Positions 1 to 47,620 of a stretch of DNA of 47,620 bases are shown piece by piece (position 1 is the first letter of the stretch; the number at the start of each line of letters is the position of its first letter). The DNA is taken from positions 239,836-287,455 of the IMG/VR virus record IMGVR_UViG_3300033076_000838; one strand, written 5' to 3'. A model generated the notes under the pieces. That model ran no database searches. It worked only from the letters and a program-made list of their open reading frames with translations, and had not been told where the DNA came from. Made by a program: the position numbers and the translations under genes. The DNA is from a virus (lineage: Duplodnaviria > Heunggongvirae > Uroviricota > Caudoviricetes).

Positions 1-2
1 TT

Positions 3-152
3 TCAGATGAAGAAGATTGGTTAAAAGATATGAGAAGATATAATTTTTATCAATTCTTCTCAAATCACGATAGAAGACGAGGAACTGATTTCTTAAAAAC
101 ATTCCCAGAATTTGAAAACTTTTGGAACATTTGTAAAAACACTAAAATATGA
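3..152 (+). CDS. C-terminal fragment of a probable radical SAM (twitch-domain type) protein, truncated by the window edge
   Basis: Frame 3 reads ...NFYQFFSNHDRRRGTDFLKTFPEFENFWNICKNTKI*. The D-x-RR-x-T-x-F-xx-TFPE tail resembles C-termini of phage radical SAM proteins. The stop overlaps the next start (ATGA). Confidence 0.45.
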   Translation, partial: SDEEDWLKDMRRYNFYQFFSNHDRRRGTDFLKTFPEFENFWNICKNTKI

Positions 153-931
153 TAGAAATAAATTACAAAGATTGGTGGGAGATTTGTATCGAAAACCAAC
201 ACGGATTAAAAGATAAAAACTCAGCAGCTTGGGCACAAGGAGATTTTACATTATTTACAAGATTTAAAACTAACTTTGATGCTATAAAAAAAGATGCAGA
301 AGAAAACAATGCTTGTTGTATTATTGGAAAACCTGGTCTTCATTTAGGTTTGTATGTTACATTAGATGGGTATGTAAAATTTGATTGGTGGACAAAAGAT
401 ACACCAGATTCAGACCCTAAATTTAATCACGTATTTGTACCACATAAAATTGAAAATCAAGAATGGTTAAAAGTTTTTGTATCACATGATAGTGTTAATA
501 AAGAATTTGTAGTATGTTTTTACAACGAAGTAGATGAACTAATGATGTCATCAACAAATAAATACACCGGTGATTTGGTAGATTATAGTTGGTGTAACAC
601 ATATGTAGGATGTGCATATCATCATAAAAATACTTACCCACATAATGGATTCTGGGCAGGAACAATTGATTATATTAAGGCAGTTGATTTCTTTACACCA
701 AAAGTAGTGTTACAAGATGAAATTTATTTTGATGATTTAATGACAGATGTTACATACGAAAGTACTTGGTTTCACTACACCGGTGACACACATACTTACT
801 CAACTATTTCAGATATATCCGGTCATTCAAATCATTTAAGACATAAAAGACAATGGTATATTGAAACATTTAAAAATTATGAAGTAGAATTGATGAATGA
901 AATAAATAATAAAGTTACATCTATTATCTAA
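149..931 (+). CDS. LamG/concanavalin A-like jelly-roll domain protein
   Basis: Motifs YVG..GFWAGTIDYIK and DISGHSNH (DxSGNxNH-like) typical of LamG-like domains; translationally coupled to both neighbours. Confidence 0.5.
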   Translation: MIEINYKDWWEICIENQHGLKDKNSAAWAQGDFTLFTRFKTNFDAIKKDAEENNACCIIGKPGLHLGLYVTLDGYVKFDWWTKDTPDSDPKFNHVFVPHKIENQEWLKVFVSHDSVNKEFVVCFYNEVDELMMSSTNKYTGDLVDYSWCNTYVGCAYHHKNTYPHNGFWAGTIDYIKAVDFFTPKVVLQDEIYFDDLMTDVTYESTWFHYTGDTHTYSTISDISGHSNHLRHKRQWYIETFKNYEVELMNEINNKVTSII

Positions 932-2352
932 TGAGTAAATATTCTAAAATCAATATTGTAAGTGAATATTTAACCCCTAATGGTTATTTATTTAATGGTT
1001 ATGCACAAGAAGATTTACCAGAAATATTTTTACAACATTTAAAAAAAATAAAGGGTTTTAATAATGAAGTAGTAAGGTCAGATGATGAACGTATATATAA
1101 TTTACAAAACATACATAGTCCATTTTTAGATTATATTAAACAATATACTACTAAATTTCAAAATACTGCTCATAAAAAACCAATAGTAGAATTTAAAATA
1201 TCAAGTGAAATCGATGAAAGAGAGTTACATAATGATATTTTAAATATATTTTTATTAGAATCCGATACTCGTTCGGTTTTTAAATATTATGGAATAAAAG
1301 GTATTCATTTTTCCGAAAGAAGTTTGAATTTGATAAGAAATAATAAAAATTGTATAATATTAATTTTAGATTGGAGAGAGGGTTCATATTCATTGCCCGA
1401 TGAAATTATAGAATATTTTAATAATTTTGTAGAAACGAATGGTTTATCAAAAAAAGATGTATTTTTATACAACAATAATTTTCAAATAAAATTAGATGAT
1501 ACAAAATGTAAATTTACATTAGGTACATTTCCATATTATATTTTATTAGGAATAGACCCGCGGTTAGCTGGAACATACGATTCTACAAATAAAAAATTAT
1601 CATATGTTACATGTGAAGATTCTTTAAACTTATATTCACAAATTAGAAATCATAAATTTTTATCATACAATAGAAATTCGGATAGATTACATAGACCATA
1701 TGTAATATCTAAAATGTATAATGATGGTATGTTGTCTGAATCTATGGTATCGCTTTATGAATCACGTGCTTTATCAAATTACGATGAAATTTTAAAAGAT
1801 ATACAAATTTTAGAATTTGAAACATTAAAATTTTCAAAAAATGATAGAGAAATACTAAAAAAATTGGTAGATGAATCGTATCCATTAAAATTAGATTATG
1901 AGGATGGGGATGAATGTGCAAGAGGTGATAATCAAATGAGTGTGAAAGACCATTTTTTAGATTCATATATCAATATTGTATGTGAAACATCATGTCATTC
2001 AAATTATACATTTATAACCGAAAAAACACTAAGGCCTATAATAAATTTACAACCATTTATTTTATTTGGCAATCCATATACATTAGTTGAATTACAAAAC
2101 TTAGGTTTTAAAACATTTGATAAATGGATTGATGAAAGTTATGATATGGAATTAGACACAAATAAACGTTTTGAATTAGCATACTTAGAAGTTAAACGTT
2201 TATTTGATATGGATATTGATGAAATACATGAATTATATTATGAGATGTTTGATGTATTAGAATATAATTTTAATCATTTAGTTTCAATTTATAAAAATTA
2301 CGAATTACCATTATATTTGGGAAATTCAATATACGAAAATTTAAAAATATGA
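931..2352 (+). CDS. Putative glycosyltransferase (GT10/fucosyltransferase-like C-terminal domain), paralog 1
   Basis: KFLSYNR..R.HR, YINIVCET, FITEKTLRPI..LQPFI, LGFKTF..DESYD motifs shared with 7146 and 11567. TEK...PI is a GT10-like signature. Confidence 0.5.
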   Translation: MSKYSKINIVSEYLTPNGYLFNGYAQEDLPEIFLQHLKKIKGFNNEVVRSDDERIYNLQNIHSPFLDYIKQYTTKFQNTAHKKPIVEFKISSEIDERELHNDILNIFLLESDTRSVFKYYGIKGIHFSERSLNLIRNNKNCIILILDWREGSYSLPDEIIEYFNNFVETNGLSKKDVFLYNNNFQIKLDDTKCKFTLGTFPYYILLGIDPRLAGTYDSTNKKLSYVTCEDSLNLYSQIRNHKFLSYNRNSDRLHRPYVISKMYNDGMLSESMVSLYESRALSNYDEILKDIQILEFETLKFSKNDREILKKLVDESYPLKLDYEDGDECARGDNQMSVKDHFLDSYINIVCETSCHSNYTFITEKTLRPIINLQPFILFGNPYTLVELQNLGFKTFDKWIDESYDMELDTNKRFELAYLEVKRLFDMDIDEIHELYYEMFDVLEYNFNHLVSIYKNYELPLYLGNSIYENLKI

Positions 2353-3314
2353 GAGTTTTAATTACAGGTGGTGCAGGATACTTAGGTTCAGTTTTAGTTG
2401 AACGATTATTAAATAAAGGATATTGGGTGACAGTATTGGATAATTTGATGTATAATCAAACATCACTTATTCATTATTCACACAATAAAAAATTTGATTT
2501 TATTTATGGTGATGTTAGGAATAGTAAATTGTTGGAAGATTTAGTTACAACATTTGATATAGTAATTCCTTTAGCAGCAATTGTAGGATTTCCTGCTTGT
2601 GATAGAGATAAAGACCTTGCAACTGCGGTAAACTACGAACATGTTAGAAAGGTATGTGAATTAGCAAAGAATACAAGAACAAAAGTTATTTATCCAAATA
2701 CGAATAGTGGATATGGGATAGGAGAGAATGGTGAGTGTACCGAAGAGAGTCCACTTAACCCAATTTCCCACTATGGAGTAACCAAAGTTAATGCAGAGAG
2801 AGAGGTATTATCCATCGGTGGCATTTCAATACGACTTGCCACCGTCTTTGGTTCATCTCCTCGAATGAGAATGGATTTGTTGGTAAACGAATTTGTTTAC
2901 AAAGCATTGACAGATAAATACATTACTATTTTCGAAAAGAATTTTACTCGTAACTATATTCATATTAGAGATGTTGCTAAAACATTTGAATATATGATAG
3001 AAAATTACGATAATTTTAGTGGTGAAGTATTTAATGTAGGTCTTTCATCTGCAAATCTTACCAAACAAGAATTGGTAGAAAAAATTAAAGAGTTTGTTCC
3101 AAATTTTGCAATCACATATTCAGATTTCTATGAAGACCCCGATAAGAGAGATTATATTGTTTCTAACAAAAAATTAGAAGATACTGGTTGGAGTCCAGAT
3201 TGGAGTTTGGAAGATGGAATTGTAGAACTAATAAAAACATATACAATATTAATACAAGATTTATCATCAAAATATAGAAATGGATTTCCATTAGGTTATG
3301 GCACAAGGACGTAG
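2349..3314 (+). CDS. NAD-dependent NDP-sugar epimerase/dehydratase (extended SDR)
   Basis: GGAGYLG Rossmann motif and YGVTK (YxxxK) catalytic motif. Confidence 0.9.
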   Translation: MRVLITGGAGYLGSVLVERLLNKGYWVTVLDNLMYNQTSLIHYSHNKKFDFIYGDVRNSKLLEDLVTTFDIVIPLAAIVGFPACDRDKDLATAVNYEHVRKVCELAKNTRTKVIYPNTNSGYGIGENGECTEESPLNPISHYGVTKVNAEREVLSIGGISIRLATVFGSSPRMRMDLLVNEFVYKALTDKYITIFEKNFTRNYIHIRDVAKTFEYMIENYDNFSGEVFNVGLSSANLTKQELVEKIKEFVPNFAITYSDFYEDPDKRDYIVSNKKLEDTGWSPDWSLEDGIVELIKTYTILIQDLSSKYRNGFPLGYGTRT

Positions 3315-3882
3315 TATATTTTACAAAGAAAGAAGTTGGAATGATTTCCACTATTATAATGGTTCAGTTTTACCAGAGGTTAAAATAGTTCAACCATCTA
3401 CATATTATGAGTATAGAGGTTCTATCTCTACAACTTATCATTCAGATTATTATGACCGTTTGTTGCCCGCCGCTGAACGCAATAATGGGGTAAACTTTAA
3501 ACACGATAGATACTCAAAATCTAAAATTGGTGTTTTAAGAGGAATGCATTATGATGAAAAGACTTGGAAATTGGTAAGTTGTTTGCAAGGAAAGATATAT
3601 TTGGTAGTTATGGATGTAAGACCCAAATCACCAACGTATGGTAAGTGGGAATCTTTCATAATTTCACCTGAAACTGCAACGCAAGTCCTAATTCCACCTA
3701 TGTTTGCTAATGGACATTATGTGATGGAAGATGATTCTATCTTTTTTTACAAAATGGCGTATGATGGTGAGTATAATGATGAGAACAAACAAAAGACAAT
3801 CGTATTTAATGACAAAAGATTTAATGTTGAATGGCCTGTAGCACAACCAATATTATCAAAAAGAGATAGAAATGGAAATTAA
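3298..3882 (+). CDS. rmlC: dTDP-4-dehydrorhamnose 3,5-epimerase family (RmlC-like cupin)
   Basis: GVLRGMHY, KLVSCLQGKIYLVVMDVRPKSPTYGKW, LIPPMFANGHY, LSKRD match the RmlC family. Confidence 0.85.
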   Translation: MAQGRSIFYKERSWNDFHYYNGSVLPEVKIVQPSTYYEYRGSISTTYHSDYYDRLLPAAERNNGVNFKHDRYSKSKIGVLRGMHYDEKTWKLVSCLQGKIYLVVMDVRPKSPTYGKWESFIISPETATQVLIPPMFANGHYVMEDDSIFFYKMAYDGEYNDENKQKTIVFNDKRFNVEWPVAQPILSKRDRNGN

Positions 3883-4510
3883 AAACTTAGATTATCATGA
3901 AGACCGATGGGTAGATGGTAATTTTACACCCGAAGAATTAATAAAATTTGAAGATGATGTAATCAAGCATTGGGAAGATGGAAAAATCCGTGGTCCAATA
4001 CATTTATCAAATGGAAATGAAGAACAACTTATTGAAGTTTTCAAAAAAATTGGCATTGATGATTGGGTTTTCTCTACTTGGAGGTCACATTATCATGCAC
4101 TTTTACATGGAATTGATAAAAGTTGGTTAATGGGAGAAATTTTAGATGGTAAAAGTATTACTATCGTAAATAAAAAATGTAATTTCTATTCATCAGCAAT
4201 TGTAACTGGTATTTTACCCATTGCATTAGGTGTTGCTCAATCAATTAAGTTGAAAGGTGAGGATAAAAAAGTATGGTGTTTCATAGGTGATATGACTTTT
4301 GAGACCGGAATCTTTTATGAGGTTCATAAATACGCAAGAAATAACAATTTACCACTTTATTTTGTAGTAGAAGATAATGGAGTATCAACAAATACACCAA
4401 CTTTGGATACATGGGGTGGAATTCAGAGAGAAATACCAGAAGATGTGATTTATTATCAATATAAATCAAAATATCCACACTACGGAACTGGGAAATGGGT
4501 AGTATTTTAA
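3872..4510 (+). CDS. Short thiamine-diphosphate enzyme, E1-alpha-like subunit
   Basis: GPIHLSNGNE, STWRSHYHALLHG, ThDP-binding motif GDMTFETG...VVEDN; only 212 aa. Confidence 0.85.
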   Translation: MEIKNLDYHEDRWVDGNFTPEELIKFEDDVIKHWEDGKIRGPIHLSNGNEEQLIEVFKKIGIDDWVFSTWRSHYHALLHGIDKSWLMGEILDGKSITIVNKKCNFYSSAIVTGILPIALGVAQSIKLKGEDKKVWCFIGDMTFETGIFYEVHKYARNNNLPLYFVVEDNGVSTNTPTLDTWGGIQREIPEDVIYYQYKSKYPHYGTGKWVVF

Positions 4511-4514
4511 CAAT

Positions 4515-5717
4515 ATGCTGTATAAAAATGAATTGCATGGATTTGATAAGTTCATATTGGATTGGAACTTAGAAACCGAATACGTTTTATTCGGTGCAAG
4601 TAAAGAATGCGTTCAATTTATACGAAGTATTGACCATTTAATGGGTGAAAACTCATTAAAAATAAAATATATAGTTGACCATAGTGTAAATGGTAAAACA
4701 ACAATCGATAATATAACCGAAATTAGTAATTTTTATCATCAAAGTAAAAATCTAAAAACAAATAATAGAAATTTAGAGTTAATTCATATTGATGATTACG
4801 ATTTTAACCCAAATCAACAAATTATTATAACAACCGATGTATTCAGAAACGAATATAAACAATTGTTGGATAAAAAAGGTATAAAATCAGTTTGGTATAA
4901 AAATATTGCATCAATTTGGCCTTACAAATATAAAAATAAAGTTCATATATTCCAAACGGATATATTAGTAACTGAAAAATGTACTTTAGCATGTTCTTAT
5001 TGTAATATGTTCATGCCACACTACGAATTTCCAATACATAGGGAGTTTGATATTATAAAATCAGATATAGATTCGTATTTTAATTTAGTTGATTATGTAA
5101 GTGTCTTTCATTTGGTAGGTGGAGAACCATTTTTATACCCACATATAGAAGATTTAGTAAGATATATTTTAGAAAACTATAATGATAAAATTGATAAGTT
5201 AATAATCACAACAAATGGTACGATTTTACCAAAACAATCTACATTAGATTTATTAAAACAAAACGATGTCATTTTGAGTGTTAGTGATTACACCGATAAA
5301 TTAGAACACATTCAAACTAAGGTATTAAAAGTATTAAATGCATATAAAACACAAAATGTAAATCATTATGTTCGTACTGAAATTGAGTGGTATGATTTTG
5401 GAGATTTGCGAATTAAAAAGAATTTATCAACCGATGAATTGATTAAACACTTTGATAGTTGTACTGCACCATTTAGAGGATTGAATGATGGTAAGTTTTA
5501 TTATTGTCATCTAAACACATCGGCAGTAAGAACAAATTTATTTCCATTAAATGACAACGATTTTGTATCAATTGATTCAGTATCAAAAGAAGATTTAATT
5601 CGTTTTGATTTAGGATATACTGATTTGGGTTATATAACATTTTGTGATAATTGTAATGGGTGTAATACTGGTAGAACTAAAGAATGGGTTAGTTATGAAA
5701 AACAAGGATTGAGATGA
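4515..5717 (+). CDS. Radical SAM protein with an N-terminal Rossmann-like domain and a C-terminal Cys-rich (SPASM/twitch-like) region
   Basis: CTLACSYC (CxxxCxxC), GGEPFL, TTNGT, later C..YYCH..CDNCNGC. Confidence 0.85.
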   Translation: MLYKNELHGFDKFILDWNLETEYVLFGASKECVQFIRSIDHLMGENSLKIKYIVDHSVNGKTTIDNITEISNFYHQSKNLKTNNRNLELIHIDDYDFNPNQQIIITTDVFRNEYKQLLDKKGIKSVWYKNIASIWPYKYKNKVHIFQTDILVTEKCTLACSYCNMFMPHYEFPIHREFDIIKSDIDSYFNLVDYVSVFHLVGGEPFLYPHIEDLVRYILENYNDKIDKLIITTNGTILPKQSTLDLLKQNDVILSVSDYTDKLEHIQTKVLKVLNAYKTQNVNHYVRTEIEWYDFGDLRIKKNLSTDELIKHFDSCTAPFRGLNDGKFYYCHLNTSAVRTNLFPLNDNDFVSIDSVSKEDLIRFDLGYTDLGYITFCDNCNGCNTGRTKEWVSYEKQGLR

Positions 5718-6154
5718 TAGTAATAGTTGATATAGATAATACACTTGCATTAAATAATCATAGATTTGAATTAGCAAAAAACAAAAATGGTAAAACTAAT
5801 TGGGATGTTGCTTATGATTTTAAAAATGTAATGAACGATTTACCACACCATCCTATGATTGATTTAGTTCAGAGGTATAATAAAGATGGTTTTAAAATTG
5901 TAATATTCACAGGTCGACCAGAATCAGTTAGACAACCAACCGAATTGTGGTTAAAAACTCATAACATTCCATATGATGAATTGTATATGAGAACGGAAGA
6001 TGACCATTATATTAAAGCAAATCTATTAAAAGGTAGAATGTTTAAAAAATATATAAATGAAGATGTATTTTGTGCATATGATGACGATGATTCTATTATT
6101 GATTTATGGAAACATTTAGGAATCCATTCATTTAAAGTAATCGGAATACAATGA
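5714..6154 (+). CDS. HAD-family phosphatase (T4 PNKP 3'-phosphatase-like)
   Basis: DIDNT motif I, FTGRPE motif II, LYMR...D...K, and YDDD motif IV. Confidence 0.8.
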   Translation: MIVIVDIDNTLALNNHRFELAKNKNGKTNWDVAYDFKNVMNDLPHHPMIDLVQRYNKDGFKIVIFTGRPESVRQPTELWLKTHNIPYDELYMRTEDDHYIKANLLKGRMFKKYINEDVFCAYDDDDSIIDLWKHLGIHSFKVIGIQ

Positions 6155-7146
6155 GCGGAATAACTAATCAAATTAAATTGTTAAAAGATTGCAATTGGGA
6201 AAATCCACAATCATTAGAAGAATTGGGATACATCTATTTCGGCCCATTACTTTTTAATTATTTTACTTGGTTAGTAACCGAAATTGGTGATTCTGAAAAA
6301 ATACTTTTTAATTCTAGAGAAGGATTATTTTTACAAGAGATTTACGAATTATTCAACACAAAATATAATCTACCGAAATCAGAATATTTTAAAACATCTC
6401 GTAGATTATCAACTATTGCATCTATAAAAACTGCCGGAGATATTTACCATACATTTACATTACATAGATATAATGGTAAATTATCAAGTTTATTAAAAGA
6501 TAGATTTGGTATTACACCGGATATTAAAAACGATGAAGATATAAATACGAATATTTCAATACCTAATTTAGATTTATATTTAGAAGATATTTTACAAAAT
6601 TCAAAAAAAGTTAGAGATGAATACCAAAAATATGTATTTAATGTTATTGGTGATTTTAAAAATGTTTTAATGGTTGATAGTGGTTATCAAGGAACTACAC
6701 AATACAATATTGAAAAAGCATACGGATTAAAATTTAAAGGCCGTTATATGATTTATAAAGGAAACCCTTTATTAGATGACGTGAAAGGTTTTTATGATTT
6801 TGAAAAAGGATTATTTGGAAACAATATTATATTTTTTGAATCCGTATTTACTGATAAAGTTGGTAGTTATGTGGATATAATAAATGGTGAATTTGTAAAT
6901 GAATCACCATCTGAAAATCAAAAATATTTTAGTGATAAAATTAAAATTGTAAATGGTATTAAAAAGTTTATTGTTGAAATGTTGAATACTAATTCAGATT
7001 TAACTGAAACCCTAAATAACATACCAGATATTATATTTGATTTGATGTGTAATAAAAAATATATTAAAAATGAATCTTTATTTGATTCATTTTATCACGA
7101 CAATTCATATACAAGAATTTTTGAAAAAAAAATAGATAGAAAATAA
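6151..7146 (+). CDS. Polysaccharide-locus protein resembling the C-terminal part of HAD-fused capsule/glycan enzymes
   Basis: FGPLL...LFNSREG...SRR and MVDSGYQGTTQ motifs recalled from glycan-locus HAD-like hydrolases. Confidence 0.5.
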   Translation: MSGITNQIKLLKDCNWENPQSLEELGYIYFGPLLFNYFTWLVTEIGDSEKILFNSREGLFLQEIYELFNTKYNLPKSEYFKTSRRLSTIASIKTAGDIYHTFTLHRYNGKLSSLLKDRFGITPDIKNDEDINTNISIPNLDLYLEDILQNSKKVRDEYQKYVFNVIGDFKNVLMVDSGYQGTTQYNIEKAYGLKFKGRYMIYKGNPLLDDVKGFYDFEKGLFGNNIIFFESVFTDKVGSYVDIINGEFVNESPSENQKYFSDKIKIVNGIKKFIVEMLNTNSDLTETLNNIPDIIFDLMCNKKYIKNESLFDSFYHDNSYTRIFEKKIDRK

Positions 7147-8336
7147 TGAATAATAAATTAAATTTTGTGTTTGGTAATAATGAAATAAATGGTAATGAAT
7201 TTTTTCATCAATCTGGACTATTTAATTATGTAATAAATAACCCAAATTTTGATAAAACATTTAATTATGAATTATCAAATAATCAAAATATTTTTTTATT
7301 AGAATGTAAAGAATCTTTACACGATTTTTATAAAAAAGATTTAACCAATAAATCAGTTTTAGATACATTACCAACACATATTATAGAATCTATAAAAAAT
7401 GGTAATACTAAAATTTTATTAGCATCAATAGCAGAAGCAACTGAAATCGTATCTGATTTTTTTAATAATTTACTTATAGAATTGAATAGATTTGAATTAA
7501 ACGAATCACATTTGATTTTATTAGATTCAAACCAAAATTTTTTAGATGTAGATACTAAATTTAAGATATTTACAACATTACATTTTATTGTAATTTGTAA
7601 TTATCAACCAAATGAACTAAATGATTTAAACTACATATCAGAATTACCTACAATTTTAGATGTATTGGAAATTGATAAAAGACCCAAACATTTCTTATGC
7701 TTAAATAGAAATTCACAACGTCCACATCGATACTATTTATCTTTATTTTTTGAAAAACATAAATTATATGATAAATCATTATTTTCATTACTCATGCCGT
7801 TGCATGAAAATAATTACAAAAAATTAGAATTTTTAGAAGAATATAAAAAATCCGTAGTATCAAAAATACCTATGGAATTAGATACCCAAAATAGATTGAA
7901 AACTATTGAAGGATTTCATGTAGGCAACACCTTTTTTAAACAACATTATTTAGAATCATATTTTCACATAGTTACTGAAACTTGCTATTCAGAGGGTCAA
8001 ATCTTTTTTACTGAAAAAATATTAAAACCTATTATGTGTTTACAGCCATTTATTGTAATATCATCTACTAATTATTTGAAAAAACTAAAAAGTTTAGGAT
8101 TTAAAACATTTGATTCCATATGGGATGAAAGTTATGATGATATTGAAGATAATGAAGAGCGATTACTTAAATTATTTGAAATAATTTTAAAAATAAGTGA
8201 GTGGTCTTTGGAAGAGTGTGAAAAAAACTATAAATCAGTTTTAGATATATGTATATATAATAGAGAACATCTATCTACATTTTGGAAAATAGATGAATTC
8301 AGTAATATTTTAAATTCAATAAAAAATGAATGGTAA
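7146..8336 (+). CDS. Putative glycosyltransferase (GT10-like), paralog 2
   Basis: HFLCLNR..RPHR, YFHIVTET, FFTEKILKPI..LQPFI, LGFKTF..WDESYD. Confidence 0.5.
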   Translation: MNNKLNFVFGNNEINGNEFFHQSGLFNYVINNPNFDKTFNYELSNNQNIFLLECKESLHDFYKKDLTNKSVLDTLPTHIIESIKNGNTKILLASIAEATEIVSDFFNNLLIELNRFELNESHLILLDSNQNFLDVDTKFKIFTTLHFIVICNYQPNELNDLNYISELPTILDVLEIDKRPKHFLCLNRNSQRPHRYYLSLFFEKHKLYDKSLFSLLMPLHENNYKKLEFLEEYKKSVVSKIPMELDTQNRLKTIEGFHVGNTFFKQHYLESYFHIVTETCYSEGQIFFTEKILKPIMCLQPFIVISSTNYLKKLKSLGFKTFDSIWDESYDDIEDNEERLLKLFEIILKISEWSLEECEKNYKSVLDICIYNREHLSTFWKIDEFSNILNSIKNEW

Positions 8337-9291
8337 AAAGGTTTTGATAACAGGTGCCAACGGATTGGTTGGTAATTATATGGTGGAAAAGTGTTTACAA
8401 AGAGGTGCAATCGTAACCGCAGTAGATATAGTAGAACCCACAAATCAATTAGAAAAGTACAAAGATAGTGATTATCAGTTTATCAAAGCTGATTTAAGAG
8501 AATTCAAAAATTGTAAAAGAGTTGTGGAAGGACAAGATGTTATTTTCCACATTGCAGGCGTAAAGGGTTCTCCAAAGAGAGCAGCAGAACAACCTGCCGA
8601 TTATTTTGTACCGATGTTGCAGTTTAATACCAATATGATGGAAGCTGCACGTTTAGAAAATGTAGAATGGTATGTTTATACATCAACGGTCGGAGTATAT
8701 CAACCGGCGGAAGTATTTTATGAAGATGATGTTTGGAAAACTTTCCCATCAGAAAAAGATAAGTACGCAGGATGGGCAAAAAGACTTGGAGAATTACAAG
8801 CAGAGGTTTATTCCGTATCGTACAATTGGAATAAAGCATCAATAGTAAGACCTGCAAACATTTATGGTAGACATGATAATTTTGGTCCAGAATCCACTGT
8901 CATTGCATCTTTAATCAAACGTTTATTTGGTGAGAAAGAACATCCATTAGTATGTTGGGGAGATGGTTCTCCAATTAGAGATTTTATCTATGCAGGAGAT
9001 GTGGCAGATGGAATTATTCAAGCATACGAACAAGGTATTACACAACCAATTAATTTAGGTAGTGGAACTGGTGTAACAATCAAAGAACTTGCAGAAACTT
9101 TGGTAGAAATCTACGAAGAAATGTATGAAGTTAAAGTTGATATTGAGTGGGACCCAACAAAACCAAATGGTGATGAAAAAAGATTGATGAGTACTGAAAG
9201 AGCAGAATCATTTGGAATCAAACAAAAAATATCCTTAAAGACAGGATTAAAACATACAATTGATTATTACTTAAACGAATACAACAAATAG
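8326..9291 (+). CDS. NDP-sugar epimerase/reductase (GDP-fucose synthase / GDP-mannose epimerase-like SDR)
   Basis: GANGLVG, RPANIYG, WGDGSPIRDFIY, NLGSG, WDPTKPNG. Catalytic motif is atypical (YAGWAK). Confidence 0.85.
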   Translation: MNGKKVLITGANGLVGNYMVEKCLQRGAIVTAVDIVEPTNQLEKYKDSDYQFIKADLREFKNCKRVVEGQDVIFHIAGVKGSPKRAAEQPADYFVPMLQFNTNMMEAARLENVEWYVYTSTVGVYQPAEVFYEDDVWKTFPSEKDKYAGWAKRLGELQAEVYSVSYNWNKASIVRPANIYGRHDNFGPESTVIASLIKRLFGEKEHPLVCWGDGSPIRDFIYAGDVADGIIQAYEQGITQPINLGSGTGVTIKELAETLVEIYEEMYEVKVDIEWDPTKPNGDEKRLMSTERAESFGIKQKISLKTGLKHTIDYYLNEYNK

Positions 9292-9294
9292 GTT

Positions 9295-10287
9295 ATGAAA
9301 AAAACGGATAAAATCCTAGTTACAGGTGCAAGTGGATTTATAGGTTCACATTTATTAAGATTATTACATCAAAAAGGTTACACAAATTTACGTGCAACAT
9401 CTCATAGTAGAGGTTTACGAAACGATTTTGAGGGATGTAAAGATATTCCTTTATACAAAGGTAATTTACAAGATGCTAAATTTTGTCAAGAAGTTTCGGA
9501 AGGAGTTGATGTAGTATTTCATTGTGCAGCAAATACATCAAACGCATTAGATACAAAAGAAAATCCACTTTTACACGTTACTCCAAATGTGGAGATGAAC
9601 GTAAACTTAATGGAACAAAGTTGGAGAAATAAAGTTGGTAAATTCTTATTTATTTCATCTAACACTGTCTACCCAGATATGAAAGATGAATTTTGTACGG
9701 AAGATATTAACGTTCACGCAACACCAACATTCCCTATTTATGGTGCAGTTGGTAATATGAAAAGATATGGTGAATTGTTGTGTGATTATTTTTCACATCA
9801 AATTCACAATCCAATGCAATGTTTGATTGTTAGACCTTCAAACGCATTCGGACCAAACGATAAATTTGATTATGAAAAATGTCACGTTACACCTGCAAAT
9901 ATTCGTAAAGTAGCAGATGGATTAAATCCAATTCCAGTATGGGGTGATGGTAGTGAAATTAGAGATTTACTACATGTTGAAGATATGGCTGATGGATTTA
10001 TTTGGGTTGCTGAAAACAACGATACATTCAACATATTTAACGTTGCATATGGTAAAGGATATAGTGTAAACGAAGTGTTGGGATGGATTAAAGAAATTGA
10101 AGGAAATACAAATCCAATAGAGTTTGTAAACAATAAAGCACCTATGATTCCGGTTCGTTTATTATCATCAAAGAAAATTAACGATGCTGGTTGGTTTCCA
10201 AAAAGAGATTTAAAACAAGCTCTTAAAGAAACAATAGAATGGTATAAAGAACACAAAAATCAATATAACCCAAATTCAAAACCATAA
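9295..10287 (+). CDS. NDP-sugar epimerase/reductase (extended SDR)
   Basis: GASGFIG, RPSNAFGP, WGDGSEIRDLLHVED. Confidence 0.85.
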   Translation: MKKTDKILVTGASGFIGSHLLRLLHQKGYTNLRATSHSRGLRNDFEGCKDIPLYKGNLQDAKFCQEVSEGVDVVFHCAANTSNALDTKENPLLHVTPNVEMNVNLMEQSWRNKVGKFLFISSNTVYPDMKDEFCTEDINVHATPTFPIYGAVGNMKRYGELLCDYFSHQIHNPMQCLIVRPSNAFGPNDKFDYEKCHVTPANIRKVADGLNPIPVWGDGSEIRDLLHVEDMADGFIWVAENNDTFNIFNVAYGKGYSVNEVLGWIKEIEGNTNPIEFVNNKAPMIPVRLLSSKKINDAGWFPKRDLKQALKETIEWYKEHKNQYNPNSKP

Positions 10288-11018
10288 TGATAACAAGAGG
10301 TGTTTTAGGTTTGGGATGTTCTTTTATGTGGGGTGAAGGATTATACTTTTATAGTAATCTTTTCAATACTCCTGCAATGAAAAAATATCATCAATTTGAT
10401 GGAACACATGTATTATCAGAATCTCATATACGATTTAAAAATAAAAATCGATTTTTACGAATTGTAGCAGATGAATTTGGAATGTGGGATATATCAAATG
10501 TAGGAAATGGCGGTTCTAATGTTAGGAATATTAGAGATTATGCAGAAAATGTTTTGAATAAAAATATGCTAACCAAACCTGCAGATATTGGATTGGTTAT
10601 TTATCAATTTACAGCATCTGATAGAGATTTTGTAAATGAAAGAAGAGATGAAAATGGTTGGTTGATAGGTGACCCAATGCCAATCGAAGACCAAATTGAA
10701 TTTGTAAATAAATCAATTAAAAAATGGGAATCTAATGGAATAAAAGTAGTTACACTTAGTTGGTACCCAGATTTTCCAAACCATCCGTTATATAATGAAT
10801 ATTTTAAGTATAATCATGTTGATATTGAAGTAGATGGTGACATTCAAAATTCATTTGAATATTTTTTGTGGAAAGATGAATATAATATAACAATTTCTTC
10901 CGATTTTAAAAAATATGAATTACAAATAAACGATATACATTTTAATCCAAAAGGTCATAGATGTATTGCAAATTCTATAATCAAAAAATTAAAAAACGAT
11001 TCTTGGCAATCAATTTAA
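10287..11018 (+). CDS. SGNH/GDSL-like hydrolase-fold protein
   Basis: LGCSFMWG (block I), GNGGSN (block II), DIHFNPKGH (DxH block V). Confidence 0.6.
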   Translation: MITRGVLGLGCSFMWGEGLYFYSNLFNTPAMKKYHQFDGTHVLSESHIRFKNKNRFLRIVADEFGMWDISNVGNGGSNVRNIRDYAENVLNKNMLTKPADIGLVIYQFTASDRDFVNERRDENGWLIGDPMPIEDQIEFVNKSIKKWESNGIKVVTLSWYPDFPNHPLYNEYFKYNHVDIEVDGDIQNSFEYFLWKDEYNITISSDFKKYELQINDIHFNPKGHRCIANSIIKKLKNDSWQSI

Positions 11019-11028
11019 AATTAAAAAA

Positions 11029-11574
11029 ATGAGTACACCTAAATTTACACCTTATGTAGATGCATTGACAAGTGCTATGAAAGTAATTATGGATGATGAA
11101 TCTACAATTTTTATAGGTCAACAAATTGTTTATTATGGAAATCCTATGAGTAAAACCATAGAAGGTTTACCAAAAGAAAAAATGATTGAAGTGCCGGTTA
11201 TGGAAGAAACACAAATGGGTATGAGTTTGGGTTTGGCATTAAATGGTCATAAAGTTGTTACATTTTATCCACGTTGGGATTTTCTTATTTGTGCGGCAAA
11301 CCAATTAATAAATCATTTAGATAAAATAAAACTTATGTCTGATAATGATTGGAATCCTCATATTTTAATTAGAGTTGGTAAAGGTTCTGATAAACCATTA
11401 GACCCGGGTCATCAACATAAAGGAAACTATACACAAGAATTTAAATCTATGTGTCCTAATATTGAATTTCACGATTTAAAGACATGGCAGGATGTAGAAT
11501 TAAGTTACAAATATGCAATTGAAAACGTTGGAATTCATTGCTTAGTTGAATACCCAGAATTATATTATGCATAA
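11029..11574 (+). CDS. Short ThDP enzyme E1-beta/transketolase pyrimidine-binding subunit (no C-terminal domain)
   Basis: FIGQQI, IEVPVMEETQMGMSLGLAL, YPRWDFLICAANQLINH, GHQH. Confidence 0.85.
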   Translation: MSTPKFTPYVDALTSAMKVIMDDESTIFIGQQIVYYGNPMSKTIEGLPKEKMIEVPVMEETQMGMSLGLALNGHKVVTFYPRWDFLICAANQLINHLDKIKLMSDNDWNPHILIRVGKGSDKPLDPGHQHKGNYTQEFKSMCPNIEFHDLKTWQDVELSYKYAIENVGIHCLVEYPELYYA

Positions 11575-13000
11575 CGAAATAAAAAACTTATATGCCGTTT
11601 ATGATTTTTTTGGACCAAATGGATATATTCCAAATGCGTTCAATTATTTTTATGCATATAAGTTTTTTGAAGAGGATGGTAAAATAAATAATGTAGTAAG
11701 TGACCATTTTTTTAAAAATTTTTTACAAATACCCGTTTATAATGCAAATTTAAATTTAAATGCAAATTTATATAAAAAACTTTCATTTAATGAGTATAAT
11801 GATATTAGAATAAAAGATGATAAGTCATTTATTTATTTAGTAGAACCATTTGGAAGTTTTGCACAATTTTTGGGTAAACAAACTCAATTTTCAGAATGGA
11901 ATTTTATAGATTTTATATCTGAACATGCACGTAAAGAAATTAGAAATACTCCTAATTTTTATTTACATATAAATTTTTCAACGGAAGGTGTATTTGAAGA
12001 ACACTTAATTGTTTATTTATACGAACTATTAAATCGTTACGAAATTCCTGCAAATAAAGTTATTTTTACTATATCAAGTGTTGATATTGAGGAAATACAT
12101 AATAAAATTTGTTTAGAAAATAATATAACTGAAAAAATAAAAGTAATTTATTGGGGGTGGTCACTAAGAACAAAATCATTAGAATTAAAACGTATTTATG
12201 ATAATATTGAATATAAATTTTGGGACCACGTTGATAATAATAGCACAATAGTAAGAGAAAGTGATGTTGATTTTAATAAAATAAGACCTCATAAATTTTT
12301 ATTTATGAATCGAAGATTACGTCCCCAACGAGTAATTTTATTATCATTATTGGGTAGTGAATTTATAAATCAAAATTTAGTATCATATGATATGAAAATG
12401 TTTGAAAGAGAAAATGACCTTTCATTTTTTTCACATCACTTAAAAACAAGTCATTTAGCTATAAATTCATTTAGAGAATTTCAAAATTTATTAAAATCAG
12501 AACGAAAAACTATTGATTATGAAGATTTAGAATCAGTATGGGGATTTAATTTTGAAACCAAAGAACCATATTTAGATAGTTATATTCATATACTTTCAGA
12601 AACAAATTTCTATGAAACTGGATTATATCTTTCAGAAAAAACATGGAAACCGATTGGACATTTACAACCATTTATAATGGTAAATAAAGCAGGAGCATTA
12701 AAAGAATTACATAATTTGGGATTTAAAACGTTTTCACCATTTATTAATGAAGAATATGATAATATTGAAGATGATTCGGAACGAATGGAGTTTATATATT
12801 CTGAAATTATAAGATTAAATAATTTATCTTTTGATGAAATACATAATTGGTATAAATCTATATGGAATATACTTATCTACAATAGAAATCTTTTATTTGA
12901 TTATGCAGATAAAAAAGATGAAATGGAAAATAATTTTTTAATAACGTTAAGAAATACTATAAATGAAAAAACTAATAAAAATAATACAAGATTGGTTTAA
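11567..13000 (+). CDS. Putative glycosyltransferase (GT10-like), paralog 3
   Basis: KFLFMNRRLRPQR, YIHILSET, LSEKTWKPIGHLQPFI, LGFKTF..EEYD. Start moved from TTG 11546 to in-frame ATG 11567, which overlaps the upstream stop. Confidence 0.5.
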   Translation: MHNEIKNLYAVYDFFGPNGYIPNAFNYFYAYKFFEEDGKINNVVSDHFFKNFLQIPVYNANLNLNANLYKKLSFNEYNDIRIKDDKSFIYLVEPFGSFAQFLGKQTQFSEWNFIDFISEHARKEIRNTPNFYLHINFSTEGVFEEHLIVYLYELLNRYEIPANKVIFTISSVDIEEIHNKICLENNITEKIKVIYWGWSLRTKSLELKRIYDNIEYKFWDHVDNNSTIVRESDVDFNKIRPHKFLFMNRRLRPQRVILLSLLGSEFINQNLVSYDMKMFERENDLSFFSHHLKTSHLAINSFREFQNLLKSERKTIDYEDLESVWGFNFETKEPYLDSYIHILSETNFYETGLYLSEKTWKPIGHLQPFIMVNKAGALKELHNLGFKTFSPFINEEYDNIEDDSERMEFIYSEIIRLNNLSFDEIHNWYKSIWNILIYNRNLLFDYADKKDEMENNFLITLRNTINEKTNKNNTRLV

Positions 13001-13082
13001 AAAACGTAATTTAGAAAAGCAATATAAAAAACGTTTAGAAGAACTTCGTAAAAGAGACCCATTCATTTACAAAAATCACTAA
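12963..13082 (+). CDS. 39-aa basic micro-protein (MKKLIKIIQDWFKKRNLEKQYKKRLEELRKRDPFIYKNH)
   Basis: Translated by hand; below the ORF-track cut-off; fills the gap before the 13097 motif. The C-terminal LEELRKRDPFIY resembles a small peptide recalled from large phages. Confidence 0.65.
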   Translation: MKKLIKIIQDWFKKRNLEKQYKKRLEELRKRDPFIYKNH

Positions 13083-13096
13083 TTATGAAAACATTC

Positions 13097-13105
13097 ATAT
13101 TTATA
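13097..13105 (+). promoter_or_regulatory. Putative late-promoter motif ATATTTATA (first intergenic copy of ATA(T/C)TTAT)
   Basis: Same motif at 17993, 20301, 22513, 27739, 28128, 31935, 32396, 36763, 40009, 40063, 43932, 44604, always intergenic and upstream of a + strand gene. Confidence 0.65.
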
Positions 13106-13128
13106 TACTAAGATACAGCACGTAAATT

Positions 13129-16100
13129 ATGAATGAATTAAGTAAATATCTGATGGAACAAATACTTTTAACCGAAGAAGAGTTAAAAGATTTTGTAGTA
13201 GTTTATTCAGGTAGATTTCAACCATTTCACAAAGGTCATTTTGCCACTTATCAAGGACTTGTAAAAAAGTTCGGTAAAGATAGAGTGTATATTGGAACGT
13301 CTAACAAAACCGATAATCAAAAATCACCATTTAATTTTAAAGAAAAGAAAACCATAATGACTAAAATGTTTGGTATTCCATCAAACAAAATAGTTGAGGT
13401 TAAAAATCCTTATGCTCCAACTGAAATACTTAAAAACTTCGATGAAACCACAACTGGTTTTATTACCGTCGTTGGTGAGAAGGATGAACAACGTTTAGGT
13501 GGTAAATACTTTGAAAAATATAAAGGTAAAATTGAATTTGGATATAAAGATAAAGGATATGTTTATACTTCTCCTGCGCAATCAAACGCAGTGAGTGGAA
13601 CTGATGTTCGTAATTGGTTAAGTAAAGGAACTGATGATGAAAAGAGAAACAATTTCTTAAAAGCATATCCAAAATTTGATGAAACAATCTATAAATTTAT
13701 TACACTTAAATTAGCTAAATTGGGAGAAGGATTTCCCGGTGGTGTTGGTGTAGGTTTATCTTTGCCGGGTGGATATATTAATGGTGCACCTAAACCGGAA
13801 GATGTAAAAAAGATGCGTAAGAAATTGGATAAACAAGATGATATAAACGAAGAGGTTAAATGGGTAGATAGTACATATGATAAATGTATGTTAGGTAAAT
13901 TACCTCTCTCACTCAATATTGTTAAAAAATTAGTAGACCCAATTAAAACAATTTCATTACATGTAACTGATGTTGAAAATTTACCAAAAGTTGCATCATT
14001 AGAAGGAACTAAAAAATCAATTTCTACATTTACACACACTACCAGATGGGGTAAACTTGTACAAGGTAAAGGATTACATACAAAAGGTGGTATAATTGTA
14101 GCATTATCAGGTTATGTTTTGGCACAAAGTATAATGGACTTGTGGACAGAACCTGATAAACAAGGTAGAAGATGGGTAAATCCTGGTACTGTCATAGCAA
14201 ATTTAGGAAGAGAGCAAGATGTAGTATTTAATTTTGCACCTGAATTAAAAAAGTATAAGGAAGAGTGGATGAAAAATATGTATGATAAACCGGCTACAAG
14301 TCAAGAAAAAGCTGAGTTTATAAAAAAATACTATGATGCTGCTGAAAAATATATGTTGAGTAAGAAAAAAGATTTTCAAGAGAAATATCTAAACTCAAAT
14401 GCATTATATTACGATTCAGATTGGAATGAGGTAGTCCTTACACAAATTAAAATAGAAAAGATTTTAGCTATTCCAAGTAATTGGAGTGATGATGAAACTG
14501 AAAACGAAAAAACGTTAAAACAACTTAAACAAAAATACAAAAATGTAGAAGTTGCAAAAAATCAAACTGATATTCAAAATTTCATCAAAAATAATGGTGG
14601 AACTATTAAAGAAGGTGTAAACGAAGACATTAATTTAGATGTTAAGATAGGTGATACTATCTTAATGGGTAAATTTAAAAATAAAAAAGTAGTTGTTAAA
14701 TCAATAGGTAAAGATGAACATGGAATGCCAACCATTAATGGTAAAAAAGCAACCACATTCAGAATCTTACCTAAACAAAATATATTTAAGGAATCTATGC
14801 AAACAAATGAATTAACATATTTAGATGAATTAGTAGGGGAATATTCTCATTTATTGGATTTATTAGAAGCAAATAGTGAAGATGATAAATACGTTCATAT
14901 TGGATATGGTAGATATAAAGAAAAAGGTAAAGAAAAAGACCAAAACGCACCTACATTTCAAAAAGATGATAGTGGAAAATATATCCAAACGAAAGGTGAT
15001 AAACCTGCTCAAAAAGAAAAACCAACTGGCCAAGCAATACAAGGTGCAGATATGTTTAAACACGACAAAAGTGTTAAACAAAATATTTTATCAAAACCTG
15101 CACAAATTGTAAAAAATAAAAAAGAAATTTTAAAAAGTAAAATTGTAAATTGGTCCGAAAAAGAAAAAGAATTTTTTAATAAAAATCAGGATAAACCAAA
15201 TTCAGAAACACGTAGAAGTATTGGTGAAACTTTAAGAGATAAAGCAAAAGGTGCTAGAAATGCTATTATTCATGGATTCAAACATGAAGCACATTTATTC
15301 AAATCAGCAGCAAAAGGTGTTGGTAATTTTGTAAGTGGAAAGGGAGTATCCGAAGAAGAAAAGAAAGCATTAATTGATGTTGGTAAAAAAGTAGTTATAG
15401 CAGGTTTATTAGGTGTTGCAACAGGTGGATTATCACATGGTGTTTTACCATTTGCACAACATCTTGCAGTTGAATTTGTTCCACATATAGTTGTAGAAAC
15501 AATTGCAATGGGTGCAGGAAAAGCAGCATTATTTGCAGATACTAACGAAGATGAAAGATTATTAAATGCATTTGTAGATAAACTTATTGATGGTATTGAA
15601 ACTATGGAAATACCTGATGATGTGATGGATAGTGCAATTGATTCATATAACGAACAACAAAATGTATCCGAAATGAGTATATCTCAATTGAATCAGATTG
15701 AGAAATATGCAGAAAAACAATTATCACCGGAAGATATTGAATTTACTAAACATTTCTTTGATAGAGTGAATGATGTTCGTAATGGTAAAGAAATATCAGA
15801 ACCAGAATTGACTGGGTTCTTTAAAAGATTATCTCGTCATAAAAAAGAATTTAAACAATTCTTAGATAAATACCAACAAATTGTTGTTAAAGATAAAAGA
15901 AACGATATAAACATTCCGTTTGTAAAACAAGCAAATCAAATTATTGCAAAGACGGTAATGAGAAAAGATGATTTTAAAACATCAAACCCAACTCTTGCTT
16001 TTGAAATTGCAGTACAAGTAGATAAAATACCCGGTGGATTGGCAAAAGGATTATCTTTATCTGATATTGCTAAAAAACATAATATAAGTGATACCGAAAT

Positions 16101-17976
16101 TACTGATGAATTCAAAAAAGGATATAAAGTAGAAAGAGAACATACTACCGATTCGGATGTTGCAAAAGAAATTGCTTTAGACCATTTATTTGAAGACCCA
16201 AAATATTATACAAAGTTAAGTTCAATAGAAGAAGCAGGAAGAGTTCCACAAAGTTTCAATTATGGAACAGGTTGGGATTATCATACTGCGATAGGAACTA
16301 ATCCAAACAAATATAGAGGAAAGACTAATTTCCCAACAAAAGATTCAGGACAACCAGATTTAGAAGATGAAGATGATGTAAATGAAATCGGTGTAGGAAC
16401 TGGTCAAAATGGTATAAGACCGGAATATCCAAAAGGTGATAAATTATCTGATAGAATGAAAAATGTTAAATCTGCAAGAACAAAAACTGATTCAGATGAA
16501 GAGTATCAATATAAAAAAATAAAAGAAGCATACACAAAAGGACAACTATTTGCAGGTAATCTTAAAATAGGTGGAGTTGTAGTTCCAATTGAGGTAGAAT
16601 TGGTTGGTGCAGATAATAAAAAAAATGTATTCATTACAAAGGTAATCAATATTGATAAAAAATATTTAAGTAAATTACCATCAAATGGTATATTAGAAAT
16701 ACCTGCTAGAATATTCAGATTTACAGGTGGATGGAGAAGGATAAAAACTCCATCGGTATTTGAAGGTATGATAAATGAAGGTGGTGCATACGGACATATG
16801 AACCATCCATTTGATACTGAAATCAATTTAACATTTGGTCAATTAAAAGATATTGTAAATCGTGCATTGGATGGTAATTTAGAATTGACTAGAGAAAAAA
16901 CTGATGGGCAGGCTTTAGCAATTAGTTGGGTGAATGGTAAATTAGTTGCAGCTCGTAATAAATCTCATTTAGCAAATAGAGGTGCAAATGCATTAGATAT
17001 TAGTGGTGTTGCTACTAAATTTGCTGGAAGAGGTGAATTGGAAAAAGCATACAATTTTGCAATGCAAGATTTAACTAAGGCTATTAAATCTCTTTCTAAT
17101 AAACAAAAAGAAAAGATTTTTAAGAATGGTGCTTGTTTTATGAATATAGAGGTAATTTATCCAACATCAGTAAATGTCATTCCTTACGGACAACCCCTAT
17201 TAGTATTTCACGGAACTATGGAGTATGATGAGAGTGGTAATGCAATTGGAGAAGATGCAGAAGCAGGTAGAATATTGGGTGGTATGATTAAACAAATTGA
17301 ACAACACATTCAGGACAATTATACATTACAAGGCCCACCAGTATTGAAATTACCGAAATCACAAGACCTATCATCTAAGAAACCAAAATATCTTGCTAAA
17401 ATTTCTAAATTACAAAAGGAATTTGGGTTGGGAGATACTGCAGGTGTTGCTGAATATCATCAAGCATGGTGGGAAAACTATGTAGATAAAAAATCACCAT
17501 CAATCTTAGATAATACTGCAAAAGTAGGATTAGTTAAACGATGGGCGTTTGGTGAAAAAGGTTTCCGTATTGATAAGAATACAATTAAAGATGAAAAAAC
17601 TCTTGCATGGGCAACTAAGATAGATAAAGAAGACCAAAAAGGTATTGCGAAGGATAATCTAATGAAATTTGAAGATATATTTTTAGGTGTAGGTGCAGAG
17701 GTATTATCATTCACATCATCAGTATTGACGGTAAATCCAGATAAGGCTGTTAGGGATATGAAAAAGAGATTAGACCAAACAATCAAAGATGTAGAAGCAA
17801 GTGGAGACCCTAAAAAGATAGAAAAATTAAAATTAGAATTAAAAAGATTAAACGCAATCGGTGGTCCATCTAAAATTGTTCCAATTGAAGGTATTGTGTT
17901 TATATACAATGGTCAAACATTCAAATTGACCGGTGCATTTGCATCATTAAATCAGCTTTTGGGTATTTTTTACTAA
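13129..17976 (+). CDS. 1615-aa multi-domain putative head-packaged polyprotein: HxGH cytidylyltransferase-like, ART-like, RNase-like, DUF5661-like and KxDG ligase-like domains
   Basis: GRFQPFHKGH (13210); LHVT/SIST/WNEVVL; IEFTKHFFDR; GYKVEREHT..IALDHL.EDPKYYTKL; EKTDG (16894) and EGIVF (17887). Domains are separated by hydrophobic-x-E linkers. Confidence 0.7.
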   Translation: MNELSKYLMEQILLTEEELKDFVVVYSGRFQPFHKGHFATYQGLVKKFGKDRVYIGTSNKTDNQKSPFNFKEKKTIMTKMFGIPSNKIVEVKNPYAPTEILKNFDETTTGFITVVGEKDEQRLGGKYFEKYKGKIEFGYKDKGYVYTSPAQSNAVSGTDVRNWLSKGTDDEKRNNFLKAYPKFDETIYKFITLKLAKLGEGFPGGVGVGLSLPGGYINGAPKPEDVKKMRKKLDKQDDINEEVKWVDSTYDKCMLGKLPLSLNIVKKLVDPIKTISLHVTDVENLPKVASLEGTKKSISTFTHTTRWGKLVQGKGLHTKGGIIVALSGYVLAQSIMDLWTEPDKQGRRWVNPGTVIANLGREQDVVFNFAPELKKYKEEWMKNMYDKPATSQEKAEFIKKYYDAAEKYMLSKKKDFQEKYLNSNALYYDSDWNEVVLTQIKIEKILAIPSNWSDDETENEKTLKQLKQKYKNVEVAKNQTDIQNFIKNNGGTIKEGVNEDINLDVKIGDTILMGKFKNKKVVVKSIGKDEHGMPTINGKKATTFRILPKQNIFKESMQTNELTYLDELVGEYSHLLDLLEANSEDDKYVHIGYGRYKEKGKEKDQNAPTFQKDDSGKYIQTKGDKPAQKEKPTGQAIQGADMFKHDKSVKQNILSKPAQIVKNKKEILKSKIVNWSEKEKEFFNKNQDKPNSETRRSIGETLRDKAKGARNAIIHGFKHEAHLFKSAAKGVGNFVSGKGVSEEEKKALIDVGKKVVIAGLLGVATGGLSHGVLPFAQHLAVEFVPHIVVETIAMGAGKAALFADTNEDERLLNAFVDKLIDGIETMEIPDDVMDSAIDSYNEQQNVSEMSISQLNQIEKYAEKQLSPEDIEFTKHFFDRVNDVRNGKEISEPELTGFFKRLSRHKKEFKQFLDKYQQIVVKDKRNDINIPFVKQANQIIAKTVMRKDDFKTSNPTLAFEIAVQVDKIPGGLAKGLSLSDIAKKHNISDTEITDEFKKGYKVEREHTTDSDVAKEIALDHLFEDPKYYTKLSSIEEAGRVPQSFNYGTGWDYHTAIGTNPNKYRGKTNFPTKDSGQPDLEDEDDVNEIGVGTGQNGIRPEYPKGDKLSDRMKNVKSARTKTDSDEEYQYKKIKEAYTKGQLFAGNLKIGGVVVPIEVELVGADNKKNVFITKVINIDKKYLSKLPSNGILEIPARIFRFTGGWRRIKTPSVFEGMINEGGAYGHMNHPFDTEINLTFGQLKDIVNRALDGNLELTREKTDGQALAISWVNGKLVAARNKSHLANRGANALDISGVATKFAGRGELEKAYNFAMQDLTKAIKSLSNKQKEKIFKNGACFMNIEVIYPTSVNVIPYGQPLLVFHGTMEYDESGNAIGEDAEAGRILGGMIKQIEQHIQDNYTLQGPPVLKLPKSQDLSSKKPKYLAKISKLQKEFGLGDTAGVAEYHQAWWENYVDKKSPSILDNTAKVGLVKRWAFGEKGFRIDKNTIKDEKTLAWATKIDKEDQKGIAKDNLMKFEDIFLGVGAEVLSFTSSVLTVNPDKAVRDMKKRLDQTIKDVEASGDPKKIEKLKLELKRLNAIGGPSKIVPIEGIVFIYNGQTFKLTGAFASLNQLLGIFY

Positions 17977-18034
17977 AAATAATTCTTTCGCCATATTTAT
18001 CTATATTAAAATAAAAACCTAATATATAATAATA

Positions 18035-18694
18035 ATGGCGAAAGAGTTCAAAAAGAAATATATGCATCCAACTCGTAGAAAGTTGGTGGATATGGTGTTA
18101 CATGGTTCGGATTACGAAACAAATACTACAATAGGTTGGAACGCAGATAAAATTGAACGTAAAGTTGGTGATGTTTGGGAAGACGAACATCATAGATACG
18201 AAAAGAAAGAAGGATTTACTCTAAAAACTTCTAAAAATTCTGAAGCATTTGAAGAACTTCGTAAATGGAGGGATGAACAATCAAAATGTAAAAGTCCAGA
18301 ATGTAAAACAATCAAATTTACACCCACTCACAAAACATTAATCAAAAAAACAGGTTATTGTGCAAACTGTCTAGCAGAAATAGAAACTAAAATTCGTGCT
18401 TTAGATATGTGGGAACATTATGAGGATTATAAAATTTATACTCGTATGTTAGTTGATGGTAAAATCAAGTTAGAAGAACTACAACAAGCATACACCGATG
18501 TAAAACCATTTTATGAATACATCAACGAAGATGGAACTACTGAAAAATGGGAATTACCACAATCAGTAGAAGAAGTCAAAGCAGAATTAATGGAAATGAT
18601 TGAATTTGGTAAAACCGAACTTATAAAGGTAGAAGAATTCAGAAATAAAGCATTTGAAATTTTAAAAGAAAACAAATTGGAACACTATTTGTAA
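18035..18694 (+). CDS. Hypothetical protein upstream of terminase (Cys motifs CxxxxC and CxxC); terminase small subunit possible by position only
   Basis: ORF with its own ATATTTAT motif, directly upstream of the terminase large subunit gene. Confidence 0.55.
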   Translation: MAKEFKKKYMHPTRRKLVDMVLHGSDYETNTTIGWNADKIERKVGDVWEDEHHRYEKKEGFTLKTSKNSEAFEELRKWRDEQSKCKSPECKTIKFTPTHKTLIKKTGYCANCLAEIETKIRALDMWEHYEDYKIYTRMLVDGKIKLEELQQAYTDVKPFYEYINEDGTTEKWELPQSVEEVKAELMEMIEFGKTELIKVEEFRNKAFEILKENKLEHYL

Positions 18695-18695
18695 T

Positions 18696-20282
18696 ATGGC
18701 AGGTGCATCATTAAAAGATATTATAAAAATTGAGTATCAGAAATGTGCTGGTGACCCGATATATTTCATGCGTAAGTATTGTATGATTCAACATCCGGTT
18801 AGAGGTAAAATTCCATTTCACTTATATCCATTTCAAGAGGATACTCTTACTGATTTTAAAGATAATCGTTTTAACATCGTTCTTAAATCACGTCAAACAG
18901 GTATATCAACCTTAGTTGCTGGATTTTCACTATGGAAGATGTTATTTAATCAAGATTTTAACGTATTGGTAATCGCAACGAAACAAGAAGTTGCTAAAAA
19001 CCTTATTACAAAGATTAGGGTAATGAACCAATACTTACCAAGTTGGTTAAAACAAACGACAGTTGAAGATAATAAACTTTCACTACGATATTCAAATGGT
19101 TCACAGGCAAAAGCAACCTCTGCAGCAGGAGATGCCGGTCGTTCGGAAGCCCTATCACTCTTAGTATTCGATGAGGCAGCCTTTATTGATAGCATTGAAG
19201 AGATTTGGATTTCAGCACAATCTACTTTATCAACCGGTGGTAACGCAATTATTCTTTCAACACCTAATGGTGTGGGTAATTTCTTTCATAGAACGTGGGT
19301 TGGTGCAGAAGAAGGTAGAAATGGGTTCAATACTATTCGTTTACACTGGTCAGTACACCCTGAGCGTGGTCAAGCATGGAGAGATGAACAAGAAAGATTG
19401 TTAGGACCAAAAGGTGCAGCACAAGAATGTGATTGTGACTTCGTAAGTTCCGGTGATACTGTCATTGACCCTGCGTTATTACAATTTTATAGAGAAACAT
19501 ATTGTTTAGACCCATTAGAAAGAACTGGATTTGATGGAAACTTATGGAAATGGGAATATCCAGATTATAATCGTTCTTATATGGTAGTGGCCGACGTTGC
19601 GAGAGGTGACGGTGGTGACTATTCTACTGCTCAGGTAATTGATATTGTTAATTCAACACAAGTTGCAGAGTATAAAGGTAAATTAGATACAAAAGATTTT
19701 GGTAATTTCTTAGTTTCACTTTCTACCGATTATAATGAAGCACTTTTAGTTGTGGAGAATGCAAATATTGGTTGGGCGGTTATTCAGCAAATTATAGATA
19801 GAGGATATAAAAACTTATTCTATATGAGTAAGGATTTAAAATATGTAGATGTTGCCCATCAAATGACAAATAAGTTTAGGGCAGAAGAGAGAGGTATGGT
19901 TGCTGGGTTCTCTACTACCTCTAAAACCCGTCCATTAATTATTTCTAAGTTAGATGATTACCTAAGAGAAAAATCCTTTACAATTCGTTCTACAAGGTTA
20001 ATAGATGAGTTATTTACATTTATTTGGAATGGTAATCGTGCAGAAGCAATGAAAGGATATAATGATGACTTAGTAATGTCCTTATCAATTGGATTGTGGG
20101 TTAGAGATACTGCATTGAGATTAAGACAGGAAGGTATTGATTTAACTAAACAAGCATTGGGTGGTATAAATCAAAGTGTAACCGATATTGGTGGGTTTGG
20201 TGGAAATTCTTCATTCGATGAAAACCCTTGGCAAATGAGAGTTGGTAATCAATCCGAAGATTTATCGTGGTTAATAAAATAA
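18696..20282 (+). CDS. terL: Terminase large subunit (T4 gp17-like)
   Basis: LYPFQ Q-motif, KSRQTGIST Walker A variant, LLVFDEAAF Walker B, STPNG coupling motif, RNase H-like VADVARG and DDLVMS. Confidence 0.95.
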   Translation: MAGASLKDIIKIEYQKCAGDPIYFMRKYCMIQHPVRGKIPFHLYPFQEDTLTDFKDNRFNIVLKSRQTGISTLVAGFSLWKMLFNQDFNVLVIATKQEVAKNLITKIRVMNQYLPSWLKQTTVEDNKLSLRYSNGSQAKATSAAGDAGRSEALSLLVFDEAAFIDSIEEIWISAQSTLSTGGNAIILSTPNGVGNFFHRTWVGAEEGRNGFNTIRLHWSVHPERGQAWRDEQERLLGPKGAAQECDCDFVSSGDTVIDPALLQFYRETYCLDPLERTGFDGNLWKWEYPDYNRSYMVVADVARGDGGDYSTAQVIDIVNSTQVAEYKGKLDTKDFGNFLVSLSTDYNEALLVVENANIGWAVIQQIIDRGYKNLFYMSKDLKYVDVAHQMTNKFRAEERGMVAGFSTTSKTRPLIISKLDDYLREKSFTIRSTRLIDELFTFIWNGNRAEAMKGYNDDLVMSLSIGLWVRDTALRLRQEGIDLTKQALGGINQSVTDIGGFGGNSSFDENPWQMRVGNQSEDLSWLIK

Positions 20283-20329
20283 TCAAATAAAAAAATGTAT
20301 ATATTTATAGTGTATAGGAGAAATATACC

Positions 20330-20752
20330 ATGATAAAATTAACAAACATAATCAAAGAGGAAGTAGAAGACTATCCATTTGACCAACCCGAAAACAATTT
20401 TTTAGATTACGATGAATTAGATGTAGAAGATGAGGATGAAGAAGATTTCCTTAATTTCTTAAAAGCATATTCATCAGAGTTACAAGAAGCAAATTGTAAT
20501 TGTGTTTACGAAGCCGAATATCAAGGTAGAGAGGTTAAATTAGGTAAACCAATGCAGGGTGATGTTAAGAAATTTAAAGTTTATGTTAAAAACCCAAAGA
20601 CAGGAAAAGTTGTCAAAGTAAACTTTGGTCAACCGGGAATGAACATTAAGAAAAATAATCCTGAAAGAAGAAAATCTTTTAGAGCAAGACATAATTGTGA
20701 TAATCCAGGTCCACGTACAAAAGCACGTTACTGGTCTTGCAGAAAATGGTAA
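20330..20752 (+). CDS. Putative internal head protein: acidic N-terminal leader plus conserved basic domain (ERRKSFRARHNC...ARYWSCRKW)
   Basis: N-terminus MIKLTNIIKEE; LQE|A and VYE|A sites before the basic domain; SD AGGAG and late motif. Confidence 0.6.
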   Translation: MIKLTNIIKEEVEDYPFDQPENNFLDYDELDVEDEDEEDFLNFLKAYSSELQEANCNCVYEAEYQGREVKLGKPMQGDVKKFKVYVKNPKTGKVVKVNFGQPGMNIKKNNPERRKSFRARHNCDNPGPRTKARYWSCRKW

Positions 20753-20763
20753 AATAAAAAATT

Positions 20764-22494
20764 ATGGCAGATACTTCATTTTTTGGTAGGTTAAGAAAAC
20801 TTTTTTCCCAAAAGGCAATCGTTACGGTCACGCCCGATGGAAAAAGAAAAGTTTTTGATTTTGACGAAAGACAAGAAACTAACTTATCATCATTAAGAGA
20901 TAGATACACAAAACTACAAAAATCTTTTTATGAACAAGCTGGTGGTGCACAATCAATGGCATACCAACAAGTTCGTAGAGAAGTTTTTAGAGATTATGAT
21001 GCAATGGACCAAGACCCAATTATTGCATCTGCATTAGATATTTACGCTGATGAATCTACCTTAAAAAATGAATTCGGTGAAATGTTGATTATCCGTTCTG
21101 ATAATCCACGTGTACAAGAATTATTAGAAAACTTATACTACGATATTTTAAACGTAGAATTTACACTATGGCCGTGGGTTCGTAATATGTGTAAATATGG
21201 TGATTTCTTTTTAGGATTAGAGATTGCAGAAGGTAAAGGTATTGTAAACGTTACCCCATACTCGCAATATAATACGGAAAGAATAGAAGGACATGACCCA
21301 ACTAATCCACATATGGTTAAATTCAGAGTAATGGATGATGCTATTGGAAAAGTTGATTATGATAATTTTGAAATAGCTCACTTCCGTCTATTATCTGATA
21401 CAAACTGGTTACCTTATGGTAAATCTATGATTGAAAATGGTAGAAGATTGTGGAAACAATTATCTCTTATGGAAGATGCGATGTTAATCCATCGTATTAT
21501 GAGAGCACCGGAAAAAAGAGTATTCAAAATTGATATTGGTAATATTAATCCTACCGAAGTAGATAATTACATGCAGAAAATCATCAGTAAGATGAAAAAA
21601 GTTCCGTTTGTAAATAAAGATACGGGTGATTATAACTTAAAATATAATATGCAAAATCTTACGGAAGATTTTTATCTACCGGTAAGAGGTGGTGATAGTG
21701 GAACATCAATCGATAATTTAAGTGGATTGGAATACACTGCAACCGAAGATATTGAATACTTAAAAGGTAAATTATTTGCTGCATTAAAAATTCCAAAGGC
21801 ATATTTGGGATACGAAGAAAACGTAAATGGTAAAGCAACCCTAGCAGCAGAAGATGTTCGTTTCGCAAGAACAATTGAAAGAATACAAAGAACAATCACA
21901 TCTGAATTATCAAGAATAGGTGTTATACATTTATATGGTAATGGAATACAAGATTCCGAAATGGCTAATTTTGAAATACAATTAGTAAATCCATCAACAA
22001 TTTACGAACAAGAAAAAGTTAATCTATGGTCTGAAAAGGTTAGATTAGCAACTGATATGCAATCATTAAAAATGTTGTCTAAGGATTGGATTTATGATAA
22101 TATCTTTAAAATGTCTGATTCAGAACAAACCGAACAACGTGGTAAGATTGTAGAAGATATTAAAGATACATTCCGTTATAATTCTATTGAAAATGAAGGT
22201 AATGACCCTGCAAACCCACCACAACAAACTGATGTTGAGGAAAGTTTAGAAAACTTAAAGAGTGAACTAAAAGGACAAGTAGGAAGACCTCGTGAAGGAA
22301 ATACCTATGGTAAAGATAAACATCCATATGGTAGAGACCCATTAGGTGATGATGAACGAACTTCAAAAAGAAACCGAACATCCGAATCAAAAGCTAAGAG
22401 TTTTATTAATGGGATTTCATCAAAACGTAAGTTTTTACATGAAACAAAAGATATGTTAGATGAATCTAATATCATCGATGATACGGAAAATTAA
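20764..22494 (+). CDS. Portal protein (T4 gp20-like)
   Basis: LMEDAMLIHRIMRAPEKRVFKIDIGN, EDFYLPVRGG, DIEYL..KLFAALKIP, EDVRFAR are gp20 hallmarks. Confidence 0.95.
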   Translation: MADTSFFGRLRKLFSQKAIVTVTPDGKRKVFDFDERQETNLSSLRDRYTKLQKSFYEQAGGAQSMAYQQVRREVFRDYDAMDQDPIIASALDIYADESTLKNEFGEMLIIRSDNPRVQELLENLYYDILNVEFTLWPWVRNMCKYGDFFLGLEIAEGKGIVNVTPYSQYNTERIEGHDPTNPHMVKFRVMDDAIGKVDYDNFEIAHFRLLSDTNWLPYGKSMIENGRRLWKQLSLMEDAMLIHRIMRAPEKRVFKIDIGNINPTEVDNYMQKIISKMKKVPFVNKDTGDYNLKYNMQNLTEDFYLPVRGGDSGTSIDNLSGLEYTATEDIEYLKGKLFAALKIPKAYLGYEENVNGKATLAAEDVRFARTIERIQRTITSELSRIGVIHLYGNGIQDSEMANFEIQLVNPSTIYEQEKVNLWSEKVRLATDMQSLKMLSKDWIYDNIFKMSDSEQTEQRGKIVEDIKDTFRYNSIENEGNDPANPPQQTDVEESLENLKSELKGQVGRPREGNTYGKDKHPYGRDPLGDDERTSKRNRTSESKAKSFINGISSKRKFLHETKDMLDESNIIDDTEN

Positions 22495-22559
22495 TTTAAC
22501 TTATAATTTTTAATATTTATATAGAGAAATTTTGAGTCTATCAAAATAAGGATTAACAA

Positions 22560-23432
22560 ATGAGAAAAATAAAACATTCGAAATTCAAAAATACAGGGTT
22601 CCTATTTGAGTTATTGACACGTCAAATAACTTTGGAGATTTTGAACAATGCACCGGAGGAAAAAGCCAAAAAAATTGTACAAGAATTTTTTGGTGGGAAA
22701 ACTGAAATGTCTAAAGAATTGCGTTTATTCAATTTATTGGTAAACGAAAAGTATAATTCTGAAAGTAAAGCAGAAAAGTATATTGATGCTATTATAGAAA
22801 CTCGTACAAAATTAGATGAGAATAAACTTGCAAGAGAAAAATATAATCTTGTGAAAGCAATCAAAGAGAATTTTGAATTAGATTCATTCTTATCATCACC
22901 AGTATCTAACTATAAAGTTTTAGCATCAGTGCATAAAATTTTTGAAGCAAAGATACAAGATGTAACTAATGTTAAAGAAGTATTTGATGCTAAATTAACG
23001 TTGATAGAACATATTTCTACATCAACTCCATCTTTAAAACAAAAAGAAGATAAGTTGTTAGAAGATTATAGAAAACAAGAGAAAGATTTAAGATTACTTA
23101 CATATAAAATTCTTGTTGAAACATTTAACAAGAAATATACAAACTTAAATGATGACCAAAAGGATATTTTGAGAGAGTATATTAACAACGTAAACAACAC
23201 TTCTAAATTTGGTGAATATTTTGATGCTAAATTAAAGGTTGTTGTAACTGAATTACACAAACTTTATTCCGAAGTTAATGATAAAATCACAAAAATTAAG
23301 TTGAAAGAAACTATTAATGTTATGAAACAACAAAAAATTGGTAAAAAAGTTACTGATGAACAAGTTTCAGCGTTGATGATGTCATATGAATTAATAAAGG
23401 AAATAAAAAATGTTAAAGAAAGAAAATCTTAA
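22560..23432 (+). CDS. Helical head-module hypothetical protein
   Basis: Long ORF between portal and protease with late motif and AAGGA SD. Confidence 0.6.
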   Translation: MRKIKHSKFKNTGFLFELLTRQITLEILNNAPEEKAKKIVQEFFGGKTEMSKELRLFNLLVNEKYNSESKAEKYIDAIIETRTKLDENKLAREKYNLVKAIKENFELDSFLSSPVSNYKVLASVHKIFEAKIQDVTNVKEVFDAKLTLIEHISTSTPSLKQKEDKLLEDYRKQEKDLRLLTYKILVETFNKKYTNLNDDQKDILREYINNVNNTSKFGEYFDAKLKVVVTELHKLYSEVNDKITKIKLKETINVMKQQKIGKKVTDEQVSALMMSYELIKEIKNVKERKS

Positions 23433-24108
23433 ATCATATATAGACGAACTTATTAAAGAAGTTGAAGAGGAGTTGAAAGAATCCACTACCACTGGTGGTG
23501 TCGATGGCTATCAAACTCCTTTTGCTTTTTCTGGTAAGAGAAAACAAGATAAAGCAAAAGCCGATTCTAATATAAAAGTGACTGGATATACAAAGGTTAA
23601 AGACATTGATGAATCAACAACTCCATCTGATATTATAAAAGATTTAGATAAGGTAAGAACTGATTTAATTAAAAAAGTAGATGTTTTAATTGCTAAAAAG
23701 AAAAAACTTTATTCTAATGTAGATATTGAATCACCGATGAGTGCAGATGAAAAACAATTAGATAAAGATATACAAAGTATATTTTCACAAATACAAAGTT
23801 TGATTCAACAAAAAAGAAAAATTCAAAAAGAATCAGTAAACGAAGGTAAATCAAAAAGACCTGTAAATCGTTGGTTAGAATTAAAGAATGATGAATCAAT
23901 GCATGCAAATAAAAAGTTGGCAGTAGGATTGAGAGAATTGAAACAGCAATTAAGTGAGGTTGAAAAGTTTTTCCGTTGGTATAATCAAATTAAAACGATG
24001 AATGAATTATCATCTGATTCGTTTTGGAAAAGAACAAACACTCATATTTATAAAATAAAGGAAAGATTAATCAACATCGCAAAAACAATACAGGAGATAG
24101 AAAAATAA
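23410..24108 (+). CDS. Putative internal head protein with cassette structure
   Basis: Segments separated by LKE|S, IDE|S and ESVNE|G; SD AAGGA. Confidence 0.55.
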   Translation: MLKKENLKSYIDELIKEVEEELKESTTTGGVDGYQTPFAFSGKRKQDKAKADSNIKVTGYTKVKDIDESTTPSDIIKDLDKVRTDLIKKVDVLIAKKKKLYSNVDIESPMSADEKQLDKDIQSIFSQIQSLIQQKRKIQKESVNEGKSKRPVNRWLELKNDESMHANKKLAVGLRELKQQLSEVEKFFRWYNQIKTMNELSSDSFWKRTNTHIYKIKERLINIAKTIQEIEK

Positions 24109-24320
24109 TGAAAATTTCAAGAGCAAGATTAAAAGAAATCGTTAAGGAAGTAATGGTAGAGGAAACTGAATACCAACAATTCTTTCAGAACGCATTAGAT
24201 AAGGCAGGAAAATCAATTCCAGAGATGTCAGAAGAAGAAAAGAAAGCATTCTTTGATAAAATTGATGCAGCTTGGAATGGTAAAGGTGAAAAGAACGAAG
24301 CTAAAAAGAAAAAGTGGTAA
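24108..24320 (+). CDS. Small putative internal head/core protein
   Basis: MKISRARLKEIVKEVMVEE leader; SD AGGAG; directly upstream of the protease. Confidence 0.55.
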   Translation: MKISRARLKEIVKEVMVEETEYQQFFQNALDKAGKSIPEMSEEEKKAFFDKIDAAWNGKGEKNEAKKKKW

Positions 24321-24372
24321 TTCGCCTAACTATTTTTAGATTAAATAATAAAAGAAACGTTTGGGGAGTATA

Positions 24373-24966
24373 ATGAAAAATTTATTAATTGAGACTAACC
24401 TATTTGAAGGTAAAATCAACGAAGATGCATCAGGTAGAACACTGGTTAAAGGTGTTTTACAAAGAGCTGTTGCTGAAAATCAGAATGGTAGAGTGTATCC
24501 GTTAGAAATCTTACAAAGAGAAGCAAAGAAATATGAAACTCTTATTAAGGAAAGACGTGCATTAGGAGAATTAGACCATCCAGATTCATCAGTAATCAAC
24601 TTAAAGAACGTTTCCCATAATGTAAGAGAAATATGGTGGGAAGGTAATGATTTATGCGGGACAGTTGAAATTTTACCAACCCCATCTGGTAATATATTAA
24701 AAGAATTATTAAGAGCAGGAATACTTTTAGGTATTTCTTCTCGTGGTATGGGTTCAGTAACTCCTATGGGAGAAGGTAAGGTGAAAGTTGGTGAAGATTT
24801 CGAACTAATTGGTTGGGATTTTGTATCTAACCCATCTACTCATGGTGCATTTATGACACCGATGAATGAATCCGTAAACAAACAATTACAAGAACAAGCG
24901 ATAGTATGTGGTGATTATTGTAAGGCACAAGACCTTATGAGAGAAATCATTACTGAATTATCATAA
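24373..24966 (+). CDS. Prohead protease (T4 gp21-like, peptidase S77/U9 type)
   Basis: NQNGRVYP, ALGELDHP, VSH, GISSRGMGS, WDFVSNPS. Start moved to ATG 24373, which has GGGGAG upstream. Confidence 0.95.
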   Translation: MKNLLIETNLFEGKINEDASGRTLVKGVLQRAVAENQNGRVYPLEILQREAKKYETLIKERRALGELDHPDSSVINLKNVSHNVREIWWEGNDLCGTVEILPTPSGNILKELLRAGILLGISSRGMGSVTPMGEGKVKVGEDFELIGWDFVSNPSTHGAFMTPMNESVNKQLQEQAIVCGDYCKAQDLMREIITELS

Positions 24967-24978
24967 AGGAAATAGAAA

Positions 24979-25422
24979 ATGGCAGGATTTTCAATACAAG
25001 ATTATTTAAAGAATAATAAAATAGAAATGGGTAGCATCAAAAAAGAAGTTGGTGATACTCCATATAAGGGTGGTCATAATGACATCCGTAAAACTAACTA
25101 TGAAGTTAAGATTAAAGCTGATGGAAAATTAGATTTATATACTCATAAAACAATTGTTACTGAAAATAAAAATTTATTAAAAGAAGCATCTGAAATTCAA
25201 TTAAAAGAATTAGATTCTACTAAACAAAAGCAAGTTCAACAATTTGTAAAGTTTTTTGGTGGTAAAGTTATTACAATTTGGGATGGTATTCATGGTAATA
25301 TTGTTGATATAAAAATGTCAGAACCAAATTGGAGAATGGATACGTCAGACTTAAAGGATTTAATTTCTTTAAAAATTAGATGGATAGAATTTGATAAACA
25401 AACAGTGTCAATAGGATTTTAA
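24979..25422 (+). CDS. Putative internal head protein
   Basis: Two halves joined by VTENKNLLKE|A; SD AAGGA. Confidence 0.5.
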   Translation: MAGFSIQDYLKNNKIEMGSIKKEVGDTPYKGGHNDIRKTNYEVKIKADGKLDLYTHKTIVTENKNLLKEASEIQLKELDSTKQKQVQQFVKFFGGKVITIWDGIHGNIVDIKMSEPNWRMDTSDLKDLISLKIRWIEFDKQTVSIGF

Positions 25423-25438
25423 TAATAAGGAATACCAA

Positions 25439-26668
25439 ATGAAATTAAAAAATTTACTTAATGAAGAAACTTTTACCGCTACAAATAAAGCAAGTGGTAA
25501 AACTGCAGTATTTAAATCAAAAGATAGTAGAGATGCTGCAATCAAAGCAGGAACTCACTCTGAAAAAGAAGATGATACATCAGCTAAAACTGATAATAAG
25601 ACTTCAAAGGTAAATATATTTGATAAACCTGCAAAGGATTCATCTACAAAAACATCTACTACTAAATCATCATCTGATATGGGTGTTGACAAAGTTGTTT
25701 ATAATACAAGAACTAAATCGGTTGGTATTGTAAGATTGGGTGATGAAAGAGGGGAAACTAAAACTGATGCGGATGGTAATGTAAACACATCTGAATTAGA
25801 ACCATACAATCCTATGAAGTATCCACATCAAAAGGATGCTAAAGTTGCACCATCTACTCAAAAAGAGATTGATTCAAGAGGATTATGGAAACCATTTGCA
25901 CAAGATAAAGAAACATCTAAGGAAGAACCTACTCAAACTACATCAGAACCTAAAAAGAAAAGACCAGGTAATCCTCAAGTAAATAAAGAAGCAAAGAAGA
26001 AAGCAGAACAATATGGTATTACTCCACAAAAGTTGGGTAATGAAAAATATAAAGAAGCAATGTTACAAGCAGCAGTTTCTGCATTAACTGATTCAAATTA
26101 TCATAGTGAAGCAAGAGAATTAGTTGCTAAATTAGAAGGAAAACCTGAATGGGCTAAAAGACCGGAGTATCCATCTATTAAAGACCCTAAATATAGAGAA
26201 AAGATTGCAGCACTTAGACAAAATTCTGCAGATGGTTCAATTTATATGAATGGTACTGGTGATGTAGATGATTATGGTACGGATGTATCACAAGCATCTG
26301 GTTGGGATGGTGTTCAAGCAGCAGATGCAATTGCATTTACATTAAGAATGAATGGATTCCATAAAGAAGCAGATACAATTCAATCGATATTTGATAATAA
26401 ACCTTATATGAAAAATGAAGGTAGAATTTCTTTATCAAAAATGTTAAATGAATCAGAGGCAGAACAAATTGCTAATTTAACGGGTTTAAGAACTCAAGCT
26501 GTTAAGAAATTTATTGATGATAATAATATAGATGATAGAAAATTATTAGCATACCTTAAAATTAAAGGACCAAAAACATTAAGTAATAGAATGGATATAT
26601 CAACTGCAATCGTTGGTAAACCAGGAAACAAATTCGCACAAGGAATCATTAAAGCATTCAGTAAATAA
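25439..26668 (+). CDS. Putative internal head protein, multi-cassette
   Basis: N-terminus MKLKNLLNEE; an internal second tag ISLSKMLNE|S precedes the C-terminal module; SD AAGGA. Confidence 0.55.
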   Translation: MKLKNLLNEETFTATNKASGKTAVFKSKDSRDAAIKAGTHSEKEDDTSAKTDNKTSKVNIFDKPAKDSSTKTSTTKSSSDMGVDKVVYNTRTKSVGIVRLGDERGETKTDADGNVNTSELEPYNPMKYPHQKDAKVAPSTQKEIDSRGLWKPFAQDKETSKEEPTQTTSEPKKKRPGNPQVNKEAKKKAEQYGITPQKLGNEKYKEAMLQAAVSALTDSNYHSEARELVAKLEGKPEWAKRPEYPSIKDPKYREKIAALRQNSADGSIYMNGTGDVDDYGTDVSQASGWDGVQAADAIAFTLRMNGFHKEADTIQSIFDNKPYMKNEGRISLSKMLNESEAEQIANLTGLRTQAVKKFIDDNNIDDRKLLAYLKIKGPKTLSNRMDISTAIVGKPGNKFAQGIIKAFSK

Positions 26669-26682
26669 TAGGAGAGATATAA

Positions 26683-27726
26683 ATGATACGTTTATCAAAG
26701 ATAGTAAATGAGGGTGAAGAACCTAAAAAATTCTCTAATGAAGTTAAAAAACATTTCTTAGAAATCGTTTCTACATACAACAAGTATCAAGAAATGATGG
26801 ATAGAAAATCTGATATTGCTGAAATAGCAGAAGTATTAGGTGGAATTACTGAAGCAGCAAGAGAATTAGCTGTAAATGAATCCGATGATTGGTTTGATGC
26901 ACAGACGGTTAAGAGAAACATGAGTGAATTAGATAAGTTGGGTAAACAATTTGATAAAGTAGCAATAGAAGCTAAGAATTTAGACCAAAGATTACATGGA
27001 TTATACGAAGATATGGGACATATCCTATCTCGTTACTATAAAATAGGTGAAATTACCGAAGAGGAAATGAAAGGTCGTTTAGGAATGAACGAAGCATCAC
27101 CTTGTTGGGATGGATACAAACAAGTTGGGATGAAAATGAAGGATGGTAAAGAAGTTCCTAATTGTGTTCCAACATCCGAATCCGTAAAGGAATCAAAAGA
27201 TTGTGGATGTAATTCGGTAAACGAAGCAATAAAACATTTTATCCATGTAGAAACTCCAAAAGATATAACATCAAAATCAGTTATATCACAAATTACAACA
27301 TTAGCTAAAAAAGGTATTCGTTCAAATGAAATTGGATTGAATATGCATTTTGTTGGTAATGAAAAAGCTGCAGTTGATGCTTTTCAAAAAGTTAAGAATA
27401 AAGTATATTTTTCATTACACAATAACGAATCAGTAAACGAATCATCATTTCAAAAAGGTAAAACATATGGTGGAACTAAATGTGAAGGTGGATGTTTCTT
27501 AGGTAAAAATGGTTTAATGAAAATAATCAAAATTTCAAAAGAAAATCCAAATAACACATTTTTATTTAGACAAGATAATTTTTCAGGATTACAACCACAT
27601 TTTATTAAGAATGGTGTAATTGGTAAAGCAACTACACTTAATCCATCGTATGATTTAGAAAGAAATAAAGTAAGAAATTTAAAAATAGGTAATGATGTTG
27701 TTTTAGCTATTCAATTATTTGAATAA
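26683..27726 (+). CDS. Putative internal head protein, multi-cassette (includes CWDGYKQVGMK...VPNCVP module)
   Basis: N-terminus MIRLSKIVNE; linkers MNE|A, ESVKE|S, SVNE|A, NESVNE|S; SD AGGAG. Confidence 0.55.
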   Translation: MIRLSKIVNEGEEPKKFSNEVKKHFLEIVSTYNKYQEMMDRKSDIAEIAEVLGGITEAARELAVNESDDWFDAQTVKRNMSELDKLGKQFDKVAIEAKNLDQRLHGLYEDMGHILSRYYKIGEITEEEMKGRLGMNEASPCWDGYKQVGMKMKDGKEVPNCVPTSESVKESKDCGCNSVNEAIKHFIHVETPKDITSKSVISQITTLAKKGIRSNEIGLNMHFVGNEKAAVDAFQKVKNKVYFSLHNNESVNESSFQKGKTYGGTKCEGGCFLGKNGLMKIIKISKENPNNTFLFRQDNFSGLQPHFIKNGVIGKATTLNPSYDLERNKVRNLKIGNDVVLAIQLFE

Positions 27727-27777
27727 TTTCTAAAAGACATACTTATTCTCAAATAGTTATAACAAAAACCCAAATTA

Positions 27778-28080
27778 ATGAGCGGATTATCAAGAGTTAC
27801 GGTCGAAGTTCGTAATGGAGACATTGCAAAGGCTTTAAAAAAGTTTAAAAAGAAAGTAAACGAATCTGGACATCTCTTAGAATTGAGAGAAAGAAAAGAA
27901 TACGTTAAACCTACTACTAAAAGAAGGTTGACAAAACAAAAAGCTGTTAGAGAGGAACAAAAAAGAGTTGCTCTTATGAAAATGGCAGATGGTGATAGAA
28001 CTATACGTTTTTTCACTAAAAAAAGAAAGAAAAAGGGTAAAGAAGAACAAAAACCCCAAAAAGATAAAAATTTTGAATAA
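27778..28080 (+). CDS. rpsU: Phage-encoded 30S ribosomal protein bS21 with a basic C-terminal extension
   Basis: VEVRNGDIAKALKKFKKKV..SG.LLELRERKEYVKPTTKRR matches the bS21 consensus (ALRRFK...Y.KP...R). Confidence 0.92.
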   Translation: MSGLSRVTVEVRNGDIAKALKKFKKKVNESGHLLELRERKEYVKPTTKRRLTKQKAVREEQKRVALMKMADGDRTIRFFTKKRKKKGKEEQKPQKDKNFE

Positions 28081-28284
28081 AATTTTTTAAAAAATGTAAT
28101 AAATTTAATGTTTCTATAAACATTTATATATTTATTTTCAAATAATCCACCTCTATTGTGGATTTAAAATTAAAATGTTGGTTAATGAATACCCATTCTT
28201 ATGAGGTGACCGAACAACTAACCTAACACATTCTATTGAAAATCTCCCTTAATATTTTCAGAAAAAGTAAAGGAAAGTAAACAA

Positions 28285-29367
28285 ATGGCAAATTCAAAAT
28301 TGTTAAAAGATGCAATTGCTGATGCTAAAGCCGTACGTGAAACTGCTATTGCTAACGCTAAAATCGCATTAGAAGAAGCTTTTACTCCAAGATTACAATC
28401 AATCTTATCTAAGAAATTACAAGCCGAAATGGAAGGTGATGACGAAGAAGCTGATGTAAATGAAGAGTATGGTGCTGATGATGTTGATGCAACTGATTCA
28501 TCAGAAATCGGTGCAGGTGAAGGACAAGATGGTAGTGGAACTGATGGTGATGAGCCGCAAGGTATCGCAACTGATGCTCACACTGAATTAGGTGACACAG
28601 AAAAAGAAACAGCTGAACCAGGTAAAGAGGATGAAAACATGCCTCTTGCAGAAGGTGAAGATGAAGAAGTAAATGAGGAAGAAGAAACTCAGGTACAAGA
28701 AGAAGATGAAGACGAGTTAGATTTAGAATCTATCATCAGAGAATTAGAAGACGAGTTGAGTGAAGAAGAATCCGAAGTAGGATACGAAGACCCAACAAAT
28801 GCAGATGATGCATCCGTTTCTGAAGAAGATGAAGCTGAAGCTCCAGCAGTTGAAGAAGAGGAATCAGAAGAAGCTGCAGAAGTATCAGAAGAAGATGAAA
28901 TCGACTTAGAAGAAATCTTACGTGAAATGGGATACGGAGATGATGAAGAAGTAAACGAAGAAGGTGAAGAAGAAGAATCTAATAATGTAGCAGAAATGGA
29001 AGCAGAATTAGAAGAAGCTTACAAAGTAATCAAATCTTTGAAATCTACAATCAACGAAGTAAACTTGTTAAACGCAAAATTACTTTACACTAACAAATTA
29101 TTCCGTTCTTATGATTTAACAAATGAGCAAAAGCACAAAGTTGTTGAAACATTAGACAGAACTCAAAATGTTAGAGAAGTGAAATTAGTTTTTGCAACAT
29201 TAGCTGAATCGATGAAAATCGGTGGTACTGCTAAGAAAGTAAAAACAAACAAAATAACTGAATCATTCGCATCTAAGAAAGTTGCTTCAACTGCACCAAA
29301 GGCTGCAATTATCAACGAATCAAACGATATGGCTGAAAGATTTAAGAAGTTAGCAAATATTAAATAA
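28285..29367 (+). CDS. Prohead core scaffold protein (gp22-like by position and composition)
   Basis: Very acidic, many VNEE/VSEE/LAE sites, C-terminal MAERFKKLANIK, immediately upstream of the major capsid gene. Confidence 0.8.
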   Translation: MANSKLLKDAIADAKAVRETAIANAKIALEEAFTPRLQSILSKKLQAEMEGDDEEADVNEEYGADDVDATDSSEIGAGEGQDGSGTDGDEPQGIATDAHTELGDTEKETAEPGKEDENMPLAEGEDEEVNEEEETQVQEEDEDELDLESIIRELEDELSEEESEVGYEDPTNADDASVSEEDEAEAPAVEEEESEEAAEVSEEDEIDLEEILREMGYGDDEEVNEEGEEEESNNVAEMEAELEEAYKVIKSLKSTINEVNLLNAKLLYTNKLFRSYDLTNEQKHKVVETLDRTQNVREVKLVFATLAESMKIGGTAKKVKTNKITESFASKKVASTAPKAAIINESNDMAERFKKLANIK

Positions 29368-29401
29368 ACAAAAAACAAAATTCTAAGGAGAGAAAAATAA
29401 A

Positions 29402-31021
29402 ATGGCAAATTTTAATTTATCTAAACTTATGGAAGGCAAGAACCCACAATCAGTAATGTTGGCTGAAACACGTCAATTGAAGAACAAGTGGGAAAAAACT
29501 GGTCTTTTAGAAGGTTTAAAAGAAAGAGAGCAATCTCAAGTAGCAGTTCTATTAGAGAACCAAGCTAAACAATTATTGGATGAAGCAACAGCAACTGGTA
29601 CTTCTGCTGGTTCAGAAGAGTGGTCTGGTGTTGCATTACCATTGGTAAGACGTATTTTTGGTGAAATTGCAGCGAAAGAATTCGTTTCAGTTCAACCAAT
29701 GAACTTACCATCAGGTCTTATCTTCTATCTAGATTTCAAATACGGAACAGCAGTACAAGGTGCTACTAAGTTTAATGGTAAATCATTATTCGGTGGTAAT
29801 GGTACTTCTAACTTCGATGGTGACTTCGGTAGAACTAAGGCAGCAGTAAACGGTCTTTATGGTGAAGGAAGATATTCTTACACAATCAACGACCAATCAG
29901 TATCAGTATCAACTGGTAACCAAACATATGCAACTGCATCATGGGCAGAAGTAAAGTATGATTCTGCATTATCTTCATCAGTAGCAGCAGGTACATTAGC
30001 AAAAATTACAATTGCTAAAGCAAATATCAACTCTGCGGCTGATTTCGATGCTGTACGTTCATTCCACATCTCTGCATCAGGTTTCTCTGCAGCAGATACT
30101 TTCTACCCAGCACACTCTAGCTATGATGGTACTAACGTAACATTCTTCGCTAAAGTTGCGACAGTAGCTACACCAACTGCATTGACAGTTAAGTATTCTT
30201 TGGCTCCAACTTCTACAACAAGAGGTGATTTCGAAGATGCTAACCCAACAGAACCAGCAACTGACATCGCTATTCCAGAAGTTGATTTGGAATTACGTTC
30301 AGAGGCTATCGTTGCTAAGACTCGTAAGTTAAAAGCAGTGTGGACTCCTGAATTGGCACAAGATTTAAATGCTTACCACTCAATTGATGCAGAAGCTGAA
30401 TTAACTTCTATGTTATCTGAATATATCTCATTAGAGATTGACTTAGAAATCTTAGATATGTTAAAAGCTAACGCTTTAACAACTGAATACTGGTCAGCAA
30501 CAATCGGTGAAGAGTACAACTCTACAGCAGGTACTTGGTCAGCAGGTTCTTCTTCATTAGCATACCAAAAAAATACTTGGTTCCAAACTTTGGGTACTAA
30601 GATTAACAAAGTATCTAATAAGATTCATCAATTAACATTGAGAGGTGGTGCAAACTTCATCGTTGTATCTCCAGATATCGCAACTATCTTAGAATCAATT
30701 CCTGGATTCGTAGTGAACGCTGATAAAGATGCAGCTTCATTCGCAGCTGGTGTATCTCAAGTAGGTTCATTAGCATCTCGTTACACAGTCTACAAAAACC
30801 CATACATGACTTCTAACGAAATCTTGTTAGGTTTCAAAGGTTCTAGTTTCTTAGAGACTGGTGCTGTGTACGCTCCATACGTTCCATTGATTATGACTCC
30901 ATTAGTGTACGACCCAACTAACTTCACGCCAAGACGTGGTGTTATGACTCGTTACGCTAAGAAGATGGTCCGCCCAGAATTCTATGGCAAGATTTATGTT
31001 AAAGATTTGGCTTCAATCTAA
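29402..31021 (+). CDS. Major capsid protein (T4 gp23-like)
   Basis: LLENQ, PLVRR, VQPMNLPSGLIF, AKTRKLKAVWTPELAQDL.AYH..DAEAEL, YAPYVPL, GVMTRY. Predicted maturation site LLDE61|A, analogous to T4 gp23 E65|A66. Confidence 0.97.
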   Translation: MANFNLSKLMEGKNPQSVMLAETRQLKNKWEKTGLLEGLKEREQSQVAVLLENQAKQLLDEATATGTSAGSEEWSGVALPLVRRIFGEIAAKEFVSVQPMNLPSGLIFYLDFKYGTAVQGATKFNGKSLFGGNGTSNFDGDFGRTKAAVNGLYGEGRYSYTINDQSVSVSTGNQTYATASWAEVKYDSALSSSVAAGTLAKITIAKANINSAADFDAVRSFHISASGFSAADTFYPAHSSYDGTNVTFFAKVATVATPTALTVKYSLAPTSTTRGDFEDANPTEPATDIAIPEVDLELRSEAIVAKTRKLKAVWTPELAQDLNAYHSIDAEAELTSMLSEYISLEIDLEILDMLKANALTTEYWSATIGEEYNSTAGTWSAGSSSLAYQKNTWFQTLGTKINKVSNKIHQLTLRGGANFIVVSPDIATILESIPGFVVNADKDAASFAAGVSQVGSLASRYTVYKNPYMTSNEILLGFKGSSFLETGAVYAPYVPLIMTPLVYDPTNFTPRRGVMTRYAKKMVRPEFYGKIYVKDLASI

Positions 31022-31053
31022 TCTTAACTGAATCTCCAACGATTCAATAATAG

Positions 31054-31082
31054 AAAAGGGAAACGAAAGTTTCCCTTTTTTT
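31054..31082 (+). terminator. Rho-independent terminator after the major capsid gene
   Basis: AAAAGGGAAAC-GAAA-GTTTCCCTTTT followed by a T run. Confidence 0.9.
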
Positions 31083-31142
31083 ATGTCTATAACTAGTTGA
31101 TTTTCAACGGCCAAAAATAATTGAAAAAAAAGTGATAAAATA

Positions 31143-31174
31143 TTTGGAAAAGTGGTAAAAATGTTGTAGTTTAG
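31143..31174 (+). promoter_or_regulatory. Bacteroidetes-type sigma promoter (-33 TTTG / -7 TAnnTTWG)
   Basis: TTTG 31143, 20-nt spacer, TAGTTTAG 31167; duplicated at 31523. Confidence 0.7.
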
Positions 31175-31214
31175 CTATGTAAGATTAAGAGATAAACAAT
31201 AAAACTTAAAAGAT

Positions 31215-31505
31215 ATGAAAACTCAATTTGAAATCTGGTTAGAAGGTGTTAATAACGAATTTGATGGTAAAGTATATAGTTGGAAACCTTTAACCTTTAA
31301 AAAAGGTTCTAAATTTATAAAAATACAAAGTGGAAGTTCCGTATGGGGATTCGTTTCGATGTATGATGGACACTTTCAAGGTTTACCTATCAAAAAAGGT
31401 GATTTAATGAAACCAGCAAGTTGGAGAGCCCCGGCTAAACATAGTAGAGGAAACATCTTCGATGGTACTGCGAAATATAAATGGACAGGACCAGAATATT
31501 TGTAA
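31215..31505 (+). CDS. Small conserved-looking phage hypothetical protein
   Basis: KGSKFIKI..SVWGFV..KGDLMKPASWRAPAKHSRGNIF..WTGPEYL; own host-type promoter; no SD. Confidence 0.7.
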   Translation: MKTQFEIWLEGVNNEFDGKVYSWKPLTFKKGSKFIKIQSGSSVWGFVSMYDGHFQGLPIKKGDLMKPASWRAPAKHSRGNIFDGTAKYKWTGPEYL

Positions 31506-31522
31506 AAAAAAGTGGTAAATAA

Positions 31523-31554
31523 TTTGGAAATATCAAATAAATTACCTATATTAG
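31523..31554 (+). promoter_or_regulatory. Second Bacteroidetes-type promoter
   Basis: TTTG 31523, 20-nt spacer, TATATTAG 31547. Confidence 0.7.
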
Positions 31555-31593
31555 CTTTGTAATAAGAGATAAACAATTTAAACCATAAAAGAC

Positions 31594-31860
31594 ATGAATT
31601 ATTCAGAATTATCAAAATTATCAGTATCAGAGTTACGCAACCTTAATCAGATGGTTGTAGAGTTAATCAAACAAAAACGTAGTATTGAATCCTTAGAAAA
31701 GAAAATGGGATTACAAATTGGTATGAAGGTTACCGTCAACCATCCTAAATTGATGGGTAGAGAGTTAGAAGTTACTAAAATCAACCGAACAAAGGCTAAT
31801 TTACGAGTAATCGGTGGATTTGCTTCTTACAACGTTCCGGTTTCGATGATTGAATATTAG
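31594..31860 (+). CDS. Small hypothetical protein (N-terminal helix plus SH3/KOW-like beta domain)
   Basis: LQIGMKVTV...EVTKINRTKA...YNVPVSMI; own host-type promoter; no SD. Confidence 0.65.
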   Translation: MNYSELSKLSVSELRNLNQMVVELIKQKRSIESLEKKMGLQIGMKVTVNHPKLMGRELEVTKINRTKANLRVIGGFASYNVPVSMIEY

Positions 31861-31900
31861 AATATTGTTGTTTTTAGATTTTCATATATTTTAAATTTGG

Positions 31901-31924
31901 AGGGAGAGAAATCTCCCTTTTTTT
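31901..31924 (+). terminator. Rho-independent terminator
   Basis: AGGGAGA-GAAA-TCTCCCT plus T run. Confidence 0.88.
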
Positions 31925-31963
31925 ATGTATTTATATACTTATTATAGTAAAGGAACATAAATA

Positions 31964-32335
31964 ATGGAACAATTAGCATCAATTTTTTTTCATAGCAGAA
32001 CACAAGCACATCAATTTCATACTTTAACTAAAGGACCGGGTTCTCTTGCAATTCATTTAGCATTAGAAAGTTACTATACTGAAATTATACCATTATTAGA
32101 TGGATTAATTGAGGCATATCAAGGTAAATATGGTTTAATAACTTATAAACAAGTAAACGGAAACGATAATGATACATCAAAGGAAAATATAATCGCATAT
32201 TTTGATAAACTTATTAAATTCTTAGAAAACGAAAGACAAATTGAAAAATTAAAAGATAGTTGGATTCAAAATGAATTAGATAATATCGCTAAACTATTAT
32301 ATTCTACAAAATACAAATTAGTAAACTTAGGATAA
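31964..32335 (+). CDS. Ferritin/Dps-like four-helix protein (DUF5856-like)
   Basis: QAHQFH...HLALESYY...LDGLIEAYQGKYG...QNELDNI...YKL. Confidence 0.65.
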   Translation: MEQLASIFFHSRTQAHQFHTLTKGPGSLAIHLALESYYTEIIPLLDGLIEAYQGKYGLITYKQVNGNDNDTSKENIIAYFDKLIKFLENERQIEKLKDSWIQNELDNIAKLLYSTKYKLVNLG

Positions 32336-32357
32336 TAAACTATAATCGAATTTACCG

Positions 32358-32387
32358 AAGGGAGTGGAGCAATTCACTCCCTTTTTT
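32358..32387 (+). terminator. Rho-independent terminator
   Basis: AAGGGAGTGGA-GCAA-TTCACTCCCTT plus T run. Confidence 0.88.
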
Positions 32388-32434
32388 GTTATTTTATATT
32401 TATATATGAATAATTGTATTAAGGAGAGTAAATT

Positions 32435-33586
32435 ATGTCTCAATCAAGAGTATGGACAGGTGTAGCAACGTTTGTTACGGGTAGTTCAACCCCATTCGGT
32501 ATATATGATAATGATTCGGAATTTGTTTCCGATGCACCAAAAGTGGCAACATGGTGTGCACAACGTTTAGGCTATCCTATCGTTGATATAGAACTATTAT
32601 CAAGTTCATTTTTTGCTGTTTTTGAAGAAGCAGTAAGTGAATATTCTGCACAAGTCAATCAATTTAGTATAAGACAAAATTTAGGTGCGTTAGAAGGACA
32701 ACAATTAAGTAACAATTTCACAACATCATCAGTTTTAGGTAGTGAATTACATAATGTAATTACTATTGCAGATTCATATGGAACTCTAGCAGGTGTGGGT
32801 GGTAATGTAGATGTGAAAAGTGGTTCAATTGATATGACATCTGGTAGACAAGATTATGATTTACAAGCACTTTGGGGTGATGTGAGTGAAAGCGGTGAAA
32901 GAATTGATATAACAAGAGTATTTCACGAACCTACACCTGCAATTAATAGATTCTTTGACCCTTATTCAGTAAGTGGACAAGGAACACTTAATTTAATTGA
33001 TGAATTTGGGTTTGGTTCATTCTCACCAGCAGCACAATTTGTATTAATGCCTCTTTATGAAGATATGTTAAGAATTCAGGCAATTGAATTCAATGACCAA
33101 ATTCGTAAATCAGCACATACCTTTAATATTACAAATAATAAATTACAAATATTCCCAATACCAACTACAAATAGTAAACTTTGGTTTGAATATATCGTAA
33201 AGAAAGATTTTAGAGAAGGTGCTACTGTCGTAAGACCAAATGTAGTTAGTGATTACTCTAATGTTGGATATAATTTCAAAGCATATTCAAATATTAACGA
33301 TGTAGGTAAACAATGGATTAGAAAATATACACTTGCACTTGCAAAAGAATTATTAGGTGCAATTAGAGAAAAATATTCAACTGTCCCAATCCCTGGTTCT
33401 GAAATTTCATTAGATGGTGCAGCTTTAAGAGCAGAAGCACAAACTGAAAAAGAAAATTTAGTTACACAATTAAGAGAGAATTTGGAAGAGGTAAGTAAAA
33501 AACAAAGAATGGAAAATGAATCTAATATTATTGACCATCAGCAAAAAATATTAAACAAAGTTCCACTTGCAATATACATAGGATAA
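32435..33586 (+). CDS. Neck protein (T4 gp13-like)
   Basis: RLGYPIVDIEL and WIRKYTLALAKELLG.IR.KY..VPIPG..ISLDG..L..EA. Confidence 0.8.
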   Translation: MSQSRVWTGVATFVTGSSTPFGIYDNDSEFVSDAPKVATWCAQRLGYPIVDIELLSSSFFAVFEEAVSEYSAQVNQFSIRQNLGALEGQQLSNNFTTSSVLGSELHNVITIADSYGTLAGVGGNVDVKSGSIDMTSGRQDYDLQALWGDVSESGERIDITRVFHEPTPAINRFFDPYSVSGQGTLNLIDEFGFGSFSPAAQFVLMPLYEDMLRIQAIEFNDQIRKSAHTFNITNNKLQIFPIPTTNSKLWFEYIVKKDFREGATVVRPNVVSDYSNVGYNFKAYSNINDVGKQWIRKYTLALAKELLGAIREKYSTVPIPGSEISLDGAALRAEAQTEKENLVTQLRENLEEVSKKQRMENESNIIDHQQKILNKVPLAIYIG

Positions 33587-33590
33587 TTTT

Positions 33591-34145
33591 ATGGCAAAAT
33601 TTTTTCATAGTAGAGATTTAGATTTTATAAAAACTATTGCTGAAGAAGTAGTAGATTATGTAGTGCAACAAGCAGTGACATTATTCAAAGTTTCAGTTGG
33701 CGAATCTAAAACTAATTTGTATGGTGAATCTATTGGTAAAGTTTACCATCAACCTGCAAATTTAATGTGTATTATTCAAAGAGAACAAGTAACAACAAAC
33801 TACGATGAATTTGGACCGGATAGTACCAATACAATTGAGTTTCGTTTTATGAGACATCGTTTGAGAACACATGAAATACCAAAAATAACGGCAGTGAATG
33901 GAACGGAAGTACCTGCAGATGCTGTACAAAATACACTTACTGGTTATCCAGAAGTAGGTGATGTTATTTTGTTTGATGGATATTATTATGAATTAAATAA
34001 TATAGAGGAAAGTGTATTAGTTGGTGGTTCTCCTACAATATATGACCCACAAACAAATACATTTGAAGATGCTAGAATGCAATTAATAGCTACTGGTTTC
34101 TTAGTAAGACGTTCACAAATACAAATTGAGGAGAGAACATACTAA
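33591..34145 (+). CDS. Head closure/neck protein (gp14-like)
   Basis: NLYGES, YPEVGDVILF..YYE; position after gp13-like gene. Confidence 0.6.
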   Translation: MAKFFHSRDLDFIKTIAEEVVDYVVQQAVTLFKVSVGESKTNLYGESIGKVYHQPANLMCIIQREQVTTNYDEFGPDSTNTIEFRFMRHRLRTHEIPKITAVNGTEVPADAVQNTLTGYPEVGDVILFDGYYYELNNIEESVLVGGSPTIYDPQTNTFEDARMQLIATGFLVRRSQIQIEERTY

Positions 34146-35260
34146 TGTCAATAGACCCATTAAAAAAACCTATCAATAGGGCAACCCAACTTAAAACTGA
34201 AGCTCAAAATCATAAAGGAGTTAAGTTATATGATGTGGATTTAGCAATTGCTGAACACATGATGGATGTTGTTGTCCCAACGGTCGAAGTGTTGGGTGAA
34301 AAGGTAAAAGTACCTGTTTTATATGGAAATCCGGAGAGATGGAAAAATATTAAGAAAGATGGGTTTCTAAGAGATAAAAATGGTCAAATTCAATTACCGA
34401 TGGTTGTATTCAAACGAAATTCTATAGCAAGAGATGATTCTATTGCTAATACTATGAATAGACATTTGATATACCCATCCGTAACAAAGTATTCAAAGAA
34501 ACACAAATACGATTTGTTCTCACAAATGACCGGAGTAAGAAGACCGGTAGAACAATATAACATAACAATGCCGGATTATGTAACTATTACATATGAGGTA
34601 ATGGTGTGGACTGATTTCACCGAACATATGAATAAAATATTGGAAGCATTTCAATATGCAACCGATGAATATTGGGGTGATAAAGGTGGATTCAAATTTA
34701 GAGTAAAAATTGATTCGTTTGATAATCAACAAGAAGTTGGTGATAACTCACAAAGAGTAGTAAGAAGTACATTCAGTATGACGGTAAATGCTTACTTACT
34801 ACCTGAAAAATTTGATAATGAATCTACTACTAAGAAAGTTTTAACTCCAAAAAAAGTAGTTTGGGGATTGGAAACTGATTTGACTGGTAATACTCATACA
34901 AATTATTCTGCTAAAAATGAAGTGGTATATAATGAGTATTCAGATATATTAGATTTTATCACTATTAGGGGTTCATATCCTGGAACTTTTGTGAATAGTA
35001 ACACAATCACATTAGATAATGTAAAAATCCCCCAATGCCCGCCAGAATTGAGAAGCACGTTTGATGATACGAACTGGTTTAGAGTTTATATAAATGGAGT
35101 ACTTATAAAACCTGCAATATATACATACACTTATAATGTGGATACAAAAGCAGTAACATTTACATTTAATACCAATTCTCCTGCATCAGCAACACAATTG
35201 GGTTATATATTAGAAAATACTGATGAATTTTATGTGACTGGGAAATTTATAGAATTATGA
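34145..35260 (+). CDS. Tail terminator / sheath stabiliser (gp15-like) with an extra C-terminal beta domain
   Basis: VPVLYGNPERW, LPMVVFKR.SI.RD, P.YV.ITYEV; position after gp13/gp14-like genes. Confidence 0.65.
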   Translation: MSIDPLKKPINRATQLKTEAQNHKGVKLYDVDLAIAEHMMDVVVPTVEVLGEKVKVPVLYGNPERWKNIKKDGFLRDKNGQIQLPMVVFKRNSIARDDSIANTMNRHLIYPSVTKYSKKHKYDLFSQMTGVRRPVEQYNITMPDYVTITYEVMVWTDFTEHMNKILEAFQYATDEYWGDKGGFKFRVKIDSFDNQQEVGDNSQRVVRSTFSMTVNAYLLPEKFDNESTTKKVLTPKKVVWGLETDLTGNTHTNYSAKNEVVYNEYSDILDFITIRGSYPGTFVNSNTITLDNVKIPQCPPELRSTFDDTNWFRVYINGVLIKPAIYTYTYNVDTKAVTFTFNTNSPASATQLGYILENTDEFYVTGKFIEL

Positions 35261-35703
35261 TTACTCCATTAGGTGATATAAATCGTTTATTAAAACAAAT
35301 ACATGAACCAGATGAATATCATTTGGCTCCATATGATTTATTACATCCACTTTATTGGTTGTGGATACTACATAATGCAGTTATAAATGATTTACCTACA
35401 CATTTAAGAAAAAATGTAAAAGAACATGCACGTTTTAATGTATTTGTAAATGGACAATTTATAGGACCAAACGATTATACAATAGAACAATTTGGTGGTC
35501 ATATTTTAGTAAAATTTAAAAAACAAAATTTTCAATATATTTTAGAACCAACTGATAGTATAAAAATAGAAGGTGATTTTCGTTTAACCGAAACTGCCGA
35601 AGTTATTGAAACTTTAGCGATACCATCTGCGTTGAGATATTTAGCTAATGAAGATGATAGTTCTATGATACAAGAAAACGGAGATAAATTATTTTTATTA
35701 TAA
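35257..35703 (+). CDS. Small virion structural protein (beta domain paralogous to neighbours)
   Basis: FNVFVNGQFI...YILEPTD.I.I.GDF resembles the C-terminus of 34145. Confidence 0.55.
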   Translation: MITPLGDINRLLKQIHEPDEYHLAPYDLLHPLYWLWILHNAVINDLPTHLRKNVKEHARFNVFVNGQFIGPNDYTIEQFGGHILVKFKKQNFQYILEPTDSIKIEGDFRLTETAEVIETLAIPSALRYLANEDDSSMIQENGDKLFLL

Positions 35704-36068
35704 TGAGACAAAAACCTAACATATCGAAAATGCCTTATGATAATAAAAGCAGAATTAAAAATTTGATTGAAGGTGTAATACAAGATGTATCTTTATACCC
35801 ACATACTCCAGACCAATTGGTTTTAGTAGATGGATTAATTACATTAGTTTTATGGAATAAAAAATTCTTAACGGAAGAAATGAAAATAACAATTCCAAAA
35901 GATTATACTGATGTTTATTTACAAGGTATTAAACAAAGTTCTAATATTTATGATATTGGAATAAATGGTGAAAATATTATAATAACATTTGGAGATACAT
36001 TAGGTTACAATCAAACTGAATTAACAATAAATGACTTTTTGATAAAAGGAAAAATAGTGAGTATTTAA
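35703..36068 (+). CDS. Small virion structural protein
   Basis: DVYLQGIKQ...IIITF...DFLIKGKI; coupled to neighbours. Confidence 0.5.
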   Translation: MRQKPNISKMPYDNKSRIKNLIEGVIQDVSLYPHTPDQLVLVDGLITLVLWNKKFLTEEMKITIPKDYTDVYLQGIKQSSNIYDIGINGENIIITFGDTLGYNQTELTINDFLIKGKIVSI

Positions 36069-36072
36069 AAAT

Positions 36073-36744
36073 ATGGCTACACTTATTCAAAGTAAACAAA
36101 TAGAAGGTGTTGTTACCGCCTCGGTAATTGATGGACAATTTACGGTCTCTGGTTCACAGGTATTAACCGGTTCACTTTATGTGGATGGGGATATAACTGC
36201 TTCTGGAGTAATACAAGGTTCACAATTTGTTGGAGATGGTAGTCGATTAACTGGTGTAGTTGCAGAAGGTACTGGTATTAATATTTTAAGTGGTTCGGTT
36301 GATATAGTTTCAACGGAATTACGCTTTTCAGGTTCGGGTGTATCAATTGATGTAATAAACTCAAATACAGCCTCATTAGAAATTAAATCACCATACGAGG
36401 TGGGTGGTTTATTTAGATTATATAATAATTATGCATCATTAGTATCATCATCCGTTAGTTATTTTACCGATGGTCAAATTGTATATGTAAAAGATACAAA
36501 TGCTCTTTATCAAGCAGATATAACTTATGCAGATTTTGTAACCACATTTACTGATACTATAACTTGGAATAGTTACACTTTTGCAATTGGCGATTCATCC
36601 GTAAATGCAGGAAATGGATTATCTAAATCGGTAGCAGGTGGTATTACAACGTTATCTCTAAATACAGGTTCTGCACATTTTACTAATGCAGTGGAATATA
36701 TAATTTCATCTGGTTCATATATGATTGATGCCGGAACGATTTAA
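36073..36744 (+). CDS. Short fibre/adaptor protein
   Basis: S/T/G-rich, F.GDGS.LT motif, C-terminal IDAGTI. Confidence 0.6.
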   Translation: MATLIQSKQIEGVVTASVIDGQFTVSGSQVLTGSLYVDGDITASGVIQGSQFVGDGSRLTGVVAEGTGINILSGSVDIVSTELRFSGSGVSIDVINSNTASLEIKSPYEVGGLFRLYNNYASLVSSSVSYFTDGQIVYVKDTNALYQADITYADFVTTFTDTITWNSYTFAIGDSSVNAGNGLSKSVAGGITTLSLNTGSAHFTNAVEYIISSGSYMIDAGTI

Positions 36745-36870
36745 CTAATCTCAAATATTTTTATATTTATACATAAATCGACACTAGATAGTGTTTTATC
36801 ATTAGGCATATGTCCTTAAAACTCACAAAAATGTTATAGAATTAACAAAAAACTAAAAAAGGAAATTTAA

Positions 36871-39800
36871 ATGGCACAAATAATTAAACATAGACGTGGT
36901 TCGCTGGAATCCGTTGCAAGTGCTACTAAAAGAGCCGGTGAATTGTTAGTTGTAACGGGTTCGGCAGGAATTACGGCAACTAATGGTAACTCTATCTTAT
37001 TCGTAGGTATTGATGGTTCGACAGTAACACCAGCAAACAAAATTTTACAAGGTACATCAGTACCAGATTTATCTGGTGCTTCATATGATACATCGGTAGA
37101 TGGTATTCCATTTTATAATACCTCTACTCAAAAATTATACATCTTAAATAAAGGTGGAAATGTTGAAATTAAAGCAACTGCAAACACCGGTGGTACGGGA
37201 ATAGTTTCGGGTTCTTCTCAAATTACTCCATTATTACCAATTGGGACAGTTAGTGGTTCATCACAAATAACAATTTCATCCACAACCGGATACTCAACAT
37301 TTAGTTCATCATTAGATAGTAGATTAGTAACTATTTCTACAAATGTAACTGAATTATTTTCAACTGCATCAGACCACGAAAGTAGAATTGATACAATTGA
37401 AACTTCAATTGGCGGTGGAAGTGGTATTGGATTGCGTGTAACTAATTTAGAAACATATACTGGGTCACAAGATGCTAAAAATATCACACTTGCATCATAT
37501 ACTGCATCAGTAACAAATGATTTAACGGCATTACACACTTTTACTTCTTCTCAAGAAACAAAGAATAGTACTCTTGCAACTTATACTGGTTCAATAAATT
37601 CAGATTTAAGTGCATTACACACTTACACTGCATCAGTAACAAGTGATTTAACTGCGTTACATACATTTACCGCATCACAAGAAAGTAAAAATAGTACTAT
37701 TGCAACTTATACTGGTTCAGTAAATTCAGATTTAAGTGCTTTACATACATTTACTTCTTCACAAGAAAGTAAAAATTCAACATTAGCAACTTACACTGGT
37801 TCAGTAACATCTAATATTTCTGCTATACATGAATTTACTGCATCACAAGTAAATCAAAACGCTAAATTAGCAACTACCGGTTCAAATATATTTCAAGGAA
37901 ATCAAACAATCACTGGTTCACTTTATATTACAAACAATTTAGTAGTACAAGGTTCATCATCTCTACAAAATATCACAGCATCTGCAGTTGATATTGGTAC
38001 TAATGTTGTAAAATTAAATACATCAACTCCTGCGGTTAGATTTGGTGGAGTAAGTGTGCAAGATTCTGGTTCAAACGCAGGTGTAAGTGGTTCTTTATTA
38101 TGGGATTCATTTAATAATCGTTGGTTATATGTTCAGGCATCAGGTAGTGGTGAAGGATATAATTCAGCCATATTAATTGCTGGTCCTAAAAATACAGGAA
38201 CTATTGGTGATGAAGCAACTTTAACATCTGGTTCAATTCAAGTAGCTTTAGGTGAAGACCACATTGGTGATTCAATTATAACACAAAATGTAGGTGCAAC
38301 TAAAATCACTATTGGTGGTGGATTAGATGTAACTGGTACAATTAGTGGTTCAATTGAAGGTATTGGTAATGTTGCTGTATATTCTGCATCAGTAGATAGT
38401 AGATTAGATTCAGTAGAAGCTTCATTAGGTGGTGGTGGTTCTATCGGAACACGTGTATCTGCATTAGAAGCATACACATCATCACAAGATACTAAAAATT
38501 CTACATTAGCAAGTTATACTGGTTCAATTGATACTAAATTTTCAACATTAGCAACTTATACTGGTTCAATTGATGGTAAAATTTCTCAATTAATTGCTGA
38601 TAGTGGTTCACAAGCTGGTAGAATTACTGCTTTAGAAATAAAGAGTTCTTCATTAGATACTAAATTTACAACATTAGCATCTTACACTGGTTCAGTTGAT
38701 ACAACTTTAACTAATTTAAACTCATTTAGTTCATCAATCAACACAACTATTAAAACTAAGTTGAATGTTGAAGGTGTAATTAGTGGTTCTTCACAAGTAT
38801 CATATACAGGATTATCAAATATCCCTGCAGGTATTGTAAGTGGTTCATCTCAATTAAATTCAACTACAATTAATGCATTAAGAGTAACTTCTGGTGAATT
38901 AAGTGGTTCATTTAATGGTACATTCGTAGGTGATGGTAGTGGATTAACTGGTATTGCTAGTACTCTCGCATTGAGTGGTTCGACTGGTAACGATACTGTC
39001 AATTTAAAAACTGAAGCATTATTAGTAACCGGTTCAAATGGTGTTAGTACTGCAGTAACAAATAATACAATTACAATTAGTGGTACGGATGCTTCAACAA
39101 CTGCAAAAGGTGTTGCTTCATTCTCATCTACTAACTTTGCAGTAACAACTGGTAACGTAACAATTAAAGCTGGTGGTGTAACTGCTACTACTTTAAACGC
39201 TAACGTTGCAGGTACTGGTATTTCATTAAATGGTGTTGATAATTCAATCGAAGTAGATTATGGTTCAACTGCAGGAACTGCGGTAGAAGGTAATACTTCT
39301 TTGACTATTCAAGGTACATCAAATGAAATTGAAATTTCAGGTGGTTCAGTAACATTAGGTTCTGGTGGGACAGTTACAATTGGATTACCAAATTCAGTAA
39401 CAATTCCAACCGCATCTATCCAAAATAACTTATCAGTTGGTGGTAATGTTAGTGTAACTGGTAACTTATACGTTCAAGGTACAACAACTACTATTGATTC
39501 TACAACTATTTCATTAGGCGATAATATCATCGAATTAAATGGTTCAGCAGCAGCAAATGGTGGTTTATTAGTTAGAGATGTTACTGCACCTAATACTGTC
39601 TCTGGCTCATTATTATGGGATACAACAAACGACTATTGGAAAGGTGGAGCATTAGGTAGTGAAAAACAATTCGCTAGATTAAACGCAACTCCAACATCTG
39701 GTTCAGTTCAAGTAATCGGTGCAAGTGGTTTATTAGTAGATTCTCATATTACTGATGCAGGTACAAATGTAACAATTACATCTGATTTAGTAATAAACGG

Positions 39801-39939
39801 ATTAACTGCAAACGCATTCGTAGTATCAAACGGAAGTAAAAAATTAATTTCAGTTGCACCTTCAAACGCAGGTGATTTGATTCAATGGAATGGTTCTTCA
39901 TTCGTTGCATCAAACGAAATCGATGGTGGTACTTTCTAA
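36871..39939 (+). CDS. Long S/T/G-rich fibre protein with coiled-coil repeats
   Basis: MAQIIKHRRG N-terminus, ISGSSQ repeats, 29-aa repeats, C-terminal IDGGTF. Confidence 0.75.
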   Translation: MAQIIKHRRGSLESVASATKRAGELLVVTGSAGITATNGNSILFVGIDGSTVTPANKILQGTSVPDLSGASYDTSVDGIPFYNTSTQKLYILNKGGNVEIKATANTGGTGIVSGSSQITPLLPIGTVSGSSQITISSTTGYSTFSSSLDSRLVTISTNVTELFSTASDHESRIDTIETSIGGGSGIGLRVTNLETYTGSQDAKNITLASYTASVTNDLTALHTFTSSQETKNSTLATYTGSINSDLSALHTYTASVTSDLTALHTFTASQESKNSTIATYTGSVNSDLSALHTFTSSQESKNSTLATYTGSVTSNISAIHEFTASQVNQNAKLATTGSNIFQGNQTITGSLYITNNLVVQGSSSLQNITASAVDIGTNVVKLNTSTPAVRFGGVSVQDSGSNAGVSGSLLWDSFNNRWLYVQASGSGEGYNSAILIAGPKNTGTIGDEATLTSGSIQVALGEDHIGDSIITQNVGATKITIGGGLDVTGTISGSIEGIGNVAVYSASVDSRLDSVEASLGGGGSIGTRVSALEAYTSSQDTKNSTLASYTGSIDTKFSTLATYTGSIDGKISQLIADSGSQAGRITALEIKSSSLDTKFTTLASYTGSVDTTLTNLNSFSSSINTTIKTKLNVEGVISGSSQVSYTGLSNIPAGIVSGSSQLNSTTINALRVTSGELSGSFNGTFVGDGSGLTGIASTLALSGSTGNDTVNLKTEALLVTGSNGVSTAVTNNTITISGTDASTTAKGVASFSSTNFAVTTGNVTIKAGGVTATTLNANVAGTGISLNGVDNSIEVDYGSTAGTAVEGNTSLTIQGTSNEIEISGGSVTLGSGGTVTIGLPNSVTIPTASIQNNLSVGGNVSVTGNLYVQGTTTTIDSTTISLGDNIIELNGSAAANGGLLVRDVTAPNTVSGSLLWDTTNDYWKGGALGSEKQFARLNATPTSGSVQVIGASGLLVDSHITDAGTNVTITSDLVINGLTANAFVVSNGSKKLISVAPSNAGDLIQWNGSSFVASNEIDGGTF
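37453..37860 (+). repeat. Imperfect tandem ~87-nt (29-aa) coding repeats SQExKNSTLATYTGSVNSDLSALHTFT
   Basis: Visible in both protein and DNA, about 4 units; boundaries approximate. Confidence 0.8.
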
Positions 39940-39961
39940 TCGAATAAAATAAAAAAATAAG

Positions 39962-39992
39962 AATCCCTCACAATAGTGGGGGATTTTTTTTT
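39962..39992 (+). terminator. Rho-independent terminator
   Basis: AATCCCTCAC-AATA-GTGGGGGATT plus T run. Confidence 0.85.
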
Positions 39993-40097
39993 AACTTTTG
40001 GTTTTACAATACTTATATAAGTGTAAATGGCATTATGCATAGGGGAAATTTACCAATTATTTATATTTATATGAAATAAAATAGGAAATCACAATAA

Positions 40098-43000
40098 ATG
40101 GCTGCAATATTAAAATTAAGAAGAGGTTCAACTACTCCAACTTCGTTAGAACAATCGGAACTATTCTATAATAGTACTTTAGCAACAATTCAAGTTGGTA
40201 AGAGTAGTGCAACTAATGACAATATTACATTAGTAAAATTAACGGAAACAAATACCGGAAATTTACAAATAGTAGGAACAATTTCAGGTTCATACTTAAC
40301 TCTTAATAATGATATTACGGCATCAAACGCGTATTTTAGAGGCGATGTTCGTTTAGATGGTCAAATTATTTTAGGTGATGTTCCTCAAGATAATATTAAT
40401 GTAAATGCACAATTTAGTGGTTCATTAATCCCATCTGCTTCAACATTTGATTTAGGTTCTAATACTAAAAAATGGAATAATGTATATGCAAATAATATAA
40501 ATGGTAGTGTTACTGATTCAAATTTATTGAACTTTACATCTTCTATAAATGCATTTACATCTTCACAAGAAACTAAAAATACAACATTAGGAACTTACAC
40601 AGGTTCGGTTAATTCTCAATTAACTGAATTATATTCAACTGCATCAAATCACGAAACACGTTTAGATTTAGTTGAAGGTGAATTTTCATCATCATTATAT
40701 AGTAAAGTAACATCATTAATTAACCATACTGGTTCATATGCAACAACTGGTTCTAATGTATTTACAAATTCACAATATATTAGTGGTGCATTAGAAATTT
40801 ATTCATCTAGTAATGCAGAAATTCGTTTAAGAAATGGTAATCTAAATTTAGATTATCATATTCAAAATACTGCAGGTGGTAATTTCAGTATTCATAATAA
40901 CGCATTAGGAGCATCAATATTTAGAATTGATTCTGGTTCATCAGTTACAACATCACATGCACATTTCTTTGGTGATTTATTTGTAAGTAAATCAGTAATA
41001 GCAGAACAAGCAGTAACAGCACCACTTATCACTACTACTAATCTTATAGTAAATGGTGGTTCGATTAGTGGTTCTATAACTGGTATTGGTAATGTTGCTA
41101 ATTATTCACAATCAATTGATAGTAGAATACAAAGTTTAAATGGATATACAAGTTCTAACGATTTAGATATAACTGAATTATATTCAACTGCATCTAATCA
41201 TGAGACTAGAATTGATGGAATACAAGATTATACTGCATCATTAAGAACCGCAATCGATGTAAGTGGAACACATGTAACAATTAATGGTGACCTTTCCGTA
41301 TTAGGAACAACAACTCAAATCAATTCTACACAAGTTAATATTGGTGAAAATATATTAGAATTAAATTATGGTGGTTCTGCTACAACTGCAGGTATTATTA
41401 CAAAAGATGCAACAGGTGGTTCTACTATTAGTGGTTCATTACTTTGGGATGCCACGAATGATTATTGGAAAGGTGGTAAATTAGGTAATGAAAGTAAATT
41501 ATTAAGAGCAGGTGGAGATAGTGTAGTTTCTGGTTCTGCACAAATTAGTTTAGTAGATACTGCAGATTATGTATCCGCAATTAAAAATAGATTAAATATA
41601 GAAAGTGTAATTTCATCTTCTACACAAGTAGATGTATTTAACACTACAAATTTTGTTTCATATTCATCATCAGTTGATTCTCGTTTAACACAATTATCAA
41701 TTGATTCTGTCTCACAAGATGGTAGATTAGATAATTTAGAATTATTTAGTGGTTCACAAATTACCAAAAATTCAACATTAGCAACATATACAGGTTCTAA
41801 TGATACAAAATGGAATATATTAGGTAGTGTAACTGCATCTTTAATTAACGCAACATCATCATATGAAACTACTGGTAGAAACATAGTAAGTGGTTCTTCA
41901 CAATTAACTGCTTCATATGATTTAAGATACGCAAATTCAGCATCATTCCATAATTTGGTTGGTGCATGGGATTATGGAATACAAGGTTCAATTAGAGATT
42001 CTGCGTTTTATAGTGTAACATCATCCGCACAATTAGACACTGGTTCAATTACATCGGCATCGTTAAATGATACATTCATCTTTACTGCAGGTGCAACTAA
42101 GGAATATGTCAATTGGAGAACCGAAGCAATTTTAAATGCAATTGCGGTAGCAGATATTACTGCAGTAGGTGCAGGTAATGGTTTAAGTGGTGGTGGTACA
42201 AGTGGTGATGTAACTTTAACATTAGATACTGGTTCTACTCATTTTACGAATGGTGTTAAAAATAAATTAAATACCGATGGTGTAATTAGTGGTTCATCAC
42301 AATTAGATGGTACGTTTATCAACAACTTATCTGGTTCATTTACTGGTTCATTTAAGGGTAATGTGAATGGTGTTGCAACATATTCTACGAATGCGACAGT
42401 AACAAACGTTTCCAATAATGCAGATTACGCAGTAGTATTGACAACTGCTGGTGTAAATGGATATTTAGGATTATCTACTGATGGTGTTGCAGGAATGTAT
42501 TGGAATCCGTCAGTAAATAAATTATCACTTACTGGTTCGGTACAAGTAGTAACCGGTGGTATTACTGGTTCAATTGCAGCTACAAATGGTGTTGTTAGTG
42601 GTTCATCACAAATAACAATTGGAGAAACTAGTGGATTTAATGTATTTTCAGCATCAGTTGATTATAGATTAGACCAATTAGAAGGAGATACTGGCTCTCA
42701 AGATGTTAGATTAGATGCATTAGAAGCGTTTACATCATCACAAGAAACTAAAAATACAACATTAGGAACATATACTGGTTCAATTGATACTACTTTGACT
42801 AACTTAAATTCATTTAGTTCTTCAATCAATACAACGATTAAAACTAAATTGAATGTTGAAGGTGTAATTTCAGGTTCTTCACAAATTGTAAATATATTAG
42901 GTCCTCTTAATGCATTTAGTGCATCACAAGAAACTAAAAATACAACATTAGCAACTTATACTGGTTCGGTAGATAGTTCTTTATCACAATTAAACGCAGT

Positions 43001-43931
43001 ATCACATTCTCATTCAAATAAAGCTAATTTAGATACTATAAATCAAAACTTAGCAACAAATTCGGATGTTACGTTTGGTAGTTTCCATACATCGGGTACT
43101 GGTTCAATTGGAACTAATTTGACCGTTTGGGGTAATTTGACAGTATTTGGTACTCAATCTATTATTAATTCTCAAAATTTAGAAGTTGCCGATAATATTA
43201 TTTATCTTGCACCAACAGCTAGTGGAGATTGGGATTTAGGTATTGTTGGTCATTATAATGATGGAACATACAAACATGCAGGTATTTTCTCTGATGCAAG
43301 TGATGGTCATGCTTGGAAAGTATTTAAAGATTTAACAAACGAAACAACTGGTTCGGTAGATACATCTGCACCAACATTTACATTAGCAGATTTCAAAGCA
43401 GCAAACTTTACGGGTACATCATTTAATGGTGTAATAAACGCTACAAATGGTGTATTAAGTGGTTCATTGCAAGCACAATTACCAATTGGTACTATTAGTG
43501 GTTCATCGCAAGTAACATTATCTTCAACAACTGGTGGTGGTACATCTGCAAACGTACAATTTGGTTCATTAGGAATCGGAATGGCTGCAAGTGGAACTAC
43601 TGGTAGAATTGATGCTACAAATGATATTGTGGCGTACTCATCATCAGATAGAAGATTTAAAGATAATATCAAACCAATCGAAAATGCGTTAGATAAAATT
43701 AACCAAATCGGTGGATATGAATTTGATTGGAAAGAAGAAAATAAAATAGAACATGGATATGAAGGACATGATTTAGGAGTTATCGCTCAAGAAATTGAAG
43801 CAATTGCACCGGAATTAGTTCAAACTCGTGAAAATGGATATAAAGCAGTTAAATATGATAAGTTAGTTTCAGTATTAATTCAAGCTGTAAAAGAACTTTC
43901 TGCAAAAGTAACCGAATTAGAAAACAAATAA
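40098..43931 (+). CDS. Tail fibre protein with C-terminal intramolecular chaperone (peptidase S74)
   Basis: SSDRRFKDNI...GVIAQEIEAIAPELV...V.YDKLV..LIQAVKEL. Confidence 0.85.
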   Translation: MAAILKLRRGSTTPTSLEQSELFYNSTLATIQVGKSSATNDNITLVKLTETNTGNLQIVGTISGSYLTLNNDITASNAYFRGDVRLDGQIILGDVPQDNINVNAQFSGSLIPSASTFDLGSNTKKWNNVYANNINGSVTDSNLLNFTSSINAFTSSQETKNTTLGTYTGSVNSQLTELYSTASNHETRLDLVEGEFSSSLYSKVTSLINHTGSYATTGSNVFTNSQYISGALEIYSSSNAEIRLRNGNLNLDYHIQNTAGGNFSIHNNALGASIFRIDSGSSVTTSHAHFFGDLFVSKSVIAEQAVTAPLITTTNLIVNGGSISGSITGIGNVANYSQSIDSRIQSLNGYTSSNDLDITELYSTASNHETRIDGIQDYTASLRTAIDVSGTHVTINGDLSVLGTTTQINSTQVNIGENILELNYGGSATTAGIITKDATGGSTISGSLLWDATNDYWKGGKLGNESKLLRAGGDSVVSGSAQISLVDTADYVSAIKNRLNIESVISSSTQVDVFNTTNFVSYSSSVDSRLTQLSIDSVSQDGRLDNLELFSGSQITKNSTLATYTGSNDTKWNILGSVTASLINATSSYETTGRNIVSGSSQLTASYDLRYANSASFHNLVGAWDYGIQGSIRDSAFYSVTSSAQLDTGSITSASLNDTFIFTAGATKEYVNWRTEAILNAIAVADITAVGAGNGLSGGGTSGDVTLTLDTGSTHFTNGVKNKLNTDGVISGSSQLDGTFINNLSGSFTGSFKGNVNGVATYSTNATVTNVSNNADYAVVLTTAGVNGYLGLSTDGVAGMYWNPSVNKLSLTGSVQVVTGGITGSIAATNGVVSGSSQITIGETSGFNVFSASVDYRLDQLEGDTGSQDVRLDALEAFTSSQETKNTTLGTYTGSIDTTLTNLNSFSSSINTTIKTKLNVEGVISGSSQIVNILGPLNAFSASQETKNTTLATYTGSVDSSLSQLNAVSHSHSNKANLDTINQNLATNSDVTFGSFHTSGTGSIGTNLTVWGNLTVFGTQSIINSQNLEVADNIIYLAPTASGDWDLGIVGHYNDGTYKHAGIFSDASDGHAWKVFKDLTNETTGSVDTSAPTFTLADFKAANFTGTSFNGVINATNGVLSGSLQAQLPIGTISGSSQVTLSSTTGGGTSANVQFGSLGIGMAASGTTGRIDATNDIVAYSSSDRRFKDNIKPIENALDKINQIGGYEFDWKEENKIEHGYEGHDLGVIAQEIEAIAPELVQTRENGYKAVKYDKLVSVLIQAVKELSAKVTELENK

Positions 43932-43957
43932 ATACTTATAGTAAACAATTTAAATTT

Positions 43958-44596
43958 ATGGCACAAATCATTAAATTCAAACGTTCCACTACAAGTGGGG
44001 CAGTTCCCACTACTGGTTCGTTAGAATATGGTGAAATTGCTATGAACGTTACCGATGGTAAAGTTTTTTTCAAAAAGGGAAATGATACCATACAAGAATT
44101 AGTTGCTACGAATACTACAAATCCAATAACTGGCTCTGTAAATTTAAGTGGTGCAGTAACTGCATCTGCGTTTGTTGGTGATGGTAGTAGATTAACGAAT
44201 ATTTCAGTATCTCAAAATGCAACAATCCAACGTTCATTTACTAATTCATCAACATGGGTTGTAAACCATAATTTGAATACTCCTAATGCAATTGCACAAG
44301 TATATGATACTGATGGTTATCAAATTATACCATCAACGTTAAGACATACTGATGATAATACTATTACTATTACATTGTCAACAGCCCAAAGTGGTTATGT
44401 TGTTGTAGCAAAGGGTGGTCATATAGTAAGTGGTTCGATTGATTCAAATAACATTAGTGGATTAAGTACATCTATCACAAATCAAGTAAATGTGTTGGGT
44501 GTATTTAGTGGTTCTAGTCAAGTAACGATGAACGGAGATGTAACCGGTACTGCAGCAGCAACAATTATATCACAAATTGATGGAGGTTCTATTTAA
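43958..44596 (+). CDS. Short fibre/adaptor protein
   Basis: MAQIIKFKRS..L.YGEIAMN.TDGKVFF, W.VNHNLNT, C-terminal IDGGSI; paralog of 46694. Confidence 0.7.
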   Translation: MAQIIKFKRSTTSGAVPTTGSLEYGEIAMNVTDGKVFFKKGNDTIQELVATNTTNPITGSVNLSGAVTASAFVGDGSRLTNISVSQNATIQRSFTNSSTWVVNHNLNTPNAIAQVYDTDGYQIIPSTLRHTDDNTITITLSTAQSGYVVVAKGGHIVSGSIDSNNISGLSTSITNQVNVLGVFSGSSQVTMNGDVTGTAAATIISQIDGGSI

Positions 44597-44635
44597 AAAA
44601 CATATATTTATATAGTATAAGTAAAGGAAAAAAAG

Positions 44636-46624
44636 ATGATAATACATAGTCCAATAGTTTCAGGTTCACTAACATTTGCAAATGGTGCAACATTCACTTT
44701 ACCATCTGGTGGTGTATATAGTGGTTCATTTAGTGGTTCATATCAAGGTACTACTTTTACCGGAGGTACATTTTCCGGTAATGGTTCTGCGTTGACGTTT
44801 GGTGGAACTGGAATTATATCAGGCTCATCACAACTTATAACGGATTTTGATGCTAGATATTTAAACACAAGTGGTGATGGTATAGTATCATCTTCTGCAC
44901 AAATACAAAATCTTTTACCTATCGGAACTATTAGTGGTTCATCTCAAGTAAGTTTAGCAAGTGTAACAGGAAATTCAACATCAAACGTAACGGAAGGTTC
45001 TAATTTATATTATACTGATGCAAGAGTTAAAACTAAATTAACTGCGGAAGGTGTAATTAGTGGTTCATCGCAAGTACAATTAGGTTCTGCTAGTGGAAAT
45101 ATCGTGTTGGCAACTCAAACAACTGGTGATTACGTTGCTAGTTTAGTTGCAGGAACAAATATTACCCTTACAAATAATAGTGGTGAAAATGCAACTCCAA
45201 CAATTGGTTTAACAAATAACGCAATAACAATCGCAGGAACTTCAACCGCATTAGGTGGAAGTATCACTGCAGCAACAATATTACAAGGAACAGGCGTAGT
45301 TTCAGGTTCATCTCAAGTAAATGCAGATACTATCACAAACTTTGATAGTAATGTTTTAGAATACAATAATTCATTAGCAGTAGTTAGTGGTTCTGCTTCT
45401 TCGGTTAAAACTTTCTTATCATTAGGAAACGTAACAAACGAAAGTAAAGCAACGATGTTTACTTCTCCTACATTTACTGGGACAGTAAGTGGGGTAACTG
45501 CTACTATGGTTGGATTGGGAAATGTAACAAACGAAAGTAAAGCAACGATGTTTACTTCTCCGGATTTTACAGGTACACCAACTGCACCAACTGCCGCATC
45601 AAATACTAACTCTACACAAATTGCAACAACTGCATACGTTCAACAAGAATTAACGGATTTAATTGGTGGTGCAGCTGCAGCGTTTGATACTTTAATAGAA
45701 ATCTCTGCATCTCTTGCATCTGGAGATTCTAACTTAAATACATTAGTTAGTGGTAAATTAACAAAATCATCTAACCTATCAGATTTAACTGATACATCCG
45801 CAGCTAGAACCAACTTAGGTTTAGCAATCGGTACAAACGTTCAAGCATATAATTCAACACTTGCAGCTGTTGCAGGTGGAACATATAGTGGTGATGATTC
45901 TATTACAACAATAGGGACAGTAACTGCAGGTAGTGTAACCGCTATTTTACCTACGGGTACGATAAGTGGTTCAGCACAAGTAACAGGTCTTTCAAATGCA
46001 CAATTAACTAATTCAACTATTAGTGGTATTGCATTGGGTTCTAACTTAGGAACTTTAACAATTGGTACTGGTTTAAGTGGAACATCATATAATGGTTCTG
46101 CAGGTGTAACGATTGCAAACACAGGTGTAACATCAAACGTTGCTGGTACTGGTGTTAGTGTGAGTGGAGCAACTGGAGCAGTAACAATCTCAATTGGTCA
46201 ATCCGTAGCAACTTCTGCTAACGCACAATTTAATTCATTAGGTATAGGTATGGCTGCATCTGCTACCGCAGGTAGAATTGATGCTACAAACGACATCGTT
46301 GCATACTCATCTTCGGATATTCGTTTTAAGGAAAATATTACTCCTATTGAAAACGCAATAGATAAAATCAATCAAATTGGTGGTTACACTTACGATTGGA
46401 AAGAAGAAAATAAGATTGAGCACGGATATGATGGAAACGATGTAGGTGTAATTGCACAAGAAATTGAGGCAGTTTTACCACAATTAGTTCAGACTAGAGA
46501 AAGTGGATACAAAGCCGTTAAATATGATAAATTAGTTGCACTTTTAATCGAAGGTATTAAAGAACAACAATTCCAAATTGACGAATTAAGAAACAAAATT
46601 GAAAAATTAGAAAACGGAAAATAA
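44636..46624 (+). CDS. Tail fibre protein with C-terminal peptidase S74 chaperone
   Basis: EGSNLYYTDARV, FTGTPTAPTAA..TNSTQIATTAYV, SSDIRFKENI. Confidence 0.85.
   Translation: MIIHSPIVSGSLTFANGATFTLPSGGVYSGSFSGSYQGTTFTGGTFSGNGSALTFGGTGIISGSSQLITDFDARYLNTSGDGIVSSSAQIQNLLPIGTISGSSQVSLASVTGNSTSNVTEGSNLYYTDARVKTKLTAEGVISGSSQVQLGSASGNIVLATQTTGDYVASLVAGTNITLTNNSGENATPTIGLTNNAITIAGTSTALGGSITAATILQGTGVVSGSSQVNADTITNFDSNVLEYNNSLAVVSGSASSVKTFLSLGNVTNESKATMFTSPTFTGTVSGVTATMVGLGNVTNESKATMFTSPDFTGTPTAPTAASNTNSTQIATTAYVQQELTDLIGGAAAAFDTLIEISASLASGDSNLNTLVSGKLTKSSNLSDLTDTSAARTNLGLAIGTNVQAYNSTLAAVAGGTYSGDDSITTIGTVTAGSVTAILPTGTISGSAQVTGLSNAQLTNSTISGIALGSNLGTLTIGTGLSGTSYNGSAGVTIANTGVTSNVAGTGVSVSGATGAVTISIGQSVATSANAQFNSLGIGMAASATAGRIDATNDIVAYSSSDIRFKENITPIENAIDKINQIGGYTYDWKEENKIEHGYDGNDVGVIAQEIEAVLPQLVQTRESGYKAVKYDKLVALLIEGIKEQQFQIDELRNKIEKLENGK
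45431..45561 (+). repeat. Identical 38-bp direct repeat (45431-45468 and 45524-45561), 93-nt period
   Basis: GTAACAAACGAAAGTAAAGCAACGATGTTTACTTCTCC occurs twice (VTNESKATMFTSP). Confidence 0.9.
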
Positions 46625-46693
46625 TTTCCATACTCCTTACATAAGGAGTTTCTAATTTAAGTAATTATATAATGAAATTGGCAAGTCATACAT

Positions 46694-47431
46694 ATGGCAC
46701 AAGTATTAAAGTTAAAAAGAACAGCAGTTCAGGGTAAAGTACCTACAACCACTTCCTTAGAATTAGGGGAATTGGCGATAAATACTTATGATGGTCGAAT
46801 ATTTTTCGAAAAAGATAATGGTACACCATCAATTCAATCAGTATTAGTTACTGATGCAACAACAACTGGTTCAATAAACTTAATCGGTGCTGTAACAGCT
46901 TCATATTTCAAAGGTGATGGCTCACAAATTACTAATTTACCTGCAGCAGATGTATCTCAAGTTGCTACTGTCACTGCATCCTTTGATACTCAATCAAATA
47001 TATCGGTTACTCATAATTTTAATTCTAAGAATATATTAGTTTCGGTCTATGATTCTAATGATTCTCAAATAATCCCATCATCGGTAACACTTACTAATAA
47101 TAATACTACTACAATCGTATTATCATCAGCTCAAAGTGGATATGTAGTTGTTGGTAAAGGTGGCCATATTGTTAGTGGTTCAGTTGATTCAAATAATATT
47201 AGTGGATTAGATGCTAAAATTAGTGAATTAAGTACATATAAAGTTGCAGTTAGTGGAAATAGTACTTATACTATTACTCATAATCTTAACGAAGAATATC
47301 CAATCGTTCAAGCATGGAATACATCTAATAAAAGACAAGAAATTCCATCTATTATTGAATCAACATCGGTAAATGCATTATCAGTAACATTTGCAGGAAC
47401 TTTTGTAGGACAAATTATAGTTAAAAAATAA
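46694..47431 (+). CDS. Short fibre/adaptor protein with two HN(L/F)N beta repeats
   Basis: MAQVLKLKRT..LELGELAINTYDGRIFF; THNFN and THNLN repeats; paralog of 43958. Confidence 0.7.
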   Translation: MAQVLKLKRTAVQGKVPTTTSLELGELAINTYDGRIFFEKDNGTPSIQSVLVTDATTTGSINLIGAVTASYFKGDGSQITNLPAADVSQVATVTASFDTQSNISVTHNFNSKNILVSVYDSNDSQIIPSSVTLTNNNTTTIVLSSAQSGYVVVGKGGHIVSGSVDSNNISGLDAKISELSTYKVAVSGNSTYTITHNLNEEYPIVQAWNTSNKRQEIPSIIESTSVNALSVTFAGTFVGQIIVKK

Positions 47432-47435
47432 ATAA

Positions 47436-47620
47436 ATGGTTTACGATGTTTATTACACCACAGGTGGAGGACCGTGGGTTAATGCTGGTTCTGATATTTG
47501 GGTAAATTTGTGGATGGAATTGGTTGCACCTAATTTAGAAGTAAAACCGATACTCTTAATTCATAGAAATAAACCAAAAGGACACGAAGATTACGAATTT
47601 CCAATAGAAACTTACTGGCA
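47436..47620 (+). CDS. N-terminal fragment of a possible GT-B glycosyltransferase, truncated by the window edge
   Basis: MVYDVYYTTGGGPWVNAGSDIWVNLW...; a beta strand then a Gly-rich loop then a helix, as in GT4-like N-termini. Confidence 0.35.
   Translation, partial: MVYDVYYTTGGGPWVNAGSDIWVNLWMELVAPNLEVKPILLIHRNKPKGHEDYEFPIETYW

Follow-up and report, generated by a model that had tools for sequence, protein, structure and literature searches.

We found that a single gene of a 287-kb T4-like phage encodes a string of about ten modules, confirmed by comparison with its relatives to be exchangeable, and that the same short motif stands at nearly every joint between them. The reading frame (positions 13129-17976, + strand, of the window, i.e. 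the whole 47,620-nucleotide stretch of DNA that was analysed) is open throughout and gives a protein of 1615 residues, P0001, with an NMNAT-like nucleotidyltransferase at its N-terminus, an RNA-ligase-fold domain carrying EKxDG at its C-terminus and about eight further modules between them. Given a signal for the phage's head-maturation protease at nearly every joint, P0001 is probably packaged in the capsid and split into individual enzymes, and on sequence comparison we consider it reasonably likely that the protein is a capsid-targeted precursor of polyvalent cargo.

Genomic context of P0001

The gene had been proposed to carry a late motif, and the following element was indeed located upstream of it:

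13098-13105, + strand: late-type promoter motif TATTTATA, 31 nt 5' of the P0001 start codon

The same octamer occurs on the + strand 28-46 nt upstream of 20330, 22560, 31964, 32435, 40098 and 44636, the P0001 gene thus being preceded by it like other structural genes. The P0001 gene is the first of the head module, with transcription from a predicted late-type promoter. The late portal-terminase context was observed in the window and at loci L001, L005 and L006; the order polyprotein, terminase, T4 portal and S77 protease is the same in two distant contigs, and in Mel-JY01 just the polyprotein homolog lies upstream of the terminase. A megablast search of the phage collection with the P0001 gene returned no nucleotide match, and relatives of the protein in that collection came only from uncultured phages and Mel-JY01. 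A literature search retrieved no proteomic or biochemical data for this phage or for any member of the family.

Modular organization of P0001

The modules are listed below, where h-x-E denotes hydrophobic-x-Glu and a slash marks the predicted cut behind a junction Glu:

13129-13176, + strand: N-terminal leader, residues 1-16, MNELSKYLME/QILLTE/, two tandem h-x-E sites
13177-13728, + strand: NMNAT-like HxGH nucleotidyltransferase, residues 17-200, ending KLGE/ (Pfam and PDB matches)
13729-13851, + strand: Gly/Pro- and Lys-rich spacer, residues 201-241, ending DINE/, in only some relatives
13852-14613, + strand: module M2, residues 242-495, ending TIKE/ (candidate 'ART-like' module of the initial annotation)
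14614-14793, + strand: GVNE/ spacer and small beta-rich candidate 'SH3-like' module, residues 496-555, ending IFKE/
14794-15672, + strand: short helical piece (DLLE/), Lys-rich stretch and Gly-rich hydrophobic hairpin, residues 556-848, ending NVSE/
15673-16005, + strand: candidate RNase-like module, residues 849-959, ending LAFE/ (phrog_23027; weak RegB similarity)
16006-16233, + strand: DUF5661 module, residues 960-1035, ending SIEE/ (Pfam)
16234-16764, + strand: three small modules, residues 1036-1086 (DVNE/), 1087-1133 (KIKE/) and 1134-1212 (SVFE/)
16765-17976, + strand: GMINE/ spacer and RNA-ligase-fold domain, residues 1218-1615, starting GGAYGHMNHPFD

The N-terminal domain, previously described as an HxGH nucleotidyltransferase, keeps that assignment: it carries GRFQPFHKGH, which agrees with the GRFQPxHxGH signature of the NMNAT/NadM type, and it matches Pfam CTP_transf_like (33 bits, cut-off 21) and NMNAT/NadM entries of the PDB with E values down to 8e-5. 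By signature and profile it is predicted to be a nucleotidyltransferase of this type. The proposed DUF5661-like module was likewise recovered by Pfam (E 2e-14; 2e-16 for the isolated module) and modelled at pLDDT 84-96; a literature search on DUF5661 gave nothing. The preceding RNase-like module matches phrog_23027, a family of unknown function, at E 3e-11 and REGB_T4 weakly and below cut-off (E 0.0017; 18.9 bits, cut-off 27), with a model pLDDT of 42-59. Both modules recur in reversed order, together with a leader and IEE/, in gp190 of Flavobacterium phage immuto, in which gp191 is a further cassette gene with a leader. The RNase-like module is also present in phiM12 gp159, which has no virion-protein annotation, and phiM12 therefore provides no proteomic support.

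For the modules described as ART-like and SH3/KOW-like there was no family match and the structure model was poor. Pfam searches with isolated modules at E values up to 10 gave nothing credible for residues 201-245, 242-499, 556-850, 1034-1135 and 1132-1215 or for the ligase domain. M2 is mobile and directly precedes the ligase domain in many relatives. Of the 119 closest relatives, most have the SH3-like module, which stands in many different surroundings and always with h-x-E flanks. Homology breakpoints fall around residues 560-580 and 840-850, and the three small modules at residues 1036-1212 occur independently of one another among relatives, with the motif at their junctions.

The C-terminal domain, annotated initially as KxDG ligase-like, was modelled with high confidence (AF2, pLDDT 93.9), the GMINE spacer being disordered in the model, and its E44-K45-x-D47-G48 does not vary among 69 sequences. 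In the VIA comparison, RNA or tRNA ligases took the first nine places and a DNA ligase the tenth, at Z 7.0-8.6 across about 190 residues; fungal Trl1-LIG was one of the tied leading matches. Foldseek probabilities reached 0.98, but the E value was no better than 1.5e-3. The fold and motif I are shared with T4 Rnl1/Rnl2, which act with T4 Pnkp, and with fungal/plant Trl1, and the domain is 8-17% identical in sequence to ligases of solved structure; unlike known RNA ligases, the domain in this family has its own N-terminal GGxxGHxxHPFD element and a long helical insert. We assign it, as a candidate ligase, to the RNA ligase/covalent nucleotidyltransferase fold with motif I.

A check had also been proposed of whether the x-x-E sites fall in inter-domain linkers. 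The sites do lie in poorly conserved, low-confidence stretches between modules, and 12 of 13 junction sites are in segments with pLDDT below 50; however, the model of residues 190-1225 (1036 residues) on which this count is based is itself poor (mean pLDDT 48.6, with 61% of residues below 50), and the linker test therefore has little power. This model was left out of the fold searches.

A conserved Glu motif marks the module junctions

All x-x-E sites named in the initial annotation were found in P0001 where it had placed them. Counted over the whole protein, h-x-E is no more frequent than chance would give (32 sites vs. 31.9 expected), and the signal therefore lies in site placement alone. 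With modules defined independently by phmmer across the family, h-x-E was present in 281 of 321 distinct module junctions (88%) vs. 18.7% ± 2.0% of equal-length intra-module segments, and in 29 of the 30 most frequent types of module pair; h-x-D, h-x-K, h-x-Q and h-x-N showed no enrichment at the same 321 junctions. Unlike internal h-x-E sites, junction sites have I/L/V at P3, Asn at P2 (31%) and Gly or Ser at P1' (40%), with the RNase/DUF5661 junction carrying Ala, Ser or Thr at P3. Further, all four internal [VIM]NE sequences of P0001 sit at junctions.

The junction Glu is retained as Glu in 81% of aligned homologs and replaced by Asp in 3.6%, compared with 57% and 17% at internal sites. Four of these residues are 96-100% conserved amid variable neighbours: E200 (96%, irrespective of the module that follows), E241 (98%), E959 (98%, though its P3 is variable) and E1217, conserved together with its P3 in 119 of 119 close homologs. 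Homology breakpoints of P0001 coincide with the x-x-E sites noted initially, and when 120 members were compared all against all, 11.5% of breakpoints fell exactly on an h-x-E Glu (1.8% at random) and 41% within 3 residues of one (12% at random). These comparisons show conservation of [I/L/V]-x-Glu at the predicted cassette boundaries, where it frequently reads [V/I]-N-E with Gly or Ser next.

We regard it as very improbable that this motif is a DNA-level scar of recombination, left by microhomology used in shuffling, or a signal for processing by an embedded HExxH peptidase. The former would be favoured by the claim of identical GAATCAGTAAACGAA 15-mers at the junctions of other head genes, and the latter by an HExxH module in about 50 of 263 relatives; however, the constraint acts on the protein, holding P3 to I/L/V and P1 to Glu and leaving P2 and P4 free, P0001 itself contains neither HExxH nor a match to a peptidase family, and the capsid propeptide, which is a canonical substrate of the gp21 type, has the same motif.

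Leader peptide, prohead protease and scaffold

Head cargo with a T4-type capsid-targeting sequence (CTS) has an N-terminal leader of 10-20 residues ending in hydrophobic-x-Glu, and P0001 begins with such a leader; MNELSKYLME is spaced like MKTYQEFIAE, the CTS of T4, which is removed by a single cut of the head protease (PMC8442874). The leader is kept in most members of the family, and one sub-lineage begins directly at the transferase domain without it. Comparison within the genome bears out that the leader is common to head-module genes: a tight leader pattern, set post hoc after examples had been seen, was matched by 10 genes (P0001 and nine others) vs. 0.39 expected, whereas a loose pattern showed no genome-wide enrichment (24 vs. 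18.2 expected). The relevant head-module features are as follows:

23410-24108, + strand: head-module gene, residues 64-174 of which are an internal polyprotein module in 24 other phages
24361-24966, + strand: gp21-type prohead serine protease (Pfam Peptidase_S77, E 1e-27; phrog_207)
26683-27726, + strand: scaffold/core-like protein (leader MIRLSKIVNE/; [VIM]NE at five sites)
29402-29584, + strand: propeptide of the major capsid protein, residues 1-61, with six h-x-E sites, ending LLDE/A

A gp21-like protease had been predicted in the neighbourhood, and the Peptidase_S77 gene, about 6 kb downstream of the P0001 gene, agrees with this, as does the major capsid protein at 29402-31021 (Gp23, E 7e-78, the Pfam domain starting at residue 72). 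The related claim that the same sites fill the scaffold and the capsid leader also holds, the motif being present in scaffold-like proteins and in the propeptide; [VIM]NE reaches 1.44 per 100 residues in the scaffold-like protein vs. 0.10 genome-wide, a 14-fold excess.

P0001 resembles scaffold-like proteins in the density and flavour of its sites, and part of the head-module gene at 23410 is a polyprotein module in relatives (BLAST identity up to 85%, e.g. residues 1514-1595 of P0056). Both observations would also fit an assembly or core component that is cut by the prohead protease and not injected, its fragments leaving like scaffold peptides or staying to organize the DNA, and in T4 most core proteins are indeed degraded and expelled (PMC5694885). 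We consider this quite unlikely, as well-folded enzyme domains with invariant EKxDG and GRFQPFHKGH are hard to square with a disposable scaffold and T4 Alt, an enzyme of the same grammar, is injected (PMC5512222).

Module exchange and stand-alone cassettes in the family

The ligase-like domain forms 1,730 clusters at 50% identity. Nearly every listed representative has it at the C-terminus, after 0-1,500 variable residues. It is preceded by h-h-x-E/GG in 85 of 112 listed representatives, with Cys, Met or Ala in place of the Glu before GG in about a quarter. Among 15 stand-alone forms, 13 have just a leader of 10-37 residues, mostly ended by the motif, e.g. MITFRQYISE/GG. Microcystis phage Mel-JY01 has the minimal form of the polyprotein, 639 residues in which leader, transferase, IIAE/GG and ligase domain follow one another. 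We counted 125 architectures in 263 members, including permutations of module order, and the gains, losses and reorderings occur exactly at the x-x-E sites, as the initial annotation had anticipated; by this comparison the modules of P0001 are shown to be exchangeable cassettes.

Relatives add P-loop kinase, HAD phosphatase and 2H phosphoesterase modules, and some carry GNAT modules. The leader-bearing kinase and 2H phosphoesterase genes of this genome are internal polyprotein modules in other phages, and likewise its HAD phosphatase gene, whose looser leader lies outside the tight pattern. A module family represented at 196274-197083 of the same genome has an invariant Cys directly after the Glu; when PDB sequences were searched with its profile, nothing supported the idea of a Cys nucleophile there (best E 0.8).

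The initial description of the modules as unrelated effectors is too simple: across the family they lean to RNA end-healing and sealing and to NAD chemistry, which would also be compatible with a single multi-enzyme whose domains stay fused. P0001 would then be a cytoplasmic RNA repair/NAD enzyme in the style of Trl1 or Pnkp/Rnl, the motifs being leftover leaders of genes that were once separate. Its RNA ligase fold with the Trl1-LIG match, the classic healing enzymes (kinase, phosphatase and 2H phosphoesterase) of its relatives, which with a ligase make sense as a single repair enzyme like Trl1, and the leaderless sub-lineage speak for such an enzyme. T4 RNA ligase 1 has an additional late morphogenetic role, which could account for the late context. 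However, leftover leaders would decay, and yet the junction Glu is conserved above intra-module Glu and Asp is avoided; moreover, many of the modules are small and have no connection with RNA repair, their order is freely permuted and stand-alone versions of the enzymes have leaders that look cleavable. Weighing these points, we judge an uncut enzyme to be unlikely.

Comparison with known systems

The T4 internal proteins IPI-III and Alt share with P0001 a short leader with hydrophobic residues at 4, 7 and 8 and Glu at 10, an S77 gp21-type protease encoded by the phage, a hydrophobic-x-Glu cleavage-type motif and a variety of anti-host cargo that carries one shared tag (PMC3012670, PMC8442874, PMC5694885). 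T4 cargo consists of single modules with one cut each (two in Alt), whereas P0001 has about ten modules in one gene, with a predicted site at each joint, and is reshuffled between phages.

Polyvalent proteins (Iyer, Burroughs, Anand, de Souza and Aravind 2017, PMC5512222) combine two to fifteen unrelated, often enzymatic domains per polypeptide in extremely mosaic architectures, are encoded beside portal and terminase genes and are predicted to be delivered with the DNA; P0001 agrees with them in domain number and mosaicism, in gene position and in its predicted delivery, and some of its relatives have GNAT and HExxH modules in common with them. That paper proposes release by an embedded peptidase, and P0001 has none; it carries instead, unlike these proteins, a T4-type leader and, at its joints, the predicted site of a prohead protease acting in trans. 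In the passages of PMC5512222 that were searched, no bracket of NMNAT-like and RNA-ligase-like domains was found.

Ejection proteins of giant phages of the phiKZ/SPN3US type are cut behind Glu by a gp21-related protease, in some cases more than once per substrate, as proposed for P0001, but the protease is S80 and the motif small-x-Glu, in contrast to S77 and hydrophobic-x-Glu here; apart from self-cleavage of the protease, all cuts identified there remove N-terminal propeptides and do not separate chained folded enzymes (PMC10052503, PMC5694885).

Proposed mechanism and implications

The initial annotation read P0001 as a cargo polyprotein, packaged through its leader, cut by the prohead protease and ejected with the DNA, and it is in its sequence-level predictions (site placement, shuffling, shared motif and leader) that this reading has held throughout. 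We hypothesize that the leader of 10-16 residues directs the P0001 precursor to the prohead and its scaffolding core, and that the gp21-type S77 protease would cleave it behind the junction Glu, as in the capsid propeptide. The freed enzymes, namely the NMNAT-like transferase, the RNase-like domain, the RNA-ligase-like domain and several unknowns, would be retained by the head until they pass into the cell together with the DNA. Cleavage might also activate modules, e.g. by baring the invariant Cys in the 196274-197083 family.

Since cargo across the family is enriched in RNA end-healing/sealing and NAD-related enzymes, its most likely job would be to pre-empt RNA-cleaving or NAD-depleting host defences upon infection. 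More tentatively, and at somewhat less than even chances, T4-related phages of aquatic bacteria may possess a plug-in cargo system, in which any site-flanked module could be inserted behind an NMNAT-like head and ahead of an RNA-ligase-like tail, or could be encoded alone behind a 10-residue leader, and from which a protease-freed, injected RNA-repair/NAD kit would disarm defences before phage genes are expressed.

Packaged and injected phage proteins act before phage gene expression and are therefore a first line against host immunity; to our knowledge, few are known beyond T4, P1, N4 and phiKZ-like phages. The P0001 system may serve as a natural model for packaging several foreign proteins, encoded by a single gene, in capsids of the T4 type. 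If our proposal is correct, the release of polyvalent proteins that lack a peptidase would be explained, and RNA repair and NAD enzymes delivered by the virion would represent a form of counter-defence. Moreover, a leader, [I/L/V]-x-Glu joints and an adjoining S77 gene would together be a readout of injected proteomes, a rule that would apply, from sequence, to thousands of uncultured T4-like phages.

Module composition of P0001 and its relatives

The gene proposed at 13129-17976 on the + strand is an ORF of 1615 codons without a stop, flanked by a sugar-modification gene block and the head module in a window that forms the final 47.6 kb of the phage genome (287,455 bp, 31% G+C). Its product, P0001, begins with a transferase-like domain: residues 25-162 match Pfam CTP_transf_like above the cut-off, and the GRFQPFHKGH signature and PDB matches of this end are those of archaeal/NadM-type NMN adenylyltransferases. 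DUF5661 occupies residues 979-1035. These two labels of the initial annotation (the first as HxGH nucleotidyltransferase) and the ligase-like one were upheld, while "ART-like" and "SH3/KOW-like" found no confirmation and "RNase-like" is only a lead, residues 843-955 matching phrog_23027 and, weakly (E 0.0017, below the cut-off), T4 RegB. Within residues 581-848 (window 14869-15672), a stretch that is rich in Lys and probably disordered precedes a hydrophobic hairpin rich in Gly (GLLGVATGGLSHGV...). The Gly content is still higher in relatives, and the module could be membrane-active.

The final 398 residues gave no Pfam match. An AlphaFold2 model of the C-domain, built with 69 diverse homologs as input, reached a mean pLDDT of 93.9, and its best Foldseek matches were all RNA ligases (Rnl3, T4 Rnl1, Trl1-LIG, T4 Rnl2); the probability reached 0.98, yet E was only 1.5e-3. 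With an independent all-against-all structure aligner, nine top matches were RNA/tRNA ligases and the tenth a DNA ligase (Z 7.0-8.6 over ~190 residues). Invariant elements include E-K-x-D-G, which is ligase motif I, and EG..F...K near the C-terminus. The combination of a kinase, a phosphatase or 2H enzyme, and a ligase recurs in the family, and a Trl1-type repair enzyme that stays uncut would also fit it.

A word-index search retrieved >2,000 relatives of 929-2,132 residues, conserved at both ends and variable in the middle. The ligase-like domain alone, searched exhaustively, matched 1,730 clusters at 50% identity (568 at E <1e-30), and in nearly all matches listed it was C-terminal, behind 0 to ~1,500 further residues. 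When the BLAST matches of 119 relatives were laid on P0001, coverage changed in sharp steps, with HSP ends clustering at approximately residues 200, 225-245, 490-500, 545-560, 565-580, 840-850, 955-960, 1033, 1130-1140 and 1205-1215; these clusters coincide with the x-x-E sites that had been read as module joints. When phmmer was run with each of the ten modules of P0001, 263 family members resolved into 125 distinct architectures, so that an invariant architecture is clearly absent. Order varies as well: module 242-495 immediately precedes the ligase domain in many relatives, and in others DUF5661 precedes the small beta module. Many stretches of relatives are without a counterpart in P0001, and a GNAT domain is among the modules added.

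Hydrophobic-x-Glu sites at module joints

The total of hydrophobic-x-Glu (h-x-E) motifs in P0001 is at chance level (32 vs 31.9 expected from composition); their placement at module joints far exceeds it. After comparing 120 members with one another by BLAST, all against all, we kept only breakpoints at which both proteins continue with no colinear match after. HSPs ended exactly on an h-x-E Glu in 11.5% of 4,174 breakpoints vs 1.8% of random positions, and within 3 residues of one in 41% vs 12%. Junctions were also defined without reference to the motif, as the segments between adjacent phmmer envelopes (321 distinct segments, mean 19 residues). The motif occurred in 281 of them (88%) vs 18.7% +/- 2.0% of equal-length intra-module segments of the same proteins, a comparison for which no formal probability is given because the samples are related sequences; the enrichment persists over many different neighbour combinations. 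Among control motifs, h-x-Q was level at junctions and h-x-D, h-x-K and h-x-N were depleted. Of the 30 module-pair types met most often, 29 had the motif, the exception being RNase to DUF5661, which carries A/S/T-x-E with Glu kept in 98%.

Junction sites have I, L or V at P3 in 92%, Asn at P2 in 31% and Gly/Ser at P1' in 40%, and at internal h-x-E sites P3 favours Phe/Val, and P1' favours Lys. Of aligned homologs, 81% retain the junction Glu and 3.6% have Asp in its place; the corresponding values are 57% and 17% for internal h-x-E Glu and 62% and 9% for all other Glu of P0001. A site for a Glu-specific protease would be expected to show just such a pattern: a Glu more constrained than those of folded domains, lying in linkers that otherwise vary freely, with Asp avoided. 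Neither the strong Glu constraint nor the avoidance of Asp would be predicted if the motif stemmed from linker composition or from remnants of leaders in decay. The GMINE spacer is disordered in the confident model of the C-domain (pLDDT <50 at residues 1-3; the first ten average 52). In a model of residues 190-1225 (mean pLDDT 48.6), 12 of 13 junction Glu lie in segments <50 and ten of the 13 in coil, a placement that is weakly informative since 61% of this model is below pLDDT 50.

Head protease and leader

The head module downstream of the polyprotein gene contains the following genes (window positions).

18696, large terminase
20764, T4-type portal
24361-24966, Peptidase_S77 (gp21-type) prohead protease
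29402-31021, Gp23-type capsid protein

A gp21-like protease had been placed at 24373, with the same sites in scaffold and capsid leader, and both statements were borne out. Residues 1-61 of the capsid protein carry six h-x-E sites, ending with LLDE↓A (arrows mark proposed cuts) directly before the Gp23 domain; the T4 gp23 propeptide is lost in the way proposed for this site (PMC5694885). In the scaffold-like proteins at 26683 and 28285, [V/I/M]-N-E reaches 1.4 per 100 residues vs 0.10 genome-wide, and all four internal copies in P0001 are at junctions (residues 241, 499, 1086, 1217). The N-terminus of the S77 protease itself carries LIE↓, LFE↓ and INE↓. Alternatively, a zincin-like HExxH module (HEMVH or HELVH) present in ~50 of 263 members, e.g. 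residues ~692-871 of the relative P0058, could act as a built-in peptidase for processing, of the kind proposed for polyvalent proteins (PMC5512222), but P0001 is without it.

P0001 starts with MNELSKYLME↓QILLTE↓, retained by most relatives and equal in spacing to MKTYQEFIAE, the T4 sequence for targeting to the capsid (CTS). The T4 CTS is removed by a single cut and the cargo remains in the head (PMC8442874; PMC3012670). The pattern M-x(1,2)-L-x-x-h-h-x-E, defined after seeing examples, starts ten genes of the genome vs 0.39 +/- 0.66 in shuffled N-termini (1,000 shuffles, maximum 4), three of them in the head module (20330, 25439, 26683); a looser pattern showed no enrichment in the genome. 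Among 15 stand-alone ligase-like domains of other phages, 13 consist of a 10-37-residue leader, then GG..GH, and most leaders end in the motif (e.g. MITFRQYISE↓GG and MKTFLDFSKQTLVE↓GG); one such gene adjoins uvsX and a DnaB-type (gp41-like) helicase gene in a T4-like contig. A 639-residue protein of Microcystis phage Mel-JY01 has the leader MGKLINILLSE↓ and joins transferase and ligase directly by IIAE↓GG. A sub-lineage, e.g. P0058, begins directly with the transferase domain, without a leader. In 27 of 112 ligase-domain representatives, GG is preceded by Cys (14), Met (11) or Ala (2) in place of Glu (contexts LL-x-C, ELLLM), and such variants precede GGxxGH in P0135, P0136, P0156, P0166, P0170, P0176 and others; an internal start, a protease of different specificity or a lack of cleavage may account for them.

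Gene order and probable late expression

The T4 late box is TATAAATA. Its reverse complement, TATTTATA, was found 31 nt upstream of the polyprotein ORF and, on the + strand, also precedes six other structural genes in the window by 28-46 nt.

13098, 20302, 22514, 31928, 32397, 40058 and 44605, +, TATTTATA octamer

The octamer has 54 copies on the genome + strand vs 17 for its complement, is often embedded in ATATTTATATA at late structural genes and is likely a late promoter element of the phage. Its sharing by the polyprotein ORF and structural genes indicates co-expression with head and tail genes, in line with the late expression claimed initially. The order polyprotein, terminase, T4 portal, S77 protease is also kept in two distant contigs (133 and 243 kb), and the Mel-JY01 homolog, too, is encoded upstream of its large terminase. 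Immuto gp191, from a cultured Flavobacterium phage (6756-9281, 841 residues), lies upstream of the terminase with three genes between; it starts with MKKLIRIVE↓ as leader, has doubled sites at several places (MNE↓SVNE↓ and LKE↓SLNE↓) and has the look of a further polyprotein-like head protein.

Modules encoded alone and in arrays

Several scattered genes of the genome are homologs of internal polyprotein modules in other phages (genome coordinates, N-terminus).

96709-97587, P-loop kinase, MSLKSIITE↓
133078-133650, 2H phosphoesterase with weak Acb1 similarity, MIKLKNLIKE↓
87354-87881, HAD phosphatase, MISRSLFTE↓
196274-197083, 269-residue protein, MDTKLNE↓C

Moreover, 24 polyproteins contain a counterpart, with identity reaching 85%, of residues 64-174 of the head-module gene product at 23410, and immuto gp190 consists of a leader, DUF5661, IEE↓ and the RNase-like module, the P0001 pair in reverse order. 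Because modules are found both behind leaders and inside polyproteins, "leader plus module" and "junction plus module" appear to be interchangeable encodings of the same presumed cargo. Among the comparative arguments for reading the array as cargo proteins strung together, this is the strongest.

The proposed mechanism, with a CTS, gp21 cutting and ejection, is modelled on Alt and the internal proteins of T4. Polyvalent proteins are predicted to be multi-domain injected effectors; they are encoded next to packaging genes, and embedded peptidases have been proposed to release their domains (Iyer et al. 2017, PMC5512222). In SPN3US/phiKZ, the multiple prohead-protease cuts identified lie only in N-terminal propeptides, bar protease self-cleavage (PMC10052503, PMC5694885). 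Our literature search found no description of folded-enzyme arrays separated by prohead-protease sites or of an NMNAT-like/RNA-ligase-like bracket. We regard a capsid-loaded, protease-cut and ejected cargo polyprotein as the best available interpretation, a moderately probable one built on comparative sequence logic.

Genome positions 83864-87881, outside the window, hold small genes in unbroken succession whose N-termini resemble leaders (MNEVQVKE, MKLQNLLNE, MNILFNILKE, MITLKSIIEE and, in the HAD phosphatase, MISRSLFTE), including a 350-aa gene with a module common to 39 polyproteins; together they could form a cluster for "internal proteins". The module family of 196274-197083 (also P0205, P0185 and P0228), for which no Pfam or PDB sequence match was found, starts with an invariant Glu-Cys (LNE↓C, IDE↓C, VDE↓C, IEE↓C), after which comes GKNRDR, likewise invariant. 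If this family is an N-terminal-nucleophile hydrolase, the cut after Glu would bare its catalytic Cys.

What the first reader, a model, noticed from the sequence alone, without database searches (positions are those of the whole stretch)
27739..28080. Phage bS21 may unmask the host anti-Shine-Dalgarno: a translational late switch
Seen: bS21 sits between cargo genes and scaffold, has its own late motif (27739), no SD, and a long basic tail. After KP it reads KPTTKRRLTKQKAVR. Known: bS21 genes near structural genes in large phages have been described. In Bacteroidia, bS21/bS18/bS6 form a pocket that hides the anti-SD, involving a C-terminal bS21 Tyr (KAxY, Y54 in Flavobacterium johnsoniae). By my manual alignment the phage has R (KAVR) at that position, resembling SD-using bacteria. 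Inference: SD-less bS21 mRNA is translated by native ribosomes, and the protein replaces host bS21, frees the anti-SD and redirects ribosomes to SD-bearing phage late mRNAs.
Basis: partly seen in the sequence, partly recalled or inferred. Interest (0 to 1): 0.85.

Follow-up and report, generated by a model that had tools for sequence, protein, structure and literature searches.

The report
Phage bS21 lacking the anti-SD tyrosine
A 287-kb phage of Flavobacteria-type bacteria, whose ribosomes normally ignore Shine-Dalgarno (SD) sites, makes its own ribosomal protein bS21 with arginine in place of the tyrosine that hides the ribosome's SD reader, and many of its virion genes carry SD sites; a ribosome-retuning switch is plausible and testable, but wider comparison supports it only weakly.

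Summary
Window 27778-28080 (+) encodes a 100-aa bS21 (Pfam 7.5e-15). Arg58 aligns without gaps to Tyr54 of Bacteroidia bS21. The leader has no SD, the tail is long and basic, and a degenerate late-promoter motif lies 39 nt upstream.

The host is Bacteroidia-like: 17 exact copies of a TTTGG-N19-TTCGTATNTTTG early promoter, all on the coding strand, and a cultured Flavobacterium phage (immuto) as relative. AAGGAG-type SDs sit before 43% of late-promoter-proximal genes and 6% of early ones. They are absent from immuto, which has no bS21, and from the Tyr-type bS21 phages sampled.

The mechanism is not shown. Published Y54A ribosomes of F. johnsoniae translate strong-SD mRNAs about 3-fold better, which makes it plausible. 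Against it:
- Only 5 phylogenetically independent contrasts exist, and they show no significant link.
- Close complete relatives with Arg-type bS21 have few SDs (10% and 22%).
- Arg is native in other Bacteroidota classes.

The SD-rich clade also shares a C-terminal extension.

The scan has flagged the same pattern in several other phage genomes. I found no paper proposing it. Verdict: real feature, new variant of phage bS21, anti-SD unmasking about 35% likely.

The parts
27739..27747 (+). Degenerate late-promoter-like motif ATACTTATT, 39 nt before the bS21 start
   Evidence: The genome-wide late motif TATTTATA lies 25-40 nt upstream of many structural genes. The same alignment column holds a perfect TATTTATA in relatives L008, L009 and L019, and ATATTTATT in L010-L012.
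27748..27777 (+). SD-less, A-rich leader of bS21
   Evidence: Best duplex with CACCUCCUUUCU is +1.0 kcal/mol. The leader is conserved as an A-rich, SD-free sequence in L006-L012.
27778..28080 (+). Phage bS21 gene (100 aa)
   Evidence: PF01165 7.5e-15 and TIGR00030 3.8e-13. There are 125 relatives at E<=1e-3 in the protein collection. The AF2 model shows helices 16-30, 32-41 and 47-70 and a disordered tail.
27949..27951 (+). Codon AGA = Arg58, the Tyr54-equivalent position
   Evidence: Ungapped alignment from the KP anchor to host KAxY sequences and HMMER alignments to PDB chains. Arg is at least 90% conserved in the subfamily.
27952..28077 (+). Long basic C-terminal extension (residues 59-100, 15 K/R and 8 D/E; core ...ADGDRTIRFFTKKRKKK...)
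   Evidence: Extensions of this type occur in every bS21 of the SD-rich clade. They are absent from the short (58-80 aa) Arg-type bS21 of basal SD-less relatives. pLDDT is below 70 from residue 71 onward.
28128..28137 (+). Late-promoter-like TATATTTATT downstream of bS21, probably serving the scaffold-like and capsid genes
   Evidence: Conserved in all seven aligned relatives.
28147..28166 (+). Conserved hairpin (ATCCAC-loop-GTGGAT), followed by a conserved ~100-nt leader
   Evidence: Compensatory changes in L009 and L010-L012. No Rfam family matches.
28285..29367 (+). Acidic scaffold-position gene with an SD-like AAAGGAAAG upstream
   Evidence: Duplex -6.5 kcal/mol. It occupies the gp22 position before the gp23-like gene. 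No family hit.
29385..29390 (+). AAGGAG SD-like element, 11 nt before the capsid gene's ATG
   Evidence: Duplex -8.2 kcal/mol. An AAGGAG or AGGAG element is conserved at this place in 27 of 29 syntenic Arg-type relatives, although the surrounding leader diverges.
29402..31021 (+). Major capsid protein (gp23 family)
   Evidence: PF07068 6.6e-78. 53% identical to the capsid protein of Flavobacterium phage immuto.
20330..27726 (+). Head module upstream of bS21 (portal 20764, prohead protease 24373, unassigned head genes), most with AGGAG or AAGGA 8-11 nt before the start
   Evidence: SD energies of -5 to -7.4 kcal/mol for genes 20330, 24108, 24373, 24979, 25439 and 26683. PHROG assignments.

Best explanation
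The gene encodes a phage-specific bS21 variant with Arg at the Tyr54 position and a long basic C-terminal extension. It is made late in infection from an SD-less, host-style leader that ordinary, anti-SD-masked host ribosomes can read. Inferred steps: the protein enters host 30S subunits in place of host bS21 or on bS21-free subunits. Without the Tyr that stacks on A1534, and with a different C-terminal region, it no longer holds the 16S 3' tail in the bS21/bS18/bS6 pocket. The freed anti-SD can then pair with the AAGGAG-type sites that precede the abundant head and tail genes and raise their initiation rate. Shown: gene identity, the residue, the SD dichotomy and the host-type promoters. Inferred: incorporation, anti-SD release and the benefit to late mRNAs.
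For: (1) bS21 identity and Arg58 = Tyr54. (2) Bacteroidia-type host. There are 17 exact TTTGG-N19-TTCGTATNTTTG promoters on the coding strand, against 0 and 1 for the reversed control. This matches the sigma-A consensus TAnnTTTG of Flavobacterium (PMC9723704). The nearest cultured relative infects Flavobacterium. (3) SD dichotomy within one genome: 43% of late-motif-proximal genes against 6% of early-promoter-proximal genes have a duplex of -6 kcal/mol or stronger. G content peaks at -12 to -8 only in late leaders. (4) The capsid-gene SD is conserved while its flanks diverge. (5) bS21 is the only one of the three pocket proteins that the phage encodes; no bS18 or bS6 was found. (6) Experiment in the literature: F. 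johnsoniae bS21 Y54A or deltaC ribosomes translate strong-SD mRNA 3- to 5-fold better, and SD-less mRNA equally or worse (PMC9976891). (7) Phage immuto has the same head gene order and the same TATTTATA motif but no bS21. Only 7% of its genes have SD-like leaders and its capsid gene has none. The Tyr/Phe-type phage loci sampled show no positional G peak. (8) Raw counts for the capsid gene: non-aromatic bS21 45 with SD and 13 without; aromatic 3 with and 9 without.
Against: (1) On the capsid tree only 5 independent contrasts exist. SD state follows bS21 type in 0.3 of them, goes the other way in 0.7 and does not differ in 4.1. By locus-wide SD fraction the figures are 1.8, 0 and 3.2, with p 0.25-1. 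The raw association is therefore largely shared ancestry. (2) Complete relatives with the same early and late promoters and Arg-type bS21 have few SDs: late-proximal 10% in G001 and 22% in G410. Basal Arg-type relatives (L060, L064, L143, L151, L158, L160, L137) have none. (3) Arg is native at this position in 27 of the 34 best Bacteroidota-phylum hits and in 2 of 26 in the class sample. Chlorobia lack Y54 yet are SD-poor (PMC9976891). So Arg need not free the anti-SD, and Arg can itself stack on a base. (4) In the published work a weak SD (AGGA) gave no gain in Y54A cells. The phage sites are 5-7 bp, which is intermediate. (5) Some non-late genes carry SDs, for example the DnaB-like helicase. 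(6) The true host and its bS21 are unknown.
Confidence: 0.35

Rival explanations
1. Ribosome supply or maintenance without a change of specificity. The phage bS21 keeps 30S subunits replete during the late burst of synthesis, for example when host rpsU expression collapses. The SD-like sites work through something else, such as a transient pool of bS21-free subunits or another phage factor.
For: Arg-type bS21 is kept in related phages with almost no SDs (G001, L060, L064), so its main role cannot depend on SDs. bS21-free F. johnsoniae ribosomes already favour SD mRNAs (PMC9976891). Chen et al. read their phage bS21 as a host mimic (PMC9723584).
Against: This does not explain why the subfamily has lost the otherwise conserved Tyr and gained a conserved extension. 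If the phage keeps ribosomes replete, bS21-free subunits should become rarer, which works against the SD-led late genes.
Confidence: 0.25
2. Specialised ribosomes that do not act through the anti-SD. The divergent N-terminal helix or the basic C-terminal extension contacts phage leaders (A-rich or structured) at the mRNA exit site and favours them regardless of SD pairing.
For: The extension (...GDxxIRF(F/Y)TKKRKKK) is the feature that best tracks the SD-rich clade. Al-Shayeb et al. and Chen et al. proposed that extensions or divergent helices give mRNA preference (PMC7162821, PMC9723584). A conserved structured leader follows bS21.
Against: No shared leader motif other than the SD-like one was found in late genes. 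The tail is predicted to be disordered. G001 has a related extension but no SDs.
Confidence: 0.2
3. Host match. The real host belongs to a minority lineage whose own bS21 has Arg and whose ribosomes can use SDs to some degree. The phage copy then simply resembles the host's, and SDs mark highly expressed genes as in ordinary bacteria.
For: Two of 26 typed bS21 in the class sample and most in the phylum sample carry Arg. Two Tyr-type phages with SD-rich loci (L188, L199) lack the Bacteroidia-type promoter, which shows that SD use varies with host.
Against: None of 15 genes directly behind host-type promoters has an SD, and the -12/-13 A-rich signature typical of SD-independent Bacteroidia is present. 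The phage core motif ELRERKEY matched only Bacteroidia genomes across 185,579 species. The best bacterial identity is about 54% or less.
Confidence: 0.12
4. Extraribosomal role. A small, very basic protein encoded among the head-core genes is packaged or acts as an RNA or DNA chaperone during head assembly.
For: Its position between head-module genes and the scaffold-position gene, and its high positive charge.
Against: The bS21 core is strongly conserved, with 12 invariant positions across the subfamily. In G001 and G410 the gene sits away from the head module.
Confidence: 0.05

Closest known systems
bS21 of freshwater Bacteroidetes myoviruses (Chen et al. 2022, ISME Commun, PMC9723584)
   Same: A phage-encoded bS21 close to structural genes. 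It is expressed late, the hosts are Bacteroidota, and replacement of host bS21 is proposed.
   Different: All 61 of their proteins keep Tyr, His or Phe at position 54 and were read as host mimics. Their gene lies on the reverse strand. Here the residue is Arg, the gene is co-oriented, the protein has a long basic extension, and the late genes carry SDs. The Tyr-type loci I sampled have none.
F. johnsoniae bS21 Y54A and deltaC mutants (McNutt et al. 2023, NAR, PMC9976891; structure in Jha et al. 2021, PMC7797042)
   Same: Loss of the Tyr54-A1534 contact, or of the C-terminal region, frees the anti-SD and raises translation of strong-SD mRNAs. This is the mechanism proposed for the phage protein.
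   Different: Those are laboratory mutants of the host gene. The phage has Arg, not Ala, plus about 40 extra residues, and its effect on the 3' tail is untested.
Pelagibacter phage HTVC008M bS21 (Mizuno et al. 2019, cited in PMC9976891 and PMC7797042)
   Same: A T4-like phage bS21, shown to enter E. coli ribosomes in vivo. This is the only direct evidence that phage bS21 can be incorporated.
   Different: The host is an alphaproteobacterium with no anti-SD sequestration. tblastn of the window protein found no match at E<=1e-3 in 50,697 phage records.
Flavobacterium phage vB_FspM_immuto (MW353175)
   Same: The same head gene order (terminase, portal, protease, acidic scaffold-position gene, gp23-type capsid gene), the same TATTTATA motif before late genes, and 53% capsid identity.
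   Different: No bS21 gene is annotated or found, and late genes have A-rich leaders without SDs (7%).
Francisella bS21 paralogues (PMC9578407)
   Same: Alternative bS21 proteins that change which mRNAs the ribosome translates.
   Different: They are chromosomal paralogues in a gammaproteobacterium, with specificity through leader features and no anti-SD sequestration.

Membership tests
Ribosomal protein bS21 (PF01165 / TIGR00030) | Profile match above the curated cut-offs | tested here: met
   54.8 bits against 27 and 49.1 bits against 28.95.
Ribosomal protein bS21 (PF01165 / TIGR00030) | Small basic protein of two or three helices joined by a coil | tested here: met
   AF2 model with helices 16-30, 32-41 and 47-70, mean pLDDT 76.5. 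Foldseek gave only weak bS21 and mitochondrial bS21 matches (E 0.4 or worse).
Ribosomal protein bS21 (PF01165 / TIGR00030) | Sits on the 30S platform next to the 16S 3' end | not testable with these tools
   Needs 30S mass spectrometry or cryo-EM.
Bacteroidia-type, anti-SD-sequestering bS21 | Tyr54 (KAxY) stacking on A1534 | tested here: not met
   Arg58 occupies the position. 23 of 26 typed class-sample bS21 have Tyr.
Bacteroidia-type, anti-SD-sequestering bS21 | Ile55 contact and a short, weakly basic C-terminal region | tested here: not met
   Glu59 follows Arg58. The tail is 42 residues with net charge +7, whereas host proteins end 8-12 residues after the Tyr.
Phage bS21 clades of Chen et al. 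2022 | Aromatic residue at position 54 | tested here: not met
   Arg here. 59 of the 80 nearest IMG/VR phage bS21 also have Arg.
Phage bS21 clades of Chen et al. 2022 | Gene placed among structural genes and expressed late | tested here: inconclusive
   Placement is met. Only a degenerate late motif is present here, though it is perfect in relatives. There are no expression data.
Phage bS21 clades of Chen et al. 2022 | Bacteroidota host | tested here: met
   Host-type -33/-7 promoters and a Flavobacterium phage relative. No CRISPR link was tested.
Functional Shine-Dalgarno sites (late genes) | Complementarity to the 16S 3' tail at a fixed distance from the start codon, independent of promoter distance | tested here: met
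   G peaks at 28-35% at -12 to -8. GGAG ends 4-8 nt and AGGA 5-10 nt before the ATG in 426 leaders of SD-rich loci. This includes genes inside operons.
Functional Shine-Dalgarno sites (late genes) | Pairing with the anti-SD raises initiation | not testable with these tools
   Needs reporters or toeprinting.

The most novel reading that the evidence does not exclude
A phage-encoded ribosomal protein switches the SD-blind Bacteroidia ribosome into an SD-reading one late in infection, creating a private translation channel for virion mRNAs. The bS21 mRNA itself is read only by unconverted ribosomes. In sister clades an AGGAGA abutting the ATG may even repress it once the anti-SD is free, which would give built-in feedback.
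Probability: 0.3. Interest if true: 0.85.

Novelty: new variant of a known kind. Interest (0 to 1): 0.62.

Why it matters
Phage-encoded bS21 is the most common ribosomal protein in viruses, yet no function has been shown for it. This work defines a large phage-specific subfamily: 59 of the 80 nearest viral loci. It has lost the one residue known by experiment to keep the Bacteroidia anti-SD hidden, and in one clade it co-occurs with SD-led virion genes in an otherwise SD-free setting.

If the link is causal, it would be the first case of a virus changing the mRNA-selection rule of the ribosome by swapping a ribosomal protein. It would also explain why SD-blind Bacteroidia keep an intact anti-SD. 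The needed tools already exist: F. johnsoniae genetics, reporters, PURE-type translation and cryo-EM.

My comparison also sets limits. Arg at this position is neither sufficient for SD use nor statistically tied to it once ancestry is considered. The C-terminal extension therefore deserves equal attention.

Tried and rejected
- tblastn of the protein against 50,697 phage records found nothing at E<=1e-3 and only marginal hits at E<=10.
- Foldseek of the AF2 model against the PDB gave no match at E<=0.001. The sequence alignment is therefore the basis for residue equivalence.
- The phage tmRNA searched against 401 Bacteroidota genomes gave only 40-50-nt matches in 4 genomes. Three of those carry Tyr-type bS21. 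This is too weak for host assignment.
- The generic pattern TTTG-N18-21-TAnnTTTG on fragmentary relatives (L077, L060, L136, L149, L025) did not exceed its reversed control. Their host class stays open.
- treekit.origins gave no taxonomy for the G handles.
- Rfam gave no family for the bS21 flanks. The sigma-70 and terminator scan gave nothing above shuffles on the plus strand.
- My first regex typing of the Tyr54 column was wrong. It was replaced by an alignment column or a stricter anchor.
- I first read the 27-of-29 capsid-SD result as a clean correlation. The larger capsid-centred sample and the independent-pairs test removed that reading.
- No complex prediction was run, because bS21 is held in the ribosome mainly by rRNA.
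- One genome of the class sample (G501) is unpublished. Only the tally of 114 matches in 121 genomes touches it.

Full report
**What is there.** The window is the last 47.6 kb of a 287,455-bp IMG/VR virus record. CheckV rates it 100% complete, and its GC content is 31%.

ORF 27778..28080 (+) gives a 100-aa protein. It matches Ribosomal_S21 (PF01165, 7.5e-15) and TIGR00030 (3.8e-13), both well above their cut-offs.

The gene lies in a T4-like head module:
- terminase, 18696
- portal, 20764
- prohead protease, 24373
- three unassigned head genes
- bS21, 27778
- an acidic protein in the gp22 scaffold position, 28285
- a gp23-type capsid gene, 29402

**The residue.** From the KP anchor the phage reads KPTTKRRLTKQKAVR. 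Four Bacteroidota bS21 read KPS-(10 residues)-A-x-Y in the same ungapped register: Tenacibaculum, a Flavobacteriales MAG, Crocinitomicaceae and Saprospiraceae. All four were found by a pattern scan of 185,579 species.

HMMER alignments put Arg58 opposite the Tyr of 9i5v_9 (QKAIY), residue 54 of F. johnsoniae 7jil_z, and a Lys in E. coli.

Arg is at least 90% conserved in the protein's own family. It is present in 59 of the 80 nearest viral loci. The others have 19 Tyr, 3 Phe and five other residues. Chen et al. reported only aromatic residues in their 61 phage proteins (PMC9723584), so this is a different, large subfamily.

**Host.** The genome carries a repeated promoter of the form TTTGG-N19-TTCGTAT(A/C)TTTG. 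It has 17 exact copies, all on the coding strand, against 0 and 1 for the reversed control.

This is the -33 TTTG / -7 TAnnTTTG sigma-A consensus of Flavobacterium and Bacteroides (PMC9723704). Chlorobaculum has a different -7 box (bioRxiv 10.1101/172254).

Further signs of a Bacteroidia host:
- The nearest cultured capsid relative is Flavobacterium phage immuto, at 53% identity.
- Leaders are A-rich around -12 and -13.
- The phage tmRNA tag is GVNNYALAA.

I take the host to be a member of Bacteroidia, probably Flavobacteriales-like. The species and its own bS21 are unknown.

**Promoters and the bS21 leader.** A second motif, TATTTATA, is concentrated in intergenic DNA. 34 of its 55 plus-strand copies lie in the 8% of the genome that is non-coding. 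It sits 25-40 nt before structural genes, and phage immuto has the same motif.

Before bS21 the motif is degenerate (ATACTTATT at 27739). At the same alignment position relatives have ATATTTATT or a perfect TATTTATA. The bS21 leader has no SD; its best duplex with the 16S tail is +1.0 kcal/mol.

**The SD dichotomy.** Genome-wide there is no SD enrichment: 15% of leaders reach -6 kcal/mol, against 16% at internal ATGs. The enrichment is local:
- 43% of late-motif-proximal genes have an SD, against 6% of early-promoter-proximal genes.
- None of the 15 genes directly behind host-type promoters has one.
- The 260-280 kb bin, which is the head module, reaches 52%.

The sites are AAGGAG, AGGAG or AAGGA, ending 8-11 nt before the ATG. 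They also occur inside operons, which points to translation rather than transcription.

In relatives, the capsid-gene site is kept while the surrounding leader diverges. Pooled leaders of SD-rich loci show a G peak of 28-35% at -12 to -8.

The SDs are not exclusively late. An endolysin gene has one, but so does a DnaB-like helicase gene.

**Why the mechanism is plausible.** In F. johnsoniae, Tyr54 stacks on A1534 where the 16S tail turns into the bS21/bS18/bS6 pocket (PMC7797042). Y54A and deltaC ribosomes translate strong-SD mRNAs 3- to 5-fold better, and SD-less mRNAs equally or worse (PMC9976891).

The phage encodes bS21 but neither bS18 nor bS6. Those authors and others proposed that phage bS21 replaces the host protein. 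I found no paper proposing anti-SD release by a Tyr-less phage bS21.

**Comparative test.** The first results looked clean:
- 27 of 29 syntenic Arg-type relatives have the capsid SD.
- The syntenic Tyr-type L077 has none, and neither do the distant Tyr-type phages.
- Phage immuto, which has no bS21, has none.

I then fetched 80 capsid-centred loci and typed bS21 by alignment. Raw counts still lean the same way: non-aromatic bS21 45 with SD and 13 without, aromatic 3 with and 9 without.

On the capsid tree, however, bS21 type changes only 5 times. The independent-pairs test shows no significant co-variation.

Counter-cases exist in both directions:
- Arg-type phages without SDs include L060, L064, L139, L143, L151, L158, L160 and L137.
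- The complete genomes G001 and G410 share both promoter types with the window phage. Their late-proximal genes carry SDs in only 10% and 22% of cases.
- Two Tyr-type phages, L188 and L199, have SD-rich loci. Their records lack the Bacteroidia-type promoter (0 copies in 103 kb and 157 kb), so they probably infect other hosts.
- The 484-kb phage LR756508 has the same synteny, Met at the position and no SDs.

At best, then, a non-aromatic residue permits SD use. It does not predict it.

**A second correlate.** Within the window's lineage, every bS21 of the SD-rich clade has KPT/KPK and a 30-45-residue extension of the type ...ILxKIxDGDTxIRF(F/Y)TKKRKKK. The basal SD-less Arg-type relatives have short proteins of 58-80 aa with KPSV. 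G001 has a variant extension without the RF(F/Y)TKK core and has few SDs. The extension is predicted to be disordered.

**Is Arg foreign to the host group?**
- In a sample of 401 Bacteroidota genomes the best hits are about 54% identical or less.
- 27 of the top 34 carry Arg (KAIRR...). These are presumably non-Bacteroidia classes, with locus GC of 0.30-0.66.
- In a sample of 121 genomes of the class of Tenacibaculum, 23 of 26 typed proteins have Tyr, 1 has His and 2 have Arg.

Tyr is therefore the rule in Bacteroidia, but Arg is native elsewhere in the phylum. McNutt et al. note that Chlorobia lack Y54 yet are SD-poor. This is a real caveat to equating Arg with a free anti-SD.

**Verdict.** The unmasking model is coherent and rests on a published experiment. 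It explains an otherwise puzzling SD dichotomy in this genome. It is unproven, though, and broader comparison supports it only weakly. I put it at about 35%, ahead of each single rival.

The scan has reported the same pattern in several other phage genomes. I treat those notes as leads, not as independent evidence.

Noticed in passing
window 28120-28284: Conserved leader of about 160 nt between bS21 and the scaffold-position gene. It has a late-type TATATTTATT, a hairpin at 28147-28166 with compensatory changes in relatives, and two further conserved stems. No Rfam family matches.
   Followed up: partly
L013, L017, L018, L020, L022, L024-L027, L032, L034, L042, L043 (bS21 starts): In sister clades the bS21 gene has A(A/T)AGGAGA directly abutting its ATG (17 loci, 13 distinct leaders). 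That is too close for a canonical ribosome-binding site. It could block initiation once the anti-SD is free, giving feedback.
   Followed up: partly
L013-L043 and window 27952-28077: A C-terminal extension (...DGDTxIRF(F/Y)TKKRKKK) is shared by all bS21 of the SD-rich clade. It is missing from the short Arg-type bS21 of SD-less basal relatives.
   Followed up: partly
G006 (Tenacibaculum skagerrakense), G288, G172: Flavobacteria-type genomes carry 2-4 bS21 paralogues each.
   Followed up: no
G000:C1:158113-165179 (outside the window): A block of 25 tRNA genes plus a tmRNA with tag GVNNYALAA.
   Followed up: partly
window about 31520-31571, and six other places in G000: A repeated host-type promoter variant ending TATATTAGCTTTGTAATAAGAGATA (7 copies). 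One copy sits inside the late region, before the SD-less gene 31594.
   Followed up: no
L209 (LR756508.1 164719-174883): A 484-kb 'huge phage' has the same bS21, scaffold-position gene and capsid gene order. Its 79-aa bS21 has Met at the Tyr54 position, and neither the scaffold-position gene nor the capsid gene has an SD.
   Followed up: partly
L250, L271 (genomes G492, G454): Two genomes in the class sample have a native Arg-type bS21 (KNRAIRRQE), unlike the other 24 typed. Their identity is unknown.
   Followed up: no
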